Shown: positions 1-64,000 of the stretch, in pieces
Position numbering within the stretch: position 1 is the first letter of the stretch
How the letters are laid out: every line of letters starts with the position of its first letter
Assembly: GCA_037441675.1 (NCBI GenBank)
Contig: JBBIRS010000002.1
Location: forward strand, 71,249-135,248
DNA length: 64,000 nt
From: Planctomycetales bacterium
Lineage (GTDB): Bacteria; 4484-113
Direction of reading: 5' to 3'
Position numbers and translations under genes: made by a program
The notes under the pieces: generated by a model
What the model saw: only the letters and a program-made list of their open reading frames with translations
Told to the model about the DNA's origin: nothing
The model's database searches: none

Positions 1-385
1 CATAATAACCTTTGGTATTCTTTCTTCTCTTAGAAAGTTTCTCAAGAATATGGCTCACTCTAATACTGTAAACCATACCCATATCCGCGACAAATCTTAG
101 GTGTGGAATTTTTCTCAATGAAAGCCTAACACCAAGCTCTCGGCGTAGATAATTTACCGCTGAGTTGAGCGCTAAAAGAGCGCTGTCTGTTATATCCGCC
201 TCCTCATGTCGAGCGCGAATGTAAACTACCGCACTAGAGTTATCCCTTGACAGCTTAACCTCCGAGATTACTACCCCAAAACATCGGGGATCTTTTACGT
301 CTTCATTAATAAGCGTGCTTATCTCAGTCAACAGTAAAGCCTCGAGCCTCTTTCGTCTTAACTCTTTCTTTTCGAGAGGAAGCAT
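1..385 (-). CDS. rbfA: Ribosome-binding factor A (runs off the window edge)
   Basis: Not in the ORF track. Manual translation from ATG at 385 gives MLPLEKKELRRKRLEALLLTEISTLINEDVKDPRCFGVVISEVKLSRDNSSAVVYI...LRRELGVRLSLRKIPHLRFVAD, matching RbfA motifs KDPR and RxxPxLxFxxD. Confidence 0.9.
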   Translation of the reverse strand, partial: MLPLEKKELRRKRLEALLLTEISTLINEDVKDPRCFGVVISEVKLSRDNSSAVVYIRARHEEADITDSALLALNSAVNYLRRELGVRLSLRKIPHLRFVADMGMVYSIRVSHILEKLSKRRKNTKGYY

Positions 386-423
386 TTGATTACTATCCTA
401 TATATCCCATTTGCAATAAGAAA

Positions 424-780
424 TTATGAGTTCTCTTCTATATTCGTAAGACCTTTTATAGAGAACGTCCCGTTTCGCTCTTCAACGTACTGTTCAATTC
501 TTATCTTTGCGGATTGTAGAAATTGAAAGCAATCCTTTATTAAACTAATGCCCTCTTCAAATTTAGTAAGCAAAGTTTCAAGCTCAATATCCTCGCGCTC
601 AATCTCTTGCACGATAGACTGAAGACGCTTGTAGCTCTCCTCAAAGCTGGGTTTACCAGACTGCTTCTTCTTCACGGCTCGGCTACTCTTTCCACGTTTA
701 ACGCTACCAGGTGGAGAAGCAGGTTCGGTATTCCCACCTAAACTCTCATCAGTTTTTTCCTCAAAAAGCTTTTCCGGCAT
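424..780 (-). CDS. xseB: Exodeoxyribonuclease VII small subunit with a low-complexity N-terminal extension
   Basis: SFEESYKRLQSIVQEIEREDIELETLLTKFEEGISLIKDCFQFLQSAK is the XseB pattern. Confidence 0.85.
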   Translation of the reverse strand: MPEKLFEEKTDESLGGNTEPASPPGSVKRGKSSRAVKKKQSGKPSFEESYKRLQSIVQEIEREDIELETLLTKFEEGISLIKDCFQFLQSAKIRIEQYVEERNGTFSIKGLTNIEENS

Positions 781-1053
781 ATCGCAAATTTTACCACTGG
801 TTATCCTTCTATTTCTTTGATTCCTTCTACTTTTGATGAATCACGCTATTAATCCTTTCAAGCCGTTATTGCTATCTAAGTTGCAATACTACGATCTTTC
901 AGAAGAATATTATATTTCATAGCAAAGATTACTACCATGAGATAACCTTAACTTTTACACTGAGGTACAATCGTTAACTCGTTAGCGTCTATCGCTTACA
1001 GTATTGTATTCAGCCAATCTAGGCATTGAATAAGCAGGTTGTAGGCAATTTCT

Positions 1054-2307
1054 CTACTTAGACACGACTCTTTCAATCGGCACAACAGCAAGAATATTTG
1101 CAACTGCTCTTGGAACACCACTACTAGGTTTGTTTACAACTTGCCCTTGGATGAACATTGTAGAACTTCCACCGCCATCAAAACCCATCAAATTTTTTAG
1201 ATTGAGAAGTTCAATCCCAACTTGTGTCAACTGTTCCCAAGTAGCCCCTGATGAATAGGACTTGTTACCCTTATCTACCACTATAAGAACAATCTTGCCG
1301 TCCATTGTCTCTCCAACCGCTGTCCGAGCATGAGCTCTGTTCATAAAGGAAGAAAATTTCTCGTCTTTGTAATTCAGAACCGACTTGCCATCCTTTATAA
1401 GCATAGGACCTCCGCCTAAAAGGTGTGGATATTTCTCCCATCCATCTGGTAGTTGAGTGACAATCTCCACCTCATCTCCTCGGGCAAGGGAGGATAAATC
1501 TTTTTGAATATCCTTTAGTTTGCTCGCATGAAAGGATATTACTAAGCCATCTTCAGGAATTGGGCTATTATTTAACTCTTCCGTTTCAATCACATATTTC
1601 TCACCGAGAAGATTCATCTCGCCCTTTGAGAGGATATAGGGGGAGACACGCCTTAAAATTAACTCTTTCCCCCAAATATTTGTTTTTGTTCTACGCCCAA
1701 ACTCCTTAGTGTAAGCAATAACCTCGCCGCTCTTTCTAGCACGGTTGTAGCCGTTTAATGGAATTGTCAACCCGATTCTACTAATTTTTATATACGAACG
1801 AAGAGAGAATAGTTCAAAATGCACCTTACCATCAACGCTTATACTAAGAACTGGGCGAGGAAGAAACTGCTCAAAAACAGTTGTATAGTTTATCTTTATA
1901 AGCCCAACAGGAAGATGTGCCCCCTGAGTGTCAAAAAAGCCACCGTTTATTGCTGCAATAGCTGATGCCCTTTTTGCTAGACTGTCCACTGGCGCTAACG
2001 TGCCGATGGTGTCATTTGCGATTATTGGGCGCAGTGAGTAACCCTTATTTGGATTTACCTCAAGAACATAGATATGAACTAGGCCGGTATTGAATCTTAG
2101 CCGAAAGTGGTAATAGCTAATCCCACTGTTCACAAGCCGTGTCCACTGCTGTTCCAGTTTCCAGGCTTGAGCGGACTTTTCAAAAGTAAAAACACCCAGA
2201 CAAAAGACGATTAAGAAAGTATATAGATTTATGCAGAACCTTTTGAGGTTGAATCTTGATGCATTTTGCGTGCTCATATTCTTAAAACTAGAGTTCACCT
2301 TGCCCAT
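1054..2307 (-). CDS. Exported phosphodiester glycosidase (NAGPA-like) family protein
   Basis: Signal peptide-like N-terminus; AAINGGFF, GGGPML, ARTAVG and FDGGGSS motifs. Confidence 0.85.
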   Translation of the reverse strand: MGKVNSSFKNMSTQNASRFNLKRFCINLYTFLIVFCLGVFTFEKSAQAWKLEQQWTRLVNSGISYYHFRLRFNTGLVHIYVLEVNPNKGYSLRPIIANDTIGTLAPVDSLAKRASAIAAINGGFFDTQGAHLPVGLIKINYTTVFEQFLPRPVLSISVDGKVHFELFSLRSYIKISRIGLTIPLNGYNRARKSGEVIAYTKEFGRRTKTNIWGKELILRRVSPYILSKGEMNLLGEKYVIETEELNNSPIPEDGLVISFHASKLKDIQKDLSSLARGDEVEIVTQLPDGWEKYPHLLGGGPMLIKDGKSVLNYKDEKFSSFMNRAHARTAVGETMDGKIVLIVVDKGNKSYSSGATWEQLTQVGIELLNLKNLMGFDGGGSSTMFIQGQVVNKPSSGVPRAVANILAVVPIERVVSK

Positions 2308-2385
2308 AATTTTAATTTAACACGCAAGGTAAGAGTAATATGATAAAATAGATTAGCTGAACTATTACTTTTAGGAGATCATTGA

Positions 2386-3417
2386 ATGTCGGAAAGTATT
2401 GACAGGGAAAAGGCGCTAGATCAAGCCACGAAGCAAATAGAGAAACAGTTTGGAAAGGGAGCGATAATGAGGCTAGGGCAGGCACCAACCAGGGCCGAGG
2501 CAGGAGTAATACCCACGGGTTCTCTTGGACTAGATATTGCACTTGGTATTGGCGGGATACCAAGGGGTAGGGTATCCGAGATTTTTGGCCCTGAAGCTTC
2601 TGGAAAAACGACAATTGGGCTTCATATAATTGCTTCAGCGCACAAGGCTGGCGGTTATGCTGCAATTATTGACGCGGAACATGCGGTTGACCCCCAGTAC
2701 GCTCAGGCACTTGGAGTTAACATTGAAGACCTTTGGATTAGCCAGCCTGATAATGGAGAACAAGCGCTTGAAATTGCAGAAACTCTGGTTCGGTCGGGCG
2801 CGGTTGACGTTGTCGTGGTTGATTCAGTTGCGGCTCTTGTTCCCCGTGCCGAACTTGAGGGGGAAATGGGAGATTCTCATATGGGGCTACAGGCTCGCTT
2901 AATGAGCCAAGCCCTACGCAAATTGACTGGCATTGTCGCTAAATCAAAAACTGCTCTTGTATTCATAAACCAAATTAGAGAGAAAATTGGGGTTCTCTTT
3001 GGCAATCCAGAGACAACCCCAGGAGGTAGAGCTTTGAAATTCTATGCATCCGTGCGCATTGAAGTGCGACGGAATGATACGCTGAAAGATGGAAACGAGA
3101 TTATTGGACATTCCGTAACCGCCAAAGTTGTGAAGAATAAACTTGCTCCACCTTTCAGGCGTGCGACCTTTGACATCTTGTTTGGAAAGGGCATCAGTAA
3201 AAGTGGGGAACTCCTTGATCTTGGTGTAGAACTTGGAATTGTTTCCAAGACTGGTTCTTGGTATACATTTGGTGACGTTAAACTTGGACAAGGTAAAGAA
3301 GCGGTAAGGCTTCTCTTGGAGAATGACCCTAAAATTACCGCAAAAATTGAAGAACGAATTGTTGCCTCTGCTAAACCTTCTATAATCTCAAGTATTAAAG
3401 GTAACCAGGCGCTATGA
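2386..3417 (+). CDS. recA: Recombinase RecA
   Basis: [10 protein letters not shown]-loop, [38 protein letters not shown] upstream. Confidence 0.99.
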
Positions 3418-3546
3418 AAGAGATTAGTCCTGGTTCATAGGGTTAGATATTTAGCAAGCGTCAAGTAGTCCTCACCTAGTGTGTGCCCCCCTCTATGCCC
3501 TTTCTTCTCAGAAATCATTCCCAACCTAGAAGTGAGGTGAACTGAA

Positions 3547-5085
3547 GTGGAACCACTTATTACGATTGTAGCTATTCTAATCAGCCTCGTAGTTGGTTTG
3601 GCAGTGGGATACGCGATTGTTCCTTTAATCTATACAAAGAGAATAGACCAACTGCGAGAAGAGCTTAGAAAGATTAAAGAGGAGGAGTTTGATAAGAGTG
3701 AGAAAGAGGCACAGGCAATTGTCGAATCTGCCAAGGCGGAAGCTTCCGCACTATTGCGGGAGACTGAACGCTCCCTTAGAGAGCGCCAAAGGGAGTTAGA
3801 GAGGCGCGAAAAGGCCATTTTCCGTATGGAAGAGAAGATTAGCCAAAGACTAGATAGCATTGAACGCAAACAGACAGAAATTGACAAGCTAAAGTCAGCT
3901 CTTACTGCGAAAGAAGCTGAGCTTGAGATGAGCGCGCAAAGGATAAATGAAGAGATAGCAAAACTTGCATCCCTGAGTACCGAAGAAGCTAAAGAGTTAC
4001 TGCTAAAAAGAGTTGAGGAAGAAATGGAGTATGAGCTTGACAAGAAAAGACGGGAGATAGCTGTGCGAATGGAACAAGAAGCACAGGCTCACGCCCGCAG
4101 ACTCATCGTAAATGCTCTTTCTCGCTGTAGTGTAGACCATTACTCCGACGCCATCATCACCACCGTTGATATCAAGAAGGAGGATATGAAGGGAAGGATT
4201 ATCGGCAGAGAAGGTAGAAACATAAGAACCCTAGAGCAACTTACAGGCGTAGACGTAATAATTGACGATACACCAAACGTAGTTGTGCTTTCAAGCTTTG
4301 ACCCAATACGAAGAGAAGTCGCGAGAATTACCCTAGAGCGATTGATAACCGATGGGAGGATACACCCTGCGAAGATTGAGGAGATGGTGGAAAAGGCTCG
4401 CGAGGAGATAAATGAGATTATCTGGCAAGCGGGACAGGAAGCAGCTTTTAAGACTGGAATTGCCGGATTACATCCCGAGCTCATAAGGCTTTTGGGGAGG
4501 CTAAAATTTAGAACTAGCTTCGGTCAAAATATCTTGGACCACTCTGTTGAAGTTGCACATATCGCTAGCGCCATCGCTTCCGAATTGGGCATTGATCCAA
4601 AGAACGCAAAGAGAGGCGGACTTCTGCACGATATTGGAAAAGCAGTGGATTCTGAAACTGAAGGAACCCATCAAGCAATTGGGATGGAACTCGCTAAAAA
4701 GTATGGCGAAAATGCCATTGTCTGTAACGCTATCGGCGCCCATCATGGCGATATAGAGCAAACATTAGAAGCAGCTATCATTCAAGTTGCAGACGCAATA
4801 TCAGCCAGCAGACCAGGAGCCAGAGGTGAAGCTCTTGAAACCTACCTTAAGCGGTTGGAAAAACTTGAAGCAATTGGCTCCTCTTTTCCCGGTGTTGATA
4901 AGTGCTATGCCATCCAGGCGGGAAGAGAGCTAAGAGTGTTTGTTAAACCTGAAGTGGTTGACGATGTGGTTGCCTTCTCCCTCTGCCGGAAAATTACTAA
5001 ATGCGTTCAGGATGAACTTGATTATCCAGGAATGATTAAAGTTACAGTTATCCGAGAGCTTAGAGAATCTGAATTTGCTAAATAG
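3547..5085 (+). CDS. rny: Ribonuclease Y
   Basis: N-terminal TM helix, coiled coil, KH domain (KGRIIGREGRNIR), HD domain (LLHDIGK), ASRPGAR; canonical position after recA. Confidence 0.98.
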   Translation: MEPLITIVAILISLVVGLAVGYAIVPLIYTKRIDQLREELRKIKEEEFDKSEKEAQAIVESAKAEASALLRETERSLRERQRELERREKAIFRMEEKISQRLDSIERKQTEIDKLKSALTAKEAELEMSAQRINEEIAKLASLSTEEAKELLLKRVEEEMEYELDKKRREIAVRMEQEAQAHARRLIVNALSRCSVDHYSDAIITTVDIKKEDMKGRIIGREGRNIRTLEQLTGVDVIIDDTPNVVVLSSFDPIRREVARITLERLITDGRIHPAKIEEMVEKAREEINEIIWQAGQEAAFKTGIAGLHPELIRLLGRLKFRTSFGQNILDHSVEVAHIASAIASELGIDPKNAKRGGLLHDIGKAVDSETEGTHQAIGMELAKKYGENAIVCNAIGAHHGDIEQTLEAAIIQVADAISASRPGARGEALETYLKRLEKLEAIGSSFPGVDKCYAIQAGRELRVFVKPEVVDDVVAFSLCRKITKCVQDELDYPGMIKVTVIRELRESEFAK

Positions 5086-5177
5086 GTTAGGCAATGTAGT
5101 AAATTAGAATCACTTTAAGATAATTTTACATATCTTATGCTAGCTGCTTCGTTTCGATAAATTTCAGTAGCATAAGG

Positions 5178-5486
5178 GTGAAAATGAGTAGAAGGCAGTT
5201 TGTAATTGTTATTTTAGTCCTAATACTAGGACTTATACTAAATAGATGCGAATCGTTTCAAGTTGCTAGAGATAGCTTGTGGAAAATCACTAGGAGCTAC
5301 ACCAATCTGGGTGATGATAAATCTATCACAAGTCATCAATTCTCTCTAATCCTCAACCTTAATTCATTTTACAATTCAAAGGAAATATTTGATGCTCAAA
5401 TGGGAAACTATATTCGGATACTCAAGCACTGCATAATGAAAAATGAGCAACATATCCTAACTCGCGGATTCAGTTTAAGTTCATAA
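5178..5486 (+). CDS. Hypothetical protein with a signal-peptide-like N-terminus (uncertain, possibly a remnant)
   Basis: Only ORF filling the gap; hydrophobic N-terminus but no recognisable domain. Confidence 0.3.
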   Translation: MKMSRRQFVIVILVLILGLILNRCESFQVARDSLWKITRSYTNLGDDKSITSHQFSLILNLNSFYNSKEIFDAQMGNYIRILKHCIMKNEQHILTRGFSLSS

Positions 5487-5500
5487 TTTCCAATCAGGAG

Positions 5501-5965
5501 TTGAAAGGATTGGCTGAAAGAACTCTAGGTATAATTTTGATAATCCTAGGACTTACACTGCTTGGTGGGCAATTGCTCGGTTCAATTGCAATTCCTTTGC
5601 TCTTCTGGCCGGTTCTCCTCATCGCATGGGGACTTGGGAAAATCAGGAAAAAATCATATTACTTTGGATATGGGCTAGTAATAGTTGGGATTATCCTTTT
5701 ATTGGATAACATTCTTCCAAACCAACTGTTTCAAGATTTAGGCAAATGGTGGCCTACTTTACTTATCATCCTTGGCATTTTCATTATCCTTAGGACACTT
5801 GAACCTGAAACCGTTCATGAAGCTAAGAAAACATCTGAGAGCCAAAAAGAGGAAACGCAATTTGCAACCTCTAGAGTATCAAACTCCCATAAAACTTCTA
5901 ACGAAGCAAGGGAGACCGATAACAAAGGCTTTACCGCTAAAGAGGAAAAAAATGGAGGAAGATGA
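5501..5965 (+). CDS. LiaF/LiaI-like (DUF5668-type) membrane protein
   Basis: Four short TM helices with repeated WPxLLIxxG motifs (FWPVLLIAWG, WWPTLLIILG) and a charged tail. Confidence 0.7.
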   Translation: MKGLAERTLGIILIILGLTLLGGQLLGSIAIPLLFWPVLLIAWGLGKIRKKSYYFGYGLVIVGIILLLDNILPNQLFQDLGKWWPTLLIILGIFIILRTLEPETVHEAKKTSESQKEETQFATSRVSNSHKTSNEARETDNKGFTAKEEKNGGR

Positions 5966-6650
5966 GAGTGCCCAAAAATTCACCGTGAATATGGAGACTT
6001 CTCGGGTGAAGACAGAGGAATTTTCTCGGCTCATTGAGATACCCCCGGGAGTGTCCAAGTTAATAATTAACGTTGAAGCTATGGCATCCGCTCTTTCCAT
6101 CCTGCCAGCAAAAGGCAGTGGAATTGAGATAAAGAGCGAATCTCTCTTGGGTGAATCATCCGTAGAGCTTCAAGAAAAGGAAGCTAACGGTGTGAAAATA
6201 TTAACCGTAGATATTACTTCTAAATTTTTGGGCACTAAGTCTTTCCCGCTATCAATTGGCAAATGGCACATTGGCATACCTGTCTCTTTGCAGGTTGAAT
6301 TAAACCTAATAGCCAACGCCTCAAAATTCAGGTTGAATTGTGAAGAACTTAGACTTACCAAGCTCGCATTAACGAACTCAGCTTCTTTTATGGAGGTTTT
6401 ACTAGGCGATAACGAATCTCTTGTGGAAGTGAATGTTAACAATAGTGCCGGAAAGATAGTTTTATCTGTTCCAAGACAATTGGGAATAGAGTTTAGGTTA
6501 ACAAATAACCTAGGAAGCCATAACCTAAAAGATGTAGGATTACAGCAGACTGATAACAGGTTTTTTACCGAAAACATTATAGCCGCAGAAAAGAAAATAC
6601 TAGTGAATTTAGAGAATAACGTGGCAAATTTTGAGCTTAGATACAGCTAG
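5952..6650 (+). CDS. LiaG/DUF4097-like beta-strand-repeat protein (probable start ATG 5952, not 5772)
   Basis: ATG 5952 overlaps the end of the upstream gene; repeated beta strands (LNLIANASKFRLN, VNVNNSAGKIVLSVP) are paralogous to the C-terminal part of 6673..7644. Confidence 0.65.
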   Translation: MEEDESAQKFTVNMETSRVKTEEFSRLIEIPPGVSKLIINVEAMASALSILPAKGSGIEIKSESLLGESSVELQEKEANGVKILTVDITSKFLGTKSFPLSIGKWHIGIPVSLQVELNLIANASKFRLNCEELRLTKLALTNSASFMEVLLGDNESLVEVNVNNSAGKIVLSVPRQLGIEFRLTNNLGSHNLKDVGLQQTDNRFFTENIIAAEKKILVNLENNVANFELRYS

Positions 6651-6672
6651 TATCTTTTAGCAAGCTTGAGAG

Positions 6673-7644
6673 GTGAAAAACAAAATGAGCGACAGGATAA
6701 AGGGAAATGTCAATAATCTTCTTTGGGGAACGGCACTCATACTCCTTGGTTTAACTGCCCTCGGAGTAAATCTTGGCTATATTGAAAGTGATGTTTGGGG
6801 GGATCTATTAGAACTGTGGCCTGTTCTATTGATTATCCTTGGATTTAATATAATCATAAAGCAAACAATCTTTGAAGGTTTAGCCTATTTAACGCCTGTA
6901 CTTCTCATTCTAACGTTTGCCTATGCGATATACTCCTCAATGGGGGATATGCCTTCTCCACCCTATCGCGGGATTATCAGAAGTGAAGACCGATGGCATA
7001 GAGGGGAGCAGGACCAGCAAATCTATAGCTACGAAACCGAGATAGGTGAAGCTCAAGAGTTAATCCTTGTTTTAGATGTAGCTGGGGTGCATCTTGAGGT
7101 AGATAGCGATGAAGAGAGTTCAAGTGTAAGAGTTGAAGTTAAGAGCGCCCGTTGGAAACCCGAAATTACTTTTGAAAAAGAGGACGGCGCACTAAGGGTG
7201 GTGGGAAATTCTTCCACTTTTCGCTTGAATTTTAAGCGAATTAAAGAAGAGTGGATGATAAAACTTCCCTCGCAAGTGAAAACGATTATAGAGATTAATG
7301 GAGCGGTTGATAGCTTAAAGGCTAACCTAAGGGAGATTAATCTTACTAAGCTAAATGTTGACGGAGCAGTTTCCACAATGGATTTTTGGTTGCCTAAGCC
7401 TAGTAAGACAAATTCTGAAGTAGTAATTGCAGCCGCTGTTACAGATCTCAATATCTATGTTCCAAGTGACGCGCCACTTCAGGTTGTAACACAAGCCACT
7501 ATAAGCACATTTGATATTAGTCAAGTTGAGCTTACAAAGAGTAACGGTGTATGGCGAACGATAAACTTTGATGAAAATACTCCACATATCAACATTTCTT
7601 TGGAATCAGCTCTTAGCACTGTAAATATTAGAAGTTCAGATTAG
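6673..7644 (+). CDS. DUF5668-type membrane domain fused to a LiaG/DUF4097-like domain
   Basis: N-terminal WGTALILLG...LWPVLLIILG TM module followed by beta repeats (IEINGAVDSL, LNVDGAVSTM, VVIAAAVTDLNIYVP). Confidence 0.7.
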   Translation: MKNKMSDRIKGNVNNLLWGTALILLGLTALGVNLGYIESDVWGDLLELWPVLLIILGFNIIIKQTIFEGLAYLTPVLLILTFAYAIYSSMGDMPSPPYRGIIRSEDRWHRGEQDQQIYSYETEIGEAQELILVLDVAGVHLEVDSDEESSSVRVEVKSARWKPEITFEKEDGALRVVGNSSTFRLNFKRIKEEWMIKLPSQVKTIIEINGAVDSLKANLREINLTKLNVDGAVSTMDFWLPKPSKTNSEVVIAAAVTDLNIYVPSDAPLQVVTQATISTFDISQVELTKSNGVWRTINFDENTPHINISLESALSTVNIRSSD

Positions 7645-7708
7645 TCTTACGCTCCCTTCTATATACTTATCTCAACATTTAAGAAGAAATAAGCTCATTC
7701 GCAAGATT

Positions 7709-7717
7709 TGTTATAAT
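7709..7717 (+). promoter_or_regulatory. Putative extended -10 promoter (TGtTATAAT) for the TPR-J/grpE/dnaK cluster
   Basis: Perfect TGn-TATAAT about 30 nt upstream of ATG 7746. Confidence 0.5.
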
Positions 7718-7745
7718 TCAGGCTGAGATAGCTCTCATAACTGGT

Positions 7746-10700
7746 ATGAGCTTACTAAAGATATTTTCCGGCAAGACTAACGAGGAGCGACTGCTAAAGC
7801 GCGCGGAAATGATGCTTAACCGAGGTCGCCCAGGTGATGCCGAAAAGATTCTCTCCAGGTTGGCTAATAAATACGCAAATCCTCCCGCATCCGACGAGGA
7901 AAAGCTAGAACACGCCCATTACTATACCCTTTTAGGGAAGGCTTCTCTTCTCCAGAAGGAACAAGCGTCAATAAAGTACTGTTTAACAGCGAACTCCTAT
8001 AGAGCAAATGAGCCTCTCTTAAGAGAGTGTATCTCTTTAATTGAAAGTCAAGAACTTCTCACACCTGAAGCGACTGAACTTGTCCTTACTTTAAGCGAAC
8101 AGACAAGTGGGGAAAGAGGATTTTTACTCAACTACGCTAAAAGACTAGTTGCCAACAAGCGAACAAACCTTACGCCCTCCGAGCATGAGGTGGTGCTCTC
8201 CGCTACTAAGGCTTTTACACTTTGGAAAGGAGGTAGTGAGCTTCTAGCGGAGGAGTTTCTTAAGGCGGGCAGAAAGGATGCTGAAGCCATTTCTATCTAT
8301 AGGATTGCCTATCCACACAGAAAAGACGACGAAAAACTTGTTGAGATACTGCTTCAGCGTCTGGTAGAAACTGAAGAGAGAACGGATTTCTCCGCTCAAG
8401 TGTATCAGGATTATTTAGCGTCTGGCAAAGAGAATGATGACGCGCTTAGGCTACTTGTTGAGTATTACATAGATAAAAACGTGGTAACTCCGCAAAACAT
8501 AGCCCTAATTGAAAGCGCCATTCAGAAGAGAATCATTGATAAGGAACATATGGAGCTTCTCTCACTATACGTGCTAAGAACTAGGAAGGAATTCCTAGAC
8601 AAGAAAACGTTGCTTCTGAATATTTATAGAGCTGGTTATTACAACAAAAATGTTCTAGCCTTCTTGGCTATAGCCTTTGCGGAGGAGGGTAACTTTTCCG
8701 AAGAAGCACTACAAGCCTACGAAGACGCCCTGAAGAATAATTTGCTCACTAAGAGAATCACCCTGTTAATAGCGGAGCACTTCCTCAATGAGGGTAGAAA
8801 TGATGAATTTGCTTGTCGCGTTTACGAGCATTACCTCAGTTCATGGCCAGAAAGAAGGCAACCTCGTATCTATTTGCTTTTAGCTAAGAATTATATGCAG
8901 AAGAAGCGAACTGACGAACAGGCTCAAAGAATATACGAGGACGCCTTGGCGAATTTTCCTGAATTCACGGAGGTTCTTCCATATTTAGCCGCTAGCTATC
9001 TGACTTACGAGACGCGTCAACCTAAAGCCTTTACCATCTATGAAAGAGCATATCCCATTTTAGAAGATGAGTATATTAAACGGCAGATAGCGCTGATATT
9101 GGCGGAGCAAAGGATTGAAAACTCCAATTTTGATCGTAAAACCCTTGAATACATTGAGAATGCACTTCCCATAGCATCGGAAAGGAGAAGGGCTAACCTA
9201 ATAGATGCTAGAAATAAATGCTATCTTGCCCTTGAGAGAAAAGACCCACAAGCTTTGTCAATCTACCTGGAACTTTACATGAATAACCCTCAAGAAAGTG
9301 CGGAAAATCTCAGACTTGTGAGCATCCTATCCGACGCCCTCCTTGAAACTCCTGATGCGCTAGAGATTGATCCTGAGCTGAGAATGGAGATTCTTTACAG
9401 AAGATTTGAGCTGGAGAAGTTCAATTCACCCGCGAACGTTTCTCTCTACCTGCTCCAAGAAAGTCTACTCAACAGAGCCGATTATAAATACATCCTGCAT
9501 CTTGCGGTTAGATGCTTTGAAATTGACCCAGAGAAAACCGCCAACCTCCTGCACTCTGCAGGGAGAAGTGATCTCCTTAAAAAAGTTGGAACTTTCTTCC
9601 TAGAAAGATATAACTACTCACTCGCCTCCCAAGCCTTTTCCATTAGGAATCATTACGAACCATCGGAGGAGAATACATACCAGCTAGCAAAGATACTGCT
9701 GTACGAGGGTAAAACGAAGGAAGCACTTGAAATGCTAACCTCAATACGAGCTGAGGTCCTTGAACCAAGCGTGCTTTATTGGAAGGCTGCTGCTCTCCAG
9801 CAGGAAAACAAACCGAAGGAAGCTGCAAAATTATTAGCAAAGCTAAAGGAAAAGAGTGATTCTATACCGCAGTTCTTGCTTCTACTGCGTGAGGGAATTA
9901 ACGCTGAACTAGTAGGGGATTATCCAACTGCGATTGAAGCGTATCAGAAAGCTCTTTCGGATGAAAGAGCCAAGCCTATTCACAGGTGGCTAGAAATTGA
10001 AATTGGTCTAGCTTACTTTCGAAACGGCGAATTGGAAAAGGCGAAGGCTTTCCTTGAGCGAATATACAGGGCTAACCCAAATGGGCGAGCTGAACAACGA
10101 AACTACTCTTATGTTCTTTTTCACTACGCTTACCAATTGATGCTCAATAATGACTGGGAGAAGGCATTGTCTACCGTTCTTGAATGCGTTGAGCTTAATA
10201 GGAGTGACAGATTATTAAGATCAGTTGCGGTGGAGCTTCTCTTAAACTTCGCCAATCGCTTCTTTTTTAATGGAGAATACAATACTGTAACTAAAATCCT
10301 TGAAACTGCACATCAAATTCTTCCTCGGGATGTAAACGTAAAGATTTATCTTGCCTATTCTTATCATCTATTGCACAACTACGAGCGCGCTTTAATCTAT
10401 TATCGTGATATCACTTGGAGTGAAGAGGCACCCATGCTAGAGCGTTCCCAGGCGTACTGCTATCTGGCAAACAAGCTTTATTCAAAGGCTTGGAAAGTTT
10501 TTCTTGATTTGAAGAAAAAGGGGTTGATGGCTCCTGAGGATGTTCCACTCTTAATGTACTCGTTTCTTCAGGATGCAGAGGCAAATGGCAATAAGGCTTT
10601 TCAAGGAATTGATTTCCCCGAGGAGGAAAAAGCGCCGGTTCTCTTTAGCGCTTTTTATATCCACGATGGACTTTACGACCGAGCTCTTTCCCTATTGGGC

Positions 10701-11726
10701 AAAATCAAGCAGACCAAAGCTCAGGAGTTGCAAAGGCTTTGGTTTATGGGCAAGTCTGCATCATTAAAGGGTGACAAGAAGTTGGCAGTCGCCTATTGGC
10801 AGGAACTATTGGATAAATGTTTACAAAGACAAACCCATACAGAGACAAAGATAAACCAGCTTCTTGAAGTTGGGCTAGCATTTCTAGAAGCTGGGTATGC
10901 CCAAGAAGCGATGAAAACTTGGGAAAAGCTTAGAGAGATAAGCACAGACTACGCTCACTTGAACAAGTTGTACGCATACACGATTGACTTAAATGCCTAT
11001 TTGCTAGCCCAGCGAGGCAACATAAAAATTGCAATTAGTGAATGGGAGAAGGCTTTTAATTATGACTCAAGTAACACGAGTATCCTCCAAAATTTGGCTA
11101 TCGCCTACATGTTAGTAGACAACTTTGAAACTTCAGCCCTTTATTGGAACAAGGTTATTGCCAGATGGCGTGTGATGGTTGATAGAAATCCACATCTTTA
11201 CGCGCATCTGTCAGTTGCTATAGGTGAAGTGGAACGTCTACTTTCTGATGTATTTGTAGCCACTAAGCAGTTGGAAGAAGATGTATATACGGTGAAGACG
11301 GAAGAAATGGTGGATTATTATCAGCGTGCAAATCAGTTCTACTGGATTCTAGGACTTGATAAAAATGCAACCCGAGGACAAATAGAAAAGAGTTACTTTA
11401 GGCTTATAAAAATATTTGACCCAGAAAGACACCCGGCGGACTTTATGCTTCTTGAAGAGGCATACGCAAATCTAACGGATGAAAAGAAACGCGAGAGAAT
11501 AAATATTTTCGTCTTCAACACCATAGACATTCATAGATTGAAGGAAATAGTTTTTGGAACTGAACTAAGAACGCCAACATTTGAGGATTTAGGATTGACA
11601 ATCCATGTCCCTAAACCTGATTTTTCACAACTAAAACCTGACACCACAAAAACGGGTACAATCGTTGAGAAGTTAACGAACGAATTATCAATTTACTTCA
11701 GGCTCGGAGACCAAGCGATGGTGTAA
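7746..11726 (+). CDS. Large alpha-helical repeat/TPR protein with a C-terminal atypical J-domain
   Basis: Many TPR-like units. The C-terminal FYWILGLDKNATRGQIEKSYFRLIKIFDPERHPADFMLLEEAYANLTDEKKR follows the J-domain helix I-IV pattern. Directly upstream of grpE and dnaK. Confidence 0.85.
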   Translation: MSLLKIFSGKTNEERLLKRAEMMLNRGRPGDAEKILSRLANKYANPPASDEEKLEHAHYYTLLGKASLLQKEQASIKYCLTANSYRANEPLLRECISLIESQELLTPEATELVLTLSEQTSGERGFLLNYAKRLVANKRTNLTPSEHEVVLSATKAFTLWKGGSELLAEEFLKAGRKDAEAISIYRIAYPHRKDDEKLVEILLQRLVETEERTDFSAQVYQDYLASGKENDDALRLLVEYYIDKNVVTPQNIALIESAIQKRIIDKEHMELLSLYVLRTRKEFLDKKTLLLNIYRAGYYNKNVLAFLAIAFAEEGNFSEEALQAYEDALKNNLLTKRITLLIAEHFLNEGRNDEFACRVYEHYLSSWPERRQPRIYLLLAKNYMQKKRTDEQAQRIYEDALANFPEFTEVLPYLAASYLTYETRQPKAFTIYERAYPILEDEYIKRQIALILAEQRIENSNFDRKTLEYIENALPIASERRRANLIDARNKCYLALERKDPQALSIYLELYMNNPQESAENLRLVSILSDALLETPDALEIDPELRMEILYRRFELEKFNSPANVSLYLLQESLLNRADYKYILHLAVRCFEIDPEKTANLLHSAGRSDLLKKVGTFFLERYNYSLASQAFSIRNHYEPSEENTYQLAKILLYEGKTKEALEMLTSIRAEVLEPSVLYWKAAALQQENKPKEAAKLLAKLKEKSDSIPQFLLLLREGINAELVGDYPTAIEAYQKALSDERAKPIHRWLEIEIGLAYFRNGELEKAKAFLERIYRANPNGRAEQRNYSYVLFHYAYQLMLNNDWEKALSTVLECVELNRSDRLLRSVAVELLLNFANRFFFNGEYNTVTKILETAHQILPRDVNVKIYLAYSYHLLHNYERALIYYRDITWSEEAPMLERSQAYCYLANKLYSKAWKVFLDLKKKGLMAPEDVPLLMYSFLQDAEANGNKAFQGIDFPEEEKAPVLFSAFYIHDGLYDRALSLLGKIKQTKAQELQRLWFMGKSASLKGDKKLAVAYWQELLDKCLQRQTHTETKINQLLEVGLAFLEAGYAQEAMKTWEKLREISTDYAHLNKLYAYTIDLNAYLLAQRGNIKIAISEWEKAFNYDSSNTSILQNLAIAYMLVDNFETSALYWNKVIARWRVMVDRNPHLYAHLSVAIGEVERLLSDVFVATKQLEEDVYTVKTEEMVDYYQRANQFYWILGLDKNATRGQIEKSYFRLIKIFDPERHPADFMLLEEAYANLTDEKKRERINIFVFNTIDIHRLKEIVFGTELRTPTFEDLGLTIHVPKPDFSQLKPDTTKTGTIVEKLTNELSIYFRLGDQAMV

Positions 11727-11732
11727 TGCCTT

Positions 11733-12392
11733 ATGAAACAAAGGTTAAATCTTAAGGAGCTTTCAAAAAGCGTAGATTTTAGTGCGGAGCGATACTTTGT
11801 TCTAAGATACCGTTTATTTGAAAGCTCGCACTTTGCAAGGACAACTTTTGATTACGAGAGCTACAGCTTACTTTCTTATCAGACCGAACTCAACAGGCTT
11901 AGGATTGAGCTTTTTAGATTACAAAGAAGCATGGAGAATCTAAGGCTACCAGCTTTAGAGGTGGTAGGATTAACTAAAGTTTCTGAAGATATTAGTCGCT
12001 TAGCAGGGCAAGTTGAGCAACTCACGCAAAAAGTGCAGGCGGTAGTTTCAATAGAGCCTATAAAATCATCATTGAGAGGCCTTTTAGATGTCGTTGATTC
12101 CTGCGATAGGGCTATCAAGCTAGCCAGAGAAAAAAACAGCGCATCTGAAGGCGTAATTATCGGAATAGAAGCCATTAGAAGACAGCTTGTAACTCGCCTT
12201 GCGAGTTTAGGTATTACACCAATAGAGGTTAGGGTTGGTGATAAGTTTAATCCTGAAATTCACGAGGCACTTAGCACAGTTAGGGATAGAAATAAGCCCG
12301 ATGGAACCATAGAAGAAATTCTTCTTGCAGGTTATAATTTGCATCAAATACCATTAAGACCTGCGCAGGTGGTCGTCGTCAAAAATGACTAA
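11733..12392 (+). CDS. grpE: Nucleotide exchange factor GrpE (paralog with extended N-terminus)
   Basis: LLDVVDSCDRA, GDKFNPEIHEAL, GTIEEILLAGYNLHQIPLRPAQVVV are GrpE C-terminal signatures. Confidence 0.9.
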   Translation: MKQRLNLKELSKSVDFSAERYFVLRYRLFESSHFARTTFDYESYSLLSYQTELNRLRIELFRLQRSMENLRLPALEVVGLTKVSEDISRLAGQVEQLTQKVQAVVSIEPIKSSLRGLLDVVDSCDRAIKLAREKNSASEGVIIGIEAIRRQLVTRLASLGITPIEVRVGDKFNPEIHEALSTVRDRNKPDGTIEEILLAGYNLHQIPLRPAQVVVVKND

Positions 12393-12453
12393 TTGACTAA
12401 AAATAAGTTAAAATATTAAGTTATTCAAAATAATGAACTTATGGAGATAAATT

Positions 12454-14202
12454 ATGGCTCAGATAGTTGGAATAGATTTAGGGACAACTAATTCTCTAGT
12501 TGCCGCTATTGTTGACGGTAAACCTACATTAATCCCCAATGAAAGGGGCAAGTTTTTAACGCCTTCAGTGGTTGGCTTTACTGAGACGGGGGAACTTCTT
12601 GTAGGTGAACCCGCAAAAAATCAAGCAGTGGCTAATCCTGAGAGAACCGTTACAAGTATTAAGAGGTTGATGGGCACTGACAGGCGAATAGTCATAGGTG
12701 ACAAAGAGTACAGCCCTCAAGAAATTTCCGCAGTAATCCTTAAAAAACTGAAGTTGGATGCGGAGACGTTTCTTGGAACCGTCGTAGATGAAGCTGTCAT
12801 AACCGTTCCTGCTTATTTCACCGATGCCCAGAGACAGGCAACAAAGGATGCCGGGGAAATAGCCGGTTTCAAGGTTGAAAGAATAATTAATGAACCTACC
12901 GCAGCTGCCCTTGCATACGGTTTTGATAAGGCTGAAGAAGCAAAGACTATCCTTGTTTATGATTTGGGTGGTGGAACTTTTGACGTCTCTATCATAAAGT
13001 TGGTTGAAGGTGCATTCAAGGTCTTGGCAACTACCGGGAATAACAGTTTAGGTGGGGATGATTTTGATTACAGGATTGTCTCTTATTTAATTCAAAGGTT
13101 CAAAGAAAAGGAAAAGGTAGACCTAAGAAACATTTCAGATGTTTCGCAACAAAGAGCTATCATGCAAAGACTAAAGGAAGCCTCAGAGATTGCTAAGATA
13201 GATCTATCGTCGCTATTAGAGACAGAAATAAATCTTCCATTTATATACACGGAAGGAGACGAGCCTCTCCATCTGCACGAAACTCTGACAAGAGCAAAGT
13301 ATGAGGAGTTAGTAAAGGATCTTGTGGCACAAACGGAGGCACCGCTTAAGCTTGCACTATCTGATGCTAACCTTATGCCGGAACAGATTGACTCTGTCAT
13401 CCTCGTTGGCGGTATGACAAAAACACCTCTAGTGCAGAGATTGGTACGTGAGTTATTGAATAAGGATCCACTAAAGGATATAAATCCAGAAGAGTGCGTT
13501 GCACTTGGAGCTGCTATCCAAGCTGGCATCAAAAGAGGAGCATTAGAAGAATTAGTTGTAGTTGACGTAGCTCCATTTACGCTAGGAATTGAGACCGAGG
13601 GTGCAAAATTTAGCCCTATCATCCCAAGAAATACTGCTATTCCTTGTAGCAGGAAAAGCCTGTATCGCACTACGGTTGATTTTCAAACCGAGGCGCTTAT
13701 CCACGTGTTGCAAGGTGAAAGCCAGGCTGCTTCTGAGAATGAAAGCCTGGGAGAGTTTATACTCACCGGTATAACCCCTGCACCAAAGGGTGAGGCATTA
13801 GTTGAAGTTTCCTTTGATTACGACGTAAATGGTATAGTCAAGGTCACCGCCAAAGACAGGAAAACAGGCGCCAGTAAATCTATCACAATTAAGGCATCCA
13901 AGAAACGTCTCACCACGGAGGAGGTTGCCCTCGCCCAGCAGGACGTTAGTAGATTTAGCGGACAATTGTTGAAACAGAGAGAGAAAAGCAGATTACTTCT
14001 GGAAGGCGAAAACACTCGAAAAGAACTTGTTGGTCTTATCAAGAGTGTTGAGAAGGGAGAAAGAAAGATTGACGAAATTGAATTGTCACGATTCAAAGAA
14101 CTGATGGCTAAATTGGATGAAAGCCTTAAAGCAGAAGATATTGCAAAATTAGGGGATCTCATTGAGAAAGCAACCGCATTGATAGCTGATTATTCTTATT
14201 AG
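12454..14202 (+). CDS. dnaK: Hsp70/DnaK-family chaperone (probably a specialised paralog)
   Basis: GIDLGTTNS, TVPAYF, NEPTAAA, DLGGGTFD, LGGDDFD. Short (582 aa), with a divergent linker and lid. Confidence 0.95.
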   Translation: MAQIVGIDLGTTNSLVAAIVDGKPTLIPNERGKFLTPSVVGFTETGELLVGEPAKNQAVANPERTVTSIKRLMGTDRRIVIGDKEYSPQEISAVILKKLKLDAETFLGTVVDEAVITVPAYFTDAQRQATKDAGEIAGFKVERIINEPTAAALAYGFDKAEEAKTILVYDLGGGTFDVSIIKLVEGAFKVLATTGNNSLGGDDFDYRIVSYLIQRFKEKEKVDLRNISDVSQQRAIMQRLKEASEIAKIDLSSLLETEINLPFIYTEGDEPLHLHETLTRAKYEELVKDLVAQTEAPLKLALSDANLMPEQIDSVILVGGMTKTPLVQRLVRELLNKDPLKDINPEECVALGAAIQAGIKRGALEELVVVDVAPFTLGIETEGAKFSPIIPRNTAIPCSRKSLYRTTVDFQTEALIHVLQGESQAASENESLGEFILTGITPAPKGEALVEVSFDYDVNGIVKVTAKDRKTGASKSITIKASKKRLTTEEVALAQQDVSRFSGQLLKQREKSRLLLEGENTRKELVGLIKSVEKGERKIDEIELSRFKELMAKLDESLKAEDIAKLGDLIEKATALIADYSY

Positions 14203-14208
14203 GCCAAG

Positions 14209-14886
14209 ATGTTTACTCCTAAATCGTTGACTGCGTGCCCAATTTGCAAGAGCTACCCCTTACCTCAAGATGAAGCCAAAGCCTGTCCCAATTGCTCCGC
14301 TGATTTAACATCCTACCTTGAGTTTTACAAGCGCGCAAACCAGCTATATTTAGAAGCCCTTGATGCCCTATCACGTCACGATTTTTCCGCTGCTGACGAA
14401 CTTAAACAAAAGATGCTTATAACAAATCCCGATTTCAGGGAAGAAGCTATTATCTTAACCGCGCTATCAGAGCTCTATCAACACCGCGCAGAAAGCGCCT
14501 ACAACTATGCCTTAAGCATTCCAAGTACTCACCCTTCAAGGAAGCATCTCATAACAGAAATCGAGGAAAACTATCAAAGAGAACTTCTGGGAAAGCAACA
14601 CTATAATCTTGCCTTAAGCTCCGCAAGGGAGAAGTACTGGGCAGACGCAAAACACCATATTTCACAGTCTTTGGCTTTAATTCCGTACTTTCCTGAAGTA
14701 TGGAGGCTCGCGGTTAAAATTGCAATTTCTAGCGAGGATTATAAATTCGCTATTAGGGTTGTAGAGGATGCTCGAAAATATGTTTCTTACGATTCGTTCA
14801 TTGAAACTGTAAAAGTTGCCCTGATGAAAAAGCCTAAATTTAGATTACCAGGTCGGTTATCAAGGCAGTCGAAAAAACTTCATTAA
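14209..14886 (+). CDS. Zinc-ribbon plus TPR protein
   Basis: CPIC-x12-CPNC at the N-terminus, then TPR-like helices; 6 bp after the dnaK stop. Confidence 0.75.
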   Translation: MFTPKSLTACPICKSYPLPQDEAKACPNCSADLTSYLEFYKRANQLYLEALDALSRHDFSAADELKQKMLITNPDFREEAIILTALSELYQHRAESAYNYALSIPSTHPSRKHLITEIEENYQRELLGKQHYNLALSSAREKYWADAKHHISQSLALIPYFPEVWRLAVKIAISSEDYKFAIRVVEDARKYVSYDSFIETVKVALMKKPKFRLPGRLSRQSKKLH

Positions 14887-15096
14887 CTCTTCTTCAAAAG
14901 AATCAGCATTAATACTTATCACTTCTCTAGTTTCTATTACTTGAAGGGCGTTGAAGGGCGTGAATATTGTCATTCACAAAAGCAGTGAAAGTGCATTTAG
15001 GTGTGCTGAATTTCACTTCAGGGAGCTCAAAAAAGTTAAAAAAAAACGTATTCCCTTTGGGAAAGGCAAGTTAACAAATGGACGGATGCTAAAGAT

Positions 15097-17940
15097 TTAA
15101 TCTATTGCGCGAAAGTCTTCAATGTAATATTCATTGAAAAGCACTGTTCCAGAATCAACCGTGCCATAAACCCAAATAGTGTCATTAGGATACCAAGTGC
15201 CACCGCCTTGCTCAAAGGAGGGGAAAGCGGCGGTCTCAATTGAACCCACCGAAGCCTCGGGAAGAGGAACGAACAAACTCCAAATATTCTGATCTGGGTT
15301 GAACACCTCTGATGAGGACACGAACTGCGGGGTCCCAGTACCACCACTGGGATATACGCTACCACCGAAAACGTATATCTTTCCATTGATGACCTCAGCG
15401 GATGCTCCAGCCCTAGGAAACTGCATATCAGGCACAGATTCCCAAGACGCCTGTGAAAGTTGACCTTCTATCTCAAATCGCATTCGTTCCACTGTATTTA
15501 TGCTTGTGCCGTCATTTGTTCTACCACCTATCACGTAGAGATAGCTGAAGCCAGTGGGTGGTTCGACAACTACCGCTGTAAAGTCGTATCTAGGAGTCGG
15601 CATAGGAGCATCACCAAGAAAATTAGTTGACCAGAACCTATACTGTGGGAAGTACATCCAGACGTTTGAGATTACATTTCCTAAAGGAGATGAGCTATCC
15701 AAGCCACCAGCGATAAAGAATACCTCAGCATCCGTTGGCGTTCCATTAACGAAAACTCTAACTATAGCGGAGGCGCTATCCGCGAATCTAATGTGAATAT
15801 CCCTGTCCCCAAATGTGCCAGCTGTAGTCCAAGGCTGAGTAGGATTGGAAATACTACCATCGTCTGCCATAAGACTTTCAACTGTAGAAAGGGTACCGGA
15901 AATGTTGTTGTAACCGCCCATTACGTAAATCCTATCAGTTTGGCTATGAAAACCAAACGCCATCTGACCAACAGGTTCAAGAAGGGGCAGACGGTTGGTC
16001 AGAAGAAAAGCGGAACCGAATGGAACTCTTCCCGCCTCTGTGTTTGCATCATAAGATTGGAATATCATTTGAACACTTCTATGAGCTGTGTTGCCATCCA
16101 TTCCGCCAATAATGTAAGCGCGCCTACCCTCTGTGGTAGTGCGACCAATAAAGCCAAAATCAGATCTAGGTAGCGGATTTACGCTATCGGTAGTAAAGTT
16201 CTTCGCTGTAGCGGATACTAAATTTACGGGCGCGGGTATTACCACAGAGGAAATTGGAATGCCCGCCTCGTCTAGTGCATTTACTCTCACTTGGATACCC
16301 TTATAACCGGGAAGAAAAGCGTCAGGGAATTGAACAGATGGTGGCTGTGGGTCTAGCCCTCCCCAATAAGTGATTGAAAAAACAGCTGTATCTGGTGAAC
16401 TAAATGTAATAGATGCGTCAACGGATGAGGGATCAAGGTTAAACTCCACATCTGGAGAGCCAGGTATAAACGCTGGATCCCAGTTTAATATACCGTCTCC
16501 GTCCGGATCAAAAGCCCATGCGCCGTTCCCAAATGGGTCAATCGCAAATTCATACCTCCCACTTGAGCCACTAGCTTTCACCTGTACTCTAACAGTAAAG
16601 CCCACAGGTATTCTATTGCCATCTGCGTCTTCAACGTAATCAAGAACCTGGTTCTCGCTCAAGACCTTATATTGCTGTTCCTCAGGTGTTGCGGGTATGT
16701 CAAAGTCATCGTCGCCATCCAAATCCACAGTTACTTCAGCGGTTACTGGGTTTAGTTGTCCCTGTCGTGCGGTGTTGGTCACTATGACTAGCCAGCTTCT
16801 TCTTTCTGTATGTCCCGCTGAATCACTAAACTGAAGTGTCATTTCAAACTGCTTAGTTGAAACTGAGCCTTGCAGAAGATACGGATTTACCATTACGTTA
16901 AGCGTATTATCAAAGTATGGAACAGTCGCCTGTGGTGTTCTTGAATCAATTGTTCCATCTCCAGTAAAATCCCAGAGGAAACTATATGGAGGAGTTCCAG
17001 GTTCGGTAAGCTTTACCGAAGCTGAAACAGAAAGCCTAGGTATTCTTTCTGTTGGGTCATCACTCAAAGAATTGTACACAATCCTAATAACATTCCCAAC
17101 CTCTGTGGGCGGGGATGTTGAAACAATTAGCTCTGGAATACCTGACGGTGTGGGTGCAATTTCTTTTACCACAACGTAGGGATAATTGGGATCCTGTGGG
17201 GAAATCGGCGGTGTCCAAATCACTTGCGAAAGTTGAGCATCTGTGACTATCAGTTTAGGAGAGAATACCATTTGTTGATTGTCTCCAGTAACTGTAAAGG
17301 TATATTGAGCATTCTGGAGTGTGGAATCAACTCTTCCGTCACCATCAAAATCCCAAGCAAAGGTGTATGGACCGCTATCGCTCCCGGATGCTTGAACCGA
17401 CGCCCTAAAGTATACTGGTTGTCCGGAAACGAATATGTAACGCATATCTTCCCCATCTCCCACAAACTCAACAAAATCACTGGTTATACTAACATTCACT
17501 GAGAATCTAGGAGCGGAAGTAACGGTAATAGTTAGCTCATTACTCTTGATTCGCTTATTCTTGTCGTCAACGGCCTCAACAACAGCATTGTATGTAGAGA
17601 CACCAGTGAGCGCATCTTCCGCCTTTAACTGATACTGATAATATACTGTTGCAGTCCGACTTGCTGAAGGTGGCGTGGTTGCATCAAACGCACCATCGTT
17701 ATTGAAGTCCCAATAGTAGGTTATGGGTAGAGTACCTCCACTAACCGTTACAGTGAATGTCGTGCCCAGAGGGGAGGGCCCGCTCAGAGGTGACGCCACA
17801 AACGAGACAATTGTAAGAGGAAGTACACCCTCCTCCTCGGGAGTGGGAGTTGTGCCGTTACCACCGCCACCACATGAAACAACGATTAGCAACCAAAGAG
17901 TTGACAAGCTTATCAGTGTTTTAGTTCGCCATAAAACCAT
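15097..17940 (-). CDS. Large surface lipoprotein with PKD domains and a C-terminal Kelch propeller
   Basis: Lipobox VVSC-GGGG; PKD WDFxxDG motifs; Kelch units YIIGG, IYVMGG, LYVIGGR, IYVFGG; AAGGAGG SD. Confidence 0.85.
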   Translation of the reverse strand: MVLWRTKTLISLSTLWLLIVVSCGGGGNGTTPTPEEEGVLPLTIVSFVASPLSGPSPLGTTFTVTVSGGTLPITYYWDFNNDGAFDATTPPSASRTATVYYQYQLKAEDALTGVSTYNAVVEAVDDKNKRIKSNELTITVTSAPRFSVNVSITSDFVEFVGDGEDMRYIFVSGQPVYFRASVQASGSDSGPYTFAWDFDGDGRVDSTLQNAQYTFTVTGDNQQMVFSPKLIVTDAQLSQVIWTPPISPQDPNYPYVVVKEIAPTPSGIPELIVSTSPPTEVGNVIRIVYNSLSDDPTERIPRLSVSASVKLTEPGTPPYSFLWDFTGDGTIDSRTPQATVPYFDNTLNVMVNPYLLQGSVSTKQFEMTLQFSDSAGHTERRSWLVIVTNTARQGQLNPVTAEVTVDLDGDDDFDIPATPEEQQYKVLSENQVLDYVEDADGNRIPVGFTVRVQVKASGSSGRYEFAIDPFGNGAWAFDPDGDGILNWDPAFIPGSPDVEFNLDPSSVDASITFSSPDTAVFSITYWGGLDPQPPSVQFPDAFLPGYKGIQVRVNALDEAGIPISSVVIPAPVNLVSATAKNFTTDSVNPLPRSDFGFIGRTTTEGRRAYIIGGMDGNTAHRSVQMIFQSYDANTEAGRVPFGSAFLLTNRLPLLEPVGQMAFGFHSQTDRIYVMGGYNNISGTLSTVESLMADDGSISNPTQPWTTAGTFGDRDIHIRFADSASAIVRVFVNGTPTDAEVFFIAGGLDSSSPLGNVISNVWMYFPQYRFWSTNFLGDAPMPTPRYDFTAVVVEPPTGFSYLYVIGGRTNDGTSINTVERMRFEIEGQLSQASWESVPDMQFPRAGASAEVINGKIYVFGGSVYPSGGTGTPQFVSSSEVFNPDQNIWSLFVPLPEASVGSIETAAFPSFEQGGGTWYPNDTIWVYGTVDSGTVLFNEYYIEDFRAID

Positions 17941-18018
17941 CTAACTAGGTCCTCCTTAAAAGACCTTTGGTCAAATATTATCCATGCTAGCGCCATCAGC
18001 AATGTGTGAGAAGCGCTA

Positions 18019-20979
18019 CTATGGACGTCTATAGCGCTCTATAATTGTGTTCATACCCTGTTCGCCAACACCAGATAACATAAAGTACTCGTAACGTGTA
18101 GTACTGCCAATATCACGCACCACTTGACCGAAGCCAAACCAAGCCCTGGGCAGTAGAGTATGTGGCGCATACGACACAGAACCATCATCCTGAATTTCTA
18201 TTATACTAGAAGTGTATCCATCAACAGTGCGTCCCGCGAACTGACGGTAAAGGAAACCGCGTCCTGGGTTTTCGAACTCCCAACCAGCGCCATGTCCGAT
18301 AGCAGCTTCAGGTAGATAACCGACCGTTGTCCAAGTACCCGTAGTGGGAGATTTAATGCTGTTAAAGGTAAATTTATCCACCTGGGCTATGTAATTACCG
18401 TTACGATCATATCCACCTATTACCACTATCTGCCAAGGTCTATTAGAACCCAAGTCTGGAGGGATAACAAAAGCCTTGTGATAAGCTCGCTCAATAGGCA
18501 TATCTACAACAGGCGAGTAATCTCCAGGTCTGGGTTCCTGTCCTTCTTGTCGCTGGGGTGGAGGCATACGGGTGTCAAACCATCTCATTGTTGGTACTAC
18601 ATGCTCGTTACCCTGTTCATCCTGCTCAATACCACCAAGAATGAATATGTAGTAGAAGGGGCTTTCTGGCCATACCGGCGCAAATACACCTACAGACTCA
18701 ATCGTTACAGCGGCACTACCATATAGCGGACGGGGCAGTGGGGCAAGCGGGACTGCACCTGTCCCACCACCGCCACCAGCCTCCCTAGGTGGACGGTCGG
18801 GAACAATGGGTGGATTAATAACATCACCTTCCTGAGGCCACAAATCCCAGTCATGAAACTGGAATCTGTTGCTCCAGATGTCAACCATATTGTTGGTGAC
18901 CTGAGCGTCAGGCTCACCATCACCATTTGAGTCTGTATCTACTGGAAGGGCTTCAGTACCAAAACCCGGTGGGTAATACTTTTGCACAATGTCCAATGGG
19001 TTTCCGCTTGTATCCCTACCACCAAAAACGTAAATCACAGGTATACCGAGCCTACCATCTGGTTCTGGAACTTCTCCACCGTAAGGTACTGCCGGGTTTG
19101 TATCAACGGGTTCGTGGACTAAAGCGGCAGCTGCTGAGCCTCTGGGAATGAAGTTGTCTCCTCTAATAATGTTGCGGTCATTAGATGGAACTCGTGAGTA
19201 GGGAGGCCCATAAAAATCAGGGTTGGACACTATAACATTCCCCATTCCGTCTCTAGGATAAGGAGGATAGCCCAAAACATTTAGCTGAGTCCAACCGCCA
19301 TCAGCATATCCATATCCTTGAGAAGGATCGCCAATATCTGAGCCGCTAATGTTCAATGCCCAAGCTGAATCGGTAAGGCCTAAAACTGACTGAAACTCGC
19401 CGTTTTGGGAGAGAATCTCTCCACCAAATAGGTAAACCACGCCACTTCTATGAGTCACCACTGCAGAATTAGCCCTTGGAGTGAAATCCGCATTCCAACC
19501 AAGTGACCATCTAGAATCTCCGACCTTTATTCCACGAAAAGCAAGGTAAGCATCAGCCGGTTCAGGTGGAACTGGAGTAATCCTAAGCAGATTACTCTCA
19601 GCCTCAACTCCATTGGCATCCTTTATAGTCAAACGAATAACATAAGGTGAACCAACACCACTTACATCATTAGCATCAACATTACCATCACCGTTGGCAT
19701 CATAATCAACCCTAACCTCTTGTCCCAAATAAGTTCCAAAGACAAATGTTGGAGTTGCATCATTAGATTGAGAGGGAACAATTACAGCGTCACTATCCAA
19801 ATAAGGCTGGGGAACTCTCGGCGGAGACACTATTGAAGGATTGTCAAGAGTAGGCGTAACGTCGGTAAATACCTGCCAGTTGTAGGTAATTGGCTCTCGT
19901 GCACCGGTTATGAATGCCTTAGGCTCTACTTTAAATGGTGCGGCACCGCTAGTTTGGTCAGCAGAAATAGTAACAGTAAGGACAGGTGCTGGAAAAACGT
20001 TAATAACAGCGGCGCCACTAACTTCTTCTACCATTTGGGCGTCACGGACATATACATGAGCTAGATACTGACCTGTGCTTTCGTAAATATGTTGCGCAAA
20101 TGAGTTAAGTGACCAGTCAGTAGTGACACCATCTCCAAAATCCCACCTGAACATATAGGGCGACTGCCCTCCTGAGGCTCCTGCGGTAAATTCAACCGGC
20201 AGTGGAGCTTGCCCTGCAACTGGGTTGGCGCGGATTGACGGCGAAAGTTGTCCACGGGGAACAACGTTGATTATCACCTGCCAATCGGGACGCCCGTCTC
20301 CATTGGTGTCATCAAGGGTTGAACGCTGAATTCCTCTGTTATCAACTACGGTTAAGCTTGGGTAGTAATAATATTCGGTTGAACCACCAACATCAGTTGG
20401 ACGTCCAGGAGAGGTATAAGTCCATACGACTTTCGGGGATGAAGAATCTGTTATCCCGTCACCATCCAAATCCCACCTGTAGATATAGGGAGGACTTCCA
20501 CCAGTTACTGCCGCTTCAAAAGTCACTTCAAGCGGAGCAGTGCCTGCGGATACGGACGCGGTAAACTGAACAGTTAAGGGTGGAGTTTGGCCAGGTGGCT
20601 CAGTAGCGGTTATCGTAATTGAGCGCTGAACAACTACAACTTTGTTGTTTGCGTCTGTAACAGTTAGTTTTACAATGGTTGAGCTATTGAAAGTTTTAAA
20701 GGGATTTGTTTCTGTTGAATCGCTGACTCCATCACCATTGAAGTCCCACTCAAACCTGTATGGCGCCTTCCCGCCAAAAGCGTAGGCGGAAAAAGCAACT
20801 GTAAGTGGAGCAGGACCTTGCTCTGGCTCGGCGGTTACAACGACAGAAAATGCAAGCCCAGTATCTCCTTGCCCGCCGCTGGGTGGCGGAGTTGTTCCAC
20901 CATTTCCTCCACCGCCACAGGCGGAGAACAAAAATAAAAGCGTCAATAATCCACTTAAAATTCTTAAATTTCTTTTCAT
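18019..20979 (-). CDS. Large surface lipoprotein with about four PKD domains and Kelch repeats
   Basis: Lipobox FSAC-GGGG; repeated GxAPLxVxF...GGxxPYxxxWDxxxDG PKD units; Kelch motifs VYLFGG, IYVFGGR, IFILGG, IVVIGG. Confidence 0.85.
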   Translation of the reverse strand: MKRNLRILSGLLTLLFLFSACGGGGNGGTTPPPSGGQGDTGLAFSVVVTAEPEQGPAPLTVAFSAYAFGGKAPYRFEWDFNGDGVSDSTETNPFKTFNSSTIVKLTVTDANNKVVVVQRSITITATEPPGQTPPLTVQFTASVSAGTAPLEVTFEAAVTGGSPPYIYRWDLDGDGITDSSSPKVVWTYTSPGRPTDVGGSTEYYYYPSLTVVDNRGIQRSTLDDTNGDGRPDWQVIINVVPRGQLSPSIRANPVAGQAPLPVEFTAGASGGQSPYMFRWDFGDGVTTDWSLNSFAQHIYESTGQYLAHVYVRDAQMVEEVSGAAVINVFPAPVLTVTISADQTSGAAPFKVEPKAFITGAREPITYNWQVFTDVTPTLDNPSIVSPPRVPQPYLDSDAVIVPSQSNDATPTFVFGTYLGQEVRVDYDANGDGNVDANDVSGVGSPYVIRLTIKDANGVEAESNLLRITPVPPEPADAYLAFRGIKVGDSRWSLGWNADFTPRANSAVVTHRSGVVYLFGGEILSQNGEFQSVLGLTDSAWALNISGSDIGDPSQGYGYADGGWTQLNVLGYPPYPRDGMGNVIVSNPDFYGPPYSRVPSNDRNIIRGDNFIPRGSAAAALVHEPVDTNPAVPYGGEVPEPDGRLGIPVIYVFGGRDTSGNPLDIVQKYYPPGFGTEALPVDTDSNGDGEPDAQVTNNMVDIWSNRFQFHDWDLWPQEGDVINPPIVPDRPPREAGGGGGTGAVPLAPLPRPLYGSAAVTIESVGVFAPVWPESPFYYIFILGGIEQDEQGNEHVVPTMRWFDTRMPPPQRQEGQEPRPGDYSPVVDMPIERAYHKAFVIPPDLGSNRPWQIVVIGGYDRNGNYIAQVDKFTFNSIKSPTTGTWTTVGYLPEAAIGHGAGWEFENPGRGFLYRQFAGRTVDGYTSSIIEIQDDGSVSYAPHTLLPRAWFGFGQVVRDIGSTTRYEYFMLSGVGEQGMNTIIERYRRP

Positions 20980-21111
20980 TTCTCCATTACCCCAAGCTTG
21001 TTAGTTATTTTATACAATGTATTTTACCCAAAAAAAAGATTTTTGAGAAATTAAAATAAAAAAGAGATTTTGAGCTTCTAAGACACCTTCACTTCGAGAA
21101 AAATAAAACCT

Positions 21112-21675
21112 TTACTTTTTCACCCGCTCAATGTAAGTTAGCGTCCTTGTGTCCACTTTAACTATATCACCTTCATTTACAAAAAGGGGAACCTGAATTT
21201 GCAAGCCTCCCTTTAGGCGTGCCAATTTTGTCGCAGCGGTCGCGGTATCTCCTCTTACGCCAGGTTCAGCATATTCAACCTCCACTAATACCGCCGTTGG
21301 CAGAGATGCATCAATAACACTTTCCTCACAAATATCAAGGTAGACTGGTTCGCCCTCCACAAGGAGCTTAGCCCGTTCGCCCAGCATTTCTATCGGAACT
21401 GAAATCTGTTCATAAGTTTCATTGTCCATTACTATCATGCTAGAACCTTCAGTGTAAAGGTAAACCATTTCGCGACGCTCGACCCTAACATCATTTATTT
21501 TCTCTTCGGTACGAAAAGTCTCGTCAGTTATGGCGCCAGTCCGAAGGTTTTGTATTTTGGCGCGGACAAAGGCAGGTCCCTTGCCCGGCTTTACATGTAA
21601 AAACTCCAAAACACGGTAAATTTCACCGCCCTTCTCAAAAGTTGTTCCGTTCCTAAAGTCATTTGGCGTAATCAT
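21112..21675 (-). CDS. efp: Elongation factor P
   Basis: HVKPGKGPAFVRAK loop, EPGVRGDT, VPLFVNEGD. Confidence 0.98.
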   Translation of the reverse strand: MITPNDFRNGTTFEKGGEIYRVLEFLHVKPGKGPAFVRAKIQNLRTGAITDETFRTEEKINDVRVERREMVYLYTEGSSMIVMDNETYEQISVPIEMLGERAKLLVEGEPVYLDICEESVIDASLPTAVLVEVEYAEPGVRGDTATAATKLARLKGGLQIQVPLFVNEGDIVKVDTRTLTYIERVKK

Positions 21676-21696
21676 AGCTCAATCCCTTCTCGGTTA

Positions 21697-22779
21697 CTAT
21701 GAAATTACCAGTAATTCAGAAGATAGATTATTCAACTTCTTTAGCCCATCTTTCTTGACCAAGTACATATCCTCTATTCTAATTCCACCCTGCTTGGCAA
21801 GATAGATGCCAGGCTCAATGGTTATCACTGAGCCTTCCTTTAATATATGTTTGCTGGTCTTTGAAACACGTGGCGCTTCATGAACTTCAATGCCAACACC
21901 GTGACCAAGTCCATGACCAAAAAGGTCTCCGTACCCCTCACCATCTATTACAGCTCTGGCTGATTTGTCAAGCTCAAAGCATGAAATTCCAGCTCTCCCG
22001 TAACTCGCAGCAATCTCTTTAGCTTCATAAACAATGCTGTAAAGTCTCTCCCAACCTTCTGAAAATCCACCAAAGAAAATCGTTCTCGTTAGATCACTGC
22101 AATAACCTTTGTAGGAGACACCAAGGTCTAGAGTAATAGGGACACCAGGTATAACTTGTTGATTGGAAAAGCCCGCGTGGGGTTTTGCAGAATTGGGGCC
22201 AAAGGCTACTATGGGTGAAAAACTCGCTTTCTTTACATCTCTTTTGCGGATTCTATACTCAAATTCCGCGGCTATATCCATCTCTGTAACCCCTATCTTT
22301 AACACCGAAACAATCTCCTTGAAAACTTCCTCGACTATCCTTACTGCTTCCACCACCAAGGAAATCTCTTCCTCTTCTTTCACCTCCCTGAAGGCTTCAA
22401 CGACACCGCTCAATGGCACAACCAAAAAGGAATCTGAATGCTCTTTAAGTTGCTCAACTTGGGTAAAAGAGAGATAATCACCCTCCACACCAAGTCTCTG
22501 GAACCTGCATACATCTTTAAGCTCAAGGAGTTTTTTATGAAGAGGCTCGTCATAAAAGTTGATAAGTTCATAGCCTTGATTAACCTCTTCATAAAATTGC
22601 TCTTTATACCTAAAGTCTGTTAAGAACAAAGCCTTGTTCTCAATGATGAGTAATTGTGCGGTGGTACCGGTAAATCCAGAGAGATAAAATATGTTGGGAA
22701 GCTTACTGATAAGCATCGCATCAACTTTATGTTTCGCAAACTCTTGACGAATTAAATTTAATCTCGCGCTAAAATCCAT
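21697..22779 (-). CDS. Xaa-Pro aminopeptidase/dipeptidase (M24B)
   Basis: YLSGFTG, DFRY, GYCSDLTRT, HGLGHGVG, TIEPGIY, GGIRIED; typical neighbour of efp. Confidence 0.93.
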   Translation of the reverse strand: MDFSARLNLIRQEFAKHKVDAMLISKLPNIFYLSGFTGTTAQLLIIENKALFLTDFRYKEQFYEEVNQGYELINFYDEPLHKKLLELKDVCRFQRLGVEGDYLSFTQVEQLKEHSDSFLVVPLSGVVEAFREVKEEEEISLVVEAVRIVEEVFKEIVSVLKIGVTEMDIAAEFEYRIRKRDVKKASFSPIVAFGPNSAKPHAGFSNQQVIPGVPITLDLGVSYKGYCSDLTRTIFFGGFSEGWERLYSIVYEAKEIAASYGRAGISCFELDKSARAVIDGEGYGDLFGHGLGHGVGIEVHEAPRVSKTSKHILKEGSVITIEPGIYLAKQGGIRIEDMYLVKKDGLKKLNNLSSELLVIS

Positions 22780-22912
22780 TTATCTTGCCTACTTGAATAA
22801 ATATTAAGGAAAGATTCTAAAATACCATATACAGTTTATCAATAGAGGTTTTACTACCCGAAAGAAAATCAATTTAAGCTAGAATACAAAGCATATTTAA
22901 TAAGTCATTATT

Positions 22913-23968
22913 ATGAGATCGGAAAACATAACGCTTGCGCATGGGAGCGGTGGCACGAAAACTCGGGAACTCGTTGCTCTTTTTGATTCCTATTTCAAAA
23001 ACCCAATTCTAGATTTGTTGGACGACTCTGCGCTTCTTCCAGCTGATTTGATGAAGCAGGGACGACTAGCTTTCACTACGGATAGTTTTGTAATAAAACC
23101 CGTTTTTTTTCCGGGAGGAGACATAGGTAAACTTGCGATTACCGGAACCGTGAACGACTTGTGTTGTCTTGGGGCGGAGCCTAAATTCATTTCAGCTGGC
23201 TTTATTATAGAAGAAGGCTTTCCCATAGCTGAATTGGAGAAGATTGTATCAAGTATGGCTTTTCAGGCAAGGGAATGCGAAATCTTAATCACCGGCGGTG
23301 ACACAAAAGTTGTTGGGAAGGGACAAGCGGATAGCATCTATATAAACACCTCTGGTATTGGAGTGGTGCCGGATAACGTTTCTGTGGGTGCGCACCTTGT
23401 TAAACCGAAGGATAAGATTATTTTAACTGGTACACTTGGAGACCATAGTATAGCTGTAGCTATCGCAAGAGAAGAGTTGCCTCTGATGACTGATATTACT
23501 AGTGACTGCCAGGCGCTCAATACGCTAGTCAAAACAGCACTCACCGCTGTTGGAGCAGATTTACACGCAATTCGCGATGTAACCAGAGGGGGTTTAGCTG
23601 GAATACTCAATGAGATTGCTCATAGTTCCAATGTAAATATACTAATTGAAGAGGACAAGCTTCCCGTGAAGAGTGCAGTTAGCGCTGCGTGTAGTCTTCT
23701 TGGTTTTGATGTCCTTCATTTGGCAAATGAGGGGAAAATGGTTCTTTTCGTTTCGGAAGATAAGGCGGAACACTTACTTAATATAATCAGCAAGCTGAAA
23801 GAAGGCTCTGATGCCCAGATAATTGGAAGTGTTCTCACAGATAGTGAAATGGCGCAACTGGGTATTGAATCAACACTTGCTACTGCGCCTGTGATTATGC
23901 GCACTATAGTTGGCGGGCTGAGAGTGGTGGAATCACCAATTGGAGAACTGCTTCCGCGAATCTGCTAA
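22913..23968 (+). CDS. hypE: Hydrogenase maturation carbamoyl dehydratase HypE
   Basis: LAHGSGG, TTDSFV, GTVNDL, GGDTKVV, RDVTRGG, ANEGK and C-terminal PRIC. Confidence 0.96.
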   Translation: MRSENITLAHGSGGTKTRELVALFDSYFKNPILDLLDDSALLPADLMKQGRLAFTTDSFVIKPVFFPGGDIGKLAITGTVNDLCCLGAEPKFISAGFIIEEGFPIAELEKIVSSMAFQARECEILITGGDTKVVGKGQADSIYINTSGIGVVPDNVSVGAHLVKPKDKIILTGTLGDHSIAVAIAREELPLMTDITSDCQALNTLVKTALTAVGADLHAIRDVTRGGLAGILNEIAHSSNVNILIEEDKLPVKSAVSAACSLLGFDVLHLANEGKMVLFVSEDKAEHLLNIISKLKEGSDAQIIGSVLTDSEMAQLGIESTLATAPVIMRTIVGGLRVVESPIGELLPRIC

Positions 23969-24015
23969 ATAGAATTATGGAACATAAAAACCGCTAAACT
24001 AGGCTAGGCTAAACT

Positions 24016-25635
24016 TTAGCCATGACCACCAGAATCTTTCATCATCATATTTATCACGTAAGTGTAAGAAACAACTTGGTTTCTTCCGTTACGCTTAGCA
24101 AAGTAGAGTGCGGTGTCCGCAAACTCAATGAACTGCGCCACGCTTCTTGGACGATGGTCTAGGAATGATGCAACTCCAATGCTTGCTGTAACCTTAATGA
24201 AGATGTTTTCAGGCGCTACGTAAAAAGTATGCCCTGCTATCAGCCTGCGAAGCCTGTTAGCCACCATTTCCGCCTCTCTTAAATGCGTCTCTGGTAGGGC
24301 AAGAACAAATCTCTCACCGGAATACCTTGAAATAAGATCGGTTGAGCGGTGATTATCCAAAATAATTCTAGATATCTCCCTCAAGATATTGTCCCCTTCC
24401 TCAAAGCCATAGGTATCATTGATGTCCTTGAAGTGGTCAATATCCACAAACAAGATCGAAAAAGGAACGTTGTATCGCATAGATCGTTCAAACTCCCGCT
24501 CAACTAGATAGTAGAAATGGCGCTGATTAAATAGCCCTGTTAGATTATCCTGATACTCTAGCTCCTGGTTCGCGACCATTAGATAATTTTTCTTAAGATG
24601 CATTCCAAGATGATGACTCATAACTTTTACGAATTGCCTAGAGTCATCTGTATAATTGAAACTTGCAGGTGAAACTACTCCAATGAGACCGAATAAGTTG
24701 TTATCAAGATATATTGGGAAAAACTCCACACTTGCGCTTTCAACAATTGAAGATGAGCCGGTCTCAACTAAAAGTTCTTCCCCTGAAATGATGGAAACGT
24801 CTGAAAGGGAAAAACTAGATTTGCCAGATTTTTTAGGCCATTCCTGAGAAAACCTCTCCACTAACCACCTTACATCATCCTCGCTCGCCTTTTCTGCTAG
24901 GGATACAATAATCTCCTCACCCTTCTCTAATGGGTTAAATATCATCCCCCAGAAATTAAACGGAATGCACTCCCTGAGTAGTTGAGAGAAATTTGAGACT
25001 ATAGACTCTGTGTCAGCAATCGTATTAACAGATTCGATAAAATCGTCAAGTAACTGGAAATATCTGCTTCTCTCAGTTAAACGAGTGCCATATTCTTCCC
25101 CACGTTCTTCCTTGAGAAATTGCCAGTGAAAAAGAAGCTGGCCTATTTGCTCTGCAATCGTCTCCAGTTCAATCCTTCTCTGTCTAAGTTCTTCTACCTG
25201 ATAAACCGATAGGTCAGAAAGGCATAAAACTCCAACCACCTCATTTTGAAAACGGAGAGGAATAACAGCGCAGGCTGGAGTACGATAGGATTGGGCAAAT
25301 GGCGACATTAACTCTGGAAAAGCTTCAATATTATCAGTGATGAAGGGCTCTCGTTCACGAGTAACCTTGCTTACCACAAGCTTGGTAAGGTTGATGTCCC
25401 TACCCCGTAAACGGAAGCCTATGTTGGTAATCCCAACTATCCTATCCGTAGCCTCATCATATTCAACAATTGAAACGCGCTTAAACTTTAGGTCTAACGC
25501 TAATCTCTTTATAACCTGCAGGGGAAGGTTTCTTGCCTCACCTAAATTAATCATAGCGATATGCTTTTGAAGGACGCTAAAGTTAAAGTGCCCTCTTACA
25601 CCACCAGATCTACTGTATAATGAAGATTCCATCAC
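24016..25635 (-). CDS. GAF-GAF-GGDEF protein with a degenerate active site (SGERF)
   Basis: DNLTGLFN, DIDHFKDIND, RSTD I-site, ALYFAKRNGRN; two GAF-like N-terminal domains. Confidence 0.88.
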   Translation of the reverse strand: MMESSLYSRSGGVRGHFNFSVLQKHIAMINLGEARNLPLQVIKRLALDLKFKRVSIVEYDEATDRIVGITNIGFRLRGRDINLTKLVVSKVTREREPFITDNIEAFPELMSPFAQSYRTPACAVIPLRFQNEVVGVLCLSDLSVYQVEELRQRRIELETIAEQIGQLLFHWQFLKEERGEEYGTRLTERSRYFQLLDDFIESVNTIADTESIVSNFSQLLRECIPFNFWGMIFNPLEKGEEIIVSLAEKASEDDVRWLVERFSQEWPKKSGKSSFSLSDVSIISGEELLVETGSSSIVESASVEFFPIYLDNNLFGLIGVVSPASFNYTDDSRQFVKVMSHHLGMHLKKNYLMVANQELEYQDNLTGLFNQRHFYYLVEREFERSMRYNVPFSILFVDIDHFKDINDTYGFEEGDNILREISRIILDNHRSTDLISRYSGERFVLALPETHLREAEMVANRLRRLIAGHTFYVAPENIFIKVTASIGVASFLDHRPRSVAQFIEFADTALYFAKRNGRNQVVSYTYVINMMMKDSGGHG

Positions 25636-25791
25636 ATATGTCTATGAAACTGTTTTTCTGAATTGCTCAGAAGGATATAAAACCTTTATTTATCAATATA
25701 TTGTAACATAATTTAAGGCTTTTGGGTGGGGAGACAAAAGAAACGTGTGTTAAAATGCAGTAGCGCTGAAAATTAGTAGGAGTTCAAGATA

Positions 25792-26799
25792 ATGTCCTCA
25801 CTTAAACAAGGCACAGCTCTTCTTGAAGCTAGACACCTGAAGAAGCAGTTCTTGCTTTCAGGGAGAGCGGGGATATTTTCTCGTAGGAGAATGATTTCAG
25901 CCGTTGATGGAGTTGAAATCAACATAAACAAAGGTGAGATTTTAGGACTTGCGGGAGAATCGGGAAGTGGAAAGACAACGGTAGCGAGATTACTCACGGG
26001 CTTACTAAGAGCAGATGAGGGAAGCATTCTCTTTGAAGGAATTGAACTTACCAACTTGTCCCCTTCGCAACTTTTTAGAATGAGAAGAAATGTGCAGTTT
26101 ATCTTTCAGGACCCGGCTTCCTCACTGAATCCTAGAATGAAGGTCGGTTCGATAATATCAGAACCATTGGTGGTTCATAGAATTGGCAATTCCGCTAGTA
26201 GAAGGGAAAAGGTATTAAGTCTGATGAGAGAAGTGGGATTAAGTGAAGATTTAGCAAATAGGTATCCCAATGAACTAAGTGGCGGTCAGCGGCAACGCGT
26301 TGGTATCGCTAGGGCTTTGGCACTTCAACCAAAGTTTATTGTTGCTGATGAACCTGTTTCTTCTTTGGATGTTTCAATTCAAGCTCAGGTCCTTAACCTA
26401 ATAAAATCAATCCATCAAAAATTCTCTCTATCAGTTTTGTTCATTTCACATGATATTTCCGTTTTAAGGGCAGTATGCGAAAGTATTGCGGTAATGTATA
26501 TGGGCAAAATTGTGGAAGTGGGAAGGATAGAGGACATAATAAATAACCCGAAACATCCATATACCCAATCGTTAATCGCTTCCGTTCCGGTTCCGAATCC
26601 ACGAGAGCCCCATGCAACACACGTCTCATTCATTGAGCCCGTAAACACTTCAAATTATCACTCTGGATGTAAATTTGCTCCACGGTGCCCGTTTGTTATG
26701 GAAATTTGTCGTCAAGCTAATCCAAACTTATTCCCTATAGATAATATTTCGCATCTATCAGCATGTTTCTTGCATTATGATAGAGGTAAAAATGGTTGA
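25792..26799 (+). CDS. Oligopeptide/dipeptide ABC transporter ATP-binding subunit (OppF/DppF-like)
   Basis: GESGSGKT, LSGGQRQR, DEPVSSLD, HPYT and the C-terminal GCKFAPRCP...C...ACF extension. Confidence 0.92.
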   Translation: MSSLKQGTALLEARHLKKQFLLSGRAGIFSRRRMISAVDGVEININKGEILGLAGESGSGKTTVARLLTGLLRADEGSILFEGIELTNLSPSQLFRMRRNVQFIFQDPASSLNPRMKVGSIISEPLVVHRIGNSASRREKVLSLMREVGLSEDLANRYPNELSGGQRQRVGIARALALQPKFIVADEPVSSLDVSIQAQVLNLIKSIHQKFSLSVLFISHDISVLRAVCESIAVMYMGKIVEVGRIEDIINNPKHPYTQSLIASVPVPNPREPHATHVSFIEPVNTSNYHSGCKFAPRCPFVMEICRQANPNLFPIDNISHLSACFLHYDRGKNG

Positions 26800-27220
26800 A
26801 ATTCGCGAACGCAATCCAAAATTAAGATTACTTATCAATGCCATTATTACGCTTTTCTTCATAGCTATTTTTGCGTATTACCTTTTGGGTTTACTAAATG
26901 CTCGGTCGGAGGCAATACGGATTGACAGCGAGTTGATAGCGTTAGAAACTGACCTTATGGCAAAGCAGAGGGATTACTTAAAAGCGGAAACGGACTTCAA
27001 GGCTAGAAGGCAGTGGATGACTTCAAGAGAGTCAGTTGAAGCCTCAATGAAGATACAAGAACTGCAGGAGCAGTTAAAAACTGCCGAGAAAATAGTATCA
27101 GAAAGAAAGCTGAAGCTTGAAGAAAGACGTGATGAGATCCAGAAAGCTATTTACGCAATGATAATCTTAGTTATAGTCTATGCGGTAGTAATGTGGATTA
27201 ACTATATCTTGAACTACTAA
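26792..27220 (+). CDS. Hypothetical membrane protein (two TM helices flanking a coiled coil)
   Basis: Probable start ATG 26792 with GAGGT SD, overlapping the upstream stop. Confidence 0.65.
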   Translation: MVEIRERNPKLRLLINAIITLFFIAIFAYYLLGLLNARSEAIRIDSELIALETDLMAKQRDYLKAETDFKARRQWMTSRESVEASMKIQELQEQLKTAEKIVSERKLKLEERRDEIQKAIYAMIILVIVYAVVMWINYILNY

Positions 27221-28031
27221 GCCTCCTTCTCCTAGCTTCTTCAAGCCTCTTGATAACCGCATTCACAAAACGAGGTGGAAACCCCATCTTCTTTATCCGA
27301 CTGGGAGGATACTTCTTATCCACACGAAGATGAAGAACTTGATCAATCCTTTCAAAAACCTCCCTCATAGGGGCATCCAATGGGCTTTTCCAGAACTCCA
27401 TTCTGGGCTGGCGAATACGAACCTGTTCGGGCAACTCCAGGTATTCCGCTAGCTGAAAGGTATAAGTCTTGTACAATTTGATAAGAGGATTTGGAGCGGG
27501 ACCAAAAAGTCCACAGGATAGCCCCAAACCTAAAAGTTCATCCGTGCGATTGCCAGCAGAAAGATAGAGCATCTGTTCTTGCTCAGAAATATCCATCAGA
27601 ATTAGCATGCGAAATCTATCCAATATTTCACTTCTACGAAATTGGGCCTCGTCTCCGTGAAATGGAATTCTAAGTATATCCGCAAGCATCTCAACTGAGT
27701 CGGTAATGTCAATCCTCTTGAAACGAATCTTGAACTCTCTAGCAACTATAGCTGCATCCTTTACTCTCGCTTCGTCATCAGTAATGTATGTCAACTGAAG
27801 CGCATACACATTATCAGGACCTACAGCTCTGCAGGCGAGGGCACATAAAACTGAGCTGTCAACTCCTCCAGAAAGTCCTATTAGCACTTTGCTTCTACCT
27901 GAACTCTTGCTTAGATACCCTATCTCTTTTACTAGCTTATCTGTTAGTTTCTGGAGGTTAACCCTTGGCAAACCGTAAGGTTCTCTTGCCTTTCTTGTTC
28001 TGCGATTTGTGGATACTTTCCGATTTCTCAA
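27198..28031 (-). CDS. nadE: NH3-dependent NAD+ synthetase-like protein (divergent)
   Basis: GLSGGVDS PP-loop, RxRM and LYKT match NadE, but several downstream catalytic motifs are altered. Confidence 0.7.
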   Translation of the reverse strand: MRNRKVSTNRRTRKAREPYGLPRVNLQKLTDKLVKEIGYLSKSSGRSKVLIGLSGGVDSSVLCALACRAVGPDNVYALQLTYITDDEARVKDAAIVAREFKIRFKRIDITDSVEMLADILRIPFHGDEAQFRRSEILDRFRMLILMDISEQEQMLYLSAGNRTDELLGLGLSCGLFGPAPNPLIKLYKTYTFQLAEYLELPEQVRIRQPRMEFWKSPLDAPMREVFERIDQVLHLRVDKKYPPSRIKKMGFPPRFVNAVIKRLEEARRRRLSSSRYS

Positions 28032-28147
28032 ATCAGTTTAACTTTATCATAAAAAATGAGTTTTGATAACTAGTTGAAGTAAAAATTTAAGAAACATATA
28101 ATTATAGCATATTAAAAAAATATAAGAAAATATAAGAAAACAATAAT

Positions 28148-29554
28148 CTATGTATTGACATATTTAGACAGGTTATTAACAACAAATTTCTCCGCTTGAG
28201 ACTCATCAGCAATTTCTCCATCAAGAAAGCGCCACCATATTTCATCCTGAATTTTGCCTATTAGAGGGCCTGCAGGAATGCCAAGGTGCTCCAATTTCTC
28301 GCCACTCAGTATATTCCTCTTCGGGCTTAAAGTTGAAAGATACTTAAAGAGATTTGCTCGCAATGGCTCACAAGCTTTAACCAGAAGTGAGGCAAAGGCA
28401 GAAAACAGCAATGTCTTTCGCGGATACTCAATAAGAACCCTATAAATTCTTGAGGGAGTAAAGTCTGAATAGTTCATCCTTTTTCTAAGTTCTTCAAAGC
28501 GCGTTCTTGACTCAATAATGTGCTTCGAGAAACGGGTAAAAACACCTAGTCTTGAAAGCACTTCCGGAAGCACCTCAAGATCTACCAACCAAAGGCACCA
28601 GGATAGGCGAATTAAATTAGCTGGAACCATCTCCATAGTTAACAACTTTGACTGCGCCTTTAGGGTAAGCTCTAGAACCTCCGCGTCCTCACCACTTGAA
28701 GTTGGAAGCGTTGTCCATCCAGGATGGATTGCCTGCAAAAGCTCCGTAGTTGATAAAGACCACATAATTCCAAACCACGTCGGCTCATCCAATATGCGCT
28801 CTAACTCATACCGAATACGCTCTGGGGAGAGGAAGTCAATAAAGCTTTCCTCAATAGCTTGATGAAAACATTCTTGAGTGGCTTCCTCCAAATGGTAGGA
28901 AAGCCTGGAAGAGTATCGTAACGCACGAAATATGCGAGTGGGGTCATCAAAAAAGGAAAGTGGATGCATAATGCGTAGTTCCTTATTGAAAATATCCCCT
29001 ACACCACCAGATGGGTCAAGTAGTTCACCAAAGCCATCTTCCGTGAGAGACATAGCAAGTGCGTTAATGGTAAAGTCTCTTCTTAGCAAGTCTTCATAGA
29101 TATTCTCTGTAGGAGAAACCGTTGGAAGAGCTCCAGGGGCTTCACAAAACTCAGTTCTTGCGGTCGCAAAGTCAATCAGGTATCCCTCGGCGGTCGTTAG
29201 TTTGGCGGTTTGAAACTTCAAATTTACTTCCAGCGTCCCGCCAAGTTGTTCAAAGGTAAGTTCAGCTAGTTTGATTGCTTCACCGACAACACAGATGTCC
29301 GTGTCAAAAACATAGTTCTCTAGAACCTCAGGTGCGATTTGTTCAATGAAAGCGCGGACAAGCTCCCTTACACCACCCCCCACCAGGTAAACTGGAAAGC
29401 CTTCAGCTTGAGCGATTTTACGAATGCGTGAAATAATCCTCTGGGCGTACTTTGGGACGTGCGCCTCGTAAAAATCCCTCAGCTTTGAAAAATCCCACTT
29501 TGGCACGAAGATAAATTTTAGCAGGGGAGAAGCGTAAGCTTTAGTTAAAATCAT
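28148..29554 (-). CDS. Class II tRNA nucleotidyltransferase (probably A-adding type)
   Basis: LVGGxVR, DTDI, RRDFTINA, DDPTRIFRALRY; ARTEFCEAPGALP loop; no HD domain evident. Confidence 0.88.
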   Translation of the reverse strand: MILTKAYASPLLKFIFVPKWDFSKLRDFYEAHVPKYAQRIISRIRKIAQAEGFPVYLVGGGVRELVRAFIEQIAPEVLENYVFDTDICVVGEAIKLAELTFEQLGGTLEVNLKFQTAKLTTAEGYLIDFATARTEFCEAPGALPTVSPTENIYEDLLRRDFTINALAMSLTEDGFGELLDPSGGVGDIFNKELRIMHPLSFFDDPTRIFRALRYSSRLSYHLEEATQECFHQAIEESFIDFLSPERIRYELERILDEPTWFGIMWSLSTTELLQAIHPGWTTLPTSSGEDAEVLELTLKAQSKLLTMEMVPANLIRLSWCLWLVDLEVLPEVLSRLGVFTRFSKHIIESRTRFEELRKRMNYSDFTPSRIYRVLIEYPRKTLLFSAFASLLVKACEPLRANLFKYLSTLSPKRNILSGEKLEHLGIPAGPLIGKIQDEIWWRFLDGEIADESQAEKFVVNNLSKYVNT

Positions 29555-29670
29555 TTATAATGTAAGTTGCTTATGAAATCTTCTCGGCAGGCTTTTCAGG
29601 AAACGCTAACTCTTGAATCAGCTCTGCATACGCCTAAAACTTTGATAGCAAAACACTAAAAGCAAACTAG

Positions 29671-30882
29671 GAAGAACCACCGCTACAATACGCCCCGGAG
29701 CTATTTGATAACGTTCAGTTCATTTACGAGCTTGCTCTTGCAGGACTTGAATTAGAAGCCCTAGGAGTAAGATACCGTATCACCATTGGACTTCGCAGAA
29801 TTGAAGTAGAGAATATCCCAAATTTTGAAGAGATACGGAAAAGGGTTGCTTATTTCAAAGCGGCCAACGGTTTGCCTACTGACTACTACCGTATCTGCCT
29901 TCGGAACCGAACAAGGTCTGTAAACCAATATTTAACGCACTTTATTTACCCATGCAAGGGGAAGTTCCATCCCCAGATGATCCGCGCGCTTATGAATATC
30001 CTCTGTCTTAAGCAGGGCGAAACAGTGCTTGACCCATTTATCGGTAGTGGGACAACTGCGCTTGAAGCGCAGCTTCTGGGAGTAAACTGTGTCGGTATTG
30101 ATGTTTCCCCGCTTTGCGTTATGCAATCAAAAGTTAAGACGGAGAGCATATTTGCACTAAACAAAATCTTGCAAGCAAGAGACAGCATCGTCAGCCAAAC
30201 TGAGTTTCCCCTTGGTAAAAAAATGGTTAAGAATCTCTACGAATTTATTTGGAAGATAGGCAATCCACAAGTTAGGGATTTTTACCTAATGGCTTATTTA
30301 GTCGCAGTAAGCGATAGAGAGCTCCGTGGAAAAGATTTCAATAGACCGTTTCATACCAATGTCCAGGCAATGATAGGTTCGATTTCTGACCTCAATGAGG
30401 TTGTTGAAGAGCTCGGGATTAAGCCCGGCAGAATGGATATCCGCCGTGGAGATTGCTGAAACCTCGATCTTCCATATAATTCAATTGACGGAATTATCAC
30501 TTCACCGCCTTACTCTATTGCTCTTAACTATGTCGAAAATGATGCACACGCGCTCCAACTCCTTGAGTATGACTTGAAGTCGTTCAGAGAACAATTCGTT
30601 GGAGTTAGGGGGAGAGGCGCAGAAAGCGTTGAACTTTACAATCAGGATATGATTACTAGCCTCAAGGAAATGTACAGGGTTCTCAAAAAAGGACGTTATG
30701 CAGCCATTGTTATCGGTAACGCTACTTTTAACGGGGAGGAAATCAGAACAGTAGAATTTACAATCGAGGAATGCGAAAATTTGGGCTTTAGATTAGTAAA
30801 TAATATTGTTAAGATTATCTTCGGTTTATACAACGTGATGAAAAGGGAGAACATCCTCATTTTCAGGAAGGAGCGCTCATAG
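29671..30882 (+). pseudogene. Type II amino-methyltransferase (probably N4-cytosine, alpha class) interrupted by in-frame TGA at 30457-30459
   Basis: One frame is open 29671-30456 (KGKFHPQM, motif I DPFIGSGTT). After the TGA the same frame continues NLDLPYNSIDGIITSPPY (motif IV) into track ORF 30574..30882. In-frame TAG at 29668 and no clean start codon. Confidence 0.85.
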
Positions 30883-31563
30883 GTGCAAGATGTAAACCTT
30901 GAGAAATTGAGAGAATACCAGTAAGTAATTAGTAATGTCCTAACTGCGTTTACTAAGGTTGCGTTTCCCCTAGTAGTTGAGTCCTCCACTCTATATAGAG
31001 TCCTTACTTGCAGTGCTGAATCTCAAGCTGAGTTGATAGAGGATGTTTCGTCTATCGCCAAGCTCCTTTGCAGGAGATACCACGATGACATGATAACTTG
31101 CGAAGTATACCTGAGAGTTGTTAAGAAAAAGCCAAAATCCTTCAGACCAAACGAAGTTAGCAGAGTAATGGAGTACGAGATGGTAAATACAGAACTAAAT
31201 TTCCAAAAGATTCAGGATGTTTATCTACTGAGACAGGGAGGATATCCCGACTGTAAGTTAACCCTAAAAGATGGTTTAGTTGCATTTGTGGACATCAAAG
31301 TTACAACCAGGATAAATGAAGGTTCAGCACGAGATTTCTTTTACTCAACAAAAGTGAGCACTCTCAAGAAAATTAATTCTGATGGTTTCCACTTGCTTCT
31401 TGGATATATGATAAGAGAACTTGAACCGGAGAAGTTTTCTACGCTCGGATGAAAATTGGTTGACCATTCAAAGCTAAGGGTAAGCCTAAAAGCAGAATTT
31501 AATGCCGCAAACCCAGAAATCTACAAGCCGGCGGCTATTCTAGCCGAGGAAATATTAAATTAG
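30883..31563 (+). pseudogene. Putative PD-(D/E)xK type II restriction endonuclease with two in-frame stops
   Basis: GTG 30883 with GGAAGGAG SD; single frame with TAA 30922-30924 and TGA 31450-31452; GYPD...VDIK motif; continuation KLVDHSKLRVSLKAEFNAAN ends at TAG 31563. Abuts the MTase. Confidence 0.7.
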
Positions 31564-31669
31564 TATGTTTTTGTTGATTTGGCTATATCTCTTGGACTAA
31601 GTTTTCCTGCTGTTGAACATTAAACCTTCCAAGCATACCAACCAGCACATTTAAACTTACACAAACCCT

Positions 31670-32326
31670 CTAACTATCGCGCCAGGGGCGGACATCGGAA
31701 GTATCCAGCTCGCATCCTGTTTTCGCTAGGACTTCATCAATGCTTACGCCCGGAGCGGTCTCTAACAGCTTCAATCCACCTCCCTCTGGCAATACCTTGA
31801 TTACCGCCATATCGGTCACAATGGTGTCCACACAGCGCACTCCAGTTAGAGGCAGGTCACACTTCTCAAGAATCTTCGGATTACCCTTCTTGTCCGTATG
31901 AGTCATCGTGACGATTACCCGCTTCGCGCCTGCAACCAAATCCATCGCTCCGCCCATTCCCTTCATCATTTTTCCGGGCACTGTCCAGTTCGCCAAGTCT
32001 CCCTCGCGGGAAACCTGAAGCGCCCCCAGAATAGTCACATCAATGTGTCCTCCACGTATCATCGCAAAGGAATCAGCGCTGGAGAAAAAGCTCGCCCCAG
32101 GTAGAAAAGTCACAGTTTGTTTGCCTGCGTTGATTAGGTCGGGGTCTTCCTCGCCCTCGTAGGGAAAAGGTCCCATCCCAAGAAGCCCGTTCTCGCTTTC
32201 AAAAATTACTCGCACTCCCGCGGGGATAAAATTTGCTACAAGTGTTGGCATTCCAATTCCCAGATTCACGTAGTCCCCATCCCTTAATTCCAAAGCAGCC
32301 CTTTTAGGAATTAGGTCACGAGACAT
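31670..32326 (-). CDS. scoB: 3-oxoacid CoA-transferase subunit B
   Basis: [14 protein letters not shown] (catalytic Glu), [14 protein letters not shown]. Confidence 0.93.
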
Positions 32327-32377
32327 ATTTCCCTCCTAGAATTTGGTTTGTAGGTTCTGATAAATTGCCCTCATCTC

Positions 32378-33151
32378 TCATTGAGGTTTTAAAAGTTCAA
32401 ACAGTTTAGTTTCCATACCTCTTAAAACGCTTTCCATATCCACTATTTCATAGTCCGCAGGAATTATGAATAAAGAAGAAGCAACGGATTTGAAACGATA
32501 GTTAAAGTATTCTGCTTCAAATGGCACTTGAGCCAAACTGCCCTGAATATAAACAGGAAGGGAGCGTTCATCCACGTAAACCTCGCTTGTTGCTCTCATT
32601 GTCCCTGCGGTAAAACTTATTAGATAGCGAGTCAGTGTTCTTCCGCGAAAGGTAACCTGCCCCATCTTTTTAATATTCGCCCCCTCAGGATATGCTTCCT
32701 TATTCAATACATCTAGGGGATTACCAATCTCCCCGGCTCCTGTGAAATTCACATCTGAAATGCTAACTCTCATTGCTGTTCTTGAAGCCTCATCCAGAAT
32801 GTATGGTAACTTGGATGAGCCGTCCAGTATTGTTGTTACACGAAAATTGTCAAGAGCTGACGATAAATCATCGGCGTCTGAAGAAGCCCCGCTTCCGCTC
32901 ACATTTCCACCAATTTGAAAGATCTGATCTATTCGTGCCATATCTCCTGCAAAGAATATGTGTGCATTGACTGTAAAACTATTAAGAATGGAGGTGGCGT
33001 TTCCCGAAGTATTTGAATCCACATGCATAATTACGTCAACCTCTCCACTCGTTATCTTGGCTGACGCCAAACAGGGCTTAAAATTCATTGACAGAGATGA
33101 AAGAAGAACTATCAATACTAAAACTACCCTCATAATAGAAAATATTAACAC
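32378..33151 (-). CDS. Exported protein, DUF4412/LolA-like (start possibly ATG 33133)
   Basis: Signal peptide; MARID, GQVTFRGR and C-terminal SLFIIPADY resemble DUF4412-type proteins. Confidence 0.55.
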   Translation of the reverse strand: MLIFSIMRVVLVLIVLLSSLSMNFKPCLASAKITSGEVDVIMHVDSNTSGNATSILNSFTVNAHIFFAGDMARIDQIFQIGGNVSGSGASSDADDLSSALDNFRVTTILDGSSKLPYILDEASRTAMRVSISDVNFTGAGEIGNPLDVLNKEAYPEGANIKKMGQVTFRGRTLTRYLISFTAGTMRATSEVYVDERSLPVYIQGSLAQVPFEAEYFNYRFKSVASSLFIIPADYEIVDMESVLRGMETKLFELLKPQ

Positions 33152-33165
33152 AAAGAGTGAAATAA

Positions 33166-33183
33166 AGTGACAACGTTGTCACT
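33166..33183. promoter_or_regulatory. Perfect 18-bp palindrome AGTGACAACGTTGTCACT, LacI-family operator-like
   Basis: Exact inverted repeat with central CG, just upstream of the 33151(-) gene. Confidence 0.6.
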
Positions 33184-33220
33184 GGAAAAAGATATAAGGA
33201 TATAGGAACAGATACGAAAG

Positions 33221-33676
33221 TTAAAAGTAAGCGTCCACAATTAGCTTCGCAACAGATTCAAGAAATTCTCTATCCGCCTCACTAAAGGCGGAAGAGTAGT
33301 TGCTATCAATATCAATTTCTCCGAGACAAACATCACCCTTCATAAGTGGAACCACAATTTCGCTCTTTGTCTCAAGGAAACAGGCTAGATACGAAGGATG
33401 AGAATTAACATCATCAACAATTACCGATTTCTTATCTCTCGCGGCAAGTCCGCAGATACCTATACCTAAGTCAATTTCTGTGTGCTCGGTAGGTTTTTCA
33501 CCATCCCAAGCGGATAACACGAGTTTATCATTCTTCAGCAAGTAAATCCCGACCCAGTTGTATTTAGAAAAGGACTGGCGCAGGTATGAAACTATTGCCT
33601 GAGCTGCCTCCTCATAATGATCATATTGAGCAATGAACCTGCTAATCACACTAATCGCAGTATCCATTAGTTGCAA
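33221..33676 (-). CDS. msrC: GAF-domain protein, free methionine-(R)-sulfoxide reductase-like
   Basis: NWVGIY, GICG, YLAC..ETKSEIVVP, EIDIDS. Confidence 0.8.
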   Translation of the reverse strand: MQLMDTAISVISRFIAQYDHYEEAAQAIVSYLRQSFSKYNWVGIYLLKNDKLVLSAWDGEKPTEHTEIDLGIGICGLAARDKKSVIVDDVNSHPSYLACFLETKSEIVVPLMKGDVCLGEIDIDSNYSSAFSEADREFLESVAKLIVDAYF

Positions 33677-33893
33677 ATTATATCAGCTTAAGGATATGTA
33701 AAATCAAATACTAAACTCCACTCCTGAGTATAACTTCAATATTCTTATCATTGCGATGTCTAGTTAAAGAGCAATGAGTTATTAACTTGAAAAGATATTT
33801 CTTCCTATTGAAGTTTGAATTTACTAAAACACGTGGCTAGTGCTAAACTATCTATACTTTAAAAGTAATTCTCTCAATTTGGAGGGTAGAAGA

Positions 33894-34760
33894 ATGAAAT
33901 TTAGAATACTATTTGCGTTTGTCCTCCTTATACTAGTAGTTGCGGTCGCCCTACTTGCGTTATACTTCACGGAGAAAGCCTCAGCCACCAGTGAAGCGCG
34001 TATCGTACCTCCAGATTGGCGAAACGGCGAGACATATACCTTTGCTATTTACCGTCCTGCGGTAGGAAGAATCGCTACCGCATACTACAGATTTAACATC
34101 GGAGAGTATGAAGGTAGACCTGTCTATAAGATAAACTACAACGCACTTAGCGAAAACCTAACAGAGGCTTCAACTACAGTCGTTGACGCTGTTACACTAG
34201 AGCCTTACAAGACTGCTAGAAAATACAAGACGGAAAAGGGAGTAAGCTATGTAGATGTTTCCTACGGTCAGGGAAAGATAGTTGTCAGAAGAAAGTCCGG
34301 CGAAGAGGGTGAAATTAGAGAAACAATTATTGATTTCCCTGGGAGAATTTTTGATTACGATGAGGTGATGTGGCTTATTCAACAGCTGGACTTTTCTAAT
34401 GATGATAGACTTCACTTTGCCCTCTTTTCCACCGTCGGGGATCAAACCATTCTAGTTGTCGTAAGAAATATGGGGAAGTCTTCCTTTGAATTTTCAGGGA
34501 AAAAATTCCAAGCAACTAGATACTCTTTTAATTTGAATCTCGTCAGTCAGGAGGTTTGGATAGGTGAGATAGATGGCAAGAAAACTGTAGTGAAGTATGA
34601 TACTGGAGAAAACACATTCTATAACCTTGCGCTTCTAAAGGGAACTAAGGTTGAGGAAACCAAACAATCAGCTTCAGAGGAAAAGACAAAGGAAGAAGAA
34701 AAGGTTGAAGAGAAACCAAAAGAACCCGCACCGCCGGGGGAGGGTAAAGTCTATTTCTAA
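33894..34760 (+). CDS. Exported/membrane-anchored hypothetical protein (DUF3108-like)
   Basis: ATG 33894 with GGAGG SD; N-terminal hydrophobic helix; WRNGETYTF motif, beta-rich body, charged tail. Confidence 0.55.
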   Translation: MKFRILFAFVLLILVVAVALLALYFTEKASATSEARIVPPDWRNGETYTFAIYRPAVGRIATAYYRFNIGEYEGRPVYKINYNALSENLTEASTTVVDAVTLEPYKTARKYKTEKGVSYVDVSYGQGKIVVRRKSGEEGEIRETIIDFPGRIFDYDEVMWLIQQLDFSNDDRLHFALFSTVGDQTILVVVRNMGKSSFEFSGKKFQATRYSFNLNLVSQEVWIGEIDGKKTVVKYDTGENTFYNLALLKGTKVEETKQSASEEKTKEEEKVEEKPKEPAPPGEGKVYF

Positions 34761-34775
34761 TACATAACCCCAAAA

Positions 34776-36038
34776 ATGTTAACCTTTGGAGTTATAAATA
34801 CGTCCATCTTAAACAAATTAGACAAGTTCTTGTTGTGGGCTTTAGCTCTTACTGCTTTCTCATTTTTGTTGGATGATTCCCTCGCACAAGAAATTAGAAC
34901 CAATTCAAATGTGTATTTTCAGGATGATTTTTCCCCCGAGAATGATGCAGAGAAGTACTTTTTTGAAGGTAAATTGGGAGACGCAGTTTACGCTTACAAT
35001 AATGGAGCTTATTACATATCTGCTAAAAAAAGCAAGGAGCCTGCGCAAAGCGTATTACTTCATAATCTCTCAGACTACGAGGTTGAAACAGAAGGTGAGC
35101 TAGTCTCAAATACGTCTCCACTTGTTCTTGGAGATGAGCTCATAAGAGCAGGATGGGGCATAAGTTTCAATTATCAAGAAACTGTGCAAGAGGAATCATT
35201 TCTCTTGTTTGTAATAAACCCAGCGGAAAAGCTTTTTTCCCTTGAAAGACACAGTGGTAAAAATAAAACATCAATAATTGCGCCACGTAAGCATGAGTTG
35301 ATTCTGCCGACTAGAAATAAAATAGGTGTAAGTGTGGAGGATGGAAAAATTGAGTTAAAAATCAATGAACAAAAGGTTGCGGATGCTTATGAGCCTAGCC
35401 AAACCAAGGGAGGATTTGGCTTGTATGTTACCCCCGGCTCTAGTGCTAACTTTTACTATTTCACCGTTCTTACCAAGGCGAAGCTTAAGTCAACAAACTT
35501 GGATGATTTTTCCGGAAAACCCACAAGATGGTTTGCAGGCTATCAGGATGGCGTATTTTACAAGTATATTGACGGTTACTATTTAATTGATACCTCCAAG
35601 ACAGAGAAGAGCGGACTTTCGCTCTTTCCGGGGAAGTACAAGCTCTTTGAAATGGAAGTGAACTCATTCAAAGAGTACGGCCCTGATAACTACGGTTTTG
35701 GGCTTTTTTTTCAGGACAACCCAAATCAAAGCGGTGGATTTGACCAGTACCGTTTTCTCATAAGTAACGACGGCTGGATAACAATCCAAAGGAGCTTTGA
35801 AGACATTCCCCGCGCAATTTACGAATGGAGTATATGCCCCGCAGTAAAGCCATCTTCATTTAACAGGCTAAAGGTCATTATACTTGGTTCAACGATAAAG
35901 TTCTACGTGAATGATGAACCTGTTTATCAGCTAGATGAAGTAGCGCCAGTTGAAGGAAAGCTTGGGTTGTACGTTTCTTCCGGCCTTAGAGTTAGATTTG
36001 ATGATTTTAAGATAATGGTATACGAGTTATCTTCTTAA
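34776..36038 (+). CDS. Exported protein with two tandem DUF1080/GH16-like beta-sandwich domains
   Basis: Internal duplication: DDFS...GWGISF...NKIGV...GGFGLYV and DDFS...GFGLFF...NRLKV...GKLGLYV...FDDF. Confidence 0.65.
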   Translation: MLTFGVINTSILNKLDKFLLWALALTAFSFLLDDSLAQEIRTNSNVYFQDDFSPENDAEKYFFEGKLGDAVYAYNNGAYYISAKKSKEPAQSVLLHNLSDYEVETEGELVSNTSPLVLGDELIRAGWGISFNYQETVQEESFLLFVINPAEKLFSLERHSGKNKTSIIAPRKHELILPTRNKIGVSVEDGKIELKINEQKVADAYEPSQTKGGFGLYVTPGSSANFYYFTVLTKAKLKSTNLDDFSGKPTRWFAGYQDGVFYKYIDGYYLIDTSKTEKSGLSLFPGKYKLFEMEVNSFKEYGPDNYGFGLFFQDNPNQSGGFDQYRFLISNDGWITIQRSFEDIPRAIYEWSICPAVKPSSFNRLKVIILGSTIKFYVNDEPVYQLDEVAPVEGKLGLYVSSGLRVRFDDFKIMVYELSS

Positions 36039-36150
36039 CTTCAATCCAGAAGCATTTTAGAAATCATTAGAAGAAAGTTACCATTACTGAAAGTACTGTA
36101 ATCTTTACAATCGGGTAAAATATGCAGGCTAAAAGAAAGCGGAGTTAAAT

Positions 36151-36966
36151 ATGAATTTGCGAACGTTATTTTACGCAATTATCATTATTGGGTTAGGAGT
36201 AACTTCTTGCGGTGGAGGTGGGGGAAAGAGATCATCACCAACACCACAACCACTTTTGGTTATTGAAGCCATAAATACCCAGCCATCCACCATTTCCGTT
36301 AGCACAGTAGTTACTTTAACCGCAATCTATAATAACCCATCCCTCGCTTCAGGTAGACAGAAAGTTTGGGAAGTATCAGGAGGAACAATTTCTGACGAAC
36401 AACCTGATTTTGGGCTAATAATTAAAGAAACCGCAGGGTTAAAATCGGTAAGTGCGAGTGTCTCTACCACCGCAGATAAGGTTTACTGGTTTACTCCCTC
36501 CACTCCTGGAGAGTATACTGTTTCACTCACGGTAGGAGGGGCAAGCAAACAAATAGCGGCCAGTGTTCAAGCGTCCCCCATAGTCTTGGATATAAACAAC
36601 ACCTCAGATCAAAACGTGGTGATAACAGTTAGAGCGAGCAATGTGTCAAATCTATATCAAGCCGCATTCCGAATTACCTATAACGTTAATAGATATACAC
36701 CGATTTCCGTTGAACCTGGCAACTTCCTCGGCTCTTCCAATGAAATTCTATTCCTAGGTCTTACCAATCAACAAGGAGTTGTTCCTGTTGGCATTACTAG
36801 AAAAGGCGGAGCAGCGGGAGTTAGCGGGAGTGGAACTCTCTCTACTATTACTTTCCAGCCTAAGAGCCAACCAGCAACAAGCAGGGAAACTAGTGTTCAT
36901 TCTCTTGCTGGTTTTTCAATTTCATTCTATCTTCTCCTCGACTCTCAGGGAAATCCCATCCGCTAA
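36151..36966 (+). CDS. Lipoprotein with an Ig/PKD-like domain and a C-terminal cohesin-like domain
   Basis: Lipobox VTSC-GGGGG; VRASNVSNLYQAAFRITYN...VEPGNFL...GVSGSGTLSTITF is a cohesin-type pattern. Confidence 0.7.
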   Translation: MNLRTLFYAIIIIGLGVTSCGGGGGKRSSPTPQPLLVIEAINTQPSTISVSTVVTLTAIYNNPSLASGRQKVWEVSGGTISDEQPDFGLIIKETAGLKSVSASVSTTADKVYWFTPSTPGEYTVSLTVGGASKQIAASVQASPIVLDINNTSDQNVVITVRASNVSNLYQAAFRITYNVNRYTPISVEPGNFLGSSNEILFLGLTNQQGVVPVGITRKGGAAGVSGSGTLSTITFQPKSQPATSRETSVHSLAGFSISFYLLLDSQGNPIR

Positions 36967-37049
36967 TTCTTTTGAAAAGAGGCAATAAGACCTAACCTTC
37001 ACTACCCAAATCTTAAACACGTATTCTCACTCAACTGCTATAATCCAAT

Positions 37050-37934
37050 ATGGTTGTGTCTTCGCAGGTTAACCTATTCTTTGAGCAGGCACGGGAAAAA
37101 ATAACGAGCTTCTTAACTGATTTCGTCAACAAGAATATAGAAGAGCCTTTACTTAGGGATGCTTGTCTTCATCTATTGACCAGAGGTAAAATGCTGAGGG
37201 GGCTAGCTGCTTTTTCGGTCTTGAAAACTCTATGTCCGCAAGCAAACGTGGAAAATTACCTTGGGGAGATAAGTAGTCTAGAGCTCGTTCAGTGCTTCAC
37301 TCTAATTCATGATGACCTGCCGGCGATGGATAACGCGCAAATGAGGCGTGGTGTAGAAACTGTCCACCGTAAGTATGGAGAAGCAATTGCAATTCTCGCT
37401 GGCGATGAACTCTTTGCGCTTGCCTTTAATGCTATCCTCAGCGGAAGTTCAACTCCTAAGCAAAAACTGAAGCTCGTTGACCAGCTTTCTCAAACAATTA
37501 GCAAGGTTATTCAAGGACAGGCTTTTGAGCTTGAACTTTCCGGAAAAGCTCAGGATTTACAAACAATAGAAAAGGTCATCAGCCTAAAGACCACAAGCCT
37601 AATTGTGGCAAGTTTTAAGTTTGGAGGGATACTGGCTAATGCTAAAAAGACTACTTTGAGCGCTTTAGAACAGATTGCCACTTATTCAGGGCTGGCCTAT
37701 CAAGCCAAGGACGATCTGCTTTGCGTCACTGCCATTCAGAGTGATGTGGGAAAAACTCTGGAAACCGATACTTTGCTCGGTAGACCAACTATTATTTCCG
37801 TCCTTGGAGTTTACGGAGCAAAAGCTTACTTTGAGCAAAAGATGAAGCTATCTAAAGAAGCGCTACACTCACTCTTTCAAAGAGAGAATCTGTTGGAGGA
37901 ATTCCTTAATCTACTTGAGAAGCGAAAGAGATGA
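37050..37934 (+). CDS. ispA: Polyprenyl (farnesyl/geranylgeranyl) diphosphate synthase
   Basis: GKMLR, LIHDDLPAMD..RRG, AILAGD, KT, YQAKDDLL; overlaps dxs. Confidence 0.9.
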   Translation: MVVSSQVNLFFEQAREKITSFLTDFVNKNIEEPLLRDACLHLLTRGKMLRGLAAFSVLKTLCPQANVENYLGEISSLELVQCFTLIHDDLPAMDNAQMRRGVETVHRKYGEAIAILAGDELFALAFNAILSGSSTPKQKLKLVDQLSQTISKVIQGQAFELELSGKAQDLQTIEKVISLKTTSLIVASFKFGGILANAKKTTLSALEQIATYSGLAYQAKDDLLCVTAIQSDVGKTLETDTLLGRPTIISVLGVYGAKAYFEQKMKLSKEALHSLFQRENLLEEFLNLLEKRKR

Positions 37935-39877
37935 TAGAATCGAGAACCGTGAAATACTCTCTTTTAGAAAGAGTAAATAGCCCCGAGGAGCTTAAAGAGT
38001 TAAAGCTTCAAGAGCTACCAATCCTCGCGGAAGAGGTGCGGAAGTTCTTGCTTGATAATATTCCAAAAACCGGAGGGCACCTTTCGTCCAACTTGGGAAG
38101 CGTTGAATTTACTATAGCTCTACACTACGTCTTTGACTCTCCAAAAGATAAGATAATCTGGGATACGGGACATCAGGCTTACACTCATAAGTTACTTACA
38201 GGAAGAAGAGAAAAATTTCCTCAGCTAAGGCAGTTGGGTGGGCTCTCGGGTTTTCTGAAGCGAGAAGAAAGTATTCACGACATATACGGGGCGGGACATG
38301 CTTCCACCTCAATTGCTTGCGCCCTTGGCTTCAATAATGCTGATGATACAAATTGGACAATTGCTGTTATTGGTGACAGCGCTCTGACGGGAGGACTGGC
38401 GTTAACCGCATTGAACAATGCCTGCCTAGCTAAAAGGCGATTTATGGTTGTCCTTAATGATAACGGAATGGGGATCGATAAAAACGTGGGCACGATTGCA
38501 AGGTACCTTTCCACGATAAAGAGTAAACCGCCAGCAAGAAAACTGAACGCACTGCTTCGGAAAACTATTTCTCGCCTTCCTTTTGGAGAACCTACTTTTA
38601 GGAATATCTACAATCACATTAAGGACTACTTTTTCTACTTTTTTATGCCCGGAACAAAAGGAGCCATATTTGAGGAGCTCGGTTTCTCTTATTTTGGACC
38701 TTTTAATGGTCATGACGTTATAGGGCTCGTGAAACTTTTGAATGCTCTGAAAAAGATTGAGGACGAACCTATATTTTTACATGTTATAACTAAGAAAGGA
38801 AAAGGCTTCGCTCCCTCCGAAAAAAGCCCGACTAAATGGCACGGTGTTTCCGCAGGAACGATTCTGGTGGAGGAAGAAGGTGAAATCATAAAGCAATCTC
38901 AGGAAAAGAAAGCTACGAAAACTTTTACTGAGGTTCTAGCGGATACACTTGTTGAACTAGCTGCTGTTAATCAAAACATCGTTGCGATTACAGCCGCCAT
39001 GCCAACAGGAACTGGCCTTTCTAAATTTGCTGGGTTATTTCCAGATAGATTCTATGACGTTGGGATTTCAGAGGATTTTGCAGTTGTTTTAGCCTGTGGA
39101 TTAGCACTACAGGGTAAGAGACCAGTATGCGCGATTTATTCTACCTTTCTTCAGAGGGCTTTTGACCAACTCATTCACGATGTTGCCATACAGAATATTC
39201 CGGTTATTTTCGCGATAGACAGAGCGGGTATCGTAGGCGAGGATGGAGAAACTCATATGGGAATTTTTGATATTTCTTTCCTGCGAATGATACCTAACTT
39301 CACTATAATGGCGCCCAAGGACGAAAATGAACTAAGAAGTATGTTCTTCACTGCGGTAAGTAACTGCGATGGTCCTACTGCAATTAGATACCCAAAGGGT
39401 AAAGCGCTAGGCGTAGAAATAACGCCAAATCCCGATCCTATCCCCATAGGTTCATGGGATACTTTAAGGAGAGGGACAGACGTTGCAATTCTTGCAGTCG
39501 GTCCACTTAACTATGAAGCCTTAAGGGCGGCGGACATACTTGAGCGCTCTGGTATTAGCACTAGCGTAATTAACGCTAGATTTATTAAGCCAATGGATGA
39601 GAAACTTCTTCGGTACATTATCGCTAATTACCCACTTGTGGTGACATTGGAGGAGCATGTTGTGTCGGGAGGCTTTGGCGCTGGTGTTCTAGAGAATTGC
39701 GTGAGGGAAAAAGTTGAACCATTACCCCGCTTTGAACTTATCGGCCTGCCTGACAAGTTCATTGAGCAAGGTGACCAAGTGTCACTTAGGAAAAAGTATG
39801 GTCTTACCGCTGAGAGTATTTCATCTTTAATTCTTGAACGCCTGAAGTATAAAGAGAAGGATTTCAAGGTTGTATGA
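37931..39877 (+). CDS. dxs: 1-deoxy-D-xylulose-5-phosphate synthase
   Basis: GGHLSSNLG, WDTGHQAY, IGDSALTGG...NDN, YSTFLQRAFDQ, DRAGIVGEDGETH. Confidence 0.98.
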   Translation: MIESRTVKYSLLERVNSPEELKELKLQELPILAEEVRKFLLDNIPKTGGHLSSNLGSVEFTIALHYVFDSPKDKIIWDTGHQAYTHKLLTGRREKFPQLRQLGGLSGFLKREESIHDIYGAGHASTSIACALGFNNADDTNWTIAVIGDSALTGGLALTALNNACLAKRRFMVVLNDNGMGIDKNVGTIARYLSTIKSKPPARKLNALLRKTISRLPFGEPTFRNIYNHIKDYFFYFFMPGTKGAIFEELGFSYFGPFNGHDVIGLVKLLNALKKIEDEPIFLHVITKKGKGFAPSEKSPTKWHGVSAGTILVEEEGEIIKQSQEKKATKTFTEVLADTLVELAAVNQNIVAITAAMPTGTGLSKFAGLFPDRFYDVGISEDFAVVLACGLALQGKRPVCAIYSTFLQRAFDQLIHDVAIQNIPVIFAIDRAGIVGEDGETHMGIFDISFLRMIPNFTIMAPKDENELRSMFFTAVSNCDGPTAIRYPKGKALGVEITPNPDPIPIGSWDTLRRGTDVAILAVGPLNYEALRAADILERSGISTSVINARFIKPMDEKLLRYIIANYPLVVTLEEHVVSGGFGAGVLENCVREKVEPLPRFELIGLPDKFIEQGDQVSLRKKYGLTAESISSLILERLKYKEKDFKVV

Positions 39878-40622
39878 GAAGATACCAACCTGGACTTGGT
39901 TAGTAATTTTACTTGGTGTTTATCTCTTCCTTCAAATAGTATTTAACATACTCAAGACCTTCTGGGTTAAAGATGAAAGAAGAGCTCTGTTGATAGGTTT
40001 CATTTCATCAATAGTGTCATACCTTTGGCTAATCTCTGCAGTTCTTGTGATTACCCTCACATTGGGATATGAACTAAGGGCAGAGGTGCCTCAGTTTTAT
40101 CCGGATTTCCTCCTTATCATTATCGCATTCTTGATTTGTTTTGTAGTCAGCTTAGTTGATTTCTACGTTAGAATGGTGATTAGGCGAAAGCTAGGGCAGA
40201 CAGTTATGGTTGATGCCGAGGAGGGATACTTCCTTACGCCGACGAGCGTTGGCGCCTGGGAGCTAGCATTTTTCAACCTTGCAATATTAAAGCCATTCGC
40301 CTATGAGCTATTCGTTAGGGGTATCGCCCTTGTGGCGTTTCTAGAGCTTACTAACCAGTGGAACGTCTTTCTTTCCTACCTTTTCGCTCTTATCTTAACT
40401 AGTTTCGTTGAGTTTATGTTAAAACCTAGAGCTGATTCTTTCCTTCCCATTCTTATCATCTCAGCTATTTTAAGTATAGTTTTTCTGGCATCTTCCGGTG
40501 GCATCATCTCTACGATTATTGTGAGAGTCTCATCAAGCATCCTGTTATCCCTCTACTTTATGCATCTTGTATTTAAGTTAACAGCGGAAGGAAAAGATAC
40601 AGGGAAAGATGACAGGCAATGA
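39870..40622 (+). CDS. Multi-pass membrane protein, remote CPBP/Abi-like but lacking catalytic motifs
   Basis: About seven TM helices; PFAYELFVRG resembles PxxEExxFRG. Confidence 0.5.
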   Translation: MYEKIPTWTWLVILLGVYLFLQIVFNILKTFWVKDERRALLIGFISSIVSYLWLISAVLVITLTLGYELRAEVPQFYPDFLLIIIAFLICFVVSLVDFYVRMVIRRKLGQTVMVDAEEGYFLTPTSVGAWELAFFNLAILKPFAYELFVRGIALVAFLELTNQWNVFLSYLFALILTSFVEFMLKPRADSFLPILIISAILSIVFLASSGGIISTIIVRVSSSILLSLYFMHLVFKLTAEGKDTGKDDRQ

Positions 40623-41193
40623 TATCTTGGTTTGCGGTATTGATGAAGCTGGGAGAGGCGCATTAGCGGGTCCTGTGGTTGCTTGTGCACTAGTATTACC
40701 TAAGCACTTTTTTGATCCAAGGGTAAAAGATTCAAAGCAACTTACACCTGACGAACGTACAAATCTAGCAAAATTCATAAAAGGAATTGCGGTTGACCTT
40801 GCTCTTGGTCTAGCTTCCTCCAAAGAGATTGAAAGATTAAACATTTTATTGGCTAGCCTATTGGCAATGAGACGTGCCTATAACAAGTTACGCGTTAAGC
40901 CTAAGGAGATAATCATTGATGGAACATTTTGCCCAGAAGGAATTCCTCACGGAATCTGCATCGCTAAAGCAGACAGCTTCATTCCCGTCGTAAGTGCTGC
41001 CTCTATAATAGCCAAGGTGGAACGGGATAAAATAATGACGAAACTGAGCAAGAAATTTCCTCAATACACATTTAACAAACACAAAGGCTATCCTACCAAG
41101 ATGCATTTATTTGAGCTCAAGGTTCATGGAGTTACGCCGATTCACCGCAAGACTTTCAAGCCTGTTAGCAAGACAATTCTGAGTGGAGAGTAA
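40609..41193 (+). CDS. rnhB: Ribonuclease HII
   Basis: GIDEAGRGALAGPVV, DSK, IDG, AASIIAKVERD, HKGYPT, HRKTF. Confidence 0.97.
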   Translation: MTGNDILVCGIDEAGRGALAGPVVACALVLPKHFFDPRVKDSKQLTPDERTNLAKFIKGIAVDLALGLASSKEIERLNILLASLLAMRRAYNKLRVKPKEIIIDGTFCPEGIPHGICIAKADSFIPVVSAASIIAKVERDKIMTKLSKKFPQYTFNKHKGYPTKMHLFELKVHGVTPIHRKTFKPVSKTILSGE

Positions 41194-42179
41194 TGGGAAC
41201 TGAAGCATTTCGTGATGCAGTTGTTCTAACCGTTTGTGGTGGGAATGGTGGTGATGGCGCGGTGCACTTTGCACGGTATAAGTACAAACCAAGAGGTGGA
41301 CCGGATGGCGGTGATGGGGGAAACGGAGGGGATGTTTATTTTAAGGGGGAGAACGCACTGGAATGCCTTGATTCGCTCTCGGAGGGGAAATGTTACAAAG
41401 CAGAAGATGGTGATAATGGTGGACCTGCAAAGAAGACCGGAAAACGTGGGAAGGATTTATTTATTTCAGTCCCAATTGGCACGCGGATTTACGATTATTC
41501 TAGCGGGTTGTTAATAGGGGAAGTTCTATCTGTTGATAATAGGTTGATTGTTGCCCGTGGAGGAATCGGCGGAACAGGAAACGCAAAACTTTCAACCGCA
41601 AGAACCCATACCCCAAGGTTTTCAAAACCGGGCACAAAAGGCGAAGAGCGTACATTACGACTCGTCTACCGGGCTTACGCTAGCGTGGCAATAGTTGAGG
41701 ATTTAGCATCAGATCTTTCTATTCTTAATTGTTTTCAGCCTGCCAGTGGAACAAGTCTTTACAGATTCTTTGAGAAGCCTAGAGTTTCTTTACTCACACT
41801 TAACTTTCATAAAACACGAACTGTTTATTTGCCTTTGAGCTTTAAGCTAAGCTCATTCAAAATAAGTTTTATAGAGCACATTTACTATGCCCAAAACTTA
41901 ATATTAAACGCCCTATTTAAGGAAGGGATGAAACGCATTGACGCTATATGGCCAGCCTTTATCGCAGAAATTCAAAAAATAAAGCATCCCTATTTGAAAA
42001 AAATTTTTGTTTTAGCAAGAGAGGACCCCGGTCTACCGTATGAAGTCAGTTATGTTGATCGTGAGAAAAAGAGCTTAATCTCTGTGGAAGTTCTAACGCT
42101 ACCTAAAGAAGCTCGCTCAGTTGATGCTTTTCAAAGTTGGATAAAAGATAAGTTGGCTGATACCCTTTTCCGAAATTGA
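41193..42179 (+). CDS. Obg-family protein with an intact Gly-rich Obg domain and a degenerate G domain (pseudo-GTPase)
   Basis: GGNGGDG...GGPDGGDGGNGGDV...VPIGT...GGIGGTGN; no GxxxxGKS, DxxG or NKxD. Confidence 0.8.
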   Translation: MGTEAFRDAVVLTVCGGNGGDGAVHFARYKYKPRGGPDGGDGGNGGDVYFKGENALECLDSLSEGKCYKAEDGDNGGPAKKTGKRGKDLFISVPIGTRIYDYSSGLLIGEVLSVDNRLIVARGGIGGTGNAKLSTARTHTPRFSKPGTKGEERTLRLVYRAYASVAIVEDLASDLSILNCFQPASGTSLYRFFEKPRVSLLTLNFHKTRTVYLPLSFKLSSFKISFIEHIYYAQNLILNALFKEGMKRIDAIWPAFIAEIQKIKHPYLKKIFVLAREDPGLPYEVSYVDREKKSLISVEVLTLPKEARSVDAFQSWIKDKLADTLFRN

Positions 42180-42253
42180 TGATTCGCTTGGAAATATAAC
42201 CTACTTTAATTTGAGTAGAATGTCCATTTATCTATCCATGAGAGCCCCTAAAA

Positions 42254-43318
42254 TTACCGAAATTTAGCGAGAATATCGTACTGACTTTCAGCAAAGTATG
42301 ATGAGCGAATTAGCGGTCCACTGGCAACTCCTAAAAAGCCAAGGTCTTTTGCAATTTCAGCTAGCTCATTAAACTCTTCAGGGGATGCATAACGCACAAC
42401 CTCGTGCTTGCTTCGGTCGTTTAGTGGTTTTAAGTATTGTCCTATGGTGATTAGGTCAACCCCTGCTTCCCTTAAATCCATCATAACCTCAACCACTTCA
42501 TCCAATGTCTCTCCTAGCCCAAGCATCAGCCCGCTTTTGATAATAATTCTTGGAGATACGCTTAAATCATCCTTCGCCAGTAAACTAAAGAACGAATTGG
42601 GAGCTTCAACATTCGCACCCGTTTTGGTGGAGCTTTCGGGAGAGTTAACGCCTCCCTTACCATTACCCTCATTTGAAGACGAATCTCGAGCCATCTCTAC
42701 TGCCACTTTGTCTCTCCTAAAATCTGGGAATGGATGTTTAACTGCGAAATTCTTAGCGCGAGCAAGTTGTAATAAAGACCACTCATAATGGGCGCCAATT
42801 CTGACTTCACGGTAGAGCCTGGGAATAGTCTCAACATTGTGGTTGTAAACCTCTGGAAAAGCATTCAGCACTTTTAATAAAGCCTGCTCATCGCCCTTGA
42901 AATCCGGGGTTAAAACCTCAATCGTGGGAACATCTTCAAGTTTTCTTAACTCATCAATGCATGCCACAAAATGACTTGCGCCTCCATCAGGCAGGTCATC
43001 CCTATTTACGCTTGTAATAACAACATGTTTAAGTTTAAGTTTCTGGACAGACTGGGCGAGCAAAAGTGGTTCGTGGGGGTTTAAGCTACCCGGGGCGCCT
43101 GTTGCCACACCACAAAAACTGCATTTTCTCGTGCAAACATCACCCATCACCATAAAAGTTGCTGTTCCTCTACCCCAACATTCACCAATGTTAGGGCAGT
43201 TAGCTTCCTCACAAACAGTGTTGAGCCCTAAAAGGGCGGACAGCATTGTTTCCCGCACCCTAGGGTTTAGAGCCTTTACTCTTATCCAATTCGGACGTTT
43301 TTTAGGGTTTTCTATCAC
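42254..43318 (-). CDS. lipA: Lipoyl synthase with an internal insertion of about 60 aa
   Basis: CEEANCPNIGEC, CTRKCSFC, NHNVET, KSGLMLGLGE, RSSY. Confidence 0.96.
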   Translation of the reverse strand: MIENPKKRPNWIRVKALNPRVRETMLSALLGLNTVCEEANCPNIGECWGRGTATFMVMGDVCTRKCSFCGVATGAPGSLNPHEPLLLAQSVQKLKLKHVVITSVNRDDLPDGGASHFVACIDELRKLEDVPTIEVLTPDFKGDEQALLKVLNAFPEVYNHNVETIPRLYREVRIGAHYEWSLLQLARAKNFAVKHPFPDFRRDKVAVEMARDSSSNEGNGKGGVNSPESSTKTGANVEAPNSFFSLLAKDDLSVSPRIIIKSGLMLGLGETLDEVVEVMMDLREAGVDLITIGQYLKPLNDRSKHEVVRYASPEEFNELAEIAKDLGFLGVASGPLIRSSYFAESQYDILAKFR

Positions 43319-43462
43319 GTTTTTATCGCTAAATACGAGCCGATGTAAATTCGTCAGATTAAGTCGCCATTAATTATTTAGGATTAATTACCCGGCGTCT
43401 CATCAATTATGGTTGAATTTATTAACCTTAAAGCATTAGCCCAAAAAAACGATGGCGAGAGG

Positions 43463-44068
43463 CTAATCATCTCTTTTTAACTCACGACGGAATTTTATTG
43501 CTTCAGCTAACGTCACCTCATCCGCAAAATCAAGGTCAGCACCGGTTGGAAGACCGCGAGCGGGGCGCGTAAACTTTATGTTGAGAGACTTAAACTCCTC
43601 TGCTATCAGTGCGGAGGATGCCTCTCCCTCGAACGAAAAATCAAAACCCAGTAACACTTCTTTCACCTTGCCCTTCATAAGCCTTTCTCTAAGTTCTGCG
43701 CCACGAAGAGTATTCAAAAGTTTTCCTTTCAACGGATCAATGAGTCCACCAAGAACAAAGTACAGTCCACGGTACTCTCCCGTAGCTTCCAAAGGATAAA
43801 TGTCTAAAGGATTTTCCACTACACAAAGTTGTTTTGTATCTCTAGTTTTATCGGAACAAATAGAGCATAGCCCCCCGGAACTAAAACCGAAGCATTGGGG
43901 ACACTTCGCCACAGCATCCTTCAACCCAGCAATCTCCTGTCCTAGCCTTTCAAGGAATTCATCATCCTGCTCAAGCAAGTAAAGAGCAATCCTTTCCGCA
44001 GATCGAGGACCTAATCCCGGAAGAGCGCTAAGATCGCTTATCAGCCTTTTTAATCCATCGGGAAGCAT
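43463..44068 (-). CDS. recR: Recombination mediator RecR
   Basis: LPGLGPRSAERI HhH, CPQC..CSIC, CVVE Toprim, ARGLPTG. Confidence 0.95.
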   Translation of the reverse strand: MLPDGLKRLISDLSALPGLGPRSAERIALYLLEQDDEFLERLGQEIAGLKDAVAKCPQCFGFSSGGLCSICSDKTRDTKQLCVVENPLDIYPLEATGEYRGLYFVLGGLIDPLKGKLLNTLRGAELRERLMKGKVKEVLLGFDFSFEGEASSALIAEEFKSLNIKFTRPARGLPTGADLDFADEVTLAEAIKFRRELKRDD

Positions 44069-44176
44069 CTTTTTAGGATTATTTTAGTTCTAAAGCAAAA
44101 TAGCAAAATGGGAAAAATAGGAATTGAGATTACCATGTAATCCAATTCGCAAACGAAAGGGTAATATGAAATTCAT

Positions 44177-44695
44177 TTATATTTCCTTTTCCCATTCAGC
44201 AAGCTCAACTTCACCTTCCGCCTCAATTGGGGCTGAGAGCATATCTTTCTTCTCAGTGCTTACTTCTGCCTCGCCCTTTAGTGCAGAATCTAGGGCATGC
44301 CATGCACACACGGCACATTTAACTCTAGCATGTAGTTTCTTAACTCCCTCCAATGCAATCAGCTCTCCAAGAACCTTAATGTCTGGCTGATAATCTTTTT
44401 CAAGCAACATCTCCCTGAAACTATCCTTAAGCTTTAGGGCTTCCTGGCAAGTCTTTCCCTTTATCATCTGAGTCATAATACTTGCGGAAGCTTGACTTAT
44501 CGCGCAACCATTCCCTGCAAATTTAACATCTACTATTTTTTCATCTTCTACTTTTAGCCATAAGAAGACCTTATCCCCACAAAGAGGATTATCACATCTG
44601 CTCATATGCGTTGCGTCATCAAGCTCGCCCTTATTGCGAGGTTTTCTGTAGTGGTCTAGGATAACCTGAGTATATATATCACGTAGTAGAGACAT
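44177..44695 (-). CDS. sufU: SUF-system sulfur-transfer protein SufU
   Basis: ILDHYRKPRN, NPLCGD, GCAISQAS, RVKCA. Confidence 0.93.
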   Translation of the reverse strand: MSLLRDIYTQVILDHYRKPRNKGELDDATHMSRCDNPLCGDKVFLWLKVEDEKIVDVKFAGNGCAISQASASIMTQMIKGKTCQEALKLKDSFREMLLEKDYQPDIKVLGELIALEGVKKLHARVKCAVCAWHALDSALKGEAEVSTEKKDMLSAPIEAEGEVELAEWEKEI

Positions 44696-45947
44696 AACCG
44701 AAAACTCTACGCGCCACCATCAAGGCATCTATCAGGGCATCTATTTCGTACTCTTGATTGTAGAGGTAAAAGCTAACCCGCACAGAAGAGGAAATACCAA
44801 GATAATCGTGAAGGGGCTCAGCGCAATGATGTCCCGCTCTTACCGCCACACCCTCTCTGTCAAGAATTGTTGAAATATCGTGTGGATGAATACCCTCAAT
44901 GGAAAAGCTAATGATACCACCACGCTTATCCGGAGGTGGGCCATAAATCCTTAGCCCTGGAACTGTCTTCAATCTCTCAAAACAGTAGTGAAGAAGCTCT
45001 TGCTCCCTTCGGTGAAGTTTTTCCATAGAAAACGCCCGTAAGTAATCAATGGCAGCTGATAGTCCTATCGCCCCACCTATGTTAGGAGTACCACCCTCAA
45101 ACTTTTGTGCCGGTTCTGCCCAGGTGCTCTCATAGAGCCCAACAGACCTAATCATTGACCCACCAAAGTTAAACGGAGGCATTTCATCAAGGTGCTTTGC
45201 CTTTCCATATAACACACCTATTCCAGTTGGACCAAGCATTTTGTAACCGCTGAAAGCATAAAAGTCCACATCCAAGCCCTTTACATCAACACCAAGGTGA
45301 GCAGCCCCTTGAGCGCCATCAACAACTACAATTGCACCGTTATCATGGCCTAATTTAACCACTTCCTCCAATGGAACTATCGTTCCAATAACATTGCTCA
45401 TATGGGTAATGGTGATAAGCTTCACCCTTCCGCTTTTTAGCTTCTTTTCTATATCCTCCAAATCAACCAAACCATCATTAGTTAGATAAATGTATACAAG
45501 TTTGGCTCCAACCTCTTTTGCAATTTGCTGCCACGGCACTAGGTTTGAGTGATGTTCCATAATGGATAGAAGCACTTCATCCCTTGGAGCTAAAAACTTT
45601 CTCGCCCACGTATAGGCAATAAGGTTTATGCTCTCCGTGGAGTTTTTAGTGAATATTACATTTGAAGGATGAGGCGCATTTATAAAAGATGCAACATTCT
45701 TCCGCGCATTCTCATACGCATCTGTGGCTTCCTCGCTCAAGTAATGGATTCCCCGATGAACATTAGCATTAAAGTTGTAGTAGAACTTCACCATCGCCTC
45801 TACTACCTGCTTTGGCATTTGAGTCATAGCTGCATTATCAAGATAAACCAGTGGCTTCCCGTAAACTTGCCTTTGCAAAAGCGGGCAGTCTTCAGCTACT
45901 AATTTGAACTCCCTCGGTATGAACTTGTAATTTGAACCCTTATTCAT
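44679..45947 (-). CDS. sufS: Cysteine desulfurase SufS
   Basis: YLDNAA, NVHRG, EHHSN, DGAQ, RAGHHCA. Confidence 0.96.
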   Translation of the reverse strand: MNKGSNYKFIPREFKLVAEDCPLLQRQVYGKPLVYLDNAAMTQMPKQVVEAMVKFYYNFNANVHRGIHYLSEEATDAYENARKNVASFINAPHPSNVIFTKNSTESINLIAYTWARKFLAPRDEVLLSIMEHHSNLVPWQQIAKEVGAKLVYIYLTNDGLVDLEDIEKKLKSGRVKLITITHMSNVIGTIVPLEEVVKLGHDNGAIVVVDGAQGAAHLGVDVKGLDVDFYAFSGYKMLGPTGIGVLYGKAKHLDEMPPFNFGGSMIRSVGLYESTWAEPAQKFEGGTPNIGGAIGLSAAIDYLRAFSMEKLHRREQELLHYCFERLKTVPGLRIYGPPPDKRGGIISFSIEGIHPHDISTILDREGVAVRAGHHCAEPLHDYLGISSSVRVSFYLYNQEYEIDALIDALMVARRVFGYVSTT

Positions 45948-45990
45948 TTATTTGACGCCTCAATAATCTAACCAGTGAATTTTACGCTTC

Positions 45991-46302
45991 CTAATCAATT
46001 ATTACAAAAATGTTTCCGTTTCGGATAATAGTGCGGTAAGTTTTTACTGGGAATATCGCGGGTAGGCAGAGGTTTTTACCGTTCCTAATGTCAAACTTTG
46101 CTCCATGGGCGGAGCACTGAATCACATATTCCTCGACCATTGAACCAAAAGAAAGTGGAACCTCCATATGCGAACATACATCCTCAAGCGCGAAAACTTC
46201 ATCTCCCCTCCGAACTAACACTAACGCCAAGCCATTGCCTTCCCAGCCTTTTATCTTTCCATCCTCAAACTCTTCTAGAGCACCAATTTCAATTTCAGAC
46301 AT
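45991..46302 (-). CDS. Rieske-type [2Fe-2S] ferredoxin
   Basis: CSH...CSAH Rieske ligands; lies within the suf operon. Confidence 0.92.
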   Translation of the reverse strand: MSEIEIGALEEFEDGKIKGWEGNGLALVLVRRGDEVFALEDVCSHMEVPLSFGSMVEEYVIQCSAHGAKFDIRNGKNLCLPAIFPVKTYRTIIRNGNIFVIID

Positions 46303-47609
46303 CAGCTAATTCCTCCACGCACCTTATCCTCTAGGACTCTCTCCGCATAATCCCTAATGCTTTCAACCGTAATTTTACTAGTCATCTCCTCTAGGAAGCT
46401 AGAAACAAGCAAATGCTTTGCCACACTTTCACGTAATCCGCGCGAACGAAGATAAAATACTTCATTTGGTAGGACGTACTTGACCGTAGCTCCATGGGTG
46501 CAACGCACATCATCGGTGTTAATCTCAAGCCGAGGGATTGAATTTACCTTCGCATCTTTTGAAAGTATCAAATTATGGTTCTCCTGGTAAGCATCCGTTC
46601 CGGGGGCGCCAGGAGGCACGTAAATGAGACCATCAAAAACCCCTTTGGACTGATGGGTGAAAACCTGCTTGAAACGCAGGCGTGTAGTTGCCCTCGCCGA
46701 TGCATGCTTCTGTAAAGTATGAATCGCAAAGTGCTGGTTACCACTTCCAAGGGTTAGTCCGAAAAGCTGAGCGGTTGCGCCCTTCCCCAAAACCTCAGCA
46801 TTGAGCTCATTTCTAACTACTCTACCTCCAAAATTTATCACGTTGATAATTAGTGATGCATCCTGATACACGCGACCCCGAAGGCGCCATAAAATACTCG
46901 ATGTTTCATCTGCCATCTGAAATACCGTCAGTTTCATATGGGCATTTGGCAACACGTCAACCGTTACCCATCCGAAGTAGTATGCATCATCACTTCCACC
47001 ATCTATCCAGAAAATACAATCAGATTCAGAGCCCTCCTCCAGTTGAAGAAAGCTTCTGCCAACCTTAACCTGACCTGCTGGAATCGGAGAATGTATGCCA
47101 ACTGGAGAAGATACCTTTATGTTTTTTGAGGCCTTGAAAACAACTCCATCAGTGAAAAGGGAATTGATCAAGTGATCAAACTTATCTTTTGGACGGGGAT
47201 CAGAAAATATGCTTTCCGCAAAGGCATCTTCTGTGGAAATAGCGTCACAAATGAGCCTTAAATCAATTCCTTTCGGCATATTAGCGACAGAGTGATCTTC
47301 CTTGCAGCTACACATTAAGTCAGAAATTACAGGAATTGAACTTGTTAGAATTGATGGTATTAGCACCGACTCATTGGCATCATAGATAGTGTGAAGTTTG
47401 TTTCTCATAGCATCGCTGAGGAAGAGCTCACCTGGGGTGAATCGCCAAGCTTCATCCATCATTGAAGGAATAGAACTAGCCTTATACCTTTCCCAAGCTT
47501 CACGCCTAAGCTGAAGAATCCCCATTGATTCACCAAGTCCAGTTGTGACAAGCTGACCGTTAGTTTCAATTGCACCAAGTTCAAGTTTTGGAACTTTATC
47601 TGTTTTCAC
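46302..47609 (-). CDS. sufD: Fe-S assembly protein SufD (probable start GTG 47609)
   Basis: PRLEINTDDVRCTHGAT, FYLRSRG; GGAG SD after the sufB stop. Confidence 0.9.
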   Translation of the reverse strand: MKTDKVPKLELGAIETNGQLVTTGLGESMGILQLRREAWERYKASSIPSMMDEAWRFTPGELFLSDAMRNKLHTIYDANESVLIPSILTSSIPVISDLMCSCKEDHSVANMPKGIDLRLICDAISTEDAFAESIFSDPRPKDKFDHLINSLFTDGVVFKASKNIKVSSPVGIHSPIPAGQVKVGRSFLQLEEGSESDCIFWIDGGSDDAYYFGWVTVDVLPNAHMKLTVFQMADETSSILWRLRGRVYQDASLIINVINFGGRVVRNELNAEVLGKGATAQLFGLTLGSGNQHFAIHTLQKHASARATTRLRFKQVFTHQSKGVFDGLIYVPPGAPGTDAYQENHNLILSKDAKVNSIPRLEINTDDVRCTHGATVKYVLPNEVFYLRSRGLRESVAKHLLVSSFLEEMTSKITVESIRDYAERVLEDKVRGGIS

Positions 47610-47634
47610 CAAGTCCACTCCACCAAGTAGGTTA

Positions 47635-49047
47635 TCAACCAACAGAACCTTCCATCTCAAGCTGAATTAGCCTGTTAAGCTCAACCGCATACTCAAGAGG
47701 TAGCTCCTTCGTAATAGGCTCAATAAAGCCTGAAATAATCATTGCAATAGCTTCCTCTTTGGGAAGCCCTCTGCTCATGAGGTAAAATATCTGCTCGTCA
47801 TTAAGGCGACTAACGCGCGCCTCGTGCCCAATCTGAGCATACTCCTCTTCAACCTGAATATAGGGGTAAGTGTCAGTTCTAGCATCAGGAGAAAGAAGAA
47901 GAGCATCGCATTCAACATTGCACTTAATACTGCTTGCACCGGGATATGCTTTAACTAACCCGCGATAAGTAGCCCTTCCTGAACCCAAAGAGATGGATTT
48001 AGAAGTAATCCTTCCCTTAGTGTCAGGAGCGGCGTGAACAATCTTGGCGCCGGCATCCTGATGCTGTCCATTACCAGCGAAAGCGATGGATAAGACTTCC
48101 CCTCTAGCGCCGCGACCAACCATATATACCGCTGGATATTTCATAGTAACTTTACTCCCAAGGTTTCCATCCACCCACTCCATCACAGCATCTTCATGGG
48201 CAATAGCACGTTTTGTGACGAGATTGTAAACGTCTGTACTCCAGTTCTGAATAGTCGTGTAACGAACACGCGCATTCTTCTTCACTATAATCTCAACCAC
48301 AGCGGAGTGAAGGGCGTCTGTAGTGTATATTGGGGCGGTGCAACCTTCCACATACTGGACAAAACTCCCTTCGTCCGCGATTATTAAAGTTCTTTCAAAC
48401 TGACCTGCGTGTTTAGAATTTATCCTGAAGTAAGCCTGAAGGGGGATTTCAACGTGCACGCCCGGGGGAACATAGATGAAACTACCTCCACTCCAAACTG
48501 CGGAATTTAGGGCTGCGAATTTGTTATCTTCTATTGGGATTACCGTTCCAAAGTATTCCTTAAAAATGTCAGGATGATGTTTAAGTGCCTCATCAGTGGT
48601 CATAAAAATTACACCCTGTCTTTCTAGGTCAGTTTTGATGCTTGAGTAAACAACTTCAGAATCATACTGAGCTTCAACACCGGCTAAGAACTTTCGCTCA
48701 GCTTCTGGTATTCCCAACTTCTCAAAAGTGTTTCGTATCTTTTCTGGAACATCATCCCAACTTCTTGAGCGCTCAGCCTTGGGTTTCAAGTAGTAGTAAA
48801 TCTCATCAAAATTCAGTGCAGAAAGGTCAGCCCCCCAGGTCGGCAAAGGCTTCTTCCAGAATACTTCAAGAGCCTTAAGTCTAAACTTTCTCATCCAATC
48901 AGGTTCACCCTTAATATCCGAAATCATATTCACGACCTCGCTATCCAAGCCCTTCTTAGGCTTGAACTCGTATTCAACCTCATCAAAAAAACCGTATCTA
49001 TATTCCGCCTTTGCCTTGGCAAGCTCATTCACGTTAACGTTTTCCAC
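47635..49047 (-). CDS. sufB: Fe-S assembly protein SufB
   Basis: [36 protein letters not shown]; no intein. Confidence 0.98.
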
Positions 49048-49086
49048 CTTACTTTTCCTCCTTAAAAGATAATGCTAACTAAGACA

Positions 49087-49830
49087 CTAAGTTACCTCCA
49101 CCTTAAGCTTCACCCACTCGTAACCCTTTTCTTCAAGCTCCACTGCGACCTCGGGACCGCCTTCCATAACGATTCTGCCATCAAGCATTACATGAACGGT
49201 ATCCGGAACAACATAGTTCAGTATCCGCTGATAGTGTGTAATCAATAGCATCCCTCTTTCCGGGCTTCTTAGTTCATTGATATTTTCAGCAACAATTTTC
49301 AGAGCATCAATATCAAGACCACTGTCCGGTTCGTCTAGAATCGTCAACTTCGGCTGAAATACCGCCATCTGTAAGGTTTCACTCCTCTTCTTTTCTCCGC
49401 CTGAAAATCCCTCATGAAGGGGACGCAACACAAAATCTTCTGGCAGTTTCAGTTTCTTCAGGGTTTCTTGAAGAAGCCCATAGTATTCAAGAACAGGAAC
49501 CTCCTCGCCACGTATCTCGTTCATTGCAGTGCGGATAAAATTTGCTATCGTAACGCCTGAAATTTCCGGTGGATATTGAAATGCCATAAACATGCCCATG
49601 CGCGCCCGCTCATCTGGTGTTAGAGTTAAAACGTCTTCGCCAAGAAACTTGATTGAACCCTCAGTGACTATGAGGGCTGGGTCACCTGCTAAAACCTTTG
49701 CAAGAGTGCTTTTGCCACTGCCGTTTGGCCCCATCAGCGCGTGAACCTCGCCCGCCCTAACAGTTAGTGTTATCCCTTTCAAAATCTCAACATCCTCAGT
49801 TCCTGCATGAAGATTGGTAATCTCTAACAT
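49087..49830 (-). CDS. sufC: Fe-S assembly ATPase SufC
   Basis: GPNGSGKST, FQYPPEI, GFSGGEKKR, DSGLDIDAL, THYQRIL. Confidence 0.97.
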   Translation of the reverse strand: MLEITNLHAGTEDVEILKGITLTVRAGEVHALMGPNGSGKSTLAKVLAGDPALIVTEGSIKFLGEDVLTLTPDERARMGMFMAFQYPPEISGVTIANFIRTAMNEIRGEEVPVLEYYGLLQETLKKLKLPEDFVLRPLHEGFSGGEKKRSETLQMAVFQPKLTILDEPDSGLDIDALKIVAENINELRSPERGMLLITHYQRILNYVVPDTVHVMLDGRIVMEGGPEVAVELEEKGYEWVKLKVEVT

Positions 49831-50391
49831 CTATGAAAGTTCCTCCTTTGATAAACCAAGCTCGTGAGAATCTATGTGATTTAACTGCCACGCATAGAAA
49901 AGAAGTGGGTCAAAGGGTTTCTCCGAGACGTGCTCACAGGCGGTACAGACATCTTCCGCCGGTCTATCCGGACACACTTTACAAGCTTCAATGTGGGCTA
50001 GGAAAGCGCTCAACTTTCTCTCAACTTCCTTCAACCCTCTAATCTTTGCTTGAATTTCTTCACGCCTCCCAGCAAGATAAATGCTAAGTAAGCTGTACCT
50101 CTCCCAACCGCTCTTAGCGGCAACCCAGAATTTCATCACCTTTGAGATTTCCTTGAGAGTGAAACCAGCCTCCATCAGCTCACGAATCATCCTAATTGAT
50201 TCGACAACTTCACTAGAGTAAAGCCTGAACTTACCATCAGACCTGGAAGATGGCTGAATTAAGCCTAACTCTTCGTAATACCTAAGAGTCCGAGCAGTAG
50301 TTTTCGTAAGCTCTGCTATCTCTCCAATTTTGAGTAGAACGCCTTCGCCCTTTCGCACGCTTTTCAGTTTGTTCCTTGGCTTAATTGCCAT
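49831..50391 (-). CDS. MerR-family transcriptional regulator with C-terminal CxxC-x8-CxxC; first gene of the suf operon
   Basis: KIGEIA..TTARTLRYYEELGLI..RLY HTH; CKVCPDRPAEDVCTAC; stop codon directly abuts the sufC ATG. Confidence 0.92.
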   Translation of the reverse strand: MAIKPRNKLKSVRKGEGVLLKIGEIAELTKTTARTLRYYEELGLIQPSSRSDGKFRLYSSEVVESIRMIRELMEAGFTLKEISKVMKFWVAAKSGWERYSLLSIYLAGRREEIQAKIRGLKEVERKLSAFLAHIEACKVCPDRPAEDVCTACEHVSEKPFDPLLFYAWQLNHIDSHELGLSKEELS

Positions 50392-50472
50392 CTTATTTAT
50401 CCTTCAAGTTTACCCTTGCCTGCTTTAAGATTGTTCTTTTTCAATAAAACTTTAGAACTACCGAGCAGTAAA

Positions 50473-50504
50473 ACTGTATCATACTTTAACGTTTGCGTCA
50501 ATGT
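50473..50504 (-). promoter_or_regulatory. Putative sigma70 promoter of merR-suf overlapped by a MerR-type dyad
   Basis: On the minus strand TTGACG-17 nt-TACAGT with TGn extension; imperfect palindrome ACTTTAACGTTTGCGTCAATGT at 50483-50504 (14 of 22 positions symmetric). Confidence 0.55.
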
Positions 50505-50578
50505 TAACTAATACTGTTATCCCATTTTTTTCAATCTTCATTTTGGAATAAGGAAATTTTTACGCTTAACCTTTAATA

Positions 50579-50643
50579 TTGAACAAATATTCCTTAATAT
50601 GCTACTATATATATTAGTAGATTGTATATCAATCTATTAATAT
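50579..50643 (+). promoter_or_regulatory. Putative promoter plus downstream dyad operator for the His/Met-rich gene
   Basis: TTGAAC-18 nt-TACTAT with TGn; dyad ATATTAGTAGATTG-tatat-CAATCTATTAATAT at 50611-50643 (13 of 14 arm match). Confidence 0.55.
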
Positions 50644-50670
50644 TTTCTATTGAATTAGGAGGTATCAAAA

Positions 50671-51216
50671 ATGTTTGTTTTTAAGAGATTGAATTTTGGT
50701 GGAGGATTGTTGTTAACATTCCTAACGTTAACCGCAGTAAGCATTTTGAGCATAGCGGTTTCTTCAGCCTTAAATTCACAAGTTGGTCACGAAGCGAGCC
50801 TAATGATGAGTGCGGATTCTAGCCATACTTCCCACCATGAATCGACACCATTGGCAAGCGATACGGATTCACTGGTAAGCGATTTAATGGCTCTACTACA
50901 TTCAGCCCACAAGGGAGCGAAGTGTGACATGATGAAGGACGGACAGATGCAATGTGAAATGATGGGAAGTCCAGACAACAACAAAGATAATTCCAGCTCA
51001 CACGCATCCCATCATTCAAGCTCTCCCAAAAATACCGATAACTCTGGGAACTCAATGATGATGACAGGCTCCCCTCAGACGCACAAACAGTGCTTTGCGA
51101 AGCTTATAGAGATTGCGGAGAATTCGCCAAAAAAGCATGCGGAGATTCGCAAGCATCTTAAGGAGGCAACAAGGTTGATAGAAGAGCTCTGGAAAGAGCA
51201 AGCTGGCATTAGCTAA
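50671..51216 (+). CDS. Secreted His/Met/Ser-rich putative metal-binding protein
   Basis: AGGAGG SD; signal peptide; SHTSHH, CDMMKDGQMQCEMM, SHASHH, SMMMT. Confidence 0.7.
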   Translation: MFVFKRLNFGGGLLLTFLTLTAVSILSIAVSSALNSQVGHEASLMMSADSSHTSHHESTPLASDTDSLVSDLMALLHSAHKGAKCDMMKDGQMQCEMMGSPDNNKDNSSSHASHHSSSPKNTDNSGNSMMMTGSPQTHKQCFAKLIEIAENSPKKHAEIRKHLKEATRLIEELWKEQAGIS

Positions 51217-51247
51217 TACAAAATTCTAGAGTAACAAGACCATTCAA

Positions 51248-51300
51248 AGAATCGGCGGAGACTTCTCGGGTATCTTCATCACGAAGAATCCGCCGATTCT
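51248..51300. terminator. Hairpin between convergent genes, probable terminator
   Basis: AGAATCGGCGGA (51248-51259) pairs perfectly with TCCGCCGATTCT (51289-51300), with imperfect inner pairing. Confidence 0.6.
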
Positions 51301-51444
51301 ACTTAAATTGAAATTCATCCATTTGACAAAGCCAGAATGGAGCTTTAACTTTCGCATAAACCTCGTTTGAGTTGCAAAACCTTGAAAATAACTTCCCCCA
51401 ACCTATCTCTAAACTTTACAGCACGTTCAGAGAGGCTTTTCTTT

Positions 51445-52761
51445 TCAAATGCCTTTAAGTTTTTGCCAGGCATATCTTTTCCCAAGTTCCACAGCGGGCT
51501 CATCAAAAACATTCACATTGAGAAACCTGCCAAGAAGGCTAACACTTACCATCCAAAATAGGAGAAATTCGCCAATTACCTCACCATAAATACTTGGGAA
51601 TAGAAGGGAATAGTAGGGTCTTTTACGCTCACGAACCGCACTGAAAGTTCCTGCAAGCTCAGCTTCCTTTACCTCATCTAAGCTTTTGCCTTTAATGAAC
51701 TTGAATTCTTCTAGAGCCTTGGGGAAGTATTTTAAGACCTTTGCTTCAAACGCAAGTTCCTCTGAAGCTACCGAGACGAAACAAGTTACCTTATCTGGTG
51801 AACCATCCAGCAAGAGTTGTAACAAACTATGTTGGTCTGCTGGACCCTTTGCCTTTATTGGAGTAATACCCACACTTGCTTCACTTCCACTGACTACGCT
51901 TCTTTTGCCTAAACTTTCAGCGATGAGTTGAACCCACCAATCGCCAAACCCTTCAAGGGCTTCAGAATAGGTCATTAACACGTGACCAAAAACATTTCTC
52001 TTTTCATAAAGAAGGTAGGTTAAAGATGAGAGGCGAAGAGCTGGATTTTCCCAATATTTATCGAGAAGAAGACCCGCTCGTGCGTCGTGTGCGCCCTGTA
52101 GAATCGCCTCTGCCTCTAATCCAATAAACAAAAGCGGGAAAAAGGATACTGAAGTGAAAACGGAGTATCTTCCACCTACATCCTCCGGTATTGGTAGAAG
52201 CTCGTAATCATTCTCAAGGGCAAGTTTGTAAAGTGGACCTTTACCAATTGAGGTTGTGATAACGACTGATACGTTCTGCGATTTTAATTCTTCAAGAAGA
52301 ATAGACGCGTGAGCAATAACTTCTAGTGTTGTTCCTGACTTGCTAACAAGGTTTAACACAACCCTCTCACCTGTGCTATGGAACAGAGTTTCACGTAGAA
52401 GAGCGTTGTCAACGTTATCAAGGATAATTAGCTTCTTTCCACCTCTTTCATACGTGCATCTGCCGATGGGGTTAGAAAAAGCGGAGAGAACCGCTCGCGT
52501 GCCAAGAGTGCTCCCCCCCATACCTACAACCACAAGGACATCGTAATCTATATACCTTTTAGCAAGTTCCTCGCATAGGGTTAAGTCTCCATATCTTGAC
52601 TTGGTGTCAAGCCAACCAATTGGGAAGCCCTCCCTGTTTTGTAAGAGTAAAGAGGCGGTCTGGGGAAATCTACTTAGAAGTCCCTCAATTTCCTGCTGTG
52701 TAACACCTCTTTCGCCAATAGATTCTTCTAACAGACCATCAAAAGAGTATGTTATTCCCAT
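51445..52761 (-). CDS. pgi: Glucose-6-phosphate isomerase
   Basis: GMGGSTLG, SKSGTTLE, VGGRYSV, QLIAESLGK, DQHS, FDEPAVELGK. Confidence 0.92.
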   Translation of the reverse strand: MGITYSFDGLLEESIGERGVTQQEIEGLLSRFPQTASLLLQNREGFPIGWLDTKSRYGDLTLCEELAKRYIDYDVLVVVGMGGSTLGTRAVLSAFSNPIGRCTYERGGKKLIILDNVDNALLRETLFHSTGERVVLNLVSKSGTTLEVIAHASILLEELKSQNVSVVITTSIGKGPLYKLALENDYELLPIPEDVGGRYSVFTSVSFFPLLFIGLEAEAILQGAHDARAGLLLDKYWENPALRLSSLTYLLYEKRNVFGHVLMTYSEALEGFGDWWVQLIAESLGKRSVVSGSEASVGITPIKAKGPADQHSLLQLLLDGSPDKVTCFVSVASEELAFEAKVLKYFPKALEEFKFIKGKSLDEVKEAELAGTFSAVRERKRPYYSLLFPSIYGEVIGEFLLFWMVSVSLLGRFLNVNVFDEPAVELGKRYAWQKLKGI

Positions 52762-52818
52762 ACTTGGACTATACCAAAATAACAGAAGGTTTCCACGGAA
52801 AACGAAGAATTATATTGA

Positions 52819-53835
52819 TTAAAGTCCTTTTCTCGCCATATAGGTCATTAAATCAGCGCATCTATAAGAATATCCCCATTCATTATCATACCAAGCCAGA
52901 ACTCTTATAAGAGTACCCTCTATCACTGAAGTGTAAGTAGCATCGATGACTGCACTACAAGTTTCACCCTTATAGTCCACACTAACAAGAAGCTTGTTAT
53001 TAACACGAATGATGTTTTTCAACTCGTTTTCGCTAGCCATCACAAAGGCTGAGTTAACTTCTTCAGCGTTAGTAGCCCTTTCAACCTCACAAACTAGGTC
53101 AATTAAGCTCACCGTCGCAGTAGGCACCCTTAAGGCAATTCCATCAAGCTTGCCCTTAAGTTCCGGGATAATTAAATGGATTGTGCCTGCAGCACCAGTG
53201 GTTGTAGGAATTATGGAAACCTCCGCAGCACGAGCGCGCCTTAGGTCTTTATGCGGTTGGTCCAAAGTGGTTTGATCATTTGTCAATGAATGAACAGTCG
53301 TCATAAACCCGCGCTTTACCACGAATTTATCCTGCAACACTTTCACAATCGGAGCTAAGCAGTTAGTTGTACAGGAAGCGTTACTTACTATAAAATCTGT
53401 CTGAGGATCGTACTCCTCGTGGTTTACCCCGAAAACAATGGTTTTTACACCTTCGCCTTTTGCAGGAGCGGATAGAACAACTCTCTTAGCTCCTGCCTTG
53501 AGGTGCTTCTCTGCACCCTCTTTATTTCTGAACTTACCAGAGCTCTCTAAAACTATATCAATGCCAAGCTCTGCCCAAGGTAGAGACAACGGATCAGGCT
53601 CCTCAAGCGTAATAATTCTCTTTCCCTTAATTAAGAAATCATCTTCTACAACCTGAATCCCACCTTGAAAGCGTCCATATGTGGAGTCATATTCAAACAA
53701 GTGGGCAAGTGTGAGATTATCACTAATGTCATTTACTGCAACAAGCTCCAAATCATTGAACGAATAAGTATGAAGGATTCTTGTAAAAAGTCTGCCGATT
53801 CGTCCAAAACCGTTAACCGCAACCCTTACTGGCAT
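52819..53835 (-). CDS. gap: Type I glyceraldehyde-3-phosphate dehydrogenase
   Basis: NGFGRIGR, SNASCTTNCLAP, WYDNEWGYS. Confidence 0.97.
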   Translation of the reverse strand: MPVRVAVNGFGRIGRLFTRILHTYSFNDLELVAVNDISDNLTLAHLFEYDSTYGRFQGGIQVVEDDFLIKGKRIITLEEPDPLSLPWAELGIDIVLESSGKFRNKEGAEKHLKAGAKRVVLSAPAKGEGVKTIVFGVNHEEYDPQTDFIVSNASCTTNCLAPIVKVLQDKFVVKRGFMTTVHSLTNDQTTLDQPHKDLRRARAAEVSIIPTTTGAAGTIHLIIPELKGKLDGIALRVPTATVSLIDLVCEVERATNAEEVNSAFVMASENELKNIIRVNNKLLVSVDYKGETCSAVIDATYTSVIEGTLIRVLAWYDNEWGYSYRCADLMTYMARKGL

Positions 53836-53889
53836 AAGGAACGATCCTTCTCACTCCTAATACGTTTATACGTGAAATATATCACAAGA

Positions 53890-55374
53890 TTATAGATTTA
53901 ACAAGTATTTTAACTTTTCTTCAACCATAATGGGATTTGCTCTACCACCTGTCTCTTTCATCACTGCTCCTACCAATACTTTTAGGGCTTGTACTTTACC
54001 TCTTCTTATATCATTAACCGCCTTGCTATTCTCCTCAATTACTTTACCGCAAATTCTTGTCATCTCTTCATCATCAAGGGTTTTCCCAAACCCTAGTTCT
54101 TCAATTGCCTCTTGGACGCTTTTCCCGCTCTTAGCGCACAATGCGAGAACCTTCCTGGCTTGGGCGGTAGTAACCGCCCCCTGCTTCTTGATTTGGATTA
54201 ATTCTGCAATTATGTTTGGTGAGAGCCGAACATCCAAAGTTTCCGAAAGTGGCTTATACTCTTGAAGAAGCCAAATGATTGTCTCCTTTAAGTCTCTAGT
54301 TATCTGGTAAACCTCAGAAAGAAGCTCGAGATATTCCGGATTTAATGCGAAAAGTTTCGCATCCGAGGTTGAAAGGAATAGTGTGGATACTAGAAATTCC
54401 ATTTGGCGCGCAGTGCCTGCAGGGAAAATCAGTTCTCTTCCATCCCAGTTGAGTTTGCGCTGGTATTTTTCTGCTTCTCTCCGTGCCATCTCAATTTGTT
54501 CATCTGTTATCACAAGTGGGGGCAGATCTGGTTCATCAAAGTAACGATAATCCGCTTGAGTCTCCTTCATTCTCATGGGAACTGTCTTCTGCAAGTGTTC
54601 ATCCCAGCGCATTGTTTCTCTCTCCACCTTTTCTCCGCTTTCCCACACTTCCGTTTGCCTTTGAATTTCATACTCTAAAGCCTTGATCAAAGTCCCGAAA
54701 GAATTTAGATTCTTGATTTCCGTCTTAGTTAGAAGCTTTGTTGAACCTAAAGGACGAACGCTAATATTAGGTTCACAGCGGAAGTTTCCCTCCTCCATGT
54801 TAGCCTCTGAAATTTCGAGTTCACGCAGAATAAAACGAAGCTCCTCCAAGAAGGCGACAACTTCCCTTGGCGAAGTGAAAACTGGCTCTGTTACAATTTC
54901 TAAGAGAGGAATTCCAGCTCGGTTGAAGTCTAGAAAGTTGGTTCCATCTTCAAGGTAGAAAATCTTTGCGGTATCTTCCTCTAGATGAGCTCTTTCCAAA
55001 GGCGCTTTCTTCAGTTGCCCTTCATAAAAATATTCAACCTCGCCACCGGTAAGCAAAGGCGTGTGATATTGAGTTATTTGGTATCCTTTAGGCAAATCAG
55101 GATAAAAGTAATTCTTACGTGCAAAGATGGAACGCTTAGCGATATTGCAGTTAAGTCGGATACCTAGAAGAAGCGTATTTCGCACACTCTCAGAGTTAAG
55201 AACTGGAAGCACCCCTGGATGTCCAAGGCATATGGGGCATGTAAATTTATTAGCATCAGATATTTCGCGAGTATTAACAGCTGGACATGAGCAGAACTGT
55301 TTTCTTTTGGATTGAATCTGGACGTGAATTTCTACTCCAATTACAGCCTGATAACCTCTCATATCAATACTCAA
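53890..55374 (-). CDS. gatB: Asp/Glu-tRNA amidotransferase subunit B
   Basis: IGVEIH, RKNYFYPDLPKGYQI, HLEED, NRAGIPLLEIV, EIKNLNS, DYRYF. Confidence 0.97.
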   Translation of the reverse strand: MSIDMRGYQAVIGVEIHVQIQSKRKQFCSCPAVNTREISDANKFTCPICLGHPGVLPVLNSESVRNTLLLGIRLNCNIAKRSIFARKNYFYPDLPKGYQITQYHTPLLTGGEVEYFYEGQLKKAPLERAHLEEDTAKIFYLEDGTNFLDFNRAGIPLLEIVTEPVFTSPREVVAFLEELRFILRELEISEANMEEGNFRCEPNISVRPLGSTKLLTKTEIKNLNSFGTLIKALEYEIQRQTEVWESGEKVERETMRWDEHLQKTVPMRMKETQADYRYFDEPDLPPLVITDEQIEMARREAEKYQRKLNWDGRELIFPAGTARQMEFLVSTLFLSTSDAKLFALNPEYLELLSEVYQITRDLKETIIWLLQEYKPLSETLDVRLSPNIIAELIQIKKQGAVTTAQARKVLALCAKSGKSVQEAIEELGFGKTLDDEEMTRICGKVIEENSKAVNDIRRGKVQALKVLVGAVMKETGGRANPIMVEEKLKYLLNL

Positions 55375-56869
55375 AATTATTTAGTGCCTCTTCTACCATT
55401 GGGGGAACCCTGAACCTTAAGCTTGCAGAGACTTCATAAGCCCTCGCAAAGGCAAGAAGCCTCGCATCCTCTCCTCTTCTACCCATAAACTGGATGCCGA
55501 CGGGTAAAGCCTCTTTGTTAAGCCACCCGGGAACTGAAATAGAAGGAATATTGGCAAGATTAGCTAAAACCACACACACATCGCTTGCCCACATTTTTAC
55601 GGGGTCGTCAAGTTTTTCACCGAGCTTAAACGCGGGGGTTGGGGATGTGGGAGCAAAGAGAAAATCCACCTCACCAAAAATTTCATCAATAGAATCCACT
55701 ATTATCTTTCTTAATTGACGTGCCTGATTGTAATACTTTTCCGCATAGCCAGCGGACAAAACGTAAGTTCCTAACAGAATTCGGCGTTTCACCTCTTGCC
55801 CAAAACCAACTCCTCTCACTTCATAGTACTGCTCCTTCAGGTTCCTCCTTGGAGCTTCATCCACCCCTAAACCATAACGAATACCATCGTAGCGAGCCAA
55901 GTTTGAAGATGCTTCAGCGCTAGTGAGAATGTAGTAACAGGGTAGAAGATAATCAATGAAAGGAAGTTCCACCGATACAATTTCAACACCTGCACCAGCG
56001 AGTATCCTCAAGCTCTCCTCGCAAAGCTCAAGAACCTCAGCATCAATTACCTGCTCATTCATTAGCCCCGAAATTACACCAAGCCTTAAGCCTTCTGTAT
56101 TAGTGTTACCCTCAATGAAGCAGACGAAATCAATATCGCCAGTCGCAATGCAGGTAGCATCCAGTGGGTCAGGTTTGGATAAAGTGTTCATAGCATAGGC
56201 TATATCTAAGACGTCTCTTGTGAAGATACCTACCTGGTCAAGGCTACTGGCGTAGGCTATCAGCCCGAAACGAGAAAGCATTCCGTAGGTGGGTCTAAAA
56301 CCAAAAACACCGCAGAAAGAAGCCGGTTGGCGAACACTGCCTCCAGTGTCAGTGCCAAGTCCAACAAAAGCTTGAAGTGCTGCGACTGATGACGCTCCGC
56401 CACCAGAGGACCCCCCGGGAACGCGAGTAGTATCCCATGGATTAAGGGTAGGGTAATATCCACTATTCTCGGTAGAGCTTCCCATTGCAAACTCGTCAAG
56501 GTTCGTCTTCCCCACAATAAAGTTATTAGTCTCCTTTAGAATTGAGACTACGGTCGCATCGTATGGAGGCAGATAGCCTTCTAATATCTTGCTCCCAGCG
56601 GTAGTTGTGAAATCCTTCGTTGCGAGAATATCTTTAACCGATACTGGAACTGATGAAAGAAGATTATCCGCATTCTTATATGGCACTTTACCTACTTCTT
56701 CATCTACTACTGATCGAAGAGATAGAAAACTATTAATTCTTGGCTCTATTTTTCGCGCAAAAGCCAGCTGAAGTTCAAACAGTTCAAAGGGAGTTAACTC
56801 GCTACGCGCGTATAATTTCATCAACTCATGCGCAGTTAAAGAAAGCATATGCTTCATCAGCAGCACCAA
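55364..56869 (-). CDS. gatA: Asp/Glu-tRNA amidotransferase subunit A
   Basis: GKTNLDEFAMGSS, PGGSSGG, GTDTGGSVRQP, SSNLARYDG. Confidence 0.97.
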   Translation of the reverse strand: MVLLMKHMLSLTAHELMKLYARSELTPFELFELQLAFARKIEPRINSFLSLRSVVDEEVGKVPYKNADNLLSSVPVSVKDILATKDFTTTAGSKILEGYLPPYDATVVSILKETNNFIVGKTNLDEFAMGSSTENSGYYPTLNPWDTTRVPGGSSGGGASSVAALQAFVGLGTDTGGSVRQPASFCGVFGFRPTYGMLSRFGLIAYASSLDQVGIFTRDVLDIAYAMNTLSKPDPLDATCIATGDIDFVCFIEGNTNTEGLRLGVISGLMNEQVIDAEVLELCEESLRILAGAGVEIVSVELPFIDYLLPCYYILTSAEASSNLARYDGIRYGLGVDEAPRRNLKEQYYEVRGVGFGQEVKRRILLGTYVLSAGYAEKYYNQARQLRKIIVDSIDEIFGEVDFLFAPTSPTPAFKLGEKLDDPVKMWASDVCVVLANLANIPSISVPGWLNKEALPVGIQFMGRRGEDARLLAFARAYEVSASLRFRVPPMVEEALNNFEY

Positions 56870-56872
56870 TAT

Positions 56873-57139
56873 TTACTGTTCAAATAGCTTTCCTATACGA
56901 TAATCGTGTCTAAAGTTAATTGGAAATTGAAATTCAATTGGGACATCTTCGCTAGTATGTTGGGATTCTTTACTAACAAGGGGAAGAATCTTCTGCGATG
57001 GCAGATTCAAGGATTTCACTTTTTCCACGAAATCCAATATCCTGGAAAAAGCGTGAGCGAATTGCTCCCTCTCCTCTTCTAAAAGAGATACTCTTGATAA
57101 AGCGCACAGCGTATCTAGAAGTTCAGAAATATCATTCAT
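56873..57139 (-). CDS. gatC: Asp/Glu-tRNA amidotransferase subunit C
   Basis: LSRVSLLEEERE..FSRILDFVEKV; position immediately before gatA. Confidence 0.8.
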   Translation of the reverse strand: MNDISELLDTLCALSRVSLLEEEREQFAHAFSRILDFVEKVKSLNLPSQKILPLVSKESQHTSEDVPIEFQFPINFRHDYRIGKLFEQ

Positions 57140-57288
57140 ACAACCTACTGGATTATACCAGTAGAAAGGTTATTGTGGGAAAAAGTTGGGATTAAAGGAA
57201 GAGCTAAAATTTACGAAAGGGGCTCTCAGGTTTGGAATTGAGTTATTTCGGCAAAATTTATAGATAGCAACTTCTTAACTGCGTTTAT

Positions 57289-57618
57289 CTAAAGCGTTTG
57301 CTCTAGGACAACCTGGCCACCTGGGTCCATTGTAACTTCCTGCTCCTTTCCTTCAAACGGCTTGTCATCCCGATCCAGGTACATCACGGTGTAGGTTCCA
57401 GGTGGTATAACGTTTCTAGTATACCAAGTTCCATCAATATCACTAGTTCCTTCCCAAACTACTTTACCCTTCTTGTCTATAACCTTAATTCTTACGGATG
57501 CCCATCTCCCTGAAGCGTAACTTACCCTGCCGGTTATCTCACCTGGAGCTTGCTCGCAGGAGATAAGGAGCATTAATCCAAGCGATAAGAAGAACCATAG
57601 ATAATGTCTTTGAAACAT
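57289..57618 (-). CDS. Small lipoprotein with a carboxypeptidase-regulatory-like (prealbumin-fold) domain
   Basis: Lipobox LISC; GEITGRV...SDIDGTW...IPPGTYTV. Confidence 0.7.
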   Translation of the reverse strand: MFQRHYLWFFLSLGLMLLISCEQAPGEITGRVSYASGRWASVRIKVIDKKGKVVWEGTSDIDGTWYTRNVIPPGTYTVMYLDRDDKPFEGKEQEVTMDPGGQVVLEQTL

Positions 57619-57642
57619 CTCATTAAACTCCTTATTGCAATG

Positions 57643-58824
57643 TTAGAGCTTCTTCAAAAATTCTTTTATTCTCCTAAGTGCCTCATTGATATTGTCACGA
57701 TTATTAGCGTAAGAAAATCTTAAATAGCCTTCCCCCATTTTACCAAAAGAAGTTCCAGCAAGACAGGCTACTCCACCTTCATGCAAGAGGCGGTCTGAGA
57801 GAACGCTTGATTCTAAGCCAAAGGATGAGAAATTTGGAAATACGTAAAACGCGCCTTTAGGCATCTTGCAGGTGACGCCATCAATTTCGTTCAACCCTTC
57901 CACTATCAAGTTTCGCCTAGCCTTAAATTCTTCAACCATTTTGTCTACCTCAGATTGGTCACCCAATAGCGCCTCCGCACCAGCAATCTGGGTAAATGCA
58001 GCAGTGCAGGAATTAGAGTTATTCATTAGCTTAGTCAAATACCCTGCAAGCTTTTCATTACAACAAGCAAAACCGAGCCTCCAACCGGTCATGGCGTAAG
58101 TCTTCGAATGTCCATCTAACAAAATTATCCTGTCAAAATGCTCGGGGAAATTCATCACGCTGATATGCTCGCCTTCGTAAATAATCCTTGAGTACACCTC
58201 ATCACTTAAAATCCAGCAGTTATGTTCCTCCGCCACCTCCATTACAACCTGCATATCCTCTAAGGTCATTACACCACCTGTTGGATTTTGAGGAGTGTTT
58301 AGAATGATAAGCTTAGTTTTTCCCCCTACAAGGCTTTTGAACTCATCAGGATCAAACCTGAAATCATTTTCTTCCCTTAGAACATAAGGAACAGCTTTTG
58401 CCCCAAGAAAGCTCACAACTGATGAGTAAATTGGATAACCAGGATCGGGATATACAACCTCATCACCTTCCTCAATCACCGCCAGAGCAGATAGGAAAAG
58501 CACCGGCTTAGCACCGGGAGTGATAACAATGTTTTTATAGGATACATTAGAACCATACCGTTTATTTAAGGCGATGGCATACTTCTCGCGCATCTCGTAT
58601 AAACCTGCAGATGGCGTATAGTGAGTTTTGCCTTCGTTTAGGGCTTTAATAGCTTCAGATGTAATATTCCTAGGCGTATCAAAGTCTGGCTCGCCTATCT
58701 CTAAGTGGATTATCTTCATGTTTTTTTCAGCCTCTAACTGATTAGCCTTTGCAAGGACCTCAAATGCGGTCTCTTGTCCTAAGCGCTCAAGCCTTCTTGC
58801 GTACATATTTTTATCATTGTCCAA
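57643..58824 (-). CDS. PLP-dependent class I/II aminotransferase (aspartate aminotransferase-like); probable start TTG 58824
   Basis: GEPDFDTP, PQNPTG, SDEVY, SKTYAMTGWRLG; AGGAGG SD before TTG 58824. Confidence 0.93.
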   Translation of the reverse strand: MDNDKNMYARRLERLGQETAFEVLAKANQLEAEKNMKIIHLEIGEPDFDTPRNITSEAIKALNEGKTHYTPSAGLYEMREKYAIALNKRYGSNVSYKNIVITPGAKPVLFLSALAVIEEGDEVVYPDPGYPIYSSVVSFLGAKAVPYVLREENDFRFDPDEFKSLVGGKTKLIILNTPQNPTGGVMTLEDMQVVMEVAEEHNCWILSDEVYSRIIYEGEHISVMNFPEHFDRIILLDGHSKTYAMTGWRLGFACCNEKLAGYLTKLMNNSNSCTAAFTQIAGAEALLGDQSEVDKMVEEFKARRNLIVEGLNEIDGVTCKMPKGAFYVFPNFSSFGLESSVLSDRLLHEGGVACLAGTSFGKMGEGYLRFSYANNRDNINEALRRIKEFLKKL

Positions 58825-58924
58825 TTTGGAGCCTCCTGAGAAGAGTAATTGTGCGTATATAATATTAGCATACCTTGAATATATTGCCTCAAAAGGGAAA
58901 GGTAATTTTGGGAAATAATTCACT

Positions 58925-60625
58925 ATGAGAATTATTAATCCTCTTCCGATCCTTTCAGCGGATGATATAAGGCAAGTTGACGCTTATAGCATTGAAAGGT
59001 GCAAGATTCCAGGCGTTGAGTTAATGAGAAGAGCTGGTGAAGCAGTCTTTGAAGAGTTTAGGATGAGGTTTCCCCAAAAAACCACATACTTTATTGTTAT
59101 ATGTGGACTTGGAAATAATGGCGGAGACGGATTTGCCTTTGTCCTGAAATGCTGGAGAGAGGGTTACAGGAATTTCAAACTCTACGTTGCGTCTGAGGAT
59201 AGAATGAAGGAACCGTCCATTGACGCGAAATATTACTTGCAAGAACTTGGCAGTATAGGAATTTCCCCTTGTGTAATCGACGGCTCAACTGCACTTCCCA
59301 TTGAGAATTTCTCGGTAAAAGTAGATTCTCTTTTCGGCATAGGGCTTTCCAGAATACTCCCACCATACTATAGGGAAGTTATAAATTCGTTCAACGCGTT
59401 GCCGGGCTTTGCCATCGCGGTTGATTGTCCGAGCGGTTTGAATAACACCACAGGAGAAGTTGAGGGGGCATCGGTAAAAGCGGATCTGACCGTCACAATG
59501 GGCTATCCAAAGATTGGCTTCTTCAGCAGAGAAGGCTCGGAGTTGGTGGGAGAGCTGGCTGTCCACGATATTGGGCTGAAGTCGTATCAAGAGGTTGGGA
59601 TCAAGCCAAACCACTTCTATTTCCCAACTGAGTTCTTTATCAAAAATCCCATCCCGCCAAGAAAGAGAACCGTGCATAAGGGTGATTTTGGGAAGATACT
59701 CGTGTTAGCGGGAAGCAGGGGCTTTTCCGGCGCAGCTAAGATGGTTGCAATTTCTTCGCTAAGAGCAGGCGCTGGTTTAGTTCGTCTATTCGTGCCATTT
59801 GAAATTTATGAGGTGGTTGCCTCTTCACTCACCGAGGTTATGGTTGACTTTTATCTACCCTTTGGGTTTTCTGAATGCAGTGAAGGTCTTGATAAACTAG
59901 AACCGCATATTATTTGGGCAGATGTTCTCGCAGTTGGTTCTGGCTTATCCGAAAGAGTTGAACTTCAAGAAACTGCTTATAGTTTGATAAATTCATCATT
60001 AAAGCCAGTAATAGCAGATGCGGAGGGCACATTAGTTATGCGCAAGTGGTTGGAAGATGTAAGAGCGACCAAGCGGTTAGTGCTTCTGACACCTCACTTG
60101 GGTGAACTATCAAAACTTTCCAACCTGCCAATTGAAGAAGTCAAGAAAGACCCCAGGAGGGTAGCTATTGGGCTAGCAAGCTCTCTTTCTTGCTACGTCT
60201 TGGCTAAATCCTCTCTGACTTTTCTCGCGACACCGCAAGGCTTCATCCTTTACCCGCCTCAGGGCAGTCCCGCCCTGGCTAAAGGGGGAAGTGGAGACAT
60301 CCTCGTGGGCGCTCTTTCCGCTAGAACCGCTATTGCATTAAAAGCTTCAGATACCGGGCATTCCCCTTATGATGGAGATTATTTAACGAAGGCCTATTAT
60401 GATAAATATCCTAGCGAAATTCTCTCTTCGTTAACAGCAACTTCTATGAAAGTTAAAATGCCAGCCTATACTGAACCGCATTTGGGGTGGATTGAAGGGA
60501 TTATGCGCGGATATTACCTCTTTGCGGATGCGTCAAGATTTTCAAAAGAGTTCTATAAAGATGAAGAGAAAATTCTCGCATCAGAGATTGCTGAAATGAT
60601 TGATACCGGTAGAGATAGTGATTAA
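58925..60625 (+). CDS. nnr: Bifunctional NAD(P)HX epimerase/dehydratase
   Basis: GNNGGDG, DSLFGIG, VDCPSG (YjeF_N); HKGDFG, TPHLGE, AKGGSGD (YjeF_C). Confidence 0.93.
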   Translation: MRIINPLPILSADDIRQVDAYSIERCKIPGVELMRRAGEAVFEEFRMRFPQKTTYFIVICGLGNNGGDGFAFVLKCWREGYRNFKLYVASEDRMKEPSIDAKYYLQELGSIGISPCVIDGSTALPIENFSVKVDSLFGIGLSRILPPYYREVINSFNALPGFAIAVDCPSGLNNTTGEVEGASVKADLTVTMGYPKIGFFSREGSELVGELAVHDIGLKSYQEVGIKPNHFYFPTEFFIKNPIPPRKRTVHKGDFGKILVLAGSRGFSGAAKMVAISSLRAGAGLVRLFVPFEIYEVVASSLTEVMVDFYLPFGFSECSEGLDKLEPHIIWADVLAVGSGLSERVELQETAYSLINSSLKPVIADAEGTLVMRKWLEDVRATKRLVLLTPHLGELSKLSNLPIEEVKKDPRRVAIGLASSLSCYVLAKSSLTFLATPQGFILYPPQGSPALAKGGSGDILVGALSARTAIALKASDTGHSPYDGDYLTKAYYDKYPSEILSSLTATSMKVKMPAYTEPHLGWIEGIMRGYYLFADASRFSKEFYKDEEKILASEIAEMIDTGRDSD

Positions 60626-60679
60626 GACGATAAAGCCTGCTTGGGCTATCGCTTAGAAAAATACTCACAAAATAGTAAG

Positions 60680-60785
60680 CCGAGGCGAGAGACACAGCGA
60701 CGAGGATCCAAACCGCTTAGGGCTGCTACCTTCCGGTCCTGACCCAGTTTGCGGCGGTTCCACCCGCTAGTTCTCTCAACCCCGG
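60680..60785 (-). ncRNA. ffs: Small bacterial SRP (4.5S) RNA
   Basis: Minus strand contains GTCAGGACCGGAAGGTAGCAGC (domain IV with GGAA tetraloop) inside a long hairpin with complementary ends; TTGAAC-17-AATACT upstream. Confidence 0.93.
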
Positions 60786-60847
60786 TAGTATTTAATTTTA
60801 TCAAATCTTGTTCAATGTTAAATTCAAAATCCGTTTCAAAATAGCGC

Positions 60848-60876
60848 TTGAAATGGATGTTAGGACTTAGTATAAT
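60848..60876 (+). promoter_or_regulatory. sigma70 promoter of tRNA-Phe
   Basis: TTGAAA-17 nt-TATAAT. Confidence 0.8.
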
Positions 60877-60892
60877 CGTTGTTGAAGCTAAG

Positions 60893-60965
60893 GGCGGGGT
60901 AGCTCAGGTGGTAGAGCAGGGGACTGAAAATCCTCGTGTCGGCGGTTCGACTCCGTCCCCCGCCA
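60893..60965 (+). tRNA. tRNA-Phe(GAA), CCA not encoded
   Basis: GGCGGGG/CCCCGCC acceptor stem, D arm GCTC-AGGTGGTA-GAGC, anticodon loop CTGAAAA, TTCGA T loop; followed by TGC. Confidence 0.97.
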
Positions 60966-61024
60966 TGCTTGTTCATGGGGTATCTTTTGTTTTCATTAAA
61001 TTTTTTTAAGGTGCTTCAAATCAA

Positions 61025-61053
61025 TTGACAAGGTTGAACTCTAGGTGTATAAA
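61025..61053 (+). promoter_or_regulatory. sigma70 promoter of the pit operon
   Basis: TTGACA-17 nt-TATAAA. Confidence 0.65.
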
Positions 61054-61161
61054 TCTCGCTTCAGAATTTTTGAGTCTATGCTTATGGTCAATCAAGTAGC
61101 TTGATAGTTGAACTCTTCCCCCCTTGGGAATTAATTTTAGGACAAAAGGGCTAGACAATAG

Positions 61162-62205
61162 ATGTTAACCGTCGTCATAATTGGAGTAATCCTTGCATTC
61201 ATATTTGATTTCGCCAATGGTTGGAAAGACTCAGCAAATTCCGTCGCTACAATAGTTGCGACCCGAGTGCTTAGGCCCCTTTGGGCTGTTGCTTGGGCGG
61301 CTATGTTTAACTTCTTTGCAGTGTTTCTACTTGACGTGAAAGTGGCAAGAACAATCGGGAAGGGAGTAATAGACCCCTCAGCAGTGAATGAAATCGTAAT
61401 ACTAGCAGCCTTTGTCGGAGCGATAATTTGGACGGTCTGGTGTACTTATCTAGGTTTACCTATCAGCGTAAGCCACTCGTTAGTCGGTGGGCTTTTAGGG
61501 GCAGGGTTAACGCATGGTGGAATTTCTATCATCGGATGGCGAGGTGTAGGAAAGATAGCTCTATTTATGGTACTCTCACCGATTATAGGAATGGTTCTCG
61601 GTTACATCCTCGTTGCAATTGTAAATAGAGTACTATTTAGGGTAAATAGACGGGTAACCGAAGCATGGTTCAAGAGGTTTCAGCTGATAAGCGCTGCTTT
61701 TTATAGTCTTGGTCACGGCACTGCTGATGCACAGAAAACTATGGGGGCGATATCGGTGCTACTTTTTACTGCCGGTATGGGTGTGAACCCTGAAGGTAAC
61801 TGGCTTGTTCAATCAACATTTGATAGCGGAGGGTTTGTTCCCAACTGGGTAGTCTTTGGCTCACATGCAGTAATTGCGCTAGGCACTCTGATTGGTGGAT
61901 GGCGTGTGATTAGAACGCTGGGTATTAGGCTTACTCATATTAAACCCAGAGAAGGTTTCTGTGCGGAGGGCGCGGCTGCAGCTTCTCTTATCTCCACCGC
62001 GTATTTGGGCATCCCTGTTTCAACGACCCACACCATCACTGGCGCTATTATGGGGGTTGGTATTATGAGACGGCTTAGCGCTGTAAGATGGGGAGTTGCC
62101 GCAAACATTGTCGCTGCATGGGTATTAACAATCCCTGCTTCAGCTATTACCGCTGGACTGGTTTATATTCTATTAAGAACTTTATTCAAATATCTAGGCA
62201 CCTAG
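61162..62205 (+). CDS. pit: Inorganic phosphate transporter (PiT family)
   Basis: NGWKDSANSVAT, PISVSH, GHGTADAQK, PVSTTH. Confidence 0.93.
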   Translation: MLTVVIIGVILAFIFDFANGWKDSANSVATIVATRVLRPLWAVAWAAMFNFFAVFLLDVKVARTIGKGVIDPSAVNEIVILAAFVGAIIWTVWCTYLGLPISVSHSLVGGLLGAGLTHGGISIIGWRGVGKIALFMVLSPIIGMVLGYILVAIVNRVLFRVNRRVTEAWFKRFQLISAAFYSLGHGTADAQKTMGAISVLLFTAGMGVNPEGNWLVQSTFDSGGFVPNWVVFGSHAVIALGTLIGGWRVIRTLGIRLTHIKPREGFCAEGAAAASLISTAYLGIPVSTTHTITGAIMGVGIMRRLSAVRWGVAANIVAAWVLTIPASAITAGLVYILLRTLFKYLGT

Positions 62206-62217
62206 GAGGTTGAAAAT

Positions 62218-62856
62218 ATGAGGCTTAGCCACATTCTTTTCCCCCAGGACAGGAAGTTTTATCAATACCTGAACGACGCATCCGCAAATCTAGTAATGAC
62301 TGCAAAACTCCTTTATGAAGCAGCGGAAAAATTCACTGACCTTGAACGATATGCGAACGAAATGAATAAATTGGAGCATGAAGGAGATAGGATAACTGGC
62401 GAATTAACCAGACTAATAAATCAGAGTCTTGTAACACCCCTAGACCGGGAAGATATTCATGACTTAATTCAAGCTATTGATGACGTTGTGGACATTACAG
62501 AAGGAGTGCTTGAAAGAATCGTGCTTTATAAGATTTCCCAAAGACGAAAGGAGTTTCCAATCCTCGCATCCGAACTAGTATCAGCCTCCGAGGCGATTGC
62601 GGAGGCGGTGGCAATCCTAGATAGACCAAAGCTATACGAAAAAGAGATGCCAAAGTCCTTTGAAAAGATAATTCAAGCAGAAAAACGAGGAGACAAGGCG
62701 TATAGGGCTGGAATTGCTGAAATGTTTAACGGTGCTGGCGAGGATATTATAGGTGCAATAAAGTGGCGTGAAGTGCTGGAGCATCTGGAAGATGCACTAG
62801 ACGCTTGCGAGAAGGTTTGCGACATCCTTCAAGGCATCGCCATTAAAGGCGGGTAG
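62218..62856 (+). CDS. DUF47 (PhoU-like) Pit accessory protein
   Basis: EHEGD, TPLDREDI, DDVVD, LEDALDACE; adjacent to pit. Confidence 0.92.
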   Translation: MRLSHILFPQDRKFYQYLNDASANLVMTAKLLYEAAEKFTDLERYANEMNKLEHEGDRITGELTRLINQSLVTPLDREDIHDLIQAIDDVVDITEGVLERIVLYKISQRRKEFPILASELVSASEAIAEAVAILDRPKLYEKEMPKSFEKIIQAEKRGDKAYRAGIAEMFNGAGEDIIGAIKWREVLEHLEDALDACEKVCDILQGIAIKGG

Positions 62857-62927
62857 GTAGAGCTTCTCGCCATACTAGGAGCTTAATTCTTTGAAAAGGT
62901 TTTAAGCAAATCGCCTGAATCTTATCT

Positions 62928-63377
62928 CTACTCTATGATAACCTCACCTTCTACCTCAACCCGGGTATTTAGACTAGCTGAAACCAAGCAGTATTTGTGA
63001 GCTTTTTCAAGAGCTTCCAACGCTTTTGCGCGCATCTCTTCATTAGGAACTGTTATCTTTGGCTTTATCCAAACTTTAGCGAAACGATACTTCTCCCCAT
63101 CGTGTTCAACTAATCCCTCCGCATCCGCTTGATATGCGGAAAAAGCTACGTTCATTCTTTCCGCAAAGGATTCAAAGGTCATTAGCGTGCATGCAGAAAC
63201 CGAGGCTAGAAATAAATCTTCGGGACTTATGATACCCGCATAGCCCTTAAATTCAGGCGGACTTGCAACAATAAGAGTTGGTTTGTCTTCAGCAAAATCT
63301 ACTTCGCCTATTCTAAGTGCCTTCTTCGTAATTCTGCATTTGTAGCTAAATGACTTGAAAGTCTTCTTAATTTCCAT
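62928..63377 (-). CDS. OsmC-family protein
   Basis: PPEFKG, SPEDLFLASVSAC...AHKYCLVSASL. Confidence 0.9.
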   Translation of the reverse strand: MEIKKTFKSFSYKCRITKKALRIGEVDFAEDKPTLIVASPPEFKGYAGIISPEDLFLASVSACTLMTFESFAERMNVAFSAYQADAEGLVEHDGEKYRFAKVWIKPKITVPNEEMRAKALEALEKAHKYCLVSASLNTRVEVEGEVIIE

Positions 63378-63562
63378 AATTAATTCCTGAATTTAGTTAA
63401 CCCTTAATGTCGGATTATACAGTAAACCTTTCTTCATCTTCCCTCTCATCAGAGCACTTTTTTTACTATCCAAATAGCTCCAAAATCATTTTATTAGGTT
63501 AACTGCTCTATTATGTAATAATAATACTGTTAAGTCTTAATTGAGCAATACGAGGTGATGAT

Positions 63563-64000
63563 ATGATTGCGCGAAGGCTTTTCTTGATGTGTCTTATATT
63601 CTTCCCTGCTATTATTGCCATTTTCTCTTTCTCTTCTTTCGCCAAAGATACAGAAGCGATAAAGGCGTTAAAAAAGGGGGATGCTTGCGGAAAATATGAG
63701 AGTGATGAATCCGAATGCAACTGTTGCTTTGATAAAGATAGAAGCGCATGGTTTCATAAACATAGGCACGGGGATTGTTGCGGGAAGATTGATAAAGATT
63801 ATGGTAGCCGAAGGCAATTTAAGACTAAACTAAAACACTCGCGTAAATTCCCTCACCATTGGCCTAGATTCCTAGCAAGACCAAGTGATGTCCCACACAA
63901 GTCTCATATGAAAATTCGCGGAATTCCACGGATGCTAGCGTTAAAAGGCAATTCTTCCGCGCTTTTAATAACGGATAACCAGCGAGTAAATCTTGAACAA
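63563..64000 (+). CDS. Secreted Cys/His-rich protein, possibly Spy/CpxP-like (runs off the window edge)
   Basis: Not in the ORF track. GAGGTG SD, ATG 63563, open for 146 codons: signal peptide MIARRLFLMCLIFFPAIIAIFSFSSFA, then CNCC, HKHRHGDCC, and LLITDNQ at the edge. Confidence 0.65.
   Translation, partial: MIARRLFLMCLIFFPAIIAIFSFSSFAKDTEAIKALKKGDACGKYESDESECNCCFDKDRSAWFHKHRHGDCCGKIDKDYGSRRQFKTKLKHSRKFPHHWPRFLARPSDVPHKSHMKIRGIPRMLALKGNSSALLITDNQRVNLEQ

Follow-up and report, generated by a model that had tools for sequence, protein, structure and literature searches.

The stretch of DNA analysed here (64,000 nt, hereafter the window), from an uncultured planctomycete, carries a four-gene operon that probably encodes a second Hsp70 machine, electrostatically insulated from the housekeeping one, wired to its own partners only and engaged in a core cellular function. 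Its products are a giant TPR protein with a C-terminal J-type domain (the scaffold), a GrpE paralog (GrpE2), a tail-less Hsp70 (DnaK2) and a zinc-ribbon/TPR protein (ZnTPR). Four observations carry this reading: paralogy to the housekeeping set, synteny, the missing HPD motif of the scaffold and reciprocal substitutions at published contact positions. An initial annotation of the sequence had proposed a dedicated chaperone machine, possibly for phage defence. The machine survives as a second Hsp70/GrpE set tied to TPR genes, given a separate housekeeping operon, a distinct clade and conserved synteny; the defence role is unlikely.

Gene layout and conservation in the phylum

The four genes span 7746-14886 and are co-oriented as first described, all on the forward strand, with gaps of 6, 61 and 6 nt (Table 1). 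The match of GrpE2 to Pfam GrpE (PF01025; E 8.5e-28, 97.5 bits against a cut-off of 25.8) covers aa 99-217 only, i.e., profile positions 49-165 of 165, so that its first ~98 aa are non-canonical, in agreement with the long N-terminus reported earlier. GrpE2 also scores under every NCBIfam GrpE equivalog cut-off. In ZnTPR, the Zn_ribbon_3 match lies below the Pfam cut-off; the AF2 model has a pLDDT of 91.8, and its fold matches are to generic TPR only. ZnTPR orthologs of one family (f3) carry a C-terminal hydrophobic segment.

Table 1. Features of the four-gene operon, in positions of the window
Feature	Position	Strand	Basis
Extended -10 promoter element TGTTATAAT, 28 nt 5' of scaffold start codon	7709..7717	+	sequence reading
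Scaffold TPR-J, 1326 aa: TPR solenoid, C-terminal J-type domain, conserved tail	7746..11726	+	ORF, Pfam
J-type domain, scaffold aa 1198-1251	11337..11498	+	Pfam DnaJ
D1225-P1226-E1227 at the His-Pro-Asp position of J domains	11418..11426	+	alignment
GrpE2, 219 aa: GrpE paralog with non-canonical N-terminal ~98 aa	11733..12392	+	ORF, Pfam
DnaK2, 582 aa: tail-less Hsp70, distinct subfamily	12454..14202	+	ORF, Pfam, tree
ZnTPR, 225 aa: four-cysteine zinc ribbon (aa 10-29), TPR-like helical domain	14209..14886	+	ORF, AF2

Elsewhere in the genome, contig C9 holds a complete housekeeping operon, dnaK (615 aa)-hsp20-grpE-dnaJ (type I)-MerR-family regulator-clpB, which encodes DnaK1, DnaJ1 and the canonical GrpE. 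The initial annotation had allowed that this might be the only dnaK/grpE pair, grouping with housekeeping DnaK, or that the gene neighbourhood might not be kept in relatives. Neither is the case, because the housekeeping operon is separate, DnaK2 forms a clade apart (see below) and the synteny holds.

Indeed, the order scaffold, GrpE2, DnaK2, ZnTPR is found in 20 of 20 loci examined; 16 are complete, two have a ZnTPR under the tblastn cut-off that was found adjacent, and two lie on truncated contigs. Each of the 24 genomes of the phylum has one copy of the scaffold gene, full-length ortholog frames measure 1319-1351 aa, and the start of GrpE2 overlaps the scaffold stop in most relatives. Among the 23 other genomes of the class, ZnTPR was matched in 22 and DnaK2 (E<=1e-170) in 21, the two DnaK2 misses being a genome that is 62% complete (G006) and one in which a contig end cuts the gene (G016). 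Between G000 and G004, DnaK2 is 82% and DnaK1 75% identical, and the branching of DnaK2 tracks the families. By these measures, the operon is as conserved as housekeeping DnaK. Together with its single occurrence in every genome of the phylum, its own promoter and the lack of a detectable HrcA operator, this makes a core cellular task its most likely role, ahead of defence or of a function under stress only.

The J-type domain and its docking interface

The description of the scaffold as a J protein is correct as to the fold. The domain matches Pfam DnaJ at E 1.4e-8 (35.2 bits, cut-off 27.8), next to matches of the scaffold to TPR families, and it can be aligned both with J domains of known structure and with the DnaJ of this genome. 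In the AF2 model of aa 900-1326 (pLDDT 89.3), it forms a helix-loop-helix hairpin with the DPE triplet in the apical loop. What was overlooked is the absence of the HPD motif: among 57 ortholog rows, the site reads NPE in 45, DPE in 12 and HPD in none, and relatives from other phyla have GPE, SPE, NPE or TPE. Within the phylum, the motif's P, E and R never vary, and a 13-row alignment shows P-E to be invariant across phyla as well. With a J fold and no HPD, the scaffold stands outside the functional J-domain proteins (classes A-C), which carry HPD in the loop between helices II and III. It fits the definition of type IV or pseudo-J-domain proteins, in which a recognisable J domain has its HPD non-conservatively replaced (PMC13254874), a membership that is silent on activity.

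The docking surface has changed on both sides. In the contacts given in PMC8215388, J-domain R22, K26, R27, K48 and K51 face E206, D211, E217 and D477 of DnaK, D35 contacts R167/Q378, and P34 contacts P419. In the scaffold, the residues at these five basic J-domain sites are E, F, R, M and E, four of them non-basic. Housekeeping DnaK is marked by E206, E217 and the salt bridges K55-E267 and R56-E264 (PMC8215388); DnaK2 instead has K/R206, K217 and N56 in 20 of 20 cases, and keeps R167, Q378, P419 and D477. The D211 contact is uninformative because a 4-residue deletion removes it from DnaK1 and DnaK2 alike. DnaK1 keeps E206/E217, and both DnaJ1 and DnaJ2, the latter encoded beside hrcA on contig C5, retain HPD and the basic residues at positions 22, 26, 27 and 48. 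The missing HPD and the swapped J/Hsp70 docking charges are the strongest evidence for a putative private pairing.

Partner binding by DnaK2, stimulation of its ATPase and the existence of a client are predicted on this basis. The ~1150-residue TPR solenoid of the scaffold would bind a client or assembly, and the C-terminal J-type domain would dock on ATP-bound DnaK2 via the charge-reversed interface. Docking would trigger ATP hydrolysis despite the absent canonical His, the remaining Pro-Glu resembling the HPE of E. coli DjlB/DjlC, the partners of HscC. DnaK2 would clamp the client in its remodelled binding cleft, and GrpE2 would reset the cycle through nucleotide exchange. The role of an accessory adaptor may fall to ZnTPR, which in one of the families looks anchored in the membrane.

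The triggering step can be questioned. According to reviews, H-to-Q or D-to-N changes abolish ATPase stimulation, HPE being the sole tolerated variant (as summarised in PMC13254874), so that a J domain without the His may be incapable of any stimulation, which counts against the insulated machine. Non-stimulating J-like partners such as Pam16 are known (PMC13254874). The scaffold could accordingly be a pseudo-J protein that tethers or regulates DnaK2 without triggering hydrolysis, with either the client alone or DnaJ2, the hrcA-linked protein, as the source of stimulation. The loss of His in 57 of 57 rows and the hrcA-dnaJ pair directly upstream of the operon in a sister family agree with this reading, which we nevertheless consider unlikely. 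The invariance of P, E and R points to a functional contact with P419 and R167/Q378, which DnaK2 has kept, the basic docking residues of DnaJ2 suit the acidic DnaK1 and not the basic patch of DnaK2, and HPE works in DjlC/HscC (PMC8215388).

DnaK2 and its place among Hsp70 systems

DnaK2 has all parts of a full-length Hsp70, namely NBD, linker, SBD-beta and lid, and matches Pfam HSP70 (PF00012; E 1e-185) in two stretches, one of them aa 82-574. Its alignment contains what we take to be the ATP/nucleotide-binding motifs. The short length, ELVVVD linker, GGMTK and missing tail noted at the outset are all seen. DnaK2 shares 48% identity with DnaK1 and 69-84% with its orthologs. In the Hsp70 phylogeny that the initial annotation called for, it is monophyletic (SH-aLRT 100, stem 0.36) and does not fall within the group (support 98) that unites the phylum's DnaK1 with HscA and canonical DnaK. 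The signature E31R, R56N, E206K/R, E217K/R, A429T/V, V436A is present in 25 of 25 members of the clade. The nucleotide-exchange elements are apparently retuned: R56N drops one of two cleft salt bridges, E31R and a 6-aa insert in IIB are found, and the 290-295 signature loop is retained but altered. The binding-cleft changes M404E, A429T and V436A show little or no variation.

Among 377 genomes sampled beyond the phylum, relatives of the giant xPE scaffold occur in five (G055, G303, G148, G223 and G374, from four families), and the same five have the highest identity to DnaK2 (58-67%). Their five Hsp70s all belong to the DnaK2 clade, which has 25 tips and a support of 100, and have its signature. 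The co-occurrence is exact by identity and by placement in a tree that left out G272, G112, G073, G240, G387 and G162, not by raw score, because the ordinary-looking DnaK of G272 falls between G223 and G374 in bit score. G162 contains a 55% Hsp70 match as well as a TPR frame of 1234 aa. Pfam identified an adjacent GrpE gene in G055, G223 and G303 and tblastn one in G374, and G055 also has a Zn-ribbon/TPR gene next to these. A MutL/GlmL-like cluster lies beside scaffold relatives; in this genome it adjoins division genes. Moreover, two genomes have a split form, with separate TPR and small J-like genes followed by GrpE-like and Hsp70 genes. Its genes follow the order of the operon, and its J-like protein likewise has xPE without the His (SPE in G178, PPE in G288), but scaffold and J-like domain are on separate genes, unlike the fused TPR-J, and the Hsp70s are 43-48% identical to DnaK2, acidic at 206 and 217, and without the charge swap.

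E. coli HscC with DjlB/DjlC is a comparable case, in which a short, specialised Hsp70 works with dedicated J proteins only (PMC8215388, PMC13254874). The DjlB/DjlC motif likewise ends in Glu (HPE) but keeps the His that the scaffold has lost (PMC8215388, PMC13254874), and the ybeQ-hscC locus also holds TPR-like Sel1-repeat genes (ybeQ, ybeT). In the description of PMC8215388, HscC proteins are recognised by grouping with HscC, an L1,2 insertion and the lack of a GrpE signature and of GrpE use. DnaK2, in contrast, is 34% identical to HscC against 48% to DnaK1, keeps the signature loop and has a private GrpE gene adjacent; HscC keeps E206 and E217. Nor did hhalign find the second domain of DjlB/DjlC in the scaffold, aligning 42 J columns only (probability 4% and 0.2%); the DjlB/DjlC look-alike in the Atlas is marginal (0.93, 167 shared features). 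Membership in HscA is equally unsupported: TIGR01991 gives 491 bits, below the cut-off of 708.55, DnaK2 is apart from E. coli HscA in the tree, and no isc genes are adjacent.

The operon has the three-part cycle of canonical DnaK-DnaJ-GrpE, a GrpE partner included, and its DnaK2 keeps all Hsp70 domains, one of the two cleft salt bridges and R167, Q378, P419 and D477. It differs from the canonical set in lacking HPD and tail, in the reversed docking charges, R56N, altered linker and cleft, and in its separate clade. Human P58(IPK)/DNAJC3 and DNAJC7 have the same domain order, a TPR array and then a C-terminal J domain, and their TPR domains are client-binding or Hsp70-binding modules (PMC13254874). 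They have 9 TPRs, an intact HPD and general Hsp70s, whereas here a ~1150 aa solenoid, xPE and a private Hsp70 are found. P58(IPK)/DNAJC3 is the best Foldseek match of the last 427 aa of the scaffold (E 4.8e-4, at a global TM of only 0.23); the likeness is an analogy and does not imply homology. Myxococcus xanthus MxDnaK2, compared by description only, is a second DnaK with its own GrpE homolog (MXAN_6672) directly upstream; unlike here, the relevant account (PMC11019930) places no J-protein gene beside either MxDnaK. No description of this four-gene system was found in the literature searched.

Control, cellular role and significance

The operon has its own predicted sigma-70-type promoter, with the extended -10 element that the initial annotation noted. 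TGnTATAAT stands at the equivalent place in six of six same-family loci (L040-L045) and in L046. A consensus promoter scan missed TGTTATAAT because it has no -35 element, which the scan requires.

The reported absence of hrcA, dnaJ and CIRCE holds for the window, in which neither hrcA nor a further DnaJ was found (the genome's single HrcA is on C5, and its DnaJ matches are on C9, on C5 and in the scaffold). No consensus CIRCE within 4 mismatches occurs inside the window either, which speaks against membership of the operon in the HrcA/CIRCE regulon. The statement is valid for this family only, because in the sister family the operon follows directly on a co-oriented hrcA and type I dnaJ, as seen in L051. 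In L049, L053, L055 and L057, too, the C-terminal peptide of this dnaJ stands ahead of the scaffold, and groEL neighbours the module in L048. This arrangement could mean a tie to the ordinary heat-shock system, contrary to an insulated machine, and the module would then be a remodelled hrcA-grpE-dnaK-dnaJ operon acting as an HrcA-regulon back-up. Such a back-up role seems improbable to us. The CIRCE variant of the lineage, TTAGCAAC-N11-GTTGCTAA, has a single site in this genome, at hrcA/groES, and within 2 mismatches it was found upstream of the module in no locus, the sole nearby match (in G011) being downstream of ZnTPR. Furthermore, the module's promoter element is retained right after the dnaJ stop, hrcA-dnaJ2 sits on a different contig in this genome, and the swapped interface speaks against the use of DnaJ.

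Some defence systems contain large TPR proteins and ATPases. This would suit an anti-phage or conflict system in which the Hsp70 serves as the sensor or the effector. Such a function is highly unlikely, however: PADLOC-DB 2.0 gave 0 families for each of the four proteins, the single copies follow the families in the tree, and the operon sits among housekeeping genes such as recA, RNase Y and EF-P, with a LiaF-like gene also nearby and no mobile-element genes adjoining. A reading of the four genes as the principal DnaK operon of the cell, plus two accessory factors, can be set aside, even though DnaK2 passes NF001413 (688 bits, cut-off 648), since it is contradicted by the better DnaK1 on C9 (965 bits, tail, usual charges), by the score of DnaK2 under the TIGR02350 cut-off (672.9 against 822.55 bits), by its position outside the canonical clade and by the presence of both DnaKs in each of four other genomes searched.

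Starting from the insulated machine, a wider interpretation is possible, although we advance it tentatively. The operon may represent a further kind of full-length prokaryotic Hsp70 beside DnaK, HscA and HscC, with its own GrpE, a giant scaffold, a His-less xPE J domain that would fire the ATPase and a reciprocal charge swap separating it from the DnaK/DnaJ network, devoted to building or remodelling one large assembly. Two hints point to the envelope or to the apparatus of division: ZnTPR looks membrane-anchored in one family, and the MutL/GlmL-like cluster lies beside scaffold relatives. If true, the HPD histidine would not be universally required, and one bacterial cell could run two non-interfering Hsp70 circuits.

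Gene content of the operon and the housekeeping chaperones

The four-gene module is a genuine operon, found throughout the phylum and passed on vertically, that encodes a second Hsp70 system. The four co-oriented frames of the initial annotation were confirmed, with intergenic gaps of 6, 61 and 6 nt, and the traits claimed for its Hsp70, DnaK2 (an ELVVVD linker, GGMTK and no acidic tail), were borne out in the sequence.

Coordinates of the module, its surroundings and related loci (L, fetched loci; C, contigs of the window's genome, G000)
Feature	Position	Strand	Remarks
LiaF-like membrane protein	6673-7644	+	immediately 5' of the operon
TGTTATAAT	7709-7717	+	predicted promoter element ahead of the scaffold start
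Scaffold TPR-J ORF, 1326 aa	7746-11726	+	many TPR families and DnaJ domain at aa 1198-1251 (Pfam)
GrpE2 ORF, 219 aa	11733-12392	+	GrpE at aa 99-217 only (Pfam)
DnaK2 ORF, 582 aa	12454-14202	+	HSP70, E 1e-185 (Pfam)
ZnTPR ORF, 225 aa	14209-14886	+	zinc ribbon, sub-threshold (Pfam)
Large Kelch/PKD (and SprB-repeat) protein	15097-17940	-	convergent to the operon
Large Kelch/PKD (and SprB-repeat) protein	18019-20979	-	convergent to the operon
C9 heat-shock operon	L007:1547-8858	-	unusual make-up, one run
CIRCE-like operator	L077:8884-8910		on C5
Three cyclophilin-type peptidyl-prolyl isomerase genes	L051:2538-5639		consecutive, before hrcA-dnaJ and the module
PF13941 clusters of G055, G223 and G374	L091:4912-7686; L094:3569-7194; L095:7521-11158
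C6 cluster	L105:4521-11130		orthologs of the PF13941 and ~380-aa proteins
DUF6754 sets	C1:380772-383851; C4:50021-53227		paralogous, four genes each
SpoU-family RNA methyltransferase	L100:8976-9779; L101:5366-5860; L056:15536-17161		just past the DnaK2 unit
G162 coordinates	C27:75681-76187; C36:26353-27876

A consensus promoter scan passes over the element at 7709-7717 because a -35 is absent. TGnTATAAT occurs at an equal distance from the start in 6/6 loci of the same family (L040-L045) and also in L046, and the sister family carries TGCTACACT just after the upstream stop codon. Upstream, the module is preceded by recA, RNase Y and the LiaF-like protein; downstream lie the convergent Kelch/PKD proteins and then EF-P. 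The LiaF-type neighbour is conserved within the family, since L040, with two copies, and L041 also have LiaF-TM proteins ahead of the module. A Kelch protein of ~900-950 aa occupies the same position in L040, L041 and L051 and not in L048 or L056. PADLOC gave zero matches for the module. The cassette as such is undescribed in the literature searched; a classification of these proteins may already exist in Barriot et al. 2020, a work cited by the reviews and reportedly on the J-domain proteins of bacteria and bacterial viruses, or in its supplements.

The initial annotation would have been refuted if these were the only dnaK and grpE of the genome (assembly of 1.99 Mb, 18 contigs, 91% complete), which is not the case. 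DnaK2 belongs to a second system and not to the sole one, as a separate DnaK and GrpE, both scoring better than the copies of the module, are encoded on contig C9, in the order dnaK (615 aa; DnaK1), hsp20, grpE (255 aa), type I dnaJ, MerR-family regulator and clpB. The regulator of this heat-shock operon is HspR-like, and FtsH and an HtrA-like protease are encoded nearby on the opposite strand. In each of four other genomes of the lineage (G004, G011, G012 and G023), DnaK1, DnaK2 and MreB occur once.

The sole hrcA of G000 lies on contig C5, is followed by a second type I dnaJ (DnaJ2) and is divergent from groES-groEL. A genome-wide scan for consensus CIRCE with up to two mismatches found none. 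The sole good CIRCE-like operator, between hrcA and groES, is the variant TTAGCAAC-N11-GTTGCTAA, a perfect inverted repeat with a single perfect copy in the genome. It lies just 3' of a TTGACA-N17-TATAAT promoter between hrcA-dnaJ2 and groES-groEL, and is probably the lineage's own version of the CIRCE operator. With up to two mismatches allowed, this variant was absent upstream of the module in every locus scanned. The module of the sister family directly adjoins hrcA-dnaJ. Given the J/Hsp70 interface data described below, this adjacency is taken to reflect the history of the gene order or a loose co-regulation, and not a common function. In L051, from the complete genome of that family, peptidyl-prolyl isomerase genes, hrcA-dnaJ and the module form a local protein-folding gene cluster.

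The J-type domain and its predicted Hsp70 partner

The scaffold had been described as a J protein. The domain assignment stands by Pfam, but the HPD motif is absent, which had been overlooked. BLASTP against the genome's own DnaJ and HMMER against solved J domains place the HPD site at D1225-P1226-E1227; P, E and the next R are invariant in a 12-row scaffold alignment. Over 57 rows, which combine loci and database proteins and count some genomes twice, the triplet is NPE in 45, DPE in 12 and HPD in none. The AF2 model of scaffold residues 900-1326 (pLDDT 89.3) shows the helical hairpin typical of J domains, and the triplet sits in its apical loop. Its best fold match, at E 4.8e-4 but TM 0.23, is human P58(IPK), in which a TPR array is likewise followed by a C-terminal J domain. 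The 'DjlB/C second domain', an Atlas look-alike, was ruled out for the module by hhalign.

HPD is carried by 99% of J domains (PMC13580251), and an H-to-Q or D-to-N change abolishes stimulation, the sole tolerated variant named there being HPE in DjlB/DjlC with HscC (PMC13254874). HPE is found in about 1% of J domains, and the large survey concerned discarded HPD-less sequences (PMC10410713).

DnaJ R22, K26, R27, K48 and K51 position the J domain against DnaK E206, D211, E217 and D477 (Mayer 2021, PMC8215388). The same review has H33 bonding the L391 backbone, P34 contacting P419, and D35 bonding R167 and Q378 (PMC8215388). The scaffold residues at the five basic docking positions are E, F, R, M and E; in the 12-row alignment, E1214, F1218, R1219, M1234 and E1237 do not vary. 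On the Hsp70 side, all 20 DnaK2 sequences carry K/R at position 206 and K at 217, and R167, Q378, P419 and D477 are retained. DnaK1 retains E206 and E217, and both canonical DnaJs of the genome (DnaJ1 and DnaJ2) have the HPD, with positions 22, 26, 27 and 48 basic. D211 is deleted in both DnaK1 and DnaK2 and is uninformative. The docking surface of the module is, as predicted from these alignments, reciprocally recharged, with a putative J partner devoid of HPD.

Further changes are found elsewhere in DnaK2. Among the elements for nucleotide exchange, R56N removes the R56-E264 bridge while K55-E267 is kept, and the 'GrpE signature' loop at 290-295 is present but altered. There is also a 6-aa insert in IIB and an E31R change in the 28-33 loop, which binds GrpE. 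The cleft carries M404E, A429T and V436A, A429 being described as highly conserved in DnaKs in PMC8215388. In total, 21 positions are invariant within each of the DnaK1 and DnaK2 groups and differ between them.

Distribution and phylogeny

The initial annotation would also have been refuted by a lack of synteny between the TPR genes and dnaK/grpE in relatives, but the synteny holds. The order TPR-J, GrpE2, DnaK2, ZnTPR is unchanged in the 20 loci fetched, and 16 of them have the full set. The ZnTPR of L033 and L036 missed the tblastn cut-off, yet turned up adjacent in the ZnTPR search, and contig ends truncate L038 and L039. Full-length scaffold frames measure 1319-1351 aa, and stop-to-start gene overlaps are frequent. 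The scaffold profile matched 24/24 genomes of the phylum, once each barring contig-split fragments, and ZnTPR was matched in 22/23 other genomes of the class and 0/17 outside it. Among 185,579 species genomes, a pattern scan gave 21 loci, every one of them in MAGs entitled Planctomycetales/Planctomycetia bacterium or plain 'bacterium', several with 'UBP7'. A homologous-protein search with the scaffold gave 18 proteins with generic names, of no use for judging breadth. A search with a cross-phylum scaffold alignment was dominated by generic TPR proteins and did not recover the outside relatives, and says nothing on breadth.

The phylogeny comprised 104 rows: 20 DnaK2, five DnaK1, E. coli DnaK, HscA, HscC and 76 HMMER representatives. 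DnaK2 is monophyletic (SH-aLRT 100, stem 0.36), branches by family in the order f4, f3, f1, f2, and lies outside a group (support 98) of canonical DnaK, HscA and DnaK1. The root on HscC, which is 34% identical to DnaK2, is arbitrary. Against 1.84 billion representatives, the best 150 HMMER matches are 35-60% identical; 76 of these (540-700 aa) entered the tree, the other 74 being dropped for length, and none of the 76 was placed within the DnaK2 clade. The 50% clustering of the representatives probably hides the DnaK2 subfamily.

A profile of the last 427 aa of the scaffold was searched against 401 genomes (377 from outside the phylum), and giant frames covering the TPR end and the J region were found in five outside genomes.

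Scaffold relatives outside the phylum
Genome	Frame	E	Triplet	Hsp70 identity to DnaK2
G055	1306 aa	1e-67	GPE	62%
G303		8e-41	SPE	67%
G148		1e-39	NPE	64%
G223	1032 aa	~1e-14	TPE	59%
G374	1032 aa	~1e-14	TPE	58%

The highest DnaK2 identities in the 401-genome sample are found in exactly these five genomes. By bit score their Hsp70s rank 1-4 and 6, with that of G272 (56%, beside a dnaJ-like frame) between. With these five added as the outside rows from the sample, the tree unites them with DnaK2 in a clade of 25 tips (support 100) that no other row enters, and the signature residues are common to all five. GrpE is adjacent in G055, G223 and G303 (Pfam) and in G374 (tblastn), and in G055 a zinc-ribbon/TPR gene is next in the run. 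The scaffold relatives are encoded elsewhere, apart from the DnaK2 unit, so it is in the window's phylum that the four genes are fused into one operon. Since the five genomes span four families, G223 and G374 being of the same genus, the independent cases number four at most.

A split form occurs in G178 and G288, where a ~735-aa TPR gene, a small J-like gene (triplet SPE and PPE, respectively), a GrpE-like stretch and an Hsp70 follow in succession. These Hsp70s, 48% (G178) and 43% (G288) identical to DnaK2, keep acidic residues at 206 and 217, unlike DnaK2. In G162, another genome outside the phylum, a 1234-aa TPR frame matches the TPR part alone of the scaffold profile and an Hsp70 is 55% identical to DnaK2; this genome may hold a more divergent member of the system. 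Two of the outside genomes, G055 and G223, and one locus within the window's phylum have a SpoU-family gene just past the DnaK2 unit, which may be a vestige of an ancestral gene order.

Functional leads and significance

ZnTPR consists of an invariant CPxC...CPxC ribbon and ~170 aa of TPR-like helices (alignment A3). With its AF2 model (pLDDT 91.8), Foldseek returned generic TPR matches alone, none at E<=0.001, and the Atlas gave generic TPR clusters and nothing more specific. A complex prediction of DnaK2 with ZnTPR scored 0.03 vs a mark of 0.32 and points neither way. The four orthologs of the most distant family, f3 (L023, L024, L034, L035), end in a ~20-residue hydrophobic stretch, probably a membrane tail anchor; the window's ZnTPR has a basic tail instead.

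After the scaffold relative of G055, G223 and G374 come two small proteins (a small membrane protein and one of ~95-132 aa), then a MutL/GlmL-like ATPase (PF13941, 'MutL'), a protein of ~380 aa and genes of DUF6754. PF13941 is the glutamate-mutase-associated ASKHA-fold family. Orthologs of the PF13941 protein (62%) and the ~380-aa protein (52%) occur on contig C6 of G000, in a cluster where DUF881, a 123-aa protein and FtsA come next; this MutL/GlmL-like run resembles a cell-division cluster. The PF13941/~380-aa cluster beside scaffold relatives is a functional lead and nothing beyond. G000 also has two paralogous sets starting with DUF6754. The DUF6754 family is found in 116/401 sampled genomes and 0/14 well-known control genomes, so that this is a widespread uncharacterised cluster. 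A specific link of DUF6754 with DnaK2 was rejected on the phylogenetic profile, the family being far wider than the DnaK2 system.

In reviews, three prokaryotic Hsp70 types are listed, DnaK, HscA and HscC, and other DnaK derivatives are termed unexplored 'dark matter' (PMC8215388, PMC13580251, PMC13254874). The same reviews term departures from HPD 'enigmatic', be they accidents or selected (PMC8215388, PMC13580251, PMC13254874), the last with regard to HPD-less 'type IV' JDPs. Here, the loss of HPD is fixed across a whole phylum, recurs in other phyla and is always paired with one Hsp70 clade. This fixation, the pairing with one clade and the compensating changes predicted on the Hsp70 side argue for a selected rather than an accidental loss. 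The system is a natural, compact test case of how J-domain/Hsp70 specificity is encoded and whether the histidine is dispensable, and engineers could find in it an orthogonal chaperone pair that is ready for use.
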